A stretch of 61,267 nucleotides of DNA, counting the filler, from Globobulimina sp. (taxonomy: Eukaryota), in assembly GCA_003354225.1 (NCBI GenBank). It is 22 parts of 22 records of this genome, joined end to end, with 100 filler letters (N's around TTAATTAATTAA, not from the genome) between each part and the next. Parts side by side here need not be neighbours in the genome. Positions count along the whole stretch, not along the records: positions 2,793 to 5,483 come from PIVH01005326.1; 21 more parts are not named here. One strand, given 5' to 3'. Shown in pieces: positions 1 to 61,267 of the stretch. Made by a program: the position numbers and the translations under genes. The notes under the pieces are model-generated. The model searched no databases, was not told the DNA's origin, and saw only the letters and a list, made by a program, of their open reading frames with translations. The number at the start of each line of letters is the position of its first letter. Position 1 is the stretch's first letter.

Positions 1-263
1 ATAAAAGAGAAAGTTCATGGTAAAGTTGGTATGCCCTTTGTTTGAAAAATTCTTGAATAATACGAATTTGTAGCTTTAATACCAATTGTTTTGAAGAGAT
101 TTATATTGATTCTTAAAGTTTTGAAGAGTTAGAACTACACAGTTGCATTGAAAAACAGTAAGCTACTAACTAAAAATAAAAAAATGCAACACAAACATTT
201 AATGAATAGAAATATAATGTTAATAACATAATGAATAGAATGTTAATATATGCACCAAATCCA

Positions 264-2690
264 TTATATAGGTACAGTCATTGATTTATCGCCACCACCG
301 TTTGCGGCAAATTTAACTGTAATCAAATGCTTATCATTAACAATCCCAACTTCCCTCAAAGTATTCAGTGGTGGTAAAAACTGATTTTTATAATAAAAAT
401 GAATATCTCCGATTGGCGTAGTAACCGATAATTGATCTTTATAAATCCGTTTGATATGTTTTACGGTATGATTCCGTGTCACTCTTTGATCCAATACCAA
501 AAGCTTATCATGACTTGAAATATGAATTTTAAATGCATTGTTTCCTTTGATTTCTGGTGTAAAAGTCTTAATTTTTGTAAATATTAATTCACACAATACC
601 GCATTATGTGTGATACCAAACGCTTCGCCAACATCCTGCGCAGATTTTAAACTTTGAATATCTTTCCCAGTACACTGACACTCCTTAATTTCAGCCATTA
701 TTTTAGAATTTGATCGTTTTCCTAGACGCATATTTTTAATCCAATCCAATATCTCTCCATTGGTCCACCTATTCATTTTCTTATATTTCCACGTTACTTC
801 ATCATCATTTTCGTCATATTTAATTTCTTCCTTTTCCTCAATACATTCTCTTTCTAAACCAAATTTTCGTAGATTTGCAGTTACCGAACGAGTAAATGTT
901 CTTATTTCAGCATTGAACTCTTCCCTTTCATGATCAGTTTGAATCTGATTCAACAAATCTTGCACATTTTGCTTTAACTCACCTTCATTTTCATTGTCAG
1001 CAATAAAACACACCGACAACATCAATGCTAAAATAATAACAATTGCTTCGCCATTACTTTGCGATGGCGCAGCTGATGGAAATGTTGAATCATGATTCGT
1101 TGGATATAATGTTGGATTTGCTGAAGGATCTTCAGTGGGGTCTGTCGTTGGATAAATTGTTGGATTTGATGTTGGATCAATTGTCGGTGAGATAGTATCC
1201 AATATATAACACGGTCGAGCACCAAGATGATGTGTTTTATTTTTGGTGACATCAATATCGGTTATATTGCTAAGACAAAATGAATAATCTGCATACAAAA
1301 TATTAATATTTGGTGAATATTAAACGTAATAAATCTAACTGAAACCACAATGTATTCACATAAATATGATAGACTTTAAATTCTTCATCAATTGAGATGA
1401 CAAAAACAAATTCATCATTGCTTGTCTGTGATTTGGTATAGTTGCAAATATACAAAGAATAACGAGATTGCTGCGGATCAAATAATGTATCAATCAAAAA
1501 ATTACAATTTACACCATTTAAATCAGTGCACATATTATACAAAATCATGTTATTCCAATTCCGTAACGCAGTGACACTCTCTGTCGCTTTACTATCCACC
1601 CAATCGCACAATACATCCTCTTCAAAATCGACCCAATAATCTAAACTGAATGCAACATCGTCCATAATTATTGTACCTCCACCACACTCACAACACGAAT
1701 CAATCGCAGTTAATGTATATTTATTATCGATTAAATTATAAAACTCGATTTCATCTCGTAAAATTGTTCCGTTTTGACACCAATTATATGATTTGTAATA
1801 ATTGCAATTATCACCAGCAATATCGGTCCAATCCAATGGGAAATCAAAACATTTAACTTCAAAATCAAAATATCCGATAATTGATTCATGCGTAGAATCT
1901 TCAATTTTAATATCACACAAATCATCAAAAATATAGCAACGGGAATCATTCATTGCCTTAAAATTACTGAAATAATTAAATAGTTTGCAATCAATAACAA
2001 TGGTCTTATCGCACCAATCTCTGCATTCTGAGAGACTGCCATCATATGAAAGGCCTACGTTTTCCACTAAATTAGTACACGACGCATTATTATTTTTGAT
2101 ATATTGAATCGAATACAAATCGGAGTTGGTGCAGTTGTTGCTGTTGTTGGTGGGGCAGTAATATGTTGAGCACAAAATATTGTGATGATGGCATTTGTTG
2201 AAAGGCCATTGCAGCGAGAACCAACAGTTCCTGGTTGATATACACGTATTTGATATGTATCATTTGTTTCAATTCTATCAATACTAAGAGTTCGATTGTT
2301 GAAACACGTTGAAAAAGTATTGCAAGCAACTGGGTACACTCCGCATTCAGCTAATACTGTATTATCATTATCATAAACTTGAAGATACTCATTAGTTCCA
2401 TCATAATCAATCTCTTGATAAATAAACGTAATACGTGGATCCAAACAAGCCATCCCCTTCACTGTAAACAATATATAGAAATTCGTTGCAACGCCACCAG
2501 CATTTTTGCTGAAGGATACTTGATATGAAGTTGGTGAATTCCACGAAGGATACATATCCATACACCATTGATTTGTGCCGCACTCATATTGTGTCTCGGC
2601 ATTTGTTCTATTTGCTATGAACAGCATTCCTAAAAACACAAAATACCAATTCTTCACAGAACCACACAACTTGGATCCGACAAAAAGCAC
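264..2690 (-). CDS. Probable single-pass surface protein split over three ORFs: Cys-rich ectodomain (PAN/apple-like), PTxx stalk, TM, SAM-like and C-terminal ubiquitin-like domains
   Basis: Collinear ORFs 2067-2690, 1303-2175 and 264-1298. Signal-like N-terminus, SLSECRDWC..C.LF.Y..C.IF, PTIDPTSNPT repeats, AIVIILALMLSVCFI, WTNGEILDWI..TGKDI (SAM), TVKHIK..TLREVGI..ANGGG (Ubl). The breaks near 2115 and 1320 are either indels or tiny introns. Confidence 0.65.
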
Positions 2691-2692
2691 CG

Positions 2693-2792
2693 NNNNNNNN
2701 NNNNNNNNNNNNNNNNNNNNNNNNNNNNNNNNNNNNTTAATTAATTAANNNNNNNNNNNNNNNNNNNNNNNNNNNNNNNNNNNNNNNNNNNN
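2693..2792. other. Artificial contig linker (first of 21): N44-TTAATTAATTAA-N44
   Basis: The same 100-nt spacer, with stops in all six frames, also starts at 5484, 8275, 11066, 13857, 16647, 19437, 22227, 25017, 27806, 30595, 33384, 36173, 38962, 41751, 44540, 47328, 50116, 52904, 55692 and 58480. Contig lengths fall monotonically. Confidence 0.99.
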
Positions 2793-2794
2793 GT

Positions 2795-3484
2795 AATGGC
2801 CGCATTAACAAATTAAAATGTATCATTTTACCATTATCGGTCATTAATGACTTAAGATTCTGGCTTAAATATGTTGATAATATCAAAATTGTTTCAATGT
2901 ATACCATATTAAATAATCCATCAATAAACGTATATGCTGCCACCGATGCATGTGACTATGGAGCGGGATATGTCGTTGACTCTGTTTTTGCAAATTATAA
3001 ATTCAATAAAAACGATATTAATTTATCCATAAATCAAAAGGAAGCCCTGACGTTAATTGAGACGCATAAACATTTATTAACCGGTAAATCAGTACATTTA
3101 TACATTGATAATTCAGCATGTTATTATACAATGGTTCGCAAATGGGCTCCTTCGTATAATTTAATGATTTTTGTATTTGAATTATGTTTATTAATGATCA
3201 AATATAAGATTTTTATACGTTTTGAATGGATTCCTTCGTCGTTTAATTATTTGGCAGACAGATTATCGAGATTTGAAATGGATGACTTTGACAATTTATG
3301 TACAACATTTAATTTAAAATTTGATACAATCAGACCCGAATATTTCGGTCGCTATGAATTTCTAAAAAATAAAGCAATGCATTATAAGAATGATATGATT
3401 GAATATAATAATTTCATAAAATGGCTTAAACAGCCTTTAAATGTTCGAGCCATCTCTCCGTATAAATATTATATGAAAATCTAA
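2795..3484 (+). mobile_element. 3' end of a DIRS/Ngaro-type (tyrosine-recombinase retrotransposon) RT-RNase H ORF, 5' truncated
   Basis: Frame is open from the contig edge. DLRFW connector, then TDAC..GAG, INQKEA, VHLYIDN and WIPSSFNYLADRLSR, the D-E-D-D pattern of DIRS-type RNase HI. Confidence 0.85.
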
Positions 3485-4122
3485 GCAGTCGAAAGCTTAA
3501 AATTGATAACAGCATTTATTGAAATTTGAGTCATTATTCGCGATAAAACTAATTTGATTCATTAATTTGTAATAAATTGACAGTACAATCACGTAAATCA
3601 CGTCGTATATTTTGATAAATTGTATACATAAATCTGAGTATTTTTTGTTATTTATATCAAAAATATTGAATTAATCGATGAAATTTACACGAATTAATAT
3701 CACACATAGCATAATTAGGGACTTTCAGTAATAAATAAATGTTTTCATCGGTCATTTGACGCATTATAAACTGTTAAATATATTATAAAATTTCTCTGTC
3801 ACTGTGCGACACAATTATAAGAGAGCAACGATATGCGAAGCCTTTGTATTGCATTAAAACAATTATAAGGGATCTCTATCGAACCAGTCCTTGTATTGTT
3901 ACAACACTGTAATAACTTCAATAGCTGCTTCTAAATAATATAATGGTTTATTATATGTTTATTATGCCTCTCCGATAATGCTGCAAATTTCTAAAAACTT
4001 TTCGAACTAACTTATTTTTTGCATTCAGTTTGAAAAGTCGCACCTTGTGACAAATGGATTGCAAATGGATGGGAATGGTTTCATTGAAGAATGAATTTGG
4101 AAAGGAAAAGAGGAAGAAATTG

Positions 4123-4557
4123 GTGGTGATGAACCACAAAGAAAAGGATGAAAATAGATGATAGATTTGGTGGCAATGCAGCCCAAACACAAAACAAAAA
4201 ATGCTATTTAAAATGAGAAAGTGTGGCAATCAACAACACCAAAAAAAGTAAAAGAAAAAATGATTTGGTGGCAATCCACAGCCAGTCAGCCACAAGAAAA
4301 CAAATGAGATTTATAATGAAAGATATATTTCATTTGTGGCAATCAATAGCTACAAAAACAGCAAGCATATATTGATTGAAATGTGATTTAATTGAAGCAA
4401 CGCCAACGTTGCAAAAAAATGATATTTGAATAAATTATTTGGTGGCAATCCATAGCCACAAAACGAAACAAAAACGATATATAAATATAGAAGATGAATA
4501 TGATGGCTGTCTGAATGGCCAAAAAATTGGCCATCAAAAAGTGGCAATCCACAGCCA
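4123..4557 (+). repeat. Dispersed array of hairpin motifs GTGGC-AATC(C/A)A(C/T)A-GCCA(C)
   Basis: GTGGCAAT starts at 4170, 4223, 4268, 4336, 4442 and 4541. A variant GTGGT-GATGA-ACCAC is at 4123. Linkers are A-rich. Confidence 0.85.
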
Positions 4558-4607
4558 AAAAACACAAACATATATTGATGAATCATCCCATTCCATCTAA
4601 TTTTTTA

Positions 4608-4675
4608 TGATGATGCTTAACGAGATCAAGCATATCTTATTAAAGATAATTTGGGTTCAAATCCCAATCATCACA
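4608..4675 (+). ncRNA. tRNA-like cloverleaf, non-canonical
   Basis: Stems TGATGA/TCATCA, GCTT/AAGC, TATCT/AGATA and TTGGG-TTCAAAT-CCCAA. The anticodon loop is 6 nt and the variable region 2 nt. A T-rich tract follows. Confidence 0.65.
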
Positions 4676-5145
4676 TTTTGTTTTGTTTGTTTTGTTTGTT
4701 TTGCATGCAGGTGCTTTGAGTGCAGATCTATAGAAACGTGACAAAAATGAATCTGCTGCAGTTTAAATAGGCATAGCGAATGCAAGCTGTTTGATAAGTT
4801 TGCTGAAAAAAATGAAAAAACTTTTTGAACAGAAAAAAATTATCGGAGAGGCCTAATCCGACCACTTTTTCCGTCTTGATAGTGGTAGTGTTGCTGGCAT
4901 TATTTTTTTTACTGAATCACGGAATTATTTTGGCGCATATTTTGCGGATCAACAATGTGGATTTTTTGGTATGTTTTGCACAGTCACTCAAATTTGCAGT
5001 GGTTTGGCGGCGCAGTTTTCAAACAGCAGATCCGCATAGTGGAACAAGTATTTTATTTTTTTAAAGGTTCCATCGTTTTTAGCATCTCCTTTCGTTATAT
5101 CCACTCCATAAAATACGCCCTTTTTGCCCATGATACCACCGATAT

Positions 5146-5227
5146 AACGCACCATAGGATTCGAACCTACATCCATTTGGTTTGCTTTCCATTCAAACCA
5201 ATGCTCTGCCAATTGAGCTAGGTGCCA
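5146..5227 (-). tRNA. tRNA-like gene or pseudogene with an expanded 15-nt anticodon loop (isotype uncertain, possibly Phe-GAA with a short insertion)
   Basis: Minus strand reads GGCACC-TA-GCTC-AATTGGCA-GAGC-A-TTGGT-TTGAATGGAAAGCAA-ACCAA-ATGGAT-GTAGG-TTCGAAT-CCTAT-GGTGC. A and B boxes are good, but only 5 acceptor pairs form. Confidence 0.75.
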
Positions 5228-5350
5228 ATTTTTCTTATTTGTTGCATTTTCCATTATTTTTTTTACGGTGTGGGTGCTGCTAAAAACAAGACAGCTCCTA
5301 AATTTAATTTATTATTGAAAAAGTAAATATGAAGGGGCAAATTTAGATTG

Positions 5351-5420
5351 CTTTGAATCGGTTCCATATGAATTTAATACTTAATTGGGTTAAATTCATT
5401 AATGGAAAACCGATTCAAAG
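5351..5420. repeat. 70-nt long imperfect hairpin
   Basis: CTTTGAATCGGTT/AACCGATTCAAAG outer stem, CCAT/ATGG, and ATGAATTTAA/TTAAATTCAT inner stem. Confidence 0.9.
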
Positions 5421-5583
5421 TTGGCAGACTAAAGCGTAAGTGCCATGTAATTAACTTTGAAAGTATTAGCACTCAGAAAAAAGNNNNNNNNNNNNNNNNN
5501 NNNNNNNNNNNNNNNNNNNNNNNNNNNTTAATTAATTAANNNNNNNNNNNNNNNNNNNNNNNNNNNNNNNNNNNNNNNNNNNN

Positions 5584-6651
5584 TATGTCAATAATTTGTA
5601 TAAATGATTCATATGCATCACCAGCGAGGTCTTTTAGTCTCCTATTTTTAACTAAAATAAATATGCCATTGTACATTGGATCCATAATATTTTCTTTATC
5701 AAATAACATGGCTGGAAACTGCACGCATAACAATAATGACGATAACACCGTCGGTAACAAAGTTATGGCAATGCGCGATACAGCCGATCGGTCATCGGTT
5801 AATTGTGTACTCCATGCTTTTAATAAATGAGTAACTGCATAGTTATCGATATCTGACGATATTATTGTATCCTTTCCTGATGACAATTGATTGTCGATGT
5901 ATTGCATTATTTGTATCCTATGCTTCCAATGTGATTCTAATGTGGATAGCATAGCAATTACTTTTTCAATGTTATTCATATCCTCTTCTTTTAAAGCCCC
6001 ATATAAATAATCACTTTCTGCATTGAATGCGGTTTTGTTTGCTAAGTTTGTAAATATTTTATCCCATAGCACCCAGTTTCTTTTCTGATATGATACATTC
6101 TTTGGTTGTGCAATTTTATCAAATAAAGATAGTGTATCATTGTTGTTTAATGATTCCATCAAACAATGGATCATTCTGTAAGTAATTTTACATTTCGATA
6201 TAAATTTAAACTGTTTCTGATGGAATGAGCGCTCTTTCATTGCGTTATTGTGTGAATTGTCTCTCTTCAATCCAATATTCATTAATTCATCTGATATCAT
6301 ATTATTAATAAGCAATAATTCCCACATTAACGCGGCAATCATATCTGGTGATATCTCGATTTGGTGATTGTTTAATATAATATTAAACTGCGAATATGTT
6401 ATTTCCATTCCAATCAAATCCGTTTCGTCATTTGTTGGGTTGTTTTCAATGATATAGTTTGCAAATAACGTACATATTTCATTGACTCGTAATGGTAATG
6501 TAAAATCTCGCTTTGAACGACGAAAAAGTAATGAAGATTCGCGTTTTAAATGCAATTTATGTCGATGCTGTGGCCCTAATGACGTCGTGGCACTTAGTGA
6601 CGATGGCATATGGCTTATTGTAAGTGGTTGAGGCATATCATCATCAGCCAT
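5584..6651 (-). CDS. CLASP-N/TOG (HEAT-repeat) domain protein, 3' truncated
   Basis: HWKHRIQIM...QLTDDRSAVSRIAITLL resembles the W..R and D.RS.V...A signatures of CLASP TOG domains. Confidence 0.6.
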
Positions 6652-6655
6652 TGCA

Positions 6656-6704
6656 AATGAATCGGCAGAGAATGAATCAGCAGAGAATGATCAGCAGAGA
6701 ATGA
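6656..6704. repeat. 15-nt tandem repeat AATGAATC(G/A)GCAGAG, about 3.3 copies
   Basis: Directly visible, just upstream of the minus-strand start codon. Confidence 0.85.
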
Positions 6705-6884
6705 TAATTCGTTTGTTTTGTTGTGAGTCAATACAACAACAAGAAATCATAAACATGGTTTTTGAAAAAAAAAGTGTTTTTAAAATTTAAAACAGAAAAC
6801 TGCTGCGGAATTCAATTAAACAATAAAGGAGTAGTTAATGACTTAATGTAATACCAATGACAATTATGATTTGGATAATCAATT

Positions 6885-8274
6885 ATGGTTCATAATTTTG
6901 GTGGATTTTTACTTTTATATTGTAGCATTCGTATTTTTAGAATTATTCTAAATCGGAATTACAAAATTCTAGTCATGATCATGAATAAAACGAGAGCTAT
7001 GGTAGCTTGTGCTGCAATATGTATCGTCAAATTAGTTGTTGTGTTGTGTGTTATCAATATAATGCCTGGAAAAGGTAAACAATTGTCAAATAAATCAGGA
7101 TTAGATCACAATGGACATTGTATAACAAGAACTTCTCCAATAAATATTCCGTTGTATCAACAAACAGATTTGGACATTCAACAAACAGAACCTATTAAAT
7201 TAAATTACAAAGAATCAGATTTTAAAGCAATCTCTGGAAACCATATCAACAAATTGGAAATTACAACAGCAAAACGGAATCATTACAATCTGAATATTTA
7301 TCAACAAGAATTTTTATTGGATCATATGTTTATGGTCGCTCCTTCAATACACACCATCAACGGTAACAAATACGATTTAGAAATACAAATTATGTACAAA
7401 TCCCCTGTCAATATTGAACAGAAAATATCTGTTAATTTATTGATCAATGAAACAAATCATCGCAAACCAATTATTCACGCAGGAAATTCAATGTTTTTTA
7501 AACCAATTATTTCAGCATTAAAAAAAGATAAAAATTTAAAGAAAAAAATATTTAATATCTCTGCAAATATAAATGAAGCAAAAGCATTAAATGTTGAAAA
7601 TAATGAGGATGCAACAAGTAATTTGGATGTATCAACAACAATATTTTCTAAATATTTCGCATATTTAGGATCTACAGCATTTGCACCGTGCTCAAATCCG
7701 AAAGAAATACCACAAATTGTAATTGATTTAAATGAGGAACATGAGCATAATGAACAAATATGGATTGACTCAAATGATTTGGAATTAATAATAAAGTATT
7801 TGAGTGCAACTACGCCTAGGCCTGAGGTGGAAATATGGCAAAATTTAAACGAGAGAGCATTACTACCAATAAATGGCATAGCATATAAGTTACACGATAA
7901 TTCCGCACATTTTGCTGATAAACGATCGTTTTTTCAATCGATATTATTGGAGCATCCATCCAAAACCTCCAAATTAGAGATCCAAATAAAAAGTTATACC
8001 ACACAGATGCACGTAGTTGGTCAAATCATGAATAGTGAAAGTTTCATAAAATCTGAATTTGAGAAATATGATATTTGTTTGGAAAATAAAGAAACTAAAA
8101 AACAAATAAAAAATATAAACCAATCAGAGTCAATAAGTTGTAGTGAAGTAAGTGATTTATTATTGGTAACATGGCAACGTAGAAGAAACGATTTAATTTG
8201 CATTATCAATCCGGATGAATGCACAAAAGGGCAAAATGTAGAAAAGGATTTAAGTATAATTAAAGAAGATAAAT
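6885..8274 (+). CDS. Alpha-carbonic anhydrase-related protein (likely acatalytic) with N-terminal hydrophobic anchor, 3' truncated
   Basis: TSPINI, PSIHTINGNKYDLEIQIMY and YFAYLGSTAFAPCS align to QSPINI, PSEHTxDG..Y.xExHxV and YxYxGSLTTPPC. Confidence 0.8.
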
Positions 8275-8916
8275 NNNNNNNNNNNNNNNNNNNNNNNNNN
8301 NNNNNNNNNNNNNNNNNNTTAATTAATTAANNNNNNNNNNNNNNNNNNNNNNNNNNNNNNNNNNNNNNNNNNNNGAAACCGTATTGTTAAAAAACAGAAA
8401 TAAAGCAAAATGTAAAAGGTTACGCATTGAAGTTAAATTTCTGGCTGATTTTGGTGATGAAAAGAAGGAATTTGGAGTGCACCTATTCAGAGTAAGCAAT
8501 GCATTGAAAGTGTCAAATATCGATAATTGGAGTTTAGAAATAGAGCATGAAGGTATACGTAATAATTTTGATAAAGAATATTTAGAAAATGAATTAAATG
8601 CAATGAAAAGAAATTATTATGTCCATTATCAAATTACACAAAGAACATTGACAGTGATTGTTTCAAATAGCAAAGAAATGTCCAAGTGATATGTAATTAC
8701 TTTAGAATAGGGCGTGTTTTTATTTGTTTAGTGTTTGTCTTTCTTGATGATACCAATACAAAAAGGATTTTTGAGATAACTTGGCTGGCAATCAAGATCT
8801 TTCCGTACAAAACTACCTCGCATTGTTACTTGTTTATGCCATCTAATCCAAGATCGGAGTGCTCTGTTCTGTTACTTCTGTGCCGCGGTCATTTGCCACA
8901 TAAGTAATTCCAAATA

Positions 8917-11065
8917 ATGGGTAATTACCTTCGTGCGGAGGACACGAATCATGATAACAAATTTGACGATACACTATCAACGTATTCCAAACTGATTAAT
9001 ATGGGCTTTGGTGATGAAATAAGTTTAAAAGCAGCAAAAGTTTATCCACAAAATTTAAATGAAGCGATTAATTATATTCAAACACAAACTAAAATTCAAA
9101 ACGATGAAAATAAAATGCAGGATGACACAAAGGATGACACAAAGGAGGACACAAAGGATGACAATAAAACAATGCAAAACACCAAAGATCATATAGAAAA
9201 TGTCCCTATTTCAAGCAAATACAGCAAAAGAAAACCAATGCCAAATGTAGGTCCTATCGAAGAATGTGAGCATACTGCCCATCTCATTGAAATTTTAAAA
9301 ACATATGGCCATTATGCAAACAATTTAGAATCATTTTTATCTCAAAAACGCGCTATTTTAAATGATTTCAATTATTTCTTAGAAAAACACAATTCAAACA
9401 ACGATGCCATGCTGTGATTTTAAGCAATGTACTGCTGTGTTACGACAATATCGACAGATCAATGCCAATGCCACCAACACCAAAAGAAAGGATCCCAAAT
9501 ATATTGCATTGCAGGAGCTCTTTGACCGTATCCATTGTCATATGGCACATTGTTATGAATTAGGATCAAGGCTAACTGTGTCAGAAGAACAACAATTAAA
9601 TCATTTAGCTGCGCAAAATAAATCCACATTCGGCATGGATTTATGTAACACGTTATTGCATAAAAGGAAAAAAATGCATTTCATAACACAAAATAGTGAA
9701 AATACAGAGGAATCCAACAAATTTTGTTCCAATTTAGGACAATCAAAAGTTACTGAAACAATGTACTCGTTTGGTTTTAGATTTTTTTACTGGGATTTTC
9801 ATGCAAATTTCGTGCAGGATGCCGATGCCGAGTATATTTCGCCAGATGTTGGTAAATTGTTAGCCAAGCCACTTTATGTTGCTTCAAAATATCTCACTTT
9901 CAAACAAGAATTGATGGCCGCGTTAAGTACAGAGACATACCAAGAGTTATTGCAGAAAGCAAATGATATTTTAGAGAGTGACAGAGCTAAGAAAATATCT
10001 GCTTTCATTGATAACTATCTGGCAGACCATAAGACAGATTGGGCTCATATATCAACTTATGGCGTAAGAGACGGATCGCCCATAGCATTGCGTCATATTT
10101 TTGCACTCATTGTGTATACAGATATGGACGAGTTTCAACGTAGATTTTCAGAGACATTTCGCTTGAGAAAGAGCGAAACTTTGAGTGAGCTAAAACTCCG
10201 ACATTCTCATTTTCATTTTTTAGCGAGATATCTTCGCGAAGCAGTTGAATGTTTTGGTTCCATGGCTGTTTGGCGTGACACTTTAACATTTTATCATGGC
10301 ATAGACTGCACAATGCAATTTGAATCAGTATCTGTTAACATTAATGGACCTTTGTCCACTACGACAGCTTTAAATGTAGCCGTTAATTTTGCGACAGTCA
10401 AAGGTATCATCGTGGCAATGCGACCCAATTTTTCATTGAAATATTTTGATTGTTGCTGGATTGCAAGATATCCGCATGAAATGGAATGTTTTTATATTGG
10501 TGGAGCATTGCCACATTATTTTATGAATATCATAAATCTGAATGATGATTCTGAGTCTGGTATGGATACGAAACATTTTATTACTGCCATTAGGTTACTT
10601 GAAGAAATGTGCAATGGGAACAGTTTTGATTTGGAGAGAATAGCTGTTTGGCGATATATAAAAAAGAAAAGGTGTGATGAAGTTAACAAGCTTGGTTTAA
10701 AACCTTTAGATAATGGATTAAAAAATACAGTAATACAATTACTACGGCATGAATTACATCGAAATGGTGTAACGGCATATAATGCATCGGCAGCAAAATT
10801 AGGTGGGTACATTGATAATTTATTACATTCAGTTTGTAGCAAGAAACAGCAACTCAGAATTTCTATTAAATTATTTGATATTGAACAATATCAGAAACTT
10901 GATATGTTTAATGGTGGTTATATTGGCGCTAGGTGCAAAGGTGTTAACCCCAAAGAAGCTATTATTTTTGCCGCTTCAGCAGCTGCAATGATACTTAATA
11001 TAAGGGGTGGGGTATTACCAAAAAAACAATTAGCAGAACTGAAAGTGGCACTTAATAGAAAAATT
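8917..11065 (+). pseudogene. Myristoylated UBA-like plus ADP-ribosyltransferase-like protein; frameshifted at about 9405 and apparently chimeric at the 3' end
   Basis: MGN start, LINMGF..A..NLNEAINYI (UBA-like), then FYHG, PLSTT..VAVNFA..G and YPHEMEC in the second ORF. Confidence 0.65.
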
Positions 11066-11165
11066 NNNNNNNNNNNNNNNNNNNNNNNNNNNNNNNNNNN
11101 NNNNNNNNNTTAATTAATTAANNNNNNNNNNNNNNNNNNNNNNNNNNNNNNNNNNNNNNNNNNNN

Positions 11166-11315
11166 ATCAAAAAACTACGTCATTCTATGTCATCAATATG
11201 TGCTATAATATTATTAATACGCTGAGCACGAATTGAATCCTCATAAATGCGGCATGACGAAAGTATTGATAATAACATCATTTTTTTAAATTTATAAAAA
11301 ATATTATTATTTTCA
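11166..11315 (-). repeat. 150-bp inverted copy of 13497-13646 (PPR gene 3' end)
   Basis: The reverse complement matches 13497-13646 with two substitutions, TCA/TCG and CGC/CGT, both synonymous. Confidence 0.95.
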
Positions 11316-11373
11316 ATGTGTTGATTTTACAGTATCTCTTTACAGTTTTTTGCATGTTTTACTGTGAGCTAAC

Positions 11374-13632
11374 ATGGGACTGAAACCCTTGCGATTCTGC
11401 TTATTTAGATTCAGTAAAAGTTACAAATCAACCTCCAATTCTCTGGCTGGTATAAACGTAAAGGAAAGAGATACCATTTATAATATGAAGAATTTACACA
11501 AAAAAGCAATGGAGACTCATACACAAAATTCAATTCGTGATAGAAACAATATTGTTTTTAAAGTGGTTGAGATATACAATAATTTGGACGAAATGGATAA
11601 AACCAATTATATTATTAACACATTTTTAAAATTTTGCGTAGAAACAAATAATTTATCACAAATTCTTGAAATTTCCGATGACATTTTAAAGACAAAAGGT
11701 GTTTCATGGTTATTACTATTAAATTGTTGCAAAAAACTATTGAAAATTGATCTGAATGAAACTCTGAAACTTGTAAATCATATTAAAAAATCAGTAGATA
11801 CTGACTGCACAAACGACATAATCAAAGTTAAAAATTCATTAATTAATATCTACGGACAATGCAACAATGTGACGAATGCAATCCATATATTCGATAACAT
11901 ACCAAATCATCAAAAAGATGTTTTTACCATAAGTTCAATGATGAAATGTTATATTCACAATGATTTGAATGAAAACGCAATTTTGTTGTATCAAGAATGT
12001 AACATTTTGCATAACGATACATCACACATTTTATACTTGAAAGCATGCGCAAATATCGGAGCTTATGATAAAAGTTTGAAACTAATTAACTCATTCCACG
12101 ACATACACTGCCAAAGCATTGAATTTCTCAACACTTTGATTGATGTTTATGGCCAAATTGGGGATGTTACCAAAGCACTGCATTTATTTGAAAACATAGC
12201 AAATAACAAAAAAGATGTTGTGACCATTGGTTCCATTATGAAATGTTTGATCAATAACAATGAGAATAGAAAAGCAATCTGTTTGTATGAAGAATATAAC
12301 GGTTTGCATAATGACACAACCAATGTATTATTCATTAAAGCGTGCATTCACATATCTGATTATAACAAATGTCACAAATTAATCAAATCAAAATTCCGCA
12401 ATATATCAGTACGTCACCGCAGCATTGAGTTCATCACGAAACTGATTGACTTTTATGGCAAAATTGGTGATATTCCTAATGCATTGCACATATTTCAGAA
12501 GATTACAAATCATAAAAAGGATATTGTTTGCATCAATGCGATGATTAAATCGTATATCGACAATGATGAGAGTATAAAAGCTATTGCATTGTATGAAGAA
12601 TATGAGAATGAATGTATCCATGATGACACATCACACCTTTTATTCATTAAAGCTTGTTTGAATATATGTGATTATAACAAATGTCGAACATTGATCAACC
12701 GAAAAGTGCATAACCTGCAGAATAGCATTGAACTGCAAACAACTTTGATAGATTTTTATGGCAAAATTGGAGATATTGAGAATGCATTGAAGATATTTAA
12801 TAATGTATCCAATGAAAAAAAAGATATTTATGTTTTTGGCGCAATGATGAATGCTTTCAGCAACAATGACGAATATAAGAAAGCTTTGCATTTATTCAAT
12901 CAAATAAAACAAATTAAGAACATTTGTCTGAATGCAATTTGTTACATAATAGCTCTACATTGTTGTGGAAATATTGTGTCTTTGCATCACGGCGCAATGA
13001 TTATCGATGAGTTAAATGATAAACCAAATGTTAGTATTTTGCAGGATTTACAAGTTCAATCTGCAATTATTTGCATGTACGCAAAATGCGGAGAATTTGA
13101 GAAAGCAATAGATGTTTTTAATAATATTAATATTGATATAGATATTAATAAGAATAAACAGCAAATCAATGGTGTTTTATTTATATTCGCCGCTATCATT
13201 GATTGTTATGCTAAAATGGGAGATATTAACCAAGTTTTAGTGTTGTTTAATAAATTGAAAAATGATAAAGGCTTAAAAGGTATTAATATTTCAAGTGGTA
13301 TTTATTGCATTGTTTTGAATGGATGCTCTCAAACCGGATTGGTGGAGGAAGCATTGTCAATTTTTGAAGATCTCAAAGAAAATAATAACAACACTTTACA
13401 TGGAATGCACCCACATGTTGTTACTGCAATTATTGATTGTTTAGCAAGAAAAAATATGATGGATAAAGCAGAAAATATTTATTATGAATTCTGTCATGAA
13501 AATAATAATATTTTTTATAAATTTAAAAAAATGATGTTATTATCGATACTTTCGTCATGCCGTATTTATGAGGATTCAATTCGTGCTCAGCGTATTAATA
13601 ATATTATAGCACATATTGATGACATAGAATGA
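11374..13632 (+). CDS. Pentatricopeptide repeat protein, PLS-like, ending in L2-S2-E1-like motifs; putative mitochondrial transit peptide
   Basis: Repeating triplets LIDFYGKIGD..AL.IF....KD / ..MIK.Y..N....A..LY.E / D....L..KAC. C-terminal VLNGCSQTGLVEEA, IIDCLARK and LLSILSSCRIY. Arg/Ser/Leu-rich N-terminus. Confidence 0.92.
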   Translation: MGLKPLRFCLFRFSKSYKSTSNSLAGINVKERDTIYNMKNLHKKAMETHTQNSIRDRNNIVFKVVEIYNNLDEMDKTNYIINTFLKFCVETNNLSQILEISDDILKTKGVSWLLLLNCCKKLLKIDLNETLKLVNHIKKSVDTDCTNDIIKVKNSLINIYGQCNNVTNAIHIFDNIPNHQKDVFTISSMMKCYIHNDLNENAILLYQECNILHNDTSHILYLKACANIGAYDKSLKLINSFHDIHCQSIEFLNTLIDVYGQIGDVTKALHLFENIANNKKDVVTIGSIMKCLINNNENRKAICLYEEYNGLHNDTTNVLFIKACIHISDYNKCHKLIKSKFRNISVRHRSIEFITKLIDFYGKIGDIPNALHIFQKITNHKKDIVCINAMIKSYIDNDESIKAIALYEEYENECIHDDTSHLLFIKACLNICDYNKCRTLINRKVHNLQNSIELQTTLIDFYGKIGDIENALKIFNNVSNEKKDIYVFGAMMNAFSNNDEYKKALHLFNQIKQIKNICLNAICYIIALHCCGNIVSLHHGAMIIDELNDKPNVSILQDLQVQSAIICMYAKCGEFEKAIDVFNNINIDIDINKNKQQINGVLFIFAAIIDCYAKMGDINQVLVLFNKLKNDKGLKGINISSGIYCIVLNGCSQTGLVEEALSIFEDLKENNNNTLHGMHPHVVTAIIDCLARKNMMDKAENIYYEFCHENNNIFYKFKKMMLLSILSSCRIYEDSIRAQRINNIIAHIDDIE

Positions 13633-14186
13633 CGTAGTTTTTTGATTAAAGAAATGTGTTTGTGCAGTGCTATGAATTTATAATCTTCGCAGATTGCAAC
13701 TTTACCGATGGGATTCTGGAGACATTTGTTTCTCGTGTCATCCTCGCGCAGGTGGCAATATTCGACCGTGTGAAGTTTAAATACTGATGGCGAATGATTG
13801 CTAATTGAAAACTAAAACCAATATCTCTCTCACCGACGAGTCCACAGTGATTCTGTNNNNNNNNNNNNNNNNNNNNNNNNNNNNNNNNNNNNNNNNNNNN
13901 TTAATTAATTAANNNNNNNNNNNNNNNNNNNNNNNNNNNNNNNNNNNNNNNNNNNNATAAAATAGCGATTAAATGTAACCATTTACCGGCTTTTTTCTCT
14001 TCTGCTGTGATTTTGGAACGATTGCGGAATTCATAAAATAAAATGATTGAACAAGCCGTAAATCCAACAGTTTGCAAAGCTACACAGCTAATTTGTCCAT
14101 TTTTGAAAAATGCTTCCGACATTATTTATTTCAGTGAAAACTTTTGTTTAATTTTTTATTTATTCGAAAATAAAAGATTGTGAGTG

Positions 14187-15229
14187 ATGCTTTCTTTCCT
14201 TTGTTGTTGCAGAAAGAGACACATAAAAATTGCGATGATTGGACTCGATGGTGCAGGCAAAACCAGTTTAACATACCTTATGAAGAATGGTATTTTACAT
14301 TCATAAATATTTGACACAGTTAATTATTGAAAATATTAACATTTTTACAGAAATCCCGTTATTCGTACTACCAACATATGGATTTACGAACCATATTATT
14401 CCAATAAAATTTAAAAATTACGAAATATCGTTATTTGATTTGGGAGGCTCGGTAACAATTCGAGGGTATTGGGATAATTATTATTCCGAGGTATTTACAT
14501 CATTTTTATATGCAATATACTTTCATTTCATTCTCGTTTTTGTACATTGATCGAGGAGAGGTTCATTGTGTCATATTTGTGATTGACGCATCTAATGCTG
14601 ACCGCTTTGAGCAAGTTAGAAAACAAATTGAATCGTTGACAAAAGAAAGAAATCTCCAAAATAAGCCAATCTTAATAATTTGTAATAAATGCGATTCGCC
14701 GAAATTTGTATCTTCAAAGATTGTATCAAGAAAAATTAACATGGAGTCCATAAAAGCTCCAAATAAAATCATTGAAACGAGTGCAGCCTTAAAAACTAAA
14801 TTAATTCTTGATAAGGGATTAATGTTTTTGGTGTTGACTGTGCATCAAAATTATGACGCAATAAACAAAAATATTCAATTTAATCATACAGAAACATTAA
14901 AAATTGAAAATAAAAGAATGACTTTGCAAAAGCAAAGAGTTCAAGAGTGGAAAGATGATGTCTCATCTTCTGAGTCATCGATTATTTCACCTGGGAAAAT
15001 GAGAAAATATGTTTAGTAATAATTTGTTTGCTCAAATATACATTTGCTATGTTTAAAAGTAATATTGTAATGAAAAAAGAAACAGACAGACGATGAATAC
15101 ATTGAAATAGAAAAGGATAAAATGGTCAAAATTAGAATTGTAAGAGCAAATGACATTGATCGACCTTCCTCTGCGCCATTGAAATATGTTAGAAAATATG
15201 CAGACGCAAAATATGAATTATCTTTTTGA
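14187..15229 (+). CDS. ARL13: ARL13-like ciliary Arf-family GTPase (spliced)
   Basis: Exon 1 is MLSFLCCCRKRHIKIAMIGLDGAGKTS. Introns 14290-14350, 14491-14560 and probably 15011-15085 keep the frame. PTYGF, DLGGS (no catalytic Gln), NKCD, post-G-domain coiled coil and N-terminal Cys cluster. Confidence 0.78.
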
Positions 15230-15357
15230 ATACATTTTTTATGTATATTAATTAAATGCAGTTTATTTAATAGAAGTTAAATAGTATCACTAATCAATCC
15301 CAACCTCTTTGGATTCGGCTTTTAACATTTAGTGAGTTGCTGAGTGTTTTTAACATA

Positions 15358-16533
15358 ATGCCAGCCCCAGTGCTTGTGTTGAATAGATGGACCCGTGAGG
15401 CAAATACAAGAGTTCCAGACGTGATTTTAGTCTGTATTTTATCGTACGCACGCTTTTGGTCCGTCATTATTCAAAATTCCAGCAAATATATTAATGCAGG
15501 ATTTTGTCCAGGAGACAATAATAAATCGACAGTGTCAATACCTCCTTTAACAACGCATAGAAATGATGCACAATTATCGGTTCACAAATGCGATGAAATG
15601 CGATGTATTAAACAAAATATGATAATTCATAATGAATGGTGTAATATAAAGTCGATATATAATTATATATTCAAAGAGAAACTATTTTATCCAGCACAGA
15701 GTACAAAGTTACTAATGACAGAGCCACCATGTAATCCAAAGAGAAATCGAGAGCGAATTACTGAAATAATGTTTGAATCATTTGAGTTAGAAAAATTTGG
15801 TTTGATTTGTGATGCTGTATTAGCTTTATACGGTGTTGCTAAATCAAATGGAATTGTTATTAATATCGGCTACGATTGTTTTGAAATTGTGGGTGTTTAT
15901 GAAGGGTCTCACTGTTCAAAAACATATATTCGGACACCAATTGGCGAAAAACACTGTAAATTATATTTACAAAATGAAATTGAAACAAGTTATAAACAGA
16001 AAAAAATAAAATTATCAACAAGCGAGGTTTACGGACTAATAAATGGAGTTTGTTTTATTGATAATGCACAACACACCGCTTCAGACTCAACAACGTATCA
16101 ATTACCAGATGGTAATAATATAAATATAAAATTAACAAATACACAAAAATACGAATTATTTGAACAATATTTTGAACCACATATGTTTGGAAGAGACAGT
16201 GCTGAAAACATAGCAGATTTATTGATAAAAAAAACGTTTTTTAGAATTGATGATTTTATTAATAGAGATAATATGGCTCAGAATACAATCATTGTTGGCA
16301 ATGCATGGAATGAGAATGGTTATGGATTTAATGATAGATTGTATGGTGAATTTATAAATCGATTGAATGAATCATACTCATTGTATAAAATTAATGCAGT
16401 TCCTGATCCAGGGAATGCAATTTGGAGAGGAGCACATATGTTTTGTGAGTCTGGGAATGATGAATATTTTATTTGTACAGATGATTATTATGAATGTGGA
16501 GCAAATATTATTCACAGAAAATGTGACAGATAA
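15358..16533 (+). CDS. Divergent actin-related protein with N-terminal extension
   Basis: LLMTEPPCNPKRNRERITEIMFESF, AVLALY, YQLPDGN, AIWRGA and YYECGANIIHRKC. Confidence 0.9.
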   Translation: MPAPVLVLNRWTREANTRVPDVILVCILSYARFWSVIIQNSSKYINAGFCPGDNNKSTVSIPPLTTHRNDAQLSVHKCDEMRCIKQNMIIHNEWCNIKSIYNYIFKEKLFYPAQSTKLLMTEPPCNPKRNRERITEIMFESFELEKFGLICDAVLALYGVAKSNGIVINIGYDCFEIVGVYEGSHCSKTYIRTPIGEKHCKLYLQNEIETSYKQKKIKLSTSEVYGLINGVCFIDNAQHTASDSTTYQLPDGNNINIKLTNTQKYELFEQYFEPHMFGRDSAENIADLLIKKTFFRIDDFINRDNMAQNTIIVGNAWNENGYGFNDRLYGEFINRLNESYSLYKINAVPDPGNAIWRGAHMFCESGNDEYFICTDDYYECGANIIHRKCDR

Positions 16534-16746
16534 CGAAAATTCCGATGTACACAGCTTGAAATCCGAAAATCACAAAATTGTCCGAAAAACGTAAATTCTT
16601 TTTGAGCAAAGAATGAAACTCATCATACAAATCAGCGTCAACATAANNNNNNNNNNNNNNNNNNNNNNNNNNNNNNNNNNNNNNNNNNNNTTAATTAATT
16701 AANNNNNNNNNNNNNNNNNNNNNNNNNNNNNNNNNNNNNNNNNNNN

Positions 16747-17425
16747 TTGTTAATAATACATTTTGCAAACATTCATCATATTTTTGCGTTGAATATGACG
16801 AATCTGATTTATATTCATTTGGTGTATTTAATCGTGACTCATCATTGCAATCCACAGACTTGCTTTTTTTATTTTTGTTTTTATTTTTATTTCTCACCAA
16901 TGACAGTGGCGAATTGTACAATTTGTCGGTCATATTAAAGCTGTCCCGACAATTTGTACCAAACTCAAATCGCGATGGAATAAATCTGAATAATTTGAAC
17001 ATTTAAATTTGGGTTTGTTAACAGTATGCAATACAAACACTGAATGACTGAAATACAAACCTATCTGAATTAGAATGAGATGAAATCGATGCATCTGAAT
17101 TCGAATCAAATCTATATATGCTATGATTAGTTATCGTATCTGGCACACTTTTACTTGACGATAATGCATTCATTTCATTCGTAACAACTGGTTCTTCTGT
17201 GTCTGAAGTAGTCGATGATTGCAAAATAATTGAATTTGTGTTCAGTTTACGTCGTTTTGGCATTGGTGGTTTAGATAATCGTACTCTATATCTGTTTGTC
17301 AATGGTGATGGTGATGCTTCTTGCGATGACATATAATCTGTGCTTTGAGATTCTTCTTCAAATTCTAATGGTTCTACACCCAAAAAATTCGAGTCTTGGT
17401 ATTTATTCATAAAATTATAAGTCAT
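16747..17425 (-). CDS. Low-complexity Ser-rich protein, N-terminal part, probably spliced and 3' truncated
   Basis: Two collinear ORFs with a basic NLS-like PKRRK; no recognisable domain. Confidence 0.4.
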
Positions 17426-17700
17426 AATGTTGATTGTTTGATCGAAGAAAAGAGTACGGTTTGAATGATGCAGTGAAGTCTGAAGTTTTAAACTTTTTTT
17501 GTAGAAGCTAGTGATATTAAATGGGTAATGCTAGCATCAATAACAGTGTTATGTAAATGTCAGAATGAGATGAGGTCCACAACGCCAGCTGATATTTATC
17601 AGCGAAGGATGCGTTGTTGCGGTTGTAATGTTAAGTAAATAGTATACGATTAGTATTAATTAAATAATAATTTCTACATTAAATGAATTAACAGTCATCC

Positions 17701-18312
17701 ATGGCTCATACTGCCGTTATGTTTCATTGTTCAAAATCAAATACATACCACAAGAATCCATATGATCTCTGTCGAGATTGTTCAAAAAGGAAAGCATTCG
17801 CAGCTGCAGTATTTTGCAAACATTGTCCCAAAATTAGAATACATAAAGTTCGATTAAATAATAAACACAACAATTTGCAATGCGATCAATGCAATAAAAT
17901 AATAAATTTTAAGCGCAAATCGAGTCAATATATTTATGAATGTGGTGTTTGTAATAATTGTGTTATTTGCATTCACTGTGCTAAGAATCCGGAGATTCTG
18001 CACCATAAACAACAGGAATATATCAATAAAGTGAATAATTTGAATTATAATAATTGCAATGAACTGATAATGACAACATTGCATGGATATGGCATGGAAG
18101 GGCCTTACACTCCCAATAGGAATATGGTGTGGTACTGTGATACTAAAACATGTCAATACACAAAACATGGATTGTATCGAAAGTATAGAATTCAAAATTG
18201 GCGCTCAAGCGATGTGTACATGTTCGATGCATTGGAGCCTCTTCTTAATAATGGATACCATCCGAACAATAACGTTGAAATCCGAACAATAACGTTTGAT
18301 GAGAAACGTTAG
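17701..18312 (+). CDS. Cys/His-rich putative zinc-binding protein
   Basis: Multiple CxxC pairs: YDLCRDC, CKHC, CDQC, CGVC, CIHC. Confidence 0.55.
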   Translation: MAHTAVMFHCSKSNTYHKNPYDLCRDCSKRKAFAAAVFCKHCPKIRIHKVRLNNKHNNLQCDQCNKIINFKRKSSQYIYECGVCNNCVICIHCAKNPEILHHKQQEYINKVNNLNYNNCNELIMTTLHGYGMEGPYTPNRNMVWYCDTKTCQYTKHGLYRKYRIQNWRSSDVYMFDALEPLLNNGYHPNNNVEIRTITFDEKR

Positions 18313-18600
18313 GGTTCACAAGTATTGAAACGTTTGATATTAAACGTTGAAATCCGAACAATATTCAACGTTTAGTCGCATATGTTTGCTATGCAGACTA
18401 CTAAAATGTTTAGGTCATCCCTTATATGTGTGTTAAATGAAACACGAGTACAGCATCACAAACATAAGTTGATGGTAAGAAATGTATACAGCTAAAAATA
18501 ACAAAAACACAACACGCACACAACACAAAACAAGAACTATATTAATAATATTAAATATTTACAAAACACGACAAAACACTCACTCGATCATAAATACATT

Positions 18601-19400
18601 TTAATTTTTGTTGGTTTCCTTGATTCTTAATCCAAACTTAATTGTAACACAAGACATTTTATGCAATAAATCATTCCGAAATGATGCAACATTCACAGGA
18701 ACATTTTGTTTGATGCCGAGTTTTGATACAACATTTTGCGAATAATTGGCTTCCTCCACAACAAAACTGAAAAATACATCGACAGTCACATCTGCGCTCA
18801 CAATCAAAATGCCAAAGCCTGTAAATTTAGGCAATCCATATAATGCTTTCGATATAATTGGACAAAATTCAATATTATTACCCAAACAAGGATACGTTTC
18901 ACGGCCACCATACAGAATTGGCAATCGTTTGAAATCAATCAAATCATCGTCAGAAATATGCAAAATATATTCCTCAATAAATTCTATTCCAACACCATAT
19001 TTCTGCTTAAATAATGCCATTAATTGCTTTAATTGATGTTGTAAATTTGTTGATAAACAGCTAAAATCTGATTCGATTACATACAACGCCTTGGATTTGC
19101 AATTCATTTTTTTATCAACCAAACAACAAAATAAATCAAACACATATTCTGAAATAATTTTATTTGCCATTACTGAGCTTGTTTTCTTTTGATAACGATT
19201 CAAAAACACAGCCAAACGTTGTTGTGTCTTCCTTCTTTGTTTCCCCATGGCAATGATAAAGAAATTGGCACCATTCCCGTCACCAAAAATGTTATCAAAC
19301 AGTCGCAATGCCATCATATTCAATGTGTTATTCGTGCCATAGATATGTGGAGAAACACGAATGTCCACAATATTCAAACCATTTGCTTTGGCAAACCATC
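18601..19400 (-). CDS. C-terminal part of a lineage-expanded hypothetical protein
   Basis: 258-aa ORF. MALRLFDNIF resembles the segment following the ART-like core of 9404-11065 (TAIRLLEEM). Confidence 0.5.
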
Positions 19401-19536
19401 TTATTTTTATTTTATTTTATTTTTATTTGCACTAAANNNNNNNNNNNNNNNNNNNNNNNNNNNNNNNNNNNNNNNNNNNNTTAATTAATTAANNNNNNNN
19501 NNNNNNNNNNNNNNNNNNNNNNNNNNNNNNNNNNNN

Positions 19537-21275
19537 TTCAACAAATATATTTGGTAATATTTTAGAAATATGATCCCCATGAAATCTCACTGTATATACA
19601 ACAACAAATATTATTATATTTTAAAACAAAACGTATAATATATTATTTATATAATTAACTGGTTTGTCCATTCCATACAATATAACATTTCATTTCATCC
19701 GCGGCCTCCACATTAAACATAAATGTAATTAATTGCCCACATAAACCATCAGTAGCAGTAACATGCGGTGTCCCTTTCCTTGGCAGAGTGCAAGTTCTCA
19801 AAAACTCAAAGCCAATCTCCGGCACATGATCCTTACGCATCAGATTACAGCTATTTGGCGGCTCAAATATGGTCATCTCATCCCGCTCACATTTTGTTGG
19901 TTTTGCAACTCTGCGATCAATAAACACAGAAAACCTACGTAACGAGGGATAGGTTTTACCATTAAAATGTGCCGACTTTTTCCCTTTATAGATGCTATTG
20001 TATTTTTCCTCATCGTTATCTCCCACTGCGTTCCCGCTCAAAATAGTGCGAAAATCCTTATATCGGTCCCCTAATATCCTCGTAATGCCACCCAGTCCCA
20101 TTCGACCATTTTTCTCCTCAACAATCTCATATTTGCCATCAGGCGGTGCGTAATAAATTGGTGGGCTAAGTTTCTTAAAATGTTCTTGTACAAAACCAAT
20201 ATGATCAATGCTCGGATCCATGGCAACGTCGATTTTTGTCTCATCCTCTTCATCATCCTCCACATTGGCACCAAGCACGGTGGGAATGACATGGTTCACA
20301 GCAATCAATAAATCCACTTGGAAGGGAGGCACTGCTTTGGATCTCTGGATTAATGTGTTTTTTATAAAGCGGGGGACCGCTATGATATATTCAATGATAT
20401 CCTGAATATTATCACTTATTTTATAGGTTGGCTGGAAGTGCAACCGATTCATTATCCGGTTGCAATAATTGATCATTGCGGCTTGTAATTGGGTGGCCTT
20501 GCTCGGATATTTACGGCGTAATGCATTGAAAAATTTATTTTTCTGCGTCCATATTGCTACTGTTAATGGTCGCGAATTGTTGTCACTGTCACGGCTTTTT
20601 CTTTGGTAAAACTGTTCAGCCTTTTCTTTGGTAAAACCATCAACCTTAAAATTTATAATGCAATTAAAGACATAACAAAAAAGAGTAAAGATGTAAAGTT
20701 TTACAGAATACAGACCATATATGACAGGAATGGATAGTTTAGTTTTTCTCCTATGGCTAAAAACCACTTTAAATCATTATCTTTTCCTTGAACTTTATCC
20801 AATGTACTCATTTCCGCTGTATATTTTGATGTAAATTTGTTAAATTCATCCGGTTTTAAATTTGTACAACTCTCGATTGTCAATGCCATTGTATCAGGGT
20901 CATCATTCTGCGTTGCTCCATATTTAGCGATGTCATTTAGTATGCGATGGATCTCTGCGTTTTTTGCATCTTCATCTTCAATCTCTTCTTGCAGTGGGAA
21001 TATATTATTGTCATCTTCATCCACATCAAATTCTACAATGGTGCATTCCTCTGCGTCTTGCTTCAATTCCTCTTCAATTCCTTCATCGTCAAATCCGCTC
21101 TCCTTTATCATTTACCATTTTTTTGTTGTTATGTAACAAAATTCAAGTTATTTCAACATACGTCAACAAAAATTTTGAATTTTCCTATCCCATCCTCGTT
21201 AATATAATCTTTGCGTCTAAGATTCGAGTAATAAATACCGAGACCGACATCAATTTTGTCAATGAGCTGTGTCAT
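19537..21275 (-). CDS. Multi-exon hypothetical protein, 3' truncated
   Basis: Exon 1 (MTQLIDKIDVGLGIYY..DY..EDGIGKFKIFVD) is missed by the ORF track. Intron 21103-21161 joins it in frame to ESGFDDEG. An intron at about 20646-20716 joins FLSYM to VDGFTK, and another follows WNGQ. Confidence 0.8.
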
Positions 21276-21336
21276 TAGATTAAAATGAGATAAATATTTT
21301 CAAACTACTCTTCTAGAAACTTTTTCACTTTTGACC

Positions 21337-22226
21337 ATGCAGCCACAGGAACGGACAGCTTACTGGATCTGTACCATGATTAATGCATGTATTTGCAGTA
21401 TTTTTTGCATTGTACTATTCTCAATACATGTGTATAAATTCTACAAACACGAAATAATGTCAAAACCAAATTCTTCATTCAGACAATTTCCATTACACAA
21501 ATTAATCTCCATTTTATCATTTATTACAATAATTATATTTGTACTGGCAATAATATTTTCAGCTATATTGGTCTCAATGGATGCTATCTTTTCAACGCAA
21601 CTATTTTGCAACGAGATAGCTATAAAAATTGCAACAGCAATGTATCAAATCGGTAAAACATGCATGTACTTAGTATTTGTGTTGCGACTATATTCAGTTT
21701 ATGATAACACTGCTTATGCATTTAACAAATTATTATTATTCAGTTGTGGCAGTTTGGTGATTATCATATCATTAATGATATCAATATCTGCCATCTATGT
21801 TGCAACACCAACCAAATACCAATATAAAATAGCAAATAAAATAAGGTATCAATGTACTGGAACATACCCGACTTATCAGTTAGTAATGTTCGCAATAAAT
21901 GAAATTGTAGTAACCATTGTTATTTTATATGCCTTTATCTCTCCATTAAGACAATTGTTAAATGCGTCCGGCAATAATTCGACAAGAAAAAGGATTGCGA
22001 ATTCATTCAAATTTGTTGCTATCAAAATATCAGTTTTAACCTTATTTGCAATGTGTTCCTCCTTTTTATCAATGATCATCATCGGCACCACGAAGACCAC
22101 AACCATTGCAGCTGAAGATATGATTATAAATTGTATTTCTATCATGTTAATGTATGGATATTATGGCGAATGGTATTACAAATGTTGTTGTTGTTGCATT
22201 AAATGTTGTGAGTATTGCGACTCAGC
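21337..22226 (+). CDS. Seven-transmembrane (GPCR-like) protein
   Basis: About 7 hydrophobic segments, extracellular Cys residues, FVLRLY after TM3, and a cytoplasmic Cys cluster KCCCCCIKCC. Confidence 0.75.
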
Positions 22227-22326
22227 NNNNNNNNNNNNNNNNNNNNNNNNNNNNNNNNNNNNNNNNNNNNTTAATTAATTAANNNNNNNNNNNNNNNNNN
22301 NNNNNNNNNNNNNNNNNNNNNNNNNN

Positions 22327-24568
22327 ATTTCTAAACTCTCTAATACAGTCAATCCAGAATCTCTATCGATTGAACTCCCACGGAATGAAAATTTGTATAC
22401 ATAATCTCGAGGAATATGTTGCGATGATACTTAATATTTGTATTTTGTATTTGCATTAAATATGCATCAAGAAAGAAAGAAAAAAATAATTAACATAATA
22501 ATATCTGATCAGCCTCTTTTATTACAGTCGTTCCTTGTGTTGAAGGATCATAATGCATTAATTTACAATGCAACTCAACATTATCATCATTACATTGTGT
22601 ATGTACTTTAATTGTTGCATAATATGGCCAAATATCATCGTTATTTCCTACAATAAATCTGTATGATGCATAATTCCAATCGTTAGCATAAAAAACATCA
22701 ATATTATGTTCATTGTTCTCTTTGTTTTGTAATGGATGTAATGCAATATTACATTCGTAATTTGTTAATCCACAGGTATGAGATTGTTGAGATTGTACAA
22801 CCTCTTCAATTGATTGCGCCATTGAATCTAAATCAAAATATGAAGATGATATAATAATGAAATTTTCCATTCTTTCAACATCATCAAATTGAAATAAACA
22901 CTCAAATGTTGATTCTATTCTTGTCACAGATTCATATTTTTCTTTTTCATTTCCAACTGCAACAATTAAGAATTTTGCATTTAAATCTTCAAAATCTTTT
23001 GATATTTGATTTGGTGATATTTGACAAGGGTTTTGATCAATATCTAAATAACATGAACTTGGCCGACCATCAGATAGCATTACCACTATATTAGAATCTG
23101 TCGGATTCATCAAAGGAAATACGTTATCAATCGTATATTCTAAGACATCCTCTTTATTTTTTTTTTGTTTTTTTTTTTTTTGGTTGTAAAAATAATTAAT
23201 AACAATTGCAAACAAGATATAATAACTATGCTGTTACTGAACTGATGTGTGTTCCCGAAAGTCTTTTCATTTGATTTTGTTGCATAATTTGAGTGATCAA
23301 AGATTTAGCATCTTTATGATTGTACGGACCATCAAAATCATTTAAGTTCCAAATTAAGTGCGAATTCTGATCAAATATTATTAATGCAGTTCGTAAAGAA
23401 ATGGTTGTATTCTCACTTAAAAGTTTATCATTTTCATGATCAAATAATTCGGCGGTATTTTCCAATAAATTGGAAATCCATAATTTAGAGGCCTCAAAAT
23501 AGTCAGAAACACTCATAGAAGCATCCATAAGTATCACTAATGACAAATTTTTATCCTCGCAAACTATTTTTATTTTTATATATAAAATACCGACAAATGC
23601 GACAATTAAAAAAAATGCATAAACATACCATCATCAGCTATTTCTAGACCAAAATTAGGAATATCGTCCTCTTTCTCTGCAATATTTGCATTACATATTT
23701 CTATTATATTAATTAATATATAATATTTATATTTATTGTATGCACAAATCAACACAAAGTACAAGTACAAAGTACAAATTGTTCCTAACTTTTGTGACCA
23801 ACATCACAATGGATCTCAACAGAATCTTTGTTAATAAAATATCCTAATTCCGATGCTCGTGCATTGGCATTTTGTTGCGTGGAAGCAATCGTTGTCCAAC
23901 AAATATCATCAAAATCATTTATTGGTTGAATCCATTTATTTTCGTTATTTATATTTAATTCTCTTCGCCATGAACCGTGAACATATTCAACTCCGTCAAC
24001 TTTCACTTTTTCTAACTATTTTTTGTCGGTGATATTAAAATTTAACAATTGTCCGAAACACACATAATATGAACATATTACATACGTGAAATGATGCATT
24101 TTCTCGTCCTTTAATGCCCCAAACAGAGTGCAATTTGGATGGGATTTGATATTGATTAAAATTATTTTGTCCGTTATTTTTTGTTTTAAATTCTAATATT
24201 TTCCAAGGTAATTCGGGATCATTATCACTTTTTGATGTTACAACAAACATACTATCACCAACACATTGAGCTAAACAATGCGAAACATCTTGGTTTTGTT
24301 TGTAACAATCAACGCAATAATTATATTTATTGTTACTGTACTGATTCGATGCTGCGATTCCGGTCCAACATGATGCTGGGAAATAATATTCAAAATATAC
24401 ATTATCTGACTCTATATGCCAAAATGCTTCACCTTTATCATCTAAAAATTCAAAACTACCTTCATACGCATAATCATTATAGCAATCGACATTGTTGTTT
24501 ATGAATGCTTGATTTTCAATCATACAAATTGAAGAGAGTATGATTGTCGCACTGAAAAAGGATCCCAT
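22327..24568 (-). CDS. Secreted multi-exon protein with DOMON-like N-terminus and VWA domain, 3' truncated
   Basis: Signal-like start. WTGIA..GDSMFVV..WRRELN (DOMON-like), ILMDASMS (MIDAS DxSxS), SGTHIS and VVMLSDGRP are spread over collinear exons. Confidence 0.72.
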
Positions 24569-24623
24569 TGTTGAACTTGCAAGATTTAGATTTTTGGAAA
24601 CAGCAGTTTTTCTTTTTTTGTTT

Positions 24624-24667
24624 TAAGGGGTTGTTCTTATATTGCGCAATATAAGAACAACCCCTTA
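24624..24667. repeat. Perfect 44-bp palindrome
   Basis: TAAGGGGTTGTTCTTATATTGC followed by its exact reverse complement, with no loop. Confidence 0.97.
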
Positions 24668-24938
24668 CTGATCATAATAAAATGTTCTTTGTTATATTAA
24701 ATTGTATGTGTTGAAATTGAATGACTTAGGAGGGCAGGCTCCGAACAAATAAATAAATTCAACAACGTTGTTCCATCAGAATATTATTACCAAACACAAA
24801 GAAGCTTTCATATTCTCAAGTGATCGATACACCAATATGCAATAGTATGGCTACAATTAAAATTCACTGCATTTATTGCTATATCATTAGATTAGCAAAA
24901 AAAAAACAGTTGAGTTTAGGGAAAGTTGAAAGTTGTCC

Positions 24939-25016
24939 ATGGCCTCAAAAGCAGTTTCTAAGAAGAAAGTTGTGTATTATTATGACGAGGAAGTCGGAAA
25001 CTTTTATTATGGACAA
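24939..25016 (+). CDS. HDAC1: Class I histone deacetylase (RPD3/HDAC1-like), N-terminal fragment
   Basis: Translates to MASKAVSKKKVVYYYDEEVGNFYYGQ, the conserved RPD3/HDAC1 start. It is not in the ORF track. Confidence 0.9.
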
Positions 25017-25117
25017 NNNNNNNNNNNNNNNNNNNNNNNNNNNNNNNNNNNNNNNNNNNNTTAATTAATTAANNNNNNNNNNNNNNNNNNNNNNNNNNNN
25101 NNNNNNNNNNNNNNNNC

Positions 25118-26397
25118 ATAAACGATGTATATCGCATTGTGTCCACATCGGTTGCTTTTTTTCTATTGTTGCCATATTCGGTGATTGCTTGTTGCAGGAA
25201 TAAGAATTGGTCATTGGCGCAGTGGATACATTTGTTGGGAGCTGCTCTTTATACGGTTGACTTAATTCGAATGAAGTCGCATCCACATTGTTGGGTATTC
25301 AATGTACCGTTTATTGCGTGGTGGATATTGGATAGGCTGTATGGCATATTTTGGTACCGGCGATGTGTTGCAGAAGTTGTTAAAAAAGTACATTTAGGTA
25401 AAATATATATATAATATATACTTAATCATATTATTTGTATTTTGTGTTAGATGGTAATTATATGATTTTATATCTACGAATACCAAATCATTTGTATGCT
25501 AAACGAAAGATAGGTGATATTTTCTATTTTAATTCTTTAACATGTAAATGGCCAAATGCCTGCGATCGAGCTCATCCATTCACAGTGTTTTGGAATCATG
25601 AAAATGTAAATAAAATGATAATAAATGTAAAAGAACAGTTGTTGCCACAATGGCGTGGGCATAAATTTGCAATTTATAATAAGAATGAATGCAGTGTGTC
25701 ACAATCGCAATATATTATGTCGCGTCAAAGTACGAAGTCGAAGAGTGAAGTCAGTAAAATATTAAATAAGGACAATGATTATAATTTTGATGATTATGAT
25801 TGGAATATCGGGATTATTGTACAAGTTATTGAGGATCATACAGATTGTTATTATCGTAAGACATGGACCAATCATCTGTTTAAATGTGACGTACGTTTTT
25901 TATCTGGTTTACGAGGATATGGTCCATATAGATCTGAATATCGATTGTTGATTAAACCGGAAAATGGGAATAAATATCCATTGACGCCATTGGTGTTAAT
26001 TGGAACCGGTGCGGGATGTGCAATGTTACTCGATTTTTATCATTATATTACAAATAATCAGATTGAATTACATGAATGTGTCATATTTTATTTTTCGACA
26101 CGATCAATTGCGATGTTTCAATGGTTTACAGATATTACTTGCCATAAAAATGTAAATAATTTATTTGTGAATGCACATTTAACAGCACATTCAAACATAA
26201 TATATGAGAAAAACCGTAACAAAACACCAAAATCAAGGGATTCAAACATTGGAAGATTAAATATTTATCAAATATTAAATTCAGATACCAATAAAAATCC
26301 AAATATTTATTTTTGTGGTTCACCAAATGTTCAAATGATGGTTGCTAAGTTATGTAAACAATTATCATTGACATTTCATGCTGGGCATGCTTTCTAA
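25118..26397 (+). CDS. Ferric reductase / NADPH oxidase family protein, 5' truncated
   Basis: TM segment with His residues, ILDRLY, AHPFT (FAD), YGPY, LIGTGAG (NADPH) and YFCGSP. In-frame intron at 25398-25450. Confidence 0.85.
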
Positions 26398-26684
26398 AAA
26401 ATGTTATGATTGTTAGATCCGATCCAGCTTCATTGTGATGCACACAAATTACGAATTTATGTTTATTTTACATATTGCATACTGATCTAGTCAGCCTCTA
26501 GCCATTTGTTCACCAAACACTAAAATCAGCATGAGAAACATTGTCAATCCGATAACTATTACACATTAAATGCTAGTCGTAACTAAACATTATCAATTTT
26601 TGCTGACGAATTAGAGGGGGGGTGGGTTATCTATCAAAACTACTCAATTTACTTCTTTGATACATATTGAATAGCTGACGTTAT

Positions 26685-27650
26685 ATGTTGCACAAAAGCA
26701 AAATAATGTCTTCAAAGCCTGAAAGAAGTATATTGGGTGTTTTAGCGCATGCGGGATATTCTTCAAGTAGAAAAATAGCAGATACATTACAAGGATCTAT
26801 CTGGTCTTCAACCAAACGAAAAAATCATCAGTCTGTCGTTGTAAAAGTTACATCGCGTAAATTACACAAAGAGTCGGTGATGATACATGGCGGCAAGAAA
26901 TATAAAGTGGAAGAAAATATAATTAAAGAAAAGTCAATATTAAAAATCTTGACCATAAATTCAGCCCAAAACACATATTTTGTGCGCTATGTTGATTTTT
27001 TTAAATCAAATACAAACTATTACTTTGTAATGGAAAATGGAGGTCGTATGTTGTTTGATTTTGTTATTCGAGCTCATAAATATATTGCTGTGGGTCAATT
27101 AGATATTGCTGAATGGCATAAAGTTGTAAAAAATATTTTTTTACAAATATTAAATGCGGTGCAATATATACATTATAACAACGTTTCTCATTTCGATATT
27201 TCTCTCGAGAACTTATTAATTAATGAGGTTGAAGTTACTTTACACCCAAATGGCAAATTTACATTTTGCTGTGATAATATATCCATTAAATTATGCGATT
27301 TCGGGTTGAGTGAACAATTTCTTTCAGATAACTTTACGAGCACTAAATATTGCGGCAAACGATGTTATAAATCACCTGAATGTGCAAAAAAACAGCCATT
27401 TGATGCGAAAAAAAATGATATTTGGTGTGTTGGGGTGTGTTTATTCGTGTTGTTATTGGGCGGAACTATGGATTTTCAAGCTGATGATTATGAAATTATT
27501 AATGGAAATATAGATAAATGTTTAAAACAATGGGATCGTATTCAATTTGTAAATGATGAAATAATTGATTTGTTTAATAAAATTTTTAAATACGAGAATA
27601 AACGCGTTAATATACAGCAAATTAAGCAACATCAATGGTTATCAAAATGA
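26685..27650 (+). CDS. Ser/Thr protein kinase (CAMK-like, HFDISLEN type)
   Basis: VVVK, HFDISLEN, DFG, YKSPE and DIWCVG. Confidence 0.93.
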   Translation: MLHKSKIMSSKPERSILGVLAHAGYSSSRKIADTLQGSIWSSTKRKNHQSVVVKVTSRKLHKESVMIHGGKKYKVEENIIKEKSILKILTINSAQNTYFVRYVDFFKSNTNYYFVMENGGRMLFDFVIRAHKYIAVGQLDIAEWHKVVKNIFLQILNAVQYIHYNNVSHFDISLENLLINEVEVTLHPNGKFTFCCDNISIKLCDFGLSEQFLSDNFTSTKYCGKRCYKSPECAKKQPFDAKKNDIWCVGVCLFVLLLGGTMDFQADDYEIINGNIDKCLKQWDRIQFVNDEIIDLFNKIFKYENKRVNIQQIKQHQWLSK

Positions 27651-27905
27651 AATTAATTATTTATCCATACATACATAGCTTCGGGATTCATACATAATGC
27701 TTTTTACCTTATTTTATCTTTTTATTTTAGTTTGTATTGTACAGAATGTTTTCTGTTGTTTCTGTTTCCATTTCAAACCAGAAAACATTCCATATATAAT
27801 TTTATNNNNNNNNNNNNNNNNNNNNNNNNNNNNNNNNNNNNNNNNNNNNTTAATTAATTAANNNNNNNNNNNNNNNNNNNNNNNNNNNNNNNNNNNNNNN
27901 NNNNN

Positions 27906-28192
27906 CATACGAACGAATGTATCCAATTTATAAAGGAAAAGTGATGGGCGATTATATGAATCCGTTATCGACCATTCATTTAATTGCTGGGATGTGTGGC
28001 AGTGCTGAAGGGCACGACCAATATAATACAGCAACAAAATTAAAAAAATATACCGCTGTTTTTGATAATACAAAATTTGGGGTCACGCAGGTTACTGTGG
28101 CCAATGAAACACATTTATTATGGCAGTTTATTGAAGCGGAAAATAAATCTGTTATCGATGCTGTTTGGATTAAAAAAGGACATTGGGCTTAA
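27906..28192 (+). CDS. Purple acid phosphatase / metallophosphoesterase C-terminus, 5' truncated
   Basis: YERMYPIY..NP....HLIAG..G, FG..QVTVANETHLLWQFI and VID..WI.K. Confidence 0.82.
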
Positions 28193-28419
28193 ATAATAAA
28201 CTATATTATTTTTTTTTGATTTGTTTGTTTCTTTTGTGTTGGATTAATTATTTATCATTGTGTTAATATATCTCACTGAGAATAAAACCAGAACTAAACT
28301 TTTTTGCAAGACTATGTTCTTTAGCCAGCCCGCCGCCTCTAATTTTCCAACAATTTTTAGAATTTCCGATATGTTTACTGGTTAAGGATAGTGAGTAGTA
28401 AACAAGTGACTTATTGACA

Positions 28420-28932
28420 ATGAATAAATTAAGAAAACCAATATCATCGATATGTTTGAATTCAATGAGAACGAGAATTAGAATGTCAATGGCAATAAGC
28501 AGCAGTATGAGAATGAGAATGAGATTGTTTTCAGATAATTCCAAAGAATCAGAGTTTAGATCTCAAGACGAGACGCCTCATATCTATGACCCAACACATA
28601 TACCCTGCGAGGAGAAAGATTTCGATGTTGACCCATTGGATGTGCGTTTAAGGCAACCTTTACCAAAAGAAGCGTTTTTGCCACGCGACGAAGTTTTAAA
28701 AAGAGTCATTGCAATTTGTGAAGGAATGGAGCGATGTGATACCAATGGAAAGAATATCAATGAAAATACGCACTTAGCAAATGATTTGGGATTGGATAGC
28801 TTGGATCAGGTTGAATTTGGATTAGCTGTGGAGGACGAATTTGATGTTGATATTCCTGACGAAGAAGCGGAGCAAATTGTGACTATCGGAGATGCCATTG
28901 AATTAATTGCTGATCATCCCCATGCGCGATAA
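28420..28932 (+). CDS. Mitochondrial acyl carrier protein (NDUFAB1-like)
   Basis: DLGLDSLDQVE..AVEDEF.VDIPDEEAEQI phosphopantetheine motif, with an Arg/Ser/Met-rich presequence. Confidence 0.93.
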   Translation: MNKLRKPISSICLNSMRTRIRMSMAISSSMRMRMRLFSDNSKESEFRSQDETPHIYDPTHIPCEEKDFDVDPLDVRLRQPLPKEAFLPRDEVLKRVIAICEGMERCDTNGKNINENTHLANDLGLDSLDQVEFGLAVEDEFDVDIPDEEAEQIVTIGDAIELIADHPHAR

Positions 28933-29155
28933 TTTTGTTTACATTGATTCCCAATTTATCATGCAAAGCTCATATGTTTTATATTTGTGTGCAAGGATTA
29001 AACTGTTCGGCCAGAAATGCACATTCTTACTCTCCTCTAGTCCAAGGCTGCAATACTTGAGTCTCATATTTAAGGACATAAATTTAACTCCGAAATTTTT
29101 TTTTCCTTCGCAAAATAGGTAAAAAAAACGCTTTAAATTAAATAATTTCCCTTTA

Positions 29156-30361
29156 ATGTTCTCTCTTTTATCTAAACGCACATCGTTATTAAAACCCAGT
29201 GCATCAATATTACGACCATCGTCTTGTCATTTTACAACTGATGAAGTGCATCACATCGCAAAAATATCGGTATATCAATGCGATTTACCATTAAAAGAAG
29301 GATCATACAATTGGAGCAGTGGCAAATCAGTGTCAGTGTTTGATTCAACAGTTTTATCCATTGAAACGAATACAGGATATATTGGTTATGGTGAAGTAAC
29401 TCCGTTGGGTCCGTTTTATTTGCCATCATATGCATTGGGAGTACGCAGTGGTTTGCAACAACTTTGCCCCGATTTAATTGGCATGAATGCAATAAACATA
29501 TCATTGATCAATCACTTTATGGATACAGCATTGAAGGGTCATCCTTACATAAAATCGCCACTAGATATGGCATGTTGGGATATTTTAGGCAAAATATCTA
29601 AATTACCTTTATGTATATTGTTAGGTGGCAGATTTGGAGACGATGTCGATTTATATCGAGCAATCTCACAGTTGCCACCAAAGGAAATGAGTGACAACGT
29701 TGCTAAATATCGAGATGAGGGATATACAAAATTTCAATTAAAATGCGGTTCGGATGATATTTATGATGATATCAAACGGATGGAGTTGGTGAGGAACAAT
29801 ATATTGAATGACGACAAATATACTTTGGTGGCAGATGCAAATACCGGTTGGTTGTCACACGAAGCAATGACAATTGTGAAAAATACTGCAGATTTAAATA
29901 TTTATATTGAAGAACCGTGCGCTTCGTATCAAAAGAATTTAATGATAAGAAGATATTGCACCAATCCGTTTATTATGGATGAATGCATTGATTCCATACA
30001 ACAATTGATACAATGTAATAATGATAATGGCGCAGATTGTGTCAATGTAAAGATATCGAAATTGGGCGGGATTACCAAAACAAAGGAAGTAAGAGATTTA
30101 TGCGTGAGATTAAACATTGCAATGTGTGTAGAAGATACGTGGGGTGGAGATATCGCGACGGCTGCTATTGCCCATATGGCGCATTCCACTCCAATCAAAA
30201 ATAGATTTAGTTGTACGGACTTTAATTCATATAATTCTGTATGTAATGCGGATGGATCTCCACAAAGAGAAAACGGAACATTTAAAGCGTCAAATAAGCC
30301 CGGTTTAGGTATTGAGCCTAGATTTGATGTGTTGGGTGATCCTGTTGCTATTTATCAATAA
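29156..30361 (+). CDS. Mandelate racemase/muconate lactonizing enzyme, hydroxyproline(-betaine) epimerase/dehydratase-like, with mitochondrial presequence
   Basis: DLPLKEGSYNWSSGKSV, PLGPFYLPSY, FQLK, DAN, EEP, DE, KISKLGG and EDTWGGD. Confidence 0.88.
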   Translation: MFSLLSKRTSLLKPSASILRPSSCHFTTDEVHHIAKISVYQCDLPLKEGSYNWSSGKSVSVFDSTVLSIETNTGYIGYGEVTPLGPFYLPSYALGVRSGLQQLCPDLIGMNAINISLINHFMDTALKGHPYIKSPLDMACWDILGKISKLPLCILLGGRFGDDVDLYRAISQLPPKEMSDNVAKYRDEGYTKFQLKCGSDDIYDDIKRMELVRNNILNDDKYTLVADANTGWLSHEAMTIVKNTADLNIYIEEPCASYQKNLMIRRYCTNPFIMDECIDSIQQLIQCNNDNGADCVNVKISKLGGITKTKEVRDLCVRLNIAMCVEDTWGGDIATAAIAHMAHSTPIKNRFSCTDFNSYNSVCNADGSPQRENGTFKASNKPGLGIEPRFDVLGDPVAIYQ

Positions 30362-30900
30362 TTGCAAGTAACAGTTTTGTTTCGGGTTTTTCTTTTTAGA
30401 TTTTGTGTGAACTGTTTAGATCATTCAAACAAAATAAATAAAACAGAACGTTGTGTAAGCGACGAAGGTTTCATTTAAGTTTGAGAAAACTCAAGTGACT
30501 GACTGATCGAAAGTGTTTTTGTTTTTTGTGTTGTGAATTCTTTCTTTCTTTTTTGCCCAGAGATTGGTATAGGTTTGGTATTGTGGTATATGTTNNNNNN
30601 NNNNNNNNNNNNNNNNNNNNNNNNNNNNNNNNNNNNNNTTAATTAATTAANNNNNNNNNNNNNNNNNNNNNNNNNNNNNNNNNNNNNNNNNNNNAATCCA
30701 ACACCCTGTAGTCGTAAATATTGAAATAGTTACCCATATTGTTGCTGTTGCAAATAATAAAATTGGCTGTAAGTATTTATATAAAATTGATCGATGGTCT
30801 CGTAATTGATTTTGCGACTGAAATCCCACGAAAAACTTTTACAACCTATTTTCTAAATCATTAGCAAACTATTTGAAAAGAACTAGCAAACATTACCCAG

Positions 30901-33383
30901 ATGTATTGTATTGTGTTGTTTTTTACAATCAATAACATACTAAGCATACAATCATATAATACTCCGAAAAAATTGTTTTTAATTATTATTTATCTTGTAT
31001 GTAATACATGTAATAGCAAACCATATTATTATTTATCACCGAGCAAATTATCATTGACTGCAGCCAATCATTTTTGTATTGATCATTGTGACAGCACATT
31101 AGCATCCATTCATAACCATTTCGAAAACAATTTTGCAACCACACTCATAACAAATGAAGCTATTAATGATGAGACTTTTGTATGGATTGGATTATATTTT
31201 TCTGTAGCAAATAAAATATGGAAATGGACAGATGACACATTGTTTGATTTTGGGGCAAACTACACAGCATATCCATGGTCACAAAATACATCATTTGGGA
31301 AAAGTTATGGATGTGTTATTATAGACAGTAATTATGAATGGCAAATAAAAAATGGTGTTGAATGTGCTGGAAAACTGAGATTTTTATGTAACTCATGTCA
31401 TGGAAAATTAAATAAATATTTAATTTTAAGTAATGAAGAATTAACATACAACGAAAGTGCAAATATGTGCCATTCTGAATTAAATACAACAATGATAAGT
31501 ATCAATAACAATGAATATGACTTAAAAGAAGCACAGAAATTATGTGAATGGGGCGCAAGGAAAGATTGTTGGATCGGAGATGAGCAAAACCTATATAATA
31601 ATTCGTGTATTGTTTTGAAACAAAATGCGAGATTTGCGTTGAGTGATGATTTGTGTTCAAATAAAAACAATTTTTTATGTGGAAATCCGAACGAACTATG
31701 TTATGATTATAATTGGGACAGTTTATATCATGAGAAACTGTGGATTTGACGAATGTAATATTATGGAGGATGCCAAATATATGGATAAAGTTGTAATTAA
31801 TACAAAGAAAAAATGGGTAAATTATAATAAACAGTTAATTGTCGAATATATTTACGAAATGAAGCAAATGAATATTGGTATTGGAATTGCTGGCGTTTTA
31901 ATATACAATTTTAATGAAAATAGTATTTGCACTCATTATTATATTGGAATCGCAGATGAATGGTATAAAAAAAGAATATTTTTAAGTAAATATTATGAAA
32001 ATACAGAATATGAATTGCAATCCGTTATTGTTAATAATGATAGTTTGCAACTACAAAATGCATTTTATATATTATATATTGAGGTAATTAACGGTACGAG
32101 TTATAATATTAAACTAAATAATAAACAATATATTTTATTCAAAGACAATTCGACTGATATTGACGGCACAACAAACGACGATAATTCTGCTTATATTGGA
32201 TTAAAAATGTATAATGTACGTATTGATAGTAAATCATTATACGTTTCAGGATCGTCGATATATACAAATAATAGCAGTGTTTTTAATAAATGTAAACCAA
32301 AGAACATATTATTTGAGCCATTATATCCTCCAACAAATGCACCAACACTTAATGCCCTAATATATGGAGTTACAATTGAAATAAAATTTGAATCACAATC
32401 ATCAGTCCACAGTTTAAATAAATCAATAATAAAAATAAAAAACATTGTATCGGATTCGGATATAAATAATTGTAACAAATCATTGACCCATTCCATAAAT
32501 ATTAAATCATTAAATTATGAAACAACAATCACTGACAATATTATTGTGTGTAACAGAGACATACAACAAATGTTAACAGTCTATATTCAAAATAACAGCC
32601 AATTAATTATTGAGAATATCAGAAATATTCCAGAAACAGAAGCAATTACAATAAATGTTATTCCATTTACAATTGCAAACAATCATAATTCCGATTCAAT
32701 GAAACCAACAAAAGCTCCAAGTTCAAAAAATACAGTTATAGTAATAGCAGATAATAGGAATTCGAATGGTTTATCCATAATAATTTTATATATCATAGGT
32801 GCAGTTTGTGTGTCGATATTCTGTGTATTTATTGTTTGTGGTTTAGTTATTTTGAAATCAAGAACCTTGGATAGAATATCAGAAGAAGATGATTTTAATA
32901 TTACTAAAGAAGCATTTGTGATGAGTGAAAATAAAGGTTTTCAGATGGAAGATAATGGAGAAAGTATATCTGATTTAAGTCCGAATGAAAGAGATCGACG
33001 AATTACCAATATTAATGATGAAGGCATTGAATTATTTCAAATGAAACAAAAACAATCACAATTTGTGATTGAAGGCGATGATTATAATGATTATAATGAT
33101 GATGCTTTGAGCTACATTGTTGGCAATAATAATAATAAAGTAACAGTTGGAATGAATGGTAATATGGCTATACCAAATTATATACAAAATGATGATGAAA
33201 GTATTACGAGTACAGAGAGTATGGCAAGTCCCAATAATAAGAATAATAATAATTATGCAACGTTAACTGCATTTGTTAAAAAAAGATCTGCTTATTCACC
33301 AATTGAGGATAATGATGATTTTGTTGCGAAGAGTTATTATCATAATGATGACCCATTGTCTTTGTTAAATAACCCAAATTACG
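30901..33383 (+). CDS. Single-pass receptor with two C-type lectin domains, PTxAPT stalk and TM; frameshift at about 31745, 3' truncated
   Basis: A..FC....LASIH, VWIGL, WKWTD, RFLC, and a second CWIG..FLC. TM IIILYIIGAVCVSIFCVFIVCGLVIL is in the overlapping second ORF. Confidence 0.8.
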
Positions 33384-33864
33384 NNNNNNNNNNNNNNNNN
33401 NNNNNNNNNNNNNNNNNNNNNNNNNNNTTAATTAATTAANNNNNNNNNNNNNNNNNNNNNNNNNNNNNNNNNNNNNNNNNNNNGAATTCGAAATGGTAAC
33501 AGACGTCATTGTACACGTTGTTTGTGTACTTATTGCGGGCGTTGTTGTTGTTGTTGCTGCAGAAATAGCAGAATCTAAAACATCTTTCTTCAAATTTTGT
33601 ATATGTAACATCTCCAAATTGCTGACGGCAACATGTAATTTTGAACAATATTTCTTATATTTTGCATCATTCCATGCAAATAATAAATAGATACCAAGTT
33701 AATATAAATTGTAAGATATCGAGGAGGGATTTTCGCAAAGCTGAAAAGTTGACGGGGGATTTTTGGACTTAAAATTTAATCCTCATGATTTTGACAGAAA
33801 CGATGAACAAAAGCAAATTATGGCTCCAAAACGAGCAAAAATGGAAAGATTCAAATTGTTGTCA

Positions 33865-34714
33865 TCATATATTGTGTCTCAATTCTTCTTCGGAGCAACA
33901 AAAGGGTGTTGAGAATTTATTTAATTTTCCTTTATTCACTCTTATTACTGTTTTTCCTATATCTGGATATTTTTGTCGTTTCTTATTATGTTCATTTTCC
34001 AATTTCAATGCTCCCTTTCCTTCATCCACAACATTATGTGCTAGTCCTCCGGCAATGACATCTATATTTTTTTCCGATGACATAAAATGAGTTGCAATCG
34101 TTGTAAGTTCTAATACTGATTTATGGCCCCTTGGCCTTCCTACATTTTTAGTTGCAAAACGTCTCACAACACACCCAACCGGTTCACAAAAAGCAGACGA
34201 TGATAATATTTGCGCTTGAGCCAATTCGAAAAATATCAACCACTGTTCACATTCGGTTGCTTTGTATTCCTTACATAAATTCTCCAATTCACATAATATT
34301 TGCGTATATTGCTTATAATCTGCATTCTCATAATATTTTATATATTGTTTTGCTAATAATTTCCCTTTAAAATCCTGATGTAAATACTCAAAATACCATG
34401 TTTTAATTATAAAAAATTGTAATTTAAATTCATTCACAGATTGCTCGAATAAAAATGATGTATTTTCATCTGCATTGAAGTCCTTATAACGCGTATACAA
34501 TGCGCATAATTCATCAATTCCATGAATGTCATAACTAGCTTAGAAACGCCACCTGTCTTTTGTTTGGCGGATTGCATCATCTGCTTCGCCAAAGAAATAT
34601 TCATTGCCGCAAGAATTGACACGCCAATTATCATTCCTGCGAACGATAACCATTCGATTACTCTCGGCTCGGTTGATTCTCTCAACCTAAAATTATCGTC
34701 CTGCTGCATGGTAT
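33865..34714 (-). mobile_element. Possible degenerate hAT-like transposase C-terminus (frameshifted)
   Basis: ELAQAQILSSSAFCEPVGCVV resembles the hAT dimerisation motif (P.SSA.CER.FS). Two overlapping ORFs. Confidence 0.4.
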
Positions 34715-34759
34715 GATATTAAAATGCGGACTAAAAACTTTTAGTGTGTCAGACATGAA

Positions 34760-36172
34760 ATGAAGAATAATATTAATGCGAGTAAATTGATAAAGTCTTT
34801 ACATTTAGAACAAGCGAGCAGAGGAAGAAATAAATACAATCCTGATTATAATAGACAAACAGTAGAGAAAGCTTTAAGAATATATCACAATGTAAATGAA
34901 GATAAGAACCATATCACAATCAATATTTTGTTAAAACTTTGCATAGATTTGCAACATCCAGCAATAGGTGTTTATGTTTGTGATGATATCAAAAAATTAA
35001 TTTCAGCAAAATCCCCACACTTTAAAAATATTTCATATCCATCATTTATTAAATGTTGCATTCAATCAAATAATTTCAAAAAAGGACAAGAAATTCACCA
35101 ACTGATTGAAAATAAATTCAACGATATATTCACACAAACGACATTCATTCATTTTTATGGACATTTCCATGATGTGTTTAATGCACAAAAAATATTCAAT
35201 TCCATACCAAACAAAAACAAAACAAATGTTACTGTTGGAGCGATGATGAAAGTATTTGTTGACAATGCATTGAGTGAAAAAGCGTTGTTATTATACGACC
35301 AATACATAACAAAGACCGCCGCTGTGATGTCTGTCAACCTCGACGTGGTTAATTTGTTTGCAATTAAAGCGTGCACAAATTGCGATAATTTTACCAAAGG
35401 AAAACAGATTGCACTCAACATTAAAGGACAAGATCATGCCATCCAATTATTTAATGGCATTATAGAGTTTTATGGACATTTTAAACAAATACAAAGTGCA
35501 TTGAATATATTTAGCTCCATTAACCCGAGTAAAAAAACCATAGTTACCATAAATTGTATGATGAAAGCATTGAGCAACAACGGCTTGGATCAGAAAGCTT
35601 TATTATTGTTTGATGAATATGCGCAGACGTCGATGGTTGATAATATATCAAAAGTGTTGGCCATCAAAGCATGTTTGAATAGCAATGATTTTGCGAAAGG
35701 CAAGGAAATTCACAGCAAAATCTCTGCTATCAATCCGATTTTGAGTATACAACTTTGTAATATATTGATTGATTTTTATGGAACATTTTGTGATATCCAG
35801 ACAGCATTCAACATATTTGAGTCGATTACTAATGTACACAAAACAAGTTCTACTTTGAATGTTATGATGAAAGTGTTTGTGAATCATGGACAGACTGCAG
35901 ATGCACTGTTATTGTATGATACATTGAAGAGTTTAAGAGATGATATTTCAAATATGATGGCGATCAAAGCTTGTTTGAATAGTAACAATTTATTAAAAGG
36001 AAAAGAAATCATTGACAGTAATGTTGATATTACAAATTGTAGCCTGGAGCTGAAAAATGTTTTGATTCATTTTTACGGACAAACATCAGACATTGAAAAT
36101 GCAATGACATTATTTGATACCATCCAACGTGAACATGGAAAAAAAGATATTTATTCTTTTGGAGCAATGGTT
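34760..36172 (+). CDS. Pentatricopeptide repeat protein, PLS-like, 3' truncated
   Basis: Triplets with KAC......KGKEIH (L-type), I.FYG.F.D...A..IF.SI (S-type) and T...MMK..V.N....AL.L.D (P-type). Confidence 0.92.
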
Positions 36173-36503
36173 NNNNNNNNNNNNNNNNNNNNNNNNNNNN
36201 NNNNNNNNNNNNNNNNTTAATTAATTAANNNNNNNNNNNNNNNNNNNNNNNNNNNNNNNNNNNNNNNNNNNNTTTATGTATGGAAAACCAGCAGCAAGCG
36301 TAAACAATAAATATTGTTTTTCACAAACAAGACCGGGGCTAAACCCTTAAAATTTGTTCTAAATGTAAACCCTAAAATAATACAACATTTATGTTAATTA
36401 AAAACACACGAATTAATATTCAATTTTTGAAAGAATACAAATATATAAAATTACTATAGAATAATTATCAACATAGCTAAAAATATTTTGAAACAATTAA
36501 TAT

Positions 36504-37298
36504 TTAAAAGAAACCAGTTTTCTTTTTCAACTGTTTTTGTTTCCAATCTTTTAATGCTTTAAATGCAGTTCTATTCATTCCAAATACTTTTGCAAAATCA
36601 GCATCACTTATTAATATTTCTCGATTTGCTCCTTTTAACTTTCTCGCGGCTTCAATAGATAGACACATTGGTTGCTTCTCCTCTTTCTTATCCAAATATG
36701 CTTGAATTTCATTAATATTATATTTATCAATTACAATCTCCATTGCTTCCATAATTGCAGACTCATCATAGCCAAAAGTAACTAACTGCTGAATTATATT
36801 ATTTCCTTTTTCTTCGGCCGCGGTCGGCTCACCTTTGCTTTCCTCGCGTTTGGGTATGGACGGTATGATCCTTTTAAATTTATCACTCGATGTCCATTTT
36901 TTTGCATTATCAAAAGCACCGCTTACCATTTTGGTGTGATTCCAATACTGCTTAAAAGTAATTACTCCCTCACCATTCACATCAATTTGGTTCCAAAATT
37001 CTTTCGCTTCATCAAGGTCAAAAGTGTCATAATCAACGAAGAAATCTCGAAATTCATCCCATCGAATTGCTTTATCGCCGTCGACATCCACTGATTTAAA
37101 TTTATTGCAAACACTAAAAAGCATATGAAATTTATCATTGTCCAGAATAATTTCCATAATTTCGTCTGTTTGTACCCAATCCACGAACTCGTCCAAACTA
37201 ATCACACCGTCGGCATTCTCATCTGCTAATAAGTGGCATGCCTCTCTTTGTTCTTTCTGCGTTATTCCAATCTCAGAAAGCAATTCGTTGAATTCTTC
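36504..37298 (-). CDS. EF-hand x4, UBA-like and villin headpiece protein (last exon)
   Basis: DENADGVISLDE, DVDGDKAIRWDE and DVNGEGVITFKQ loops; QLVTFGY; SDADFAKVFGMNRTAFKALKDWKQKQLKKKTGFF. Confidence 0.88.
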   Translation of the reverse strand, partial: EEFNELLSEIGITQKEQREACHLLADENADGVISLDEFVDWVQTDEIMEIILDNDKFHMLFSVCNKFKSVDVDGDKAIRWDEFRDFFVDYDTFDLDEAKEFWNQIDVNGEGVITFKQYWNHTKMVSGAFDNAKKWTSSDKFKRIIPSIPKREESKGEPTAAEEKGNNIIQQLVTFGYDESAIMEAMEIVIDKYNINEIQAYLDKKEEKQPMCLSIEAARKLKGANREILISDADFAKVFGMNRTAFKALKDWKQKQLKKKTGFF

Positions 37299-37834
37299 TG
37301 TTGCAAAGTAACAACAACAACGAATATGAGTATGTTACAATTCTCACCAATAATTCACTGTCAATATTATCAGTTGAACCTTCAATGGAATTATTTATTT
37401 GCGTGATATATAATAATCAGTAACAGCGATTTCATGGTCATCTGTATATAACAAAGTTACTTATCATATTTTCAAATAAATCTCTATAAAGGTTCAAAGG
37501 ATTGACAATGATATCATTGATATGAATTTCGTTTGTAATAATTAACGTGTATTCAATTGTTGATTATTATCTCCATCGAATGACTTGAAAATTGATTTGA
37601 GGACTATAGTGGGTGTATGTGCGTGTAGTGATAACAAGGACATGTTCTGCGTTGAGTGTGTGGTGGAGGATGGATTGTGGGTTGTTGTGAAAAACAGCAA
37701 GGTATACAAACAAGCATACATTTAATTAAGTTTTTCAACGTAATTGCACACAATCACAAAGAAACACTCATACATTCAGAAAAGCAGTATTTAAGATCGT
37801 AATAGTAGTATAGGTAAAAAAAACAAATAATTCT

Positions 37835-38961
37835 TTATTTATGTGATCTCTTCTTTAAATTATACATATGACTGGAAAACTGATCATTTCTTGCATTTTT
37901 TCTCTTTTTCATTTTCTTTTTTTTAGCTTTCTTCTTTGAAGCAGATCTACTTTTATATGACGGCGCCATTTCATCATAATTAGCATGATCCAAATCCATA
38001 AATAACGCTGGTTCCTGAACCGATTCCGTTTGTATTTGTCTCTGCATTTGATGGTCCAACGCAACATTCTCTTGGGCATAATTGGCGAGTGTCAATAACT
38101 GCCTTTTATTCATGGCATTTTTATTTAAAAATGTAGTATTTGCCGAGGTCCACGCTCTCGAACTCTCGTAATCGCCTTTTGCACACAACTCAGTGGTTAC
38201 ATGTGTGCCATATTTAGCTAATACATTAAAATCTAAATTATTTCTCACCTTCTCGCGATCCAAAGTTACCTCTTTTGTTTGCGATATCACTCGCAACATT
38301 TTGCTCCCATCCTTCTTCTGATACGAAATCTGAACTTGAAATGGCAATTCCTTCAACGCTGCAAACTCTTTTTTATGCTTTTTATTGATAACATACTCAA
38401 AAAATATGCGCGAACTCGCAAATATATTGCCACATTCTTGCACATCGCAGGCTATTTTATAGATTTTGCGTCCTTCGTTTATTTTATCTAATTGCGCAGC
38501 GGCATTATCTCCATCTTTCTGCTCATCTTTCGCTTCAACCTCCATTTTGGAGTTTGTATTGTCGTTTTCTTCCGCAATGTCGTCCAAATTCACGCGCGCC
38601 GCCTCCACCGTATCTGCAGTGCAACAAAAAACAATGTGCGCTTTTTACCGTATACAAAGAAACAAATACAACCAAACTATGAAATTTTAATCCGGGATGC
38701 AATAACTATATATCATGCAAAACAAAACAGAAATACAAACTGAAAAAATCAAGCTAAACCCATACCATTTTGGCCTGGCAATTTGTAGCAATACTTTCAT
38801 TCTCAATAATTCCCGAAAATTTCTCTGCTAAATTCAACGGATTGATTCTCTTTAAATTACCATTGGTAATTTCCACGATTTTGCCTAAATTCTCCAATTT
38901 GCAGCCACCGTCGGTGATGGATATAATGTTCACCACCACACCTTTCATCATTGCATAATCG
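37835..38961 (-). CDS. VWA/Sec23-like protein C-terminus (similar to the circularly permuted Ras protein family), spliced, 5' truncated
   Basis: IISI..GGCKLENLG....TNG....INP....F..I.....IAT and LPFQVQISY.K.DG.K.LRVI. Confidence 0.65.
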
Positions 38962-39487
38962 NNNNNNNNNNNNNNNNNNNNNNNNNNNNNNNNNNNNNNN
39001 NNNNNTTAATTAATTAANNNNNNNNNNNNNNNNNNNNNNNNNNNNNNNNNNNNNNNNNNNNGTTGCGGTCTTTTCCGGCTGTCATTGTGTCTTTCCACAA
39101 CGCCAATGTATCTTTCTACATCTGTCATTCATGCCTTTCCAGAATGTCATCCCAAAGATGCGATTAATAACAAGTTAAGAATCAAGCATCGCAAGGAACT
39201 TTTTGGATCTTTGAGGTAAGAACCAATGCCTGAAAGATTGTGTCCTATGTTGCTTCTTGTTCATGGATTTAATACAACAATTAAGCATTTATAAACTGCT
39301 ACACTTTAAACAATCTCACTTTATGGGAATGTGATGTATAAACCATTCATCGCAATGTGTCGTCAGATTAACATCAGTAAATATTTCAGTAAAAACAGAT
39401 TGCGGTTAATGCAGTATTATGATTTGAATGAAAAACAATCTCTGATTATGAAAACTCATAATTTCACTTTATACTTTACAAAAAAAT

Positions 39488-40702
39488 ATGTCAATATTCC
39501 CAAATATTTGTTGGATATTAATCACTGCCAATCACTGGGTAATTAATGGGTATATTCCACCAGTTCCAGGATACACAAATATTGAACCATTGGGAGAAGG
39601 TGGTTTCGGCAAAGTATTCAAAGCAAACAAAATTGAAACTGTCTTGTTTTATTCAAAGCAATCAAACGGCGCTTTAGAGTTTAATGAAAGAAATAAAGCA
39701 ATAAAAAGTGTTGTACTCAAACAATTGAAAGAGAGTCCTCCGCATGAACCCGTAGAATCTGATCAAGTGCCTGCCGCAATACACAAATGGTCCAAAAACA
39801 TCAAGGAAGCAGAGATTCAATTGCTTGCCAATAAACTCGATCCAATGCACAGTGCAATATTACAACGAATGCCGTTTGGTTACAGGAAAAATGTTTATTT
39901 GGAATCAGAATATTTTGGCAAACCTCTACAAACCTTAATGTCCGAGGGCTTCGAGCATGACACAATCGAATGTCTCCAGGAACGAGTTTATTCATTGCTC
40001 ACTCAAATGGCTCCACTTATAATTGACTTGAACGAACATGGAGTGCTCAACCCAGATATCACAGCAAATAACATTGTTGTAAGTACCGAACCTGATTTAC
40101 TGTTCAAACAAATTGATTATGGTTCAGCGTTTTTTCTTAAGTCACTTAAAAATGATAATTATAAAATCAGCGACATGTTAGCAGTGAAAAAGAAGCTATA
40201 TTTTACATCATTGGATTACTGGTTGATTGGTATCATGGCTGATTTGGACGAAATTGCAGAAAATGAGGCGAACAAAATGGCAATGAAACGAAGGGAATTG
40301 CAGAAAATGCAATTGCAAAAAAAAATATTGAAGAAAGAAATGGAAGAAATTGTAGATCTCATCGTAACGAAGCCATGGGTCTATGATTTGCATGCTTTGG
40401 TATTGTGTGCATTCAAAATGGCTCTTGCTCCAGAAATCATTAATTCTGACCCGTTTCTGATTGAATTGGATAAAAACAGATATTTGACACCAGATCGTGT
40501 AGGGAGACAATTAAGTGGGTTCTTTGGTGAATACATATCATACATTCAATACTTCCCGGTTTATGAAACGAAAACTTATTTTGGCGATGGAGACTGGTAT
40601 ACACATAAACAAAATTTCTTAAAATTAATGGGAACTTATAATAAGTTTGCTGACACTGCTGCATTTAAAGAAAAAGTTGAATCTTTAAAGCCATTAATGT
40701 AA
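39488..40702 (+). CDS. Divergent protein kinase with a putative signal peptide
   Basis: GEGGFGKVFK, VVLK, LNPDITANNI and IDYG. The hydrophobic first 21 aa directly precede subdomain I. Confidence 0.75.
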   Translation: MSIFPNICWILITANHWVINGYIPPVPGYTNIEPLGEGGFGKVFKANKIETVLFYSKQSNGALEFNERNKAIKSVVLKQLKESPPHEPVESDQVPAAIHKWSKNIKEAEIQLLANKLDPMHSAILQRMPFGYRKNVYLESEYFGKPLQTLMSEGFEHDTIECLQERVYSLLTQMAPLIIDLNEHGVLNPDITANNIVVSTEPDLLFKQIDYGSAFFLKSLKNDNYKISDMLAVKKKLYFTSLDYWLIGIMADLDEIAENEANKMAMKRRELQKMQLQKKILKKEMEEIVDLIVTKPWVYDLHALVLCAFKMALAPEIINSDPFLIELDKNRYLTPDRVGRQLSGFFGEYISYIQYFPVYETKTYFGDGDWYTHKQNFLKLMGTYNKFADTAAFKEKVESLKPLM

Positions 40703-41348
40703 TTCCAAATTAAAGTAGTAACTTTCCCTTTTAATGTAATTCCAAATTGAAGGCTAAATATCATCTTTAACCTTTATTATTTAATTTAGGCAATCCATAT
40801 TTTACTTTTTGTGTTCTTATTTGTGACATCTGATAGGAAAGTTTGTACGGTTGTTCTTGTCTTATTAAATGATTAAAAAATTTCAGATGCACAAATCTGA
40901 CCATATGTTCTGGAATAACTATAAACGCAAAACACATTAAGTTTTTAATTGGGTTGATAACCTTGATATCGTTGCTGAGAAGAATGAAATGGCACTGAAT
41001 TAGCGACTTTACTTTCAATTCACTTAAATGCACAATGACTAATCCAATTAAATTGAATCATAAACAACGAATAATAGAAACTGGATTGGGTTATTGCTTC
41101 AGTGCAAATGTCCCAGAAGCAAATAAGTATCATAGATATGCTGGATATTTCATGACAACATTAATTATTGAACACATTGATTGCATTGAAATGGTTTATT
41201 ATCACTGAATAATTATCAAAACCTTCTTTTTGTACATTTAAATGATAGCTCTTCATAATTTAATACCACATTCTGAATCCAAATCGATCATTATTAACAG
41301 TTTTCTCAAATTTTTTTTGTTGCAAAAAAAACTCACACCAAAATATAA

Positions 41349-41750
41349 ATGGCAGAGAATCGTGTTAAACTAATTTTACTGGGAAATGAAAAAGAGACAA
41401 AAAAATCTCATATCGTAACAACATTTGTGGTGTCAAATGGAGGCAAATATGAAGATAAATCGACAATTATTCAATCAATAAACACGAATTACAATAATAT
41501 TAATCAAATGTTAACATTTCAAACAACACAAATTAACATAACACCCACATATAATTTAAACAAACACTATAAATCAGCGCATGATCAGCAAATAAAAACA
41601 TTATACAATTCAGCAGATATTATATTTATCATTTATAATGTTTGCAATTCAAAATCCTTTCAAAATGCAATAAAATATTATGAACAATATGAAGAAAACA
41701 AAGATAAAAACGCAAATAGTATCATTGTATTAATTGGCCATAAATTTGGC
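41349..41750 (+). CDS. Ras/Rab-like protein with degenerate P-loop, 3' truncated
   Basis: KLILLG, LYNSADIIFIIYNVCNSKSF and IVLIGHK; GxxxxGKS and DTAG are absent. Confidence 0.7.
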
Positions 41751-41850
41751 NNNNNNNNNNNNNNNNNNNNNNNNNNNNNNNNNNNNNNNNNNNNTTAATT
41801 AATTAANNNNNNNNNNNNNNNNNNNNNNNNNNNNNNNNNNNNNNNNNNNN

Positions 41851-42256
41851 ATCTATAATTAACAACATTTCCTTTTACAGCATACCGTTTATCGCATTGA
41901 TTACATTTGAATGGCTTTGTTATACCATGCCTCTTAAAATCCATCGGACCACGAAATGTTTCATTGCAATCAATACATTCCATATCATATCGAACATTGA
42001 CGTTTACATTTTGTTGAAATTCTTCTTGTTTTATTATTGGAATATCATTTTGTTGAGGTTCTGTTGATTCTTCTTGTTTTATTTGATTATCATTTGAATC
42101 ATTACATTCTTGCAATTGTTTATTGATTGGATAATAATTATCGTTCATATCATGTTCGAATTCGTCTGCAATTCCATACAATGACATGATTTGTTTCAGT
42201 TTATTTTCAATTAATATATACCTCATATGCATCAAATTGATTATTTTTAGCTTCAC
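41851..42256 (-). CDS. C2H2 zinc-finger protein fragment
   Basis: CIDCNETF..FKRH and KPFKCNQCDKRY. Confidence 0.75.
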
Positions 42257-42672
42257 ACATTGTTAATGCTGAAAATAAAGTAAATGTGAAATGTATGCAA
42301 TGTATAAAAGAAGATAATGATTCTGATTCTGATTATGATTATGATTATGAATTATGATTATGATATGGAACATAATTGCTTTACATCCTGAATAATTAAT
42401 GTGTGCTTTAATTAATAAATCAAAGAGCATGCTGTCATTAGATGTCTTTGATTATTATTATTTGTGTCAAATCGTAGGTGACCATTTCTATCAATTTATT
42501 TCCAATGGATATCACACATTCTTCATCGTATTTAATATTTATTTTCAGTTTGTGGTCCTTCGAATTCATATTGTTAATACTGAAGAAAAACGTTTGTTGC
42601 TGATTTTCTAGCTGTTGCGTTCTTTGCATGGTGTCGTTTGTAATGCGTATATTGTAAACCAATCCAATCCAA

Positions 42673-44423
42673 ATGTTTCATTGCCATCTCATTTCAAAAC
42701 TATTCCTCACATTTTTACAAATTACATCAAATGTCTATGCATACAATACAATACACGACAATTATCACAATACGTATTTTTCCGATGACAAACTAGAATC
42801 TCATACATTATATTTCAACGATTATAATTTCGATTGGTCCAAAGAAGCAGATTGGGACAAAATAAATATTTTAAATCACGACCATTTCCAACAAATCGAA
42901 GCATGCACATTTACCATCGCATCCATACAAAAACGAGTTTGTGTTCATAATAAACCAAATGGTGCATTTAAAATAAAATTCAAATCATTACCAAACACAC
43001 AAGAAACATCTGCGGCGCACTCACAATATGATAATATCGAATTAGATTGGCATAATGACGCGGATTGGAACACAATTACTCATAAAATATCTCATACCGA
43101 TGCAGCACAGCAATATCTATTAAATCATTATTATTATACACCATTTACACCAGAAATGAGAGAGACATTAACCAGTGATGCGAATGATAACTTTTTACAA
43201 CAAATGCAATCTGCAAAGCAGGCACCAAATGTAATGAAAAAGAAGGATAAAAACGGTATGAAAATGTATAACGTTTCTGTAATATCTTACTTTTTGAATA
43301 CTTGCAATTGTAAACAGCCAAACGTGATTTTATGCAACGACTACCAGCACAAATGGCGAAATTAAATAAAATTCTACAAAAGTTACCAGCTCAAATGCAG
43401 CAGAAATTAAGTAAAATTTTACAAAAGTTGCACACATTAAAACAGCAGGTACTCAAAAAGAAATCAGTTAAAAAACGTAGCAGATCACATAAAAAACGGA
43501 GGAGATCAGGTAAAAATCGCAAGAGAGCACGGAAAAAAGGTAGGAGAGCAGTTAAAAAAGGCAGGAAATCATACAAAAAACGTAGAAGATCAGGCAAAAA
43601 GCGTAGGAGATCGGGTAAAAACCGTAGGAGACGTCGACCAGTTAGAAATCTTAGGAGATCATACAGAAAACGTAGGGGGTCCAGAGGAGAGATGTTACGA
43701 TATTTAGAAGAACAAACTGTAACAAAAAATAATGAAGATATTATTCGTAAATCAAAGAAAAAAACAAAACGTTGGATGCGAAAAAATAAAAAAGAATATA
43801 AACGGATTGAGAAACGCATGAAAGCTGAAACTAAAAATATTGGCGCTGCAATTCATGCAATCAAGAAACGAAAAAAAAAGAAAAAAAAGACACGTAAAAA
43901 AATGACTGCAATGATACGTAAAATGAGAAAAAAACGTAGGCGAAAAAGAAAGGGAACAAATGGTTTATTGAAAAAGTTGCTGAGTGCACACATACAGTCT
44001 GAGAGAGATAATATATTACAAACACCGGGCAGTGGCGACTTGGGTGGGTTTAACGGAGATGCATTGATAGAAAAATGTGCGGCAATGAAAGGTGCGGAGA
44101 TTTGCACTAAATATGATAGGAAACATCATTTGCAGTTAACTGTACGTGTTGGCGCACAGAGAAAATTGAAATATTATCAAGATGATAAAAATCCATTGTC
44201 AATGATGACTGCGTCTGGAACGGGTATATATTTTTATATTTTTGTTTGGTATTTTTGTTAAATTGAAGAAAATATAGATAGGAATATGGAAACTGCAGCG
44301 AATGGAGATTTAACTAATTTAGATTATGAAGACGAGGATAGTTTTAATGGTCGAAGGTTATTTGATAAATATTATGATGATTATATGGATGAGATTTATG
44401 GAGAGGATGTTTATGAAAGTTAA
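42673..44423 (+). CDS. Secreted protein with a very basic Lys/Arg/Ser repeat block and an acidic Asp/Tyr tail (3 exons)
   Basis: Signal peptide ending VYA. Introns 43256-43317 and 44224-44277 both restore the frame. The last exon reads DRNMETAANGDLTNLDYEDEDSFNGRRLFDKYYDDYMDEIYGEDVYES*. Confidence 0.8.
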
Positions 44424-44795
44424 GTATTAATAAATCGATAATTATCTATAAAATTAATTATATTGCAACAAAAAGTGAGTGACTTTGTGGATATGTTTGA
44501 TTATTCGCTGTGGAAAGCGGACCGAATGGGTTGGCATAANNNNNNNNNNNNNNNNNNNNNNNNNNNNNNNNNNNNNNNNNNNNTTAATTAATTAANNNNN
44601 NNNNNNNNNNNNNNNNNNNNNNNNNNNNNNNNNNNNNNNTCAATGCAACAAGATATGAACAGCAAACAATTCATAAATCAATAATCGTCTTCATATTCAA
44701 AAAGAACAAGTTTTATTTATCCGTTATCAACAACATCAAAAAACCTGTCAGTGTGTAAAAAACCTGTCAGTGTGTAAAATATATTTATATTTCAG

Positions 44796-45398
44796 AGTGT
44801 CATTGGTGAATATCCATTATCTGTTCACTATGTCGACTATTTAATACAAGAAATAGGCGTCACTACTTTTATTTGTATGGTAGATTTAAAGCATGAAGTT
44901 AAGCGATATGGCGGTTTGACAAATTATTGGGACAAATGGATTATGAAAAATAAAAATTATAAAAACACTAATATGGAATTATTGACCTCTCCAATTTCGG
45001 ATTTTTCAGTGTCTGATGATAAAACAATGAGTGATTTTTTAATCCAAATCGTTAAACATATCACGAGTAATAACCACAAAATATATTATATGCATTGCAT
45101 GACAGGACATGGCAGAACCGGCCTTATCTCTGTCTTATTACTAATGTGTTTATATAAAATTGAATGGAACACAGCATTGGATTTATTGAAAAAATATCAT
45201 ACAAACAGGGATTGTAAAAATGGAAAATATTTTTATAATTCATGTTCGCATGCAATGTCAATCAAAGCTGACACATTTGATCCAAGAAAATATGGATTGC
45301 AAACATATTATCCAATGCCGCAGGAAAGCTCTCAATTTAGACAGATTCAAAAATTACAAAAGAGTATGCATCAAATACATGATTTTTATCAAAATTAA
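44796..45398 (+). CDS. Cys-based protein phosphatase (PTP/DSP fold)
   Basis: YMHCMTGHGRTG (CX5R), PISDFS general-acid loop and PQESSQ. The frame is open from the splice acceptor at 44795. Confidence 0.88.
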   Translation, partial: SVIGEYPLSVHYVDYLIQEIGVTTFICMVDLKHEVKRYGGLTNYWDKWIMKNKNYKNTNMELLTSPISDFSVSDDKTMSDFLIQIVKHITSNNHKIYYMHCMTGHGRTGLISVLLLMCLYKIEWNTALDLLKKYHTNRDCKNGKYFYNSCSHAMSIKADTFDPRKYGLQTYYPMPQESSQFRQIQKLQKSMHQIHDFYQN

Positions 45399-45489
45399 AA
45401 ATTTGTTTTTTGTACTGCATTCATGTATTAATTTCGTTTGTTTTTAGCTCAGAAACGGTTTTCTGGAAAGTTTTAATGCACTGCCAAAT

Positions 45490-46584
45490 ATGAACATTTT
45501 TTATCATTCTTTGTCAAAGACCTTAAAGCTAGAATCATCAGAAGAGAACACCCAAAGATGGACAAAATTAAACCAATTCCCTTTGGGTGGTATTACAAAT
45601 CCCGTTGCTATTAATAACAATGAATTCGTAGTGGCACCAGAAATGTTAAAGAATCAAAAACAAACGAGTTCACTCATTAAATATTCATCAATCAACAACA
45701 TATGGCAAAGGTTTATAAACTATCCGTTGGATATTGAGAAAACAACAGAACACACACTGGCATTTGATGAGATTCATAGAATATTATATATTCATAATCG
45801 ACAGCACGTGATTTTAAAATTTAATTTGAATACAAATGGGTCATTATCAATGAAAGTCAAATCAAAATATGATCCATTAAACGGATACATCGGCGCATCA
45901 GCAGTTGTATTGAATAACCAATTAAATATCATTGGTGGTTCACGCTGCCATTCACATTTGATATTTAATGAAAAAATGTCAGCATTCAGTTCTCCTCAAT
46001 ACTCATTTGGCGCTTTTGATACTGGATATTATGGACATTCATTAGCATATATTGGCAAAATAAGGAAAAATAAAAATAATATTTTATTATTTGGAGGATT
46101 TGATGCCAAACATTCAAAAAAATTGAGTTGCATTTATGAATTTGATGCAAGAGTTAAATTCTCAAAATGGAAAAAGTTATCATTGAAATTACCTAAACAG
46201 TTGGCGTTAATTTCAAATGTTGTGACTCAAAATGAAAAATATGTGTTGTTGTTTGGTGGCGAATTTGGTGCGTACGGCTATACGGACTCGATTTATGTTT
46301 ACGATGTGGATAAAAAGACAGTTTGTGAATCAATTATAAAATGTCCAAATAAGCAACATTGTTATGGTGCGGTTATATTATCGGATTTTAGTATCGGTGA
46401 CTCTGAATTGTTAATTTGTGGATATGTCAAAGAATTTGTTAAAATCAATGAGTTTCCTATGGATATTGTAACAGTGATTCAGTTGCTATTCAACGCAGAA
46501 TATGTACATTTAATACAAGCGAATAAGGGGTCCCATTGGAAAATGCTCGTCGCCGATATCATATCAAATGCTGTTCCTTTATAA
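45490..46584 (+). CDS. Kelch-type beta-propeller protein
   Basis: NIIGG, ILLFGG..IYEFD..W and VLLFGG..DSIYVYD repeats. Confidence 0.85.
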   Translation: MNIFYHSLSKTLKLESSEENTQRWTKLNQFPLGGITNPVAINNNEFVVAPEMLKNQKQTSSLIKYSSINNIWQRFINYPLDIEKTTEHTLAFDEIHRILYIHNRQHVILKFNLNTNGSLSMKVKSKYDPLNGYIGASAVVLNNQLNIIGGSRCHSHLIFNEKMSAFSSPQYSFGAFDTGYYGHSLAYIGKIRKNKNNILLFGGFDAKHSKKLSCIYEFDARVKFSKWKKLSLKLPKQLALISNVVTQNEKYVLLFGGEFGAYGYTDSIYVYDVDKKTVCESIIKCPNKQHCYGAVILSDFSIGDSELLICGYVKEFVKINEFPMDIVTVIQLLFNAEYVHLIQANKGSHWKMLVADIISNAVPL

Positions 46585-46794
46585 TTAGAATGCAAATGAT
46601 ATATTATATGACTAACTTTTTGATCCTATTTCGTTTCTGTTTGAATCTGTTGTGTTTTTGAAAGTATATAACAAATTACAATTGCATCCAATGGATTTCA
46701 ATTTCAACATAACAAACTAAATTGTCAAACCACGCATCTGGCATGCAATCCTCTTAAAGATAAGTTAAGGTTTGAAAAAACACTTAGTTGGACA

Positions 46795-47327
46795 ATGGGA
46801 AACAAACAAACAAACAAGAAAGCAAACGAGAAATCCCAATCTGAAGTATCAAGTGATGAAAAGACGAATGACGAAGACATACCAAAATCCTATGACACTT
46901 TGAAACGGCGGGACATATATCCAAAAGGACCCGACATTGATTTTACAATATTTAAAACAAACAAGAAAGCCAACACTGCAGTAGCTCAAAGCACGGGGAT
47001 TGATTTTACAATATTTAAAACAAACACAACACGATGTAATTGCAGTGTGTACGACGAGGAAATAATCAAAAATTGCGATCATTTATTACGGATAGCATAT
47101 GGCTTACGATATTATCAATTATTATGTGGTAAAAACTCAAATGCAAACTCAGAAGCAATATTTATCGCATTTTGTAGCAATGCATATTTAATGTGTTTGT
47201 CGGATTACATCCATTTAATGACAAAACATTGCGAGACTGAAACATTAAATAAAATTAGTACTGATTTAGCAAAATATGATAATATTGAAATATGTGCAAA
47301 TATGAATGACTGTAAATGGACAAAAAG
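46795..47327 (+). CDS. Myristoylated protein, N-terminus related to 8917-9417, 3' truncated
   Basis: MGN start. CDHLLRIAYGLRYY..LSDYIHLMTKH parallels CEHTAHLIEILKTY..LNDFNYFLEKH. Confidence 0.6.
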
Positions 47328-47427
47328 NNNNNNNNNNNNNNNNNNNNNNNNNNNNNNNNNNNNNNNNNNNNTTAATTAATTAANNNNNNNNNNNNNNNNN
47401 NNNNNNNNNNNNNNNNNNNNNNNNNNN

Positions 47428-48289
47428 AGACCAATATGATATCAATCTTGTAAAAGCACGCGATTTTCTGATGTTTCGCAAAAATAACAATAGATGGGTT
47501 GGTCATGCCGTCTGTCGTTATCGTGGCCATCTCACATTACATGCAGACTGCATAGCAACCCTCTTGGATGGAGTAAATTTAACACTTGGTACTGGTAATG
47601 GCACTCTTTTGGAAAGTCGCGGTATTTTGAATTGGTCAACAGCCTATCCGTTCAAAAAGACTCCGCCACACCCCCCATTAACCACGTGGGAAAAAATAGA
47701 AAAAGAGCAAGTCTCACTTAATCAGTTAGGAGCAACCCCTCTCCCTACTGAAGGCATATCAAACTCAAAAATGCTTTCTAAACTTACTCAATTATTTACT
47801 GATAACAAGGAGACATCAGCAGCAAACATTTCAGCTGAAGACCTCCAATCAAGAACAAAGGAACTTGCCAATATTTACGATATAGAAAATAACGAGCTTA
47901 TTTTTAAAGACAGCCCTAAATTCAATCCTGATTGCATCAGAATTCCCAATTCAGAAATCACCAGATATCAGGAGCCACAACTAAACACTTCCGCACAAGA
48001 AAACTCAAATCAGAAAAAAAATAGTGGAAGGGAAAATCAACTACATTCATTAATAGCTCACATTGTTGAATCTAACCCCAGCATTTCTGCATTGGATGCA
48101 TGGAGGGCAATCCGGCACGATGTCGAGTTAGATGACCCAATTTATGATAAAGACCAGATATTGATCACTGTGGATGCCGACGGCCTTTTGTGGCGAAGCC
48201 GAAACGGCCATGAGCAATCTTTCTCCTATATCTCCTTCAAATCTCGGTTTAGTCGAATAAAAAAACAACTCAACTCAATTAGTCAGTAA
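47428..48289 (+). CDS. Hypothetical element protein, probably 5' truncated
   Basis: Long ORF upstream of alpA; no clear domain. Confidence 0.7.
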
Positions 48290-48453
48290 AAATTCCGCTG
48301 TAGGAATCCACAATCTGATGGACATTTACTTCGTTTAACAAGAAAAAGTTGTCAGTAAGGTTGTCACTAAGAAAAAAAGTTGCCGCTAAGATTATCGGCC
48401 AAATTTGCCCGATATTGTAAGTGCATATCCCGCATAAATGGAGATGCACAATC

Positions 48454-48693
48454 ATGCAGCGCACTGCACCACAAGCCATCACCCCTCGCGCCCTGTCTGA
48501 ATTAGAGGCGGCCAAGTACATTGGCATGAGTCGCTCTTATTTAGCACAAGCCCGTATGGATGGGAATCGAGACAACCGAACCCCTGCCCCGCCCTTTATA
48601 AAGATTGGTCGTTCCGTTCGCTACCTTCGAGAAGATCTAGATCAGTGGCTTGATCATTTCTACAAACTTGAACATCTTGGGCAAGTAGGTTGA
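48454..48693 (+). CDS. alpA: AlpA/excisionase-like helix-turn-helix regulator
   Basis: LSELEAAKYIGMSRSYL..R..G....PPFIKIGRSVRYLREDLDQWL, with GGAG upstream of the ATG. Confidence 0.9.
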   Translation: MQRTAPQAITPRALSELEAAKYIGMSRSYLAQARMDGNRDNRTPAPPFIKIGRSVRYLREDLDQWLDHFYKLEHLGQVG

Positions 48694-49149
48694 AGATGGC
48701 AATCATGGTCTTGCTGCCTCACCAAAAAGCCTTGGTTTTGCGGCGCGCCTATCTCTGCCCTTATAAGGGGATTCCCTTTATAAGGGGAAAAAGATACGTT
48801 ATGCCCTTTATAAGGGGCAATGTAGCACAGCCTGTCTATGTTCGCGTAGTAGAGGGCGCCTCACTACCATGCCTCGAACCACATTCAGTAACCTATAGGT
48901 TACCACTCGCCTTTTGTATACCTATAGGTATCGCAGCTACCCTCAATCCAATCACCCCCCGAACCTATAGGTTGCCACTAACGTCATTTACCCGGTGCAA
49001 CACCGCATTGATTACATCGACACACAACCTATACACCCGGTGTAAAACGGTCTTGATCGCGTCAGCACACCGCATATATACCCGGTACAAATTGCACTCA
49101 CTACGTGATCAACACCCTATAGCCACTCCATTATTAACAGGGGCTTAAA

Positions 49150-50115
49150 ATGCAGTTGCTTAATGCCATCAATAGCCTGTCAGGGATTGGCACGAGAGAA
49201 TGCCCAAAATGGCGAGAGTCAATTCTCAGGCGCCACCATTCGATCAGTCACTATCTAGCCATAGGCTACAAACGGCGAGCTGATGAGCAAAATTACGTCA
49301 TAGCCAATCAATGGCTTGGAAGCTTAAGCCAACGGCTAAAACTTGGACATACTGGCCTATATCTGAACAGCTGCGTAGAAGAACTCAATGATTACTGCAA
49401 GGCAAAAGCCCATAAAACCGAGTTAGAGATTCATGAAACCGTTAATATGGTCGGTAAAGATCTCGCCCCGCTCATGCTGAAAAAATATATTGAATATGCG
49501 GGTGTAAAACTGCCTCTACCTGACAACTACAAAAAAGAAGATATTGTCCCAGCCCTTGCCAGAGCCTGCGATGAAAGGTGGTGGAGGCGTCAACTAAGAG
49601 ACAAACAATGGCGTGAAATGGAAGACTTTCTTAGAAAGGAAGGATTTGTTCATAAAAGCCAAGAAATCTATATCAGTGATTTCAGCCTGCAACGCCGTCT
49701 GACCCAAAAGAAGAAAAACCGCGAACTGCTTGAAAAGATGGAGGCTGAAAATGAAGAAGGCCAAACGTTCAGTCTTAGCGAATTAGCTGATCTGTCGCCG
49801 TCCAATCCCATTATCCGGCGCAATGAACTTATGGTTCGCCTGCGAGGTTTTGAAGACTTTGCCGATGAATCATCAGAAGGCTACATGGGAATATTTTATA
49901 CCCTCACCTGTCCCTCAAAATATCACGCTCGCTATCAACACGGTGTTGCGAACCCCAAATATAACGGAAGCACTCCGCAAGATAGCCACAATTATCTCAA
50001 TAATGTGTGGCAAAGGACTCGCTCGGCATGGCAACGCGAAGGCATTAAAACTTTTGGCATGCGAGTTGTTGAACCACACCACGACGGCACACCACACTGG
50101 CACCTTTTACTATTT
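49150..50115 (+). CDS. P2 gpA-like rolling-circle replication endonuclease, 3' truncated
   Basis: WWRRQL, NP.IRR.ELMVR.RGFE, FYTLTCPSKYH and RVVEPHHDGTPHWHLLLF (HUH motif). Confidence 0.93.
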
Positions 50116-50216
50116 NNNNNNNNNNNNNNNNNNNNNNNNNNNNNNNNNNNNNNNNNNNNTTAATTAATTAANNNNNNNNNNNNNNNNNNNNNNNNNNNNN
50201 NNNNNNNNNNNNNNNC

Positions 50217-52403
50217 AAATATCCCACCAAATCTCCCACCAAATCTCCCACCAAATCTCCTACTAAATCTCCAACACGCGATCCAACAATGCATCCAACA
50301 TTTGAGCCGACATTTGAGCCGACATTTGAGCCAACATTTGAGCCAACATTTGAGCCTACATATAATCCAACGACTGATCCTAGCATGACACCAACCAGAT
50401 ATCCAACATATAATCCCAGCACAGATCCAACGTCGCATCCCACTGCCACACCAAGCACAAGAGACGAAAGTACATCGCAATTGAAATTAAACCATACAAC
50501 GGGTGCGTGTAATTTTACATGTTGGCAATGTTTGCAACAGATAGATATTGTGAGTGGCGCGGCTGCCAATATATGGGATTTAACCTTTAGACAATCGGAG
50601 GACAGTGATTGTGTCTGTCCGCAAGAGCATGCCCAGACAGTGGACAATGAGACTGACACTGTTAATGTTGGTATTGCTAATTCCGACTATTATTTACAAA
50701 TTGAAAAGTATTCATACGACGAAGTTAAATATGGCATTCGATTGAATGTCATACAGTGGAGAAATGATACACAAAATTGCATGGTGACATACTTTGTGAA
50801 TGAAAATGAATTTTTTGGAATCCAGGCTCAAAATGTATTGACTATAATATTTGTTATTTGTGATTTAGACGCGAATGCCTTGACAAACCAAGCAATTGTC
50901 ACCGCAGAGTTGGATTTTAAAATGGAGTTTGCCACATTGTTTAATGTCAATGTGTCGCAGGTCAATGTAACAATTGCCGTTGGCGTTTATTGCGGAGATG
51001 ACTCAGATGAGGTACCTGGAGCTGCGAGAAGGCGATTGGGACAGAATGGCAATGATCAAGAAGTGACTGTGGTTATTGTGTTTGCAGACGCTGAAGACGC
51101 AAAAGCAGCGCAGCAACATGCATGTGATGCTAATATTGAGCAGTGCACTGTGCATGCCATGACTGAGTTGAATGCCACAGTACAAGATGGAGAGTCATCG
51201 TTGGCTTTATCCGCAGTGCAAATTGCCTTAATTGCGAGTGGAGTGTGTTTGTTTTTTGCGCTGCAGTCCGGCATTGCAGCTTATTGGTATTTTTCAAGTG
51301 AGAAAATGGCAGAAAAAATGCAATTGGAAAAATGGAGTAGGAACAGAAGAAAGTTGCAATTGTGTGCGAATAAGAGCGAAATGTTATCATTGTCCGCTAA
51401 ACGGATCAATGTGGTGATCGATGGTATGGATCTTGGCGAGATTGGGGTGTCAAAACGCATGGAGAATATCAACGGCAAAACATACGAGAATGAAGATGCG
51501 ATGATCGATGATGTTATCAATAATAATAAAGCCAACTTAATTTGCATGGATGATTTGTGGATGGAGAAACAAATCGGAAATGGTGAGTTTGGCGCGGTGT
51601 TTAGAGCCGTGTGGGAGGGCAATACTGTCGTAGTGAAACAGTTAAATTGCAGCAATGATATGGTCGCTAGACAGAAAGAGATGGAGTCCGAAATTGTATT
51701 GGCTTCATCGTTGCCGCGACATCAGAATTTGGTGGAGATTTTTGGTTACATCAAGGATCCATTTGGCGTGGTTATGAGTTATATGCCTGGCGATTCTGTA
51801 CAGAAATATGTGTATAGGAAATATAAAAAAGAGGCTGACGCAATACCAAATATGAGAGACTTATTGAAAATATTAAAAAAAGCTGCAGCGTGCTTGAAAC
51901 ATTTGCATAAATATGGCTTGATACATCGTGATATTGCCTGTAGAAATATATTGTTAGGGGACATTAAAAACAATCGAATTGAGGAAACTACAGAAGTCCG
52001 AATATCTGATTTTGGGCTGTGTAGACAGTTAAAATTACAAATGTCTGCACAAAACACACAGTCAAATTATGGTCCGTTGTTTTGGATGGCACCAGAATCA
52101 ATCCAACGGAATGAATACAGCAAAAAAACGGATGTTTATATGTTTGGGGTAACAATGTATGAGATATTCTATGGAATGGAACCGTATGTCAATATGAGTG
52201 CGGTGGAAGTTGGTATCAGTGTGGTTACAAAAGGAAATAGACCGAAAATAATGGATTCTCATAGAAATTATAGATTTACGGACATGCCGGATGCATATCG
52301 AAGTTTGATGGAATCGTGTTGGCATCAAAGAGCCACAAAACGACCTCTCTTTCGTCAAATAATTAATGATTTGCTTTTTATTGAATCGAATCATTATTAT
52401 TAA
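50217..52403 (+). CDS. Receptor kinase (TK/TKL-like) with PTxx mucin-like stalk, 5' truncated
   Basis: 12-nt PTKS/PTFE tandem repeats, TM IALIASGVCLFFAL, GNGEFG, HRDIACRNIL, DFG, GPLFWMAPES, DVYMFG and CW....KRP.F. Confidence 0.92.
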   Translation, partial: KYPTKSPTKSPTKSPTKSPTRDPTMHPTFEPTFEPTFEPTFEPTFEPTYNPTTDPSMTPTRYPTYNPSTDPTSHPTATPSTRDESTSQLKLNHTTGACNFTCWQCLQQIDIVSGAAANIWDLTFRQSEDSDCVCPQEHAQTVDNETDTVNVGIANSDYYLQIEKYSYDEVKYGIRLNVIQWRNDTQNCMVTYFVNENEFFGIQAQNVLTIIFVICDLDANALTNQAIVTAELDFKMEFATLFNVNVSQVNVTIAVGVYCGDDSDEVPGAARRRLGQNGNDQEVTVVIVFADAEDAKAAQQHACDANIEQCTVHAMTELNATVQDGESSLALSAVQIALIASGVCLFFALQSGIAAYWYFSSEKMAEKMQLEKWSRNRRKLQLCANKSEMLSLSAKRINVVIDGMDLGEIGVSKRMENINGKTYENEDAMIDDVINNNKANLICMDDLWMEKQIGNGEFGAVFRAVWEGNTVVVKQLNCSNDMVARQKEMESEIVLASSLPRHQNLVEIFGYIKDPFGVVMSYMPGDSVQKYVYRKYKKEADAIPNMRDLLKILKKAAACLKHLHKYGLIHRDIACRNILLGDIKNNRIEETTEVRISDFGLCRQLKLQMSAQNTQSNYGPLFWMAPESIQRNEYSKKTDVYMFGVTMYEIFYGMEPYVNMSAVEVGISVVTKGNRPKIMDSHRNYRFTDMPDAYRSLMESCWHQRATKRPLFRQIINDLLFIESNHYY

Positions 52404-52558
52404 TAAATATTGTTTTTTTCAATCAGCTTTAATATATATATATATTCTATTTTTTATCTTTTAAATTGTAGTATTTTTACATTTTGGGTTGAGAGGTTTT
52501 TAGAGTGAGTTGAGTTGAGTTTTTATAGCTAGCCATTTGATATTTGTACATTGTAACT

Positions 52559-52903
52559 ATGCTCCGAAATAATAGTAAGAATTCCAACTTCTTTTATGAC
52601 CTGCAATCACGTGAATATATAGCAAGTTTTGCGAATAAAAATTATAGAGACAACCGGCAATATCCATTACATTATGTACGTAGCATCTCGCCCATGATGG
52701 AATTAATCGGTCATAATGGTTGCGTGAATCGTTTGGATTGGAACGAGAATGGAGATTTATTAGCATCCGGTTCCGACGACACTACGGTGAAAATCTGGAA
52801 GCCATTCGATTATTATTACAACAATCACCATAACAAGAATAAAAATGTCGACAATGAGCATAAAAATAGAAATAAATTGGTGTGTAACATCCAAACCGAT
52901 CAT
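52559..52903 (+). CDS. WD40 protein (DCAF5/6/8/WDTC1-like), 3' truncated
   Basis: LIGHNGCVNRLDWNENGDLLASGSDDTTVKIW. Confidence 0.82.
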
Positions 52904-53003
52904 NNNNNNNNNNNNNNNNNNNNNNNNNNNNNNNNNNNNNNNNNNNNTTAATTAATTAANNNNNNNNNNNNNNNNNNNNNNNNNNNNNNNNNNNNNNNNN
53001 NNN

Positions 53004-54751
53004 CCTTCTCCTCCGCACACTTATTCTGCTGCGTCTTCATCGCATCGATATATCTCACGATCTCCAATTTCAATTGATACCTGGTCTCCGCATCCATGCT
53101 GGTCTGGCCATTCACCGCCGACTCATTCCTGAACTTATAATAGCTGCTCCCAGCTATCTTCCGCAGCAATTTATCAATTTTATCCTGTTCCAACTCACTC
53201 ACATTCTTCGCCAGCACATATTCTGCGCGCGACTGCGAGGCCGGTTCCTCGTTGGCAAACACTGGCAACTTACTGCTGTGATTATGATTTGTATCCACAG
53301 ACATGACCGACTCATCAAACGTCAGCGTGGAAGAAGAGCTGTTCTTGGAATCGTCGTGAAATACAAACTTATCCTTGTCGTCATACTCGAACTCATTAAC
53401 CTGTGTGATGGGAGGCAGTGTTTTCGAATTAACTTTCACCGTAAATGGCAACTGCGGTTGTGGCAGTTTGTAGGAAGTATTCAGATCAATGAACTCGTCG
53501 CCTTCGTGGTCATCAATCTCGCAGTCCGTGGCATCGTTGGCATGCTCATTGGCAATCATATCGATCATATCGCTCATATTGGGCAGCTTTAGCGACTGTT
53601 CATAGCTTAAGATCTTTAATGTTTTGCGCTTCTCAAAGAGCGGTCGACCGTAACCAATCTCGATGCTGTTGCATTTGCTATGCGTTTTGTCGCCAGACTC
53701 AGCAGCGTTGCATGGCGGAGCTCTTGGCGAGGACTGGAAATTTTGAATTTCCTCCAACTGATCGGACAAACCATTGGCAAAATGAGTAGCGACTTGTAAC
53801 TGTTGTCGGGTTTCTACAGTCTCTCGTTTCAATTTGTCATAAATTTCTTGATTTTTGCTCGTTAATTGCAAGATGTCGAATGCTTGATCGCTGACTTGAT
53901 TTTTTAGTCTGCTTTCTTGCTGTTTTAAGCTGTCTAATATCTGCAAATATTGTCCATTTTCGCGTTGCATGTCTTGGTTTTCTTTGCGTTGAGTTTTTAA
54001 TTCGAATCTGTTGTTTTCGGAGCTGATTTTTAATGATTCATACTCTATTTTGATAGTTGACAGTTCTTCGTCTTTGCTCTTCAATCTTTCATTGAGCATA
54101 TACTGTTCACTCAGCATTTGCTCACATTGTGCGATTTGAGACTGTAATTTCGGTTTTTCTGTTTCTAGCTTTTCAATCTATACAAATAATAAACAAAGTG
54201 ATATTTGCAAAGTATATACGCGAAATATACAAAACATTAAACAGTGAGACCTCATCTTGATAGGCTTGTATTTGCTGTGTAAATGCGTGATTTTGCGTTT
54301 GTAAGCCTTCAATTTCTAACTGATATTCTTGTGCCGTATTTTGGGCGATTTGCAGTTGAAACTCTAAATTTTGCACGTTCGCAATGGCGCTTTCACCAAT
54401 TTCGGTTTTCCATTCTTGTAATATCAACTTCTCATGTTTTAATAGCTCAATTTCATGCAACTGAGTGGAAATTGTCAATTCATTCTGATCGATGTGGTGT
54501 TGTAGTTCTATAGCTATATTATTGTCGTTGCCGTCCATCGTTTCTTCCGTATCATCGCTGGTCTCTTCTTCTTGCTGCTCTTGTTGTTGTGCGCGCGCTT
54601 GCTGATGCTTTGTAAGTAGGTGTTTTTTATGCGAGCGTTTGCGCCGTGCGCCTTTGCCTATGCTTGGCTTGTTAATGTTGATAGTGTTACTTATTTCTGC
54701 CTGGACCTCCACCTCTTCCAACGTTTTCGACTCTGTCAGTGATGGTGTCAT
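53004..54751 (-). CDS. Coiled-coil protein, spliced, 3' truncated
   Basis: Two collinear Q/E/K/L heptad-rich ORFs separated by an intron-like AT-rich segment at about 54180-54250. Confidence 0.7.
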
Positions 54752-54947
54752 AGGTTTCTTGCCTGGTTTGTACCATTTGGTTATACGATGTCAAGAGAAT
54801 ATATATATTTTTGGTTTAACTCAAGGATTTGTTACGGTTTATCCAGGCGTCTGGCTTCATTTTGGTTGGATCAATGAGCATTCCTAACTCTGCAAATGCA
54901 GCGGGCAGTTTGATTCTACCTATTTCTTTCTTTGACGTCGACATCTG

Positions 54948-55691
54948 TCACGCAAACAGAGGGGACTGTAGAAACTTAAGCGCATCAATGAAAGCTTCGG
55001 ACATAGTGCTACCGTCGTAATGTGAGTTTGTAAACATGTTTCTGGGGATTATTGGTTGTGACAGCTTATATCTGTACAGTGTATCATTTTGGTCCACTCG
55101 AATGACTTCGTCCACACACGATTGCAAATGTGGTCCATAATTCTCAATGGCCCACTCCAATACTAATTTGACTATAATGTCTGATGCAGTTTGGTTGGTC
55201 TCAACATCTCCGTATTTATCCTTTGTGTCTCTATAAAATGCCTCGAATTCCTTTCGTTTTTCAGACAAAATATGATTTTCCACATCACAAACTATAATCC
55301 GGTCCATATTTACGATCTGAGCAATATCTTTATTACCAAAGTATATTGGTATTGTGTTCGCAATCAATGCTGTATATATTTTCTCTGAGGTGTATCCAAA
55401 AGTGGCCGTGTTTTCCATAGTGATTGAAAATTTAAATTCTTTTTGGCATTCAACAAGTAAATGATGCAAAGTGTTGAGACTGCGGGGACCCATGCCCCAA
55501 TACTTTGGATTTTTAGTGTTGCATCGCAAATGCTTATTAGTTCTGTCATCATGGTATGTGCCCAGCATATGGCAGTACTTATACTGTCTGGAGATCATAG
55601 CATGAACGACATGTCGCACTAAAGCTTCACTCAAGTAATAACCCCACATAAACAAGGTTTTCACTGTAAAACTGCAAAATCTCTTTTTTTG
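54948..55691 (-). CDS. Alpha-1,3-fucosyltransferase (GT10), 5' truncated
   Basis: FKFSITMENT...GYTSEKIYTALIANTIPIYFG is the GT10 signature. Confidence 0.9.
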   Translation of the reverse strand, partial: QKKRFCSFTVKTLFMWGYYLSEALVRHVVHAMISRQYKYCHMLGTYHDDRTNKHLRCNTKNPKYWGMGPRSLNTLHHLLVECQKEFKFSITMENTATFGYTSEKIYTALIANTIPIYFGNKDIAQIVNMDRIIVCDVENHILSEKRKEFEAFYRDTKDKYGDVETNQTASDIIVKLVLEWAIENYGPHLQSCVDEVIRVDQNDTLYRYKLSQPIIPRNMFTNSHYDGSTMSEAFIDALKFLQSPLFA

Positions 55692-55836
55692 NNNNNNNNN
55701 NNNNNNNNNNNNNNNNNNNNNNNNNNNNNNNNNNNTTAATTAATTAANNNNNNNNNNNNNNNNNNNNNNNNNNNNNNNNNNNNNNNNNNNNTTCTTTAAG
55801 TTTATTTCATCATTGACGCAGCCACCATCAGTAACA

Positions 55837-56655
55837 ATGGATCCAAGGGTTAAAAATTTGAATTTTGTAGCAGAGGAATATGACCGTGGACGCCCAGAGT
55901 ATTCACCAAAAATATTTGATTTTATGCAACAATCATTTAAGGATAATTGCAAAACCATTACAAATGTGTGTGCAGAGACAGGAAAGCTCACATCATTATT
56001 GACACAGTATTCACATCCAACAGCTCGAGTATATGCCATTGAACCATTGGAAGGCTTAAGAGCGAAATTAACAGAAAATGTATCAAATTGTAAGAATGTG
56101 GAAATACACGACACCCAAATTGATAATCTATCCTTTCTTGAGGATAATAGCATTGATGCAATATTTTGTGGTTCATCATTCCATTGGTATGCTAATATAA
56201 GTACAATGAAAGAATTTGAGCGTGTTTTATGTGGAGATAACTCATATTTGGTGCTTGTATGGAATAAGTTGATATGGGATGATTCGCGATTTTTTGAGGA
56301 AGTCAGGCGGAATATCGGCATAGCTGAAGATTATGATGATGTGATTAGGAGAAAAATCCAACGATTATTAACACCACAAAATTTACTTAATAATAATATA
56401 AAATCATTTGAAAGATTCACTTATAAAGAAATAAAAAGAACGCATCAACAGAAAATAAGTGGGAGATTATTAATTGATTTCATTGTATCAACAATACATT
56501 TACAATCGCTACCTTTTGGAGAGCAGTTGCAAGTTATTGATCAAGTAAAGCAATGTATACGCCGATATTATGGATCTCTTGATGCTGAAATTATTGTTCC
56601 ATACTCAACTGTTGTCACGTTTGCCAAATGTAAAAAAAATGACTCTGTAAACTAA
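55837..56655 (+). CDS. Class I SAM-dependent methyltransferase-like protein
   Basis: YDRGRPEYS, AETGKLT, YAIEP, SIDAIFCGSSFHW and EFERVL..LVLVWN. Confidence 0.85.
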   Translation: MDPRVKNLNFVAEEYDRGRPEYSPKIFDFMQQSFKDNCKTITNVCAETGKLTSLLTQYSHPTARVYAIEPLEGLRAKLTENVSNCKNVEIHDTQIDNLSFLEDNSIDAIFCGSSFHWYANISTMKEFERVLCGDNSYLVLVWNKLIWDDSRFFEEVRRNIGIAEDYDDVIRRKIQRLLTPQNLLNNNIKSFERFTYKEIKRTHQQKISGRLLIDFIVSTIHLQSLPFGEQLQVIDQVKQCIRRYYGSLDAEIIVPYSTVVTFAKCKKNDSVN

Positions 56656-56715
56656 GTACACTCTCAATTATTATTTTAGAATAGTACTACATTTCACTGT
56701 TCACACCTCTTTATC

Positions 56716-58278
56716 ATGGCTAGCAATCACTTTAAGGCATTCATTGCTGATTATTCTTTGGAGCAAATCGAATCTAAGCTGACCAAAGAAGGAATTACCA
56801 TGAAATTCTTATTAAATCTATCAACAACACAGCTTGATCTGATCACTGCGACATTGGAAATAAATGCAATCCAACAAATAAAATTCAAAAAAGCCGTTCT
56901 AGAAATACAGCAAACTAAAATTACTAAATACAAACCCAAACCCACAAATTTAGTATCAAATGATGCAAATATTAATATCGATGAAAACACTAACAATAAA
57001 CGAAAGAATCCATTTGCAAACACAGATACATCCAATCAAAAAAAACAAAAAACAGATATTACCGAAACTACCAATCCACCAAATAATGCACCAACATTAA
57101 ACCAAGAAACATGTTCAATTTGTGGTTCAACAATGTCATTATTTTTAATTGATAATCACAAAAGACACTGTTTGAATAATTTCCATAAAAATCAAGATGA
57201 AAACGATGAAGATCCGCCGCAAGATCCTGTACAAAAACATGAAGACAAACACGAAGAAGACAAACATGAAGAATTAATTGAATGTAAATATTGTGAGTAT
57301 GGATGTGATTTGCAATCAATATCTGAACATGAATTACATTGTGGGTCGCGAACTGAGCAATGTTCAAAATGTCAACGAAGAGATACTTTGAGAAATATAA
57401 TGCTTTGCAAACATCAATGTTATGATACAAATAAAAACGTTTCTAAACTCACTCAAAACCCAGAAACGTTTACAAATACAAATATTAATAATAATAATAA
57501 TACATTGCAAAATGAATATATTCCAAAATTTGAAAGGCAAATATATGATTTACAACGATTTTTGCATGATCGATGGGTAAAAAATCCTAAAGATATTTCA
57601 TCTCATTTTGAGGAGTATGATGCTTTTGGATTTAAACAGAAATATAACGTAAATAATAAATCAAAGGATGAATTAATGAATGATGATGGCGATAAATATA
57701 AGCAAACATTGAATTTATTGGTCAAGATATTAAAAAATATAATGAACCATCCATATACTGCGAAATATAGGACATTGAAATGCAATAAAGAGAAATTAAA
57801 AAAGTTTATATTTACTTGTAGTCCATGTTGTGAGTTTTTGAATTTATGTAATTTTGAATTTGTTAAAATTGAGGATGAGGATTGCTATGAAATGAGAGAT
57901 GTTGATTTAGAGAAATTAAAAATTGCTTTGCGTGTTTTGGAGAAAGTTAAAAATGGATTTGCTGGCATTTTGGAAATGGAGGACGAGAAAGAAAAGCAAT
58001 GGATTGCAAATCAAGCAGTTGAAAAGAATGCAAACTCTGTGTTTGTTGGAAGTTGGAGTTGTAAGAAATGTAATAAATTGAATGGGAAAACAAAATTAAA
58101 ATGCAGTGGATGTAAGACAAAGAGAATTGTGGCTAAAAAGAAAAAAAAAGAGAAAATAATGATTGATTTATCAACAAGAATATGGATTTGTATTTGTAAG
58201 AATAGAAATGCGATGGAATTTGCGTTTTGTGAAAATTGTCAAAGATGTAGATTTAGACGACCAGTGACTTATAATTGA
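56716..58278 (+). CDS. PUB-domain protein with SAM-like N-terminus and several zinc fingers (UBZ-, TRAF- and RanBP2-like)
   Basis: CSIC..H..HC, CKYC..HELHCGSRTEQCSKC, LLVKILKNIMNHPYTAKYRTLK.N (PUB), WSCKKC..N....CSGC and WICIC..N....CENC. Confidence 0.82.
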   Translation: MASNHFKAFIADYSLEQIESKLTKEGITMKFLLNLSTTQLDLITATLEINAIQQIKFKKAVLEIQQTKITKYKPKPTNLVSNDANINIDENTNNKRKNPFANTDTSNQKKQKTDITETTNPPNNAPTLNQETCSICGSTMSLFLIDNHKRHCLNNFHKNQDENDEDPPQDPVQKHEDKHEEDKHEELIECKYCEYGCDLQSISEHELHCGSRTEQCSKCQRRDTLRNIMLCKHQCYDTNKNVSKLTQNPETFTNTNINNNNNTLQNEYIPKFERQIYDLQRFLHDRWVKNPKDISSHFEEYDAFGFKQKYNVNNKSKDELMNDDGDKYKQTLNLLVKILKNIMNHPYTAKYRTLKCNKEKLKKFIFTCSPCCEFLNLCNFEFVKIEDEDCYEMRDVDLEKLKIALRVLEKVKNGFAGILEMEDEKEKQWIANQAVEKNANSVFVGSWSCKKCNKLNGKTKLKCSGCKTKRIVAKKKKKEKIMIDLSTRIWICICKNRNAMEFAFCENCQRCRFRRPVTYN

Positions 58279-58749
58279 TACTTATATGCTACGATGTTTA
58301 ATATTATGTCAATATTACTAAATTGCTCGTTTCTTTAAATTAACAGCAATAATCACTATACAGACACAGAATATATTTAATTATTGCATTTCTGTGCTGT
58401 TTTCCCGATAGCTTTTAAGGAGTGATCATTTGCTCCAATTCCATTATAAATTTCACCCAGTCATTGATTAAGCCATAACNNNNNNNNNNNNNNNNNNNNN
58501 NNNNNNNNNNNNNNNNNNNNNNNTTAATTAATTAANNNNNNNNNNNNNNNNNNNNNNNNNNNNNNNNNNNNNNNNNNNNTTTTCATACGCTTTACAGTTA
58601 ACGATAACGATATATTCCAAAAGATAACCTATAGCAAACCGTTTCTGGATTTGCCAAGCGTTTCTCAGATACTAGTAGTATGTTATTATTACAGGATTTT
58701 AGCAAAAAGAGTTAAAGTACAATACACTCAGTTTTTACGCAAATCCAAC

Positions 58750-58893
58750 TACTTTCCCCGTTGTTTAATTTAGAGGGATTATTTTTTAGATTTATCCTCG
58801 CACAGTTACGCACAGGGAGATGGTGATAATACATAGGAACTACTAGTACAATGTGAAAAAAAGTATCCCTCTAAATTAAACCACGGGAAAGTA
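58750..58893. mobile_element. MITE-like element with about 28-bp terminal inverted repeats flanked by TA
   Basis: TA-CTTTCCCCGTTGTTTAATTTAGAGGGAT ... ATCCCTCTAAATTAAACCACGGGAAAG-TA, with 1 indel and 1 mismatch. Confidence 0.72.
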
Positions 58894-59140
58894 TTCCAAC
58901 AGAATCACAAACAATGGTTGATGGTTCTACTGTATTATATTATATATATCCTTGCACAGCGCAGAAAGTCCATAAATCAGAAACGATGGCAAATCGATTT
59001 TAATATCACAAAGTAAACTATTAATAAATTAATAATCAGAAATAAAACAAGTACGAAGAAAAAAAATACAGAAAAAAAATAATAAAATTATAAATTATAA
59101 AGTGCTTATAAATAAATCAGAGAAGAGAAAAAACAAAGAA

Positions 59141-59737
59141 TTAATATCCAAAACAAGGTTTAGGAACATCACACACTAAACCTCCTGCAATATCCCATAC
59201 ACATTCTTTAATGAAACAATTTGCACAAAAAACGGACTCCGGACACTCAACATCATTGATCTCTGCTCCACCAATTAATACAACAGTGGTCTCGAGGCAG
59301 GCAGAGAATGCTTTACATTCGAACTTATCGATATATTGTTTGACTGCGGATTGTGTGGAATCAATAGTGACAGTGGCTCGATAACCAGCATAGTCCTCAC
59401 TAAATGACACTTGTTCCACGCGCTCAGCCGCTGAACCTACAAAATTAAATGTAATTTGAGCTTGTGCACAAGCACCGCGAGCACTACATTCCATTACAAA
59501 GTTGTTAGGAGGGTTTAACATTTTTGTCGCTCTTCCTGCACAGCCAGCGGGGTCCGTATTGGGTAACGTACATTCTAAAACAGAGGGATGAGCAGCTGGG
59601 GTAACTGGGAGTGTTGGTGGTACCCATGGAGGTACATATGTTCCTGGTACCGGTGGCGATGCTTGAAGTAATAACCGATTTCCAACGCTTAATTCCAACG
59701 CATAAAGTGCAAATAATGAGACTATTATTTTTATCAT
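59141..59737 (-). CDS. Small secreted Cys-rich protein with Pro-rich linker
   Basis: Signal peptide, NRLLL, PPVPGTYVPPWVPP and repeated C-x4/5-C motifs. Confidence 0.8.
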   Translation of the reverse strand: MIKIIVSLFALYALELSVGNRLLLQASPPVPGTYVPPWVPPTLPVTPAAHPSVLECTLPNTDPAGCAGRATKMLNPPNNFVMECSARGACAQAQITFNFVGSAAERVEQVSFSEDYAGYRATVTIDSTQSAVKQYIDKFECKAFSACLETTVVLIGGAEINDVECPESVFCANCFIKECVWDIAGGLVCDVPKPCFGY

Positions 59738-59918
59738 TTTTAGACTTGTGTTTGTCGTTTCGGTTTAGTTTAATTTGCTTATTTGGTGCGCGTTTGTATG
59801 GGAATGGGAATGGGAATGGAGATGGGTTAGTTGGAAGAGTGAGAGTAAGTTTTTGAATAACAGTAAGTTTATTTATATATCTCCGAATGAGGTTTATGGA
59901 AGTTGCCACATGACATTT

Positions 59919-60713
59919 TTAATTTTTAATAACTGATACAAAGATATTTGTTACATGTGGATATATTTTGGGGGTTATACTTGGACAATTTGGCTTTGCA
60001 CACACTTTTATAAATTGATGACGACCAAATTTCAATTGTTCATCACCAACTGCCAAAATTTTTTTAGGGAGACATATATTATCAAATGAACCCCAAATTA
60101 ATCCATGTGCACATTGATTCGGTGCAAACCAATACAGAGAAACATTGTATTCTGTGGAATGCACTCTTATCGAAGTTTGTGTGGAATCTCTATTATCATC
60201 TTTTGCTCCTTTTTGCAGCACGAAATTAAATCTTGCACCATTGCTGTGTAACAAATCACTATGTTTGCATGCTCCTATCATTAATTCATCCGATGTTTGT
60301 TCCAAAGTCCATTGATAATGAACAAACGCATTTTGAGGAGGTGCAGATATCGATGTATTTATTGCATGAATAAATTGAATATATCTGGAATAAGTCGAGC
60401 TAAAATCAGCATCAACTATACGTATATTTGTGTTGATACTATTACAATATATTGCAATGCATAACACAATGCATAACAATATACATATTGCTACGATAGA
60501 ACCATTTATAATAAAATTATCATTGCCATCATCATTGTAAAATAAATAAACATTATGAATATATGTATTATTAATATAATTTCCTATATTTACAGTATGT
60601 GCTGATATTGCTGCAGTCATATTTACAATCACATCGTTGCTGTTATTGAATTGTATAATAATGGCTAGCAGACACGCTGAACCCACTACCAATAATACAA
60701 GTTTACTGAACAT
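59919..60713 (-). CDS. Two-TM protein with C-terminal beta-rich (MATH-like?) domain
   Basis: Two hydrophobic segments and PPQNAFVHYQW. Confidence 0.7.
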   Translation of the reverse strand: MFSKLVLLVVGSACLLAIIIQFNNSNDVIVNMTAAISAHTVNIGNYINNTYIHNVYLFYNDDGNDNFIINGSIVAICILLCIVLCIAIYCNSINTNIRIVDADFSSTYSRYIQFIHAINTSISAPPQNAFVHYQWTLEQTSDELMIGACKHSDLLHSNGARFNFVLQKGAKDDNRDSTQTSIRVHSTEYNVSLYWFAPNQCAHGLIWGSFDNICLPKKILAVGDEQLKFGRHQFIKVCAKPNCPSITPKIYPHVTNIFVSVIKN

Positions 60714-60771
60714 TTAAATCACATGACTCAAAAGTAAGTAGCTTTAACAAAACATTTTGTTCGCGCTCATC

Positions 60772-61267
60772 ATGCAGTCCTCAAAGTATCGAGTATTTGT
60801 TGTCGTGCCTACTATATTGGTGTTCGCTGTCCTGGCTGCCGTGTATATTTCTCCCCAATTGATTAGCAACACAGATGTCACTGACACTACAAATCTCGAC
60901 CAAGCGATTGCAACAGAAGATGCTGTAAGTATTGGACATTATATTGGTGCAACAATTATTAATAATTATTATTTTAGTAATGTTATTATAATATTGTTGA
61001 TATTGTTCTTTATTGGTTGCATCGTGACATATTTTAATATGAATGGTAATAATCGCAGCGCAGCTGCACCCAACGCCGATGGCCTTTTATGGAATTTAGC
61101 TTATTCCAAATTTCAATTTAATATCAGACAAAATATGAATTTAGTAGTTCCACCTCAAGATAGGTTTGTTCATTATCAATGGCGCTTTGGACACGATGAA
61201 ATTGCAGATTTGAAAAAATTACAACCGGGATCTATTATTCTTAGTGAGTTATATCATCAAAATGGTG
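60772..61267 (+). CDS. Paralog of 59919-60713, 3' truncated (missed by the ORF track)
   Basis: Open frame MQSSKYRVFVVVPTILVFAVLAAVY..VSIGHYI..IIILLILFFIGCIV..PPQDRFVHYQW..SELYHQNG runs to the window end. Confidence 0.8.
   Translation, partial: MQSSKYRVFVVVPTILVFAVLAAVYISPQLISNTDVTDTTNLDQAIATEDAVSIGHYIGATIINNYYFSNVIIILLILFFIGCIVTYFNMNGNNRSAAAPNADGLLWNLAYSKFQFNIRQNMNLVVPPQDRFVHYQWRFGHDEIADLKKLQPGSIILSELYHQNG

Follow-up and report, generated by a model that had tools for sequence, protein, structure and literature searches.

The locus and its setting

The window, by which we mean the whole stretch of DNA that was analysed (61,267 nucleotides, filler included), has ~30% GC, ORFs that are densely packed on both strands and a canonical U4 snRNA gene, identified with Rfam at 13740-13856, and because of these three properties it is read as nuclear eukaryotic DNA. 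Of its proteins, an actin-like ORF has no match that exceeds 30% identity, and the ten best matches of a PPR protein include metagenome and EukProt entries at 32-49% identity; the Atlas yielded a mixture of phyla. Giant-virus origin was considered and rejected: AAAATTGA, the early promoter motif of mimivirus, occurs 16 times against an expectation of 20.6, and the U4 snRNA is of the canonical kind. Periodic masks of 44 N run through the window, with none within 2793-5483, the part that concerns us here. In that part an ORF ending at 3484 (+) and a minus-strand ORF ending at 4988 enclose a gap of 1.5 kb, and it is in this gap that the subject of the present analysis, a shrunken tRNA-like cloverleaf on the + strand, is found.

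The cloverleaf belongs to a unit of ~890 bp (3966-4852) that is bounded by an inverted repeat of 14 nt, with GCCTCTCCGATAAT at its left end (3966-3979, +) and the second, perfect copy in inverted orientation at its right end (4839-4852, -); when up to 2 mismatches are allowed, the repeat has 3 matches, against 0.10 expected. The other parts of the unit all lie on the + strand. A leader (4051-4098) with two CAAATGGAT-type motifs, which also contains GATTGCAA and the 5' arm of a closing stem, is followed by an array of ~9 imperfect units, each with a short GTGGCAATCC-type hairpin (4100-4573), and by the 3' arm of the closing stem (4574-4597). Next come a T6 run that abuts the cloverleaf on its 5' side (4601-4606), the cloverleaf itself (4607-4675), a T/G-rich tract (4676-4703) with T4 at its beginning (+1) and a trailer (4704-4838) that extends to the right inverted repeat. 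(Within the trailer, 4738-4797 weakly resembles the U4 gene, at 67% in 60 nt and with an E value of 0.05; this is treated as chance, and by Rfam there is no U4 there.) The closing stem had been placed just upstream of the cloverleaf when the DNA was first read, and there it is: an imperfect inverted repeat pairing 4072-4092 with 4574-4594 (71% complementary), recovered also in the minimum free energy (MFE) fold, and ending ~10 nt before the cloverleaf.

A tRNA-derived cloverleaf at 4607-4675

The module comprises 69 bases, and the Rfam tRNA model, the MFE fold, a control for chance and a family model, described below, all bear on it. Its acceptor stem pairs 4607-4613 with 4668-4674, the D arm is at 4615-4631, an anticodon-like hairpin at 4633-4648, the T arm at 4651-4667 and the discriminator A at 4675. 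Rfam tRNA (RF00005) aligns model positions 1-71 to 4607-4675 with 28.7 bits, the gathering score being 29 (E 0.0017 in a 1.5-kb scan with 4227 families); the Rfam scan of the whole window (E≤1) did not list it, the filters being the probable cause. The same alignment bears out the anatomical peculiarities that a sequence-only reading of the locus had singled out: one single base between the acceptor and D stems, an anticodon loop of 6 nt, one base short (6-bp stem and 4-nt loop in the MFE fold), a variable region of 2 nt, that is, two bases missing relative to Rfam tRNA, and a canonical T loop, TTCAAAT.

Two details of that reading need amendment. The cloverleaf itself stands, on the Rfam score and on the stem scan that is described next, but it starts at 4607, one base to the left of the start originally given. 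Its four stems, which had been called perfect, are so in the stem scan; in the register of the family 20 of the 21 pairs are Watson-Crick, and the exception is pair 1-72, an A.C. Of the 11 aligned relatives, 8 have G-C at this pair, and at least five contigs of one sequencing run (X1) have G at 4607.

Folded alone, 4607-4675 adopts the cloverleaf as its MFE structure (z -2.4), and the cloverleaf is retained inside a 641-nt fold of array and module. When the window was scanned for four perfect stems, the loop ranges being wide and set after the candidate had been seen, there was one match, at 4607-4675; 200 first-order Markov random windows had none on either strand. ARAGORN reports no genes in the window in its bacterial/default mode; a check in relaxed mode, suggested with the original reading, failed to produce a plain + strand tRNA at 4607-4675, as did the intron and mitochondrial modes, and lowering the thresholds yields nothing beyond one call on the minus strand and one that includes an intron of 84 nt. 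We conclude that 4607-4675 is a real tRNA-derived cloverleaf and that its origin by chance is, for practical purposes, excluded.

Relatives of the module

A degenerate pattern, scanned against genome contigs, matched a 592-nt AT-rich contig (L117) that is filed in a bacterial metagenome-assembled genome (assembly G001). The 64-nt tRNA-like sequence in L117 (copy L118) scores 41.6 bits with Rfam tRNA; two other copies from the same assembly, L123 (46.6 bits) and L125 (35.3 bits), are also above the Rfam threshold. The AT-rich contigs fetched from G001 are judged to be of eukaryotic origin because of their composition, because of an apparent histone H3 gene end in one of them, L133, and because L125 and L133 are similar to the window. 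(The histone H3 gene end in L133 was read by eye; a match to the histone 3' stem-loop is below the Rfam threshold, 26.9 vs 34 bits.) G001 may derive from the same organism as the window or from a closely related one, and its copies are to be regarded as other loci, not necessarily as other species.

The pattern search of G001 gave 6 matches, and none with a reversed control. A covariance model (R1) was built from six G001 copies only, without the window sequence. In G001 it finds seven copies at 81-96 bits (top score 96.2), then L125 at 49.8 bits and L126 at 35.8 bits, and its weaker matches include a more distant tRNA-like group (L127-L129). On the window it finds 4607-4675 at 50.3 bits (E 2.7e-13), the next match in 61 kb scoring 17.4 bits, and the 61-kb window holds one copy of the module. 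With this score, 4607-4675 belongs to a family with no fewer than nine close copies, the one in the window and L118-L125. The counts over nine copies that are given below take in the window and these eight G001 copies, which score 49.8-96.2 bits.

Assembled reads from sequencing runs add further material. The contigs of X1 that lie on 2793-5483 number 325 and fall into four identity bands, and many of them, at 80-99% identity, lie on the unit 3966-4852; their summed depth peaks at 4593-4682, a peak that is not readable as copy number, since the T arm can also attract real tRNAs from other organisms. Run X3, which comes from a separate study, has a contig of 155 nt that covers 4488-4666. Run X6, only guessed to be RNA, has a few short contigs at 3950-4175 and 4428-4462, which have no bearing on expression. 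Elsewhere the family did not turn up: metagenome contigs and viral contigs scanned with the tRNA-like pattern and with a pattern for the left end of the unit gave no matches to either, a 14-mer has single chance matches only among viral contigs, and a search of a protein collection with translated 4601-4738, for mis-called ORFs of paralogues, produced no candidate. Another part of the window, 30700-33380, has no match in G001, which counts neither way.

A second tRNA-like family is related to the unit while lying outside it. Its member in the window, at 5146-5227 on the - strand, scores 40.6 bits with Rfam and is called by ARAGORN with an intron; it has an 8-11-nt insert in the anticodon loop and, read by eye, only 5 acceptor pairs. 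The region is 93.5% identical over 93 nt to L133:803-895, directly downstream of which there is a hairpin array, and the leader of the window unit (4051-4098) has a 13-mer, AATGGATTGCAAA, in common with this second family in L133. As regards leaders, a promoter motif shared with the U4 gene was entertained and dropped: TCTTCGCAG is present upstream of U4 and in two of four G001 leaders, the window leader has GATTGCAA, and the motif is not conserved among leaders.

What is conserved and what varies

Copies of the module range from 63 to 74 nt in length. The acceptor strands, GTGATGA and TCATCAC, are constant in all nine copies save for A at position 1 in the window and A at position 72 in L118, the discriminator is A in all nine, and the T stem is identical in sequence in all nine. 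The T loop is TTCAAAT in four copies, TCTAAAT in three and TCCAAAT in two, positions 55-56 being the variable ones. What the family keeps, in other words, is a tRNA's top half, namely the discriminator A, an acceptor stem of 7 bp and a T stem of 5 bp whose loop has 7 nt.

The other half of the module, the D loop and the anticodon arm, is variable, and it is the half that is needed for decoding. The D stem ends in C-G or T-A, the T-A of the window and L120 being a compensatory pair, and has one mismatch in L125. Its loop is 5 nt long in the seven G001-type copies and 9 nt long in the window and L125, and eight of the nine D loops have no GG. (In the G001 copies the acceptor and D stems are separated by both connector bases; the 5-nt D loop is without GG in six of the seven.) The anticodon arm has 5 bp and a 7-nt loop in L118, L121, L122 and L123, 7 bp and 3 nt in L119, 6 bp and 4 nt in L124 and the window, 3 bp and 6 nt in L120, and 5 bp and 11 nt in L125. 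The anticodon stems of L119, L124 and the window have been lengthened by changes that add pairs, at the expense of the loop (3-4 nt); stems lengthened in this way are not, to judge by these sequences, what one expects of an anticodon loop under selection.

The stems keep their pairing. Each of the eight relatives, folded singly, forms a cloverleaf (8/8, z -3.0 to -5.4). In an alignment of 11 sequences 96.8% of the cells are paired and 10 of the 21 pairs have changes on both sides, and none of 500 shuffles matches these values of pairing and covariation; the alignment was fitted to the model, and much of the signal comes from its most distant rows, L126 and L127.

These comparisons bear directly on whether we are dealing with an ordinary tRNA gene, either in decay or still decoding. 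The Rfam tRNA model does match from end to end, and the four G001 copies with 5 bp and 7 nt in the anticodon arm can be drawn with a conventional anticodon loop. Against this, that 7-nt-loop register leaves no connector base 26 and no variable region, the anticodon-arm loop ranges from 3 to 11 nt (3, 4, 6, 7 or 11), GG is missing from the D loop in 8/9 copies, and ARAGORN makes no + strand call of the window copy. That the element was unlikely to decode had been suspected from the window copy by itself, and the family strengthens the suspicion: judged from its sequences, the tRNA-like almost certainly does not decode. The original reading had also named decay, visible in homologues, as the finding that would speak against it, and the homologues point the other way, since nine copies have the same shrunken design with stems kept and with compensatory changes. 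As read from the alignments, this shared design is conserved, not decay, and we regard an ordinary tRNA gene, decaying or decoding, as a very improbable description of the locus.

Hairpin arrays and the position of the module

The module's position is as characteristic as its structure: it usually stands behind an array of hairpins, on the same strand, with a T-rich tract downstream. An array lies directly upstream in 7/9 copies. The T-rich tract, expected from the window copy, where it spans 4676-4703, accompanies 9/9 copies; T4 or a longer run starts at +1 in six of the nine and is found no more than 12 nt downstream in eight, the first T4 run of L118 being at +83. By a strict count, the 600 nt upstream of the module contain 3 perfect GC hairpins in the window, 3 in L125, 10 in L119, 12 in L121, 4 in L122, 9 in L123 and 3 in L124; in the G001 type the last perfect hairpin is 12-25 nt upstream of the module. 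The two copies that stand alone are L120, with no perfect GC hairpin in the 600 nt examined, and L118, with none in upstream sequence of just 86 nt. Conversely, seven of the nine arrays seen end in a module, and both exceptions are in L133, which has one short array without a module and a second array behind a tRNA-like of the other family. The link between cloverleaf and array, first remarked on in the window, is in this way borne out as a property of the family.

The arrays themselves are of three hairpin types that are unrelated to one another: GTGGCAATCC in the window and L125, GGCGGCGAAGCCGCC in L121, L122 and L123, and GGCGACGCAGTCGCC, which makes up the array of L124 and is mixed with GGCGGCGAAGCCGCC in L119. 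The GGCGGCGAAGCCGCC hairpin has 29 matches in G001, all in four contigs, each of which has a module; the window-type hairpin has five matches in L125 and one in L133. When the window unit is compared by BLAST with the seven G001-type loci, only 4634-4702 can be aligned, i.e. the 3' two-thirds of the module and the T tract. It follows that the module is the one part common to units whose leaders, arrays and trailers are unrelated.

This arrangement suggests a boundary module that would be read by RNase P and RNase Z, with a terminator behind it, so as to set the 3' end of an array RNA. We favour this reading, tentatively, as one that may well be correct while falling somewhat short of probable. 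Within the arrays there is a hint in its favour. Array hairpins with at most one non-Watson-Crick pair number 46, of which 23 are perfect, and the 23 with a single mismatch comprise 14 with G.T on the module's strand, none with A.C and 9 with other mismatches. Counted by distinct sequence, G.T vs A.C is 11 vs 0, with three of the 11 judged to be register artefacts. Wobble pairs on one strand would favour a single-stranded form of the + strand, most simply RNA made in the module's direction; since tandem copies are not independent, the bias is to be taken as a hint. T4 runs are scarce in the arrays, with none in 4022-4600 (579 nt), L121, L123 or L125, one in L122 and two in L119; this is weak evidence, given the repeat structure.

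The same arrangement could also arise at the level of DNA. A Pol III/TFIIIC complex assembled on the module might constitute a polar replication-fork barrier or a recombination hot spot, which would spawn hairpin minisatellites and delimit them on one side. Unrelated types of array on the same side of the same module, the existence of solo modules and the array directly 3' of the second tRNA-like family in L133 would all be accounted for in this way, as would the difference in array length between copies by whole units, and for the short tandem repeats next to tRNA genes in Entamoeba, Pol III complexes have been proposed as fork barriers tied to repeat formation (PMC2652664). Three properties of the family make the proposal improbable, in our estimate. 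Leader, array, module and trailer have been copied as one unit in L119 and L121-L123, so that arrays did not arise locus by locus. The hairpin stems keep their pairing by compensatory change (GGCGGC/GCCGCC vs GGCGAC/GTCGCC, for example). Finally, wobble pairs confined to one strand point to a single-stranded, strand-specific form rather than to duplex DNA.

The inverted-repeat unit

L125 is the one G001 copy that can be compared with the window over most of the unit. The two align from inside the array via the T6 run, the module, the T tract and the trailer (of which 4738-4838 is nearly identical in L125) to the right inverted repeat, and their homology stops right after that repeat and the TA that follows it. 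L125 has the same type of array, in which whole units have been gained or lost, and its T6 run has been kept; the T6 is absent from the five G001-type copies that follow arrays (L119, L121-L124). The inverted repeat, 14 nt and perfect in the window, is 23 nt long in L125 and in contigs of X1 and X2. The right end of the window unit is short of 9 nt after 4838, where two X1 contigs and one X2 contig have an insertion; the 9 extra bases being present in L125, X1 and X2, the window copy has evidently suffered a small deletion. TA lies outside both ends in the window (3963-3964 and 4854-4855) and outside the right end in L125. Such flanks are common by composition in DNA of 30% GC, and as evidence of a target-site duplication they are weak. 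In an X3 contig the two ends are joined by 79 nt that stand in place of the interior, in the manner of a deletion derivative. Taken together, these features make the unit 3966-4852 look like a non-autonomous inverted-repeat element, a dispersed repeat, to the extent that its sequence is a guide.

Seen from the unit, then, the module might be selfish cargo: a mini-gene of Pol III type that derives from a tRNA, has a B-box region and a T run as its terminator, and travels within non-autonomous inverted-repeat elements, with the array as an internal minisatellite and with no role in shaping array RNA. It would persist because the copies are young, through homogenisation, or because binding of TFIIIC and Pol III helps the repeat. 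The whole unit that the window and L125 have in common, the abrupt end of their homology at the right inverted repeat and TA, the perfect and, in L125, longer terminal repeats, the TA on both window flanks (as read by eye) and the X3 derivative are all what this explanation would lead one to expect. T4 or longer at +1 in 6/9 copies is the ordinary layout of a Pol III tRNA gene, in the window type the T6 run sets the module apart as a Pol III unit of its own, and the solo copies L118 and L120 fit as well. Other observations are harder to reconcile with it. The module is the sole part common to repeat types that cannot otherwise be aligned, which suggests constraint rather than youth, and there are compensatory changes in its D and anticodon stems. 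The B-box core varies in 5/9 copies, which is odd for a selected promoter, and the TA flanks carry little weight at this base composition. Inverted repeats sought around the G001-type units, in the contigs at hand, were not found, and no transposase partner was seen. On balance we consider selfish cargo a possible but rather doubtful explanation.

The unit also bears on a further idea, in part raised already in the original reading, that the module serves reverse transcription of the array RNA, either as a primer in cis or as a structure recognised at the 3' end. tRNAs prime retroelements, and retroplasmids have tRNA-like 3' ends; the idea borrows from these analogies. No reverse transcriptase, primer-binding site, LTR or, on this strand, A-rich tail was noticed in the ORF list for 3485-5483 or in the related loci that were read, which leaves the idea without support, and the unit ends in inverted repeats. 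We consider it barely credible.

A proposed boundary module for array RNA

We return to the proposal, which the original reading had also made and which the family supports in part, that the module marks the boundary of an array RNA. Transcription would run through the array into the module, cleavage at the module's 5' side would define where the array RNA ends (3') and at the same time release a small tRNA-like RNA, and the T run behind the module would end transcription. In the window type the module would be acting on a non-coding RNA that is borne by a transposon. Family, structure, position and T run are matters of observation, to which the proposal adds transcription, cleavage and some function for the array RNA. 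Minihelix substrates and mascRNA illustrate that an acceptor stem, a T arm and a discriminator are what RNase P, RNase Z and the CCA-adding enzyme require. The conserved parts of the module are those same parts, and it is on this account that we infer cleavage at the module.

Several observations do not sit easily with processing. Because of the T6 run between array and module in the window type, Pol III would be expected to stop before reaching the cloverleaf. Two of the nine copies (L118 and L120) have no array, and two arrays (both in L133) have no module. Positions 55-56 of the T loop vary. The acceptor and T-stem sequences are fixed across types, where processing alone should fix just their pairing.

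A bolder extension of the proposal credits a microbial eukaryote with a family of long non-coding RNAs, consisting of repeated GC hairpins in AU-rich linkers, whose 3' ends would be cut by the tRNA machinery at a dedicated, shrunken tRNA-like cap, with the released tRNA-like (64-74 nt) as a second product. The maturation of MALAT1 and NEAT1 would then have a convergent parallel beyond the vertebrates, and one that is carried on mobile repeats. This is speculative, and we think it unlikely rather than probable.

Comparison with known systems

A keyword search of the open-access literature found no account of a hairpin array with a tRNA-like cap, which is not proof of absence, and it is with four partial analogues that the present family has to be compared. 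In the tRNA arrays of Entamoeba, tRNA-type genes are directly flanked by polymorphic tandem repeats (PMC2652664). The order of tRNA-like and array is tRNA-like first in L133 and array first in the window. Entamoeba has functional tRNAs, with units head to tail in very long arrays; here the tRNA-like appears to be non-decoding, the window copy is single in 61 kb of a gene-rich region, and the repeats carry GC hairpins. Should the reading as selfish cargo or the one at the level of DNA prove true, the family would still be a clear-cut instance in which modules derived from tRNA organise minisatellites, a connection that has been discussed up to now chiefly for Entamoeba.

The window unit has several features of MITEs of the Stowaway/Tc1-mariner type with internal minisatellites: its ends are inverted repeats with TA on either side, its copies differ in the DNA around them, there is a short form with an internal deletion, and the tandem array in its interior is variable. 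It differs from them in its length of ~890 bp, in carrying a conserved tRNA-like and in having no autonomous partner that could be found, and the G001-type units, in the contigs at hand, show no inverted repeats.

In tRNA-derived SINEs and in the TMERs of murine gammaherpesvirus 68, a tRNA-like at the 5' end drives transcription of what lies downstream. Common to these and to the present units are a tRNA-derived module that is joined to structured RNA (here predicted) and a T-run terminator of Pol III type. The difference is one of polarity: here the module is at the 3' end, with T4 or longer at +1 in six of nine copies, and this is not the layout of a tRNA-derived SINE, whose tRNA-related head precedes a body through which Pol III can read. 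Whatever its role, a near-threshold element of this sort should not be counted as a tRNA gene in annotation.

The remaining analogue is vertebrate. RNase P cleavage at mascRNA and menRNA forms the 3' end of MALAT1 and NEAT1 RNA (PMC8457004 and PMC11693755), and these two are called the only long non-coding RNAs matured by the tRNA machinery in PMC12941219 and its preprint. Like mascRNA and menRNA, the module is a small tRNA-like, non-decoding as far as its sequence tells, with which a long non-coding unit ends downstream (here by genomic adjacency on the same strand, in seven of nine copies); it retains the half made up of acceptor and T arm while its anticodon region is reduced, and by analogy the proposed logic is the same. 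The differences are nevertheless considerable. There is no sequence relation, the 14 Rfam matches in 3900-5400 (E≤10) including tRNA and no family of the mascRNA type. Upstream, where MALAT1 has an A-rich tract and a U-rich triple-helix partner, the window has T6 and, in 4556-4606 as read by eye, neither of these elements. The module is unlike mascRNA also in having a T run at once downstream, in being multi-copy, in residing in a repeat bounded by inverted repeats and in following a hairpin array. Its host is an AT-rich, gene-dense eukaryote, and cleavage is here a prediction. By analogy, the family is closest in its presumed working to mascRNA and menRNA, yet it is not a member of that family. 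If the boundary reading is true, forming 3' ends with the tRNA machinery is a solution that arose more than once, here in a conserved, multi-copy and array-linked form in a distant eukaryote, and natural variants in which the acceptor stem and T arm are fixed and all else is free would indicate what a minimal handle for RNase P and RNase Z needs.

The second tRNA-like family and its array

A second tRNA-like family is represented in the window at 5146-5227 on the minus strand (40.6 bits) and in the G001 assembly at L133:803-895, the two copies being 93.5% identical across 93 nt. Its anticodon loop carries an insert of 8-11 nt and its acceptor, read by eye from the sequence, has just 4-5 pairs. 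Directly 3' of the L133 copy lies a hairpin array of the GCCGTC...GGCGGC type, and the 13-mer AATGGATTGCAAA is common to the anticodon-arm region of this family and the leader of the window's array (4051-4098). Farther to the left, at L133:1-270, a histone H3 gene appears by eye to end, and a candidate histone 3' stem-loop comes after it; at 26.9 bits the stem-loop match falls short of the threshold, 34. This putative gene end borders a left end of the window-type unit (the dispersed repeat seen at 3966-4852) that has diverged.

The window copy of the second family also lies within a minus-strand frame (4988-5308) that runs through it and goes on to encode part of a CAP-Gly domain (positions 14-49 of the Pfam profile, 29.5 bits). 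Contigs from the sequencing runs X2, X3 and X6 match 5049-5155 at ~98% identity. The 4988-5308 segment may belong to the gene at 5536-6690 as a terminal exon.

Relatives in the second assembly

Four close copies of the module in G001 (L119, L121, L122 and L123) share a conserved leader of ~100 nt upstream of GGCGGCGAAGCCGCC arrays; the leader carries a stem formed by CCATCC / GGATG and a box resembling TATAAT. Their homology reaches at least 300 nt farther upstream of the leader and at least 100 nt past the module. G001 also holds a more distant tRNA-like group (L127, L128 and L129), with the short D arm of the module family and variable anticodon-arm hairpins. To judge from its sequence, the L129 unit is tandem or circular, because the same ~120-nt stretch stands at both ends of the contig.

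Masks and other features of the window

Pairs of 44-N masks recur regularly, every ~2.8 kb, across the entire window (42 runs in total); they break several of its ORFs and restricted the alignment of reads to it. One N mask overlaps the 3' part of a canonical U4 snRNA gene (13740-13856, plus strand, 61 bits). The 5' region of this gene contains the 9-mer GGTGGCAAT, with which the majority of hairpin units in the 4166-4556 array also begin.

Between 48 and 54 kb the GC content is 37-45%, against 30% in the rest of the window. A plus-strand ORF in this GC-richer island (49138-50163) strongly matches Phage_GPA, bacteriophage replication protein A, at 236 bits; gene transfer, an integrated element or a chimeric assembly could each account for it.
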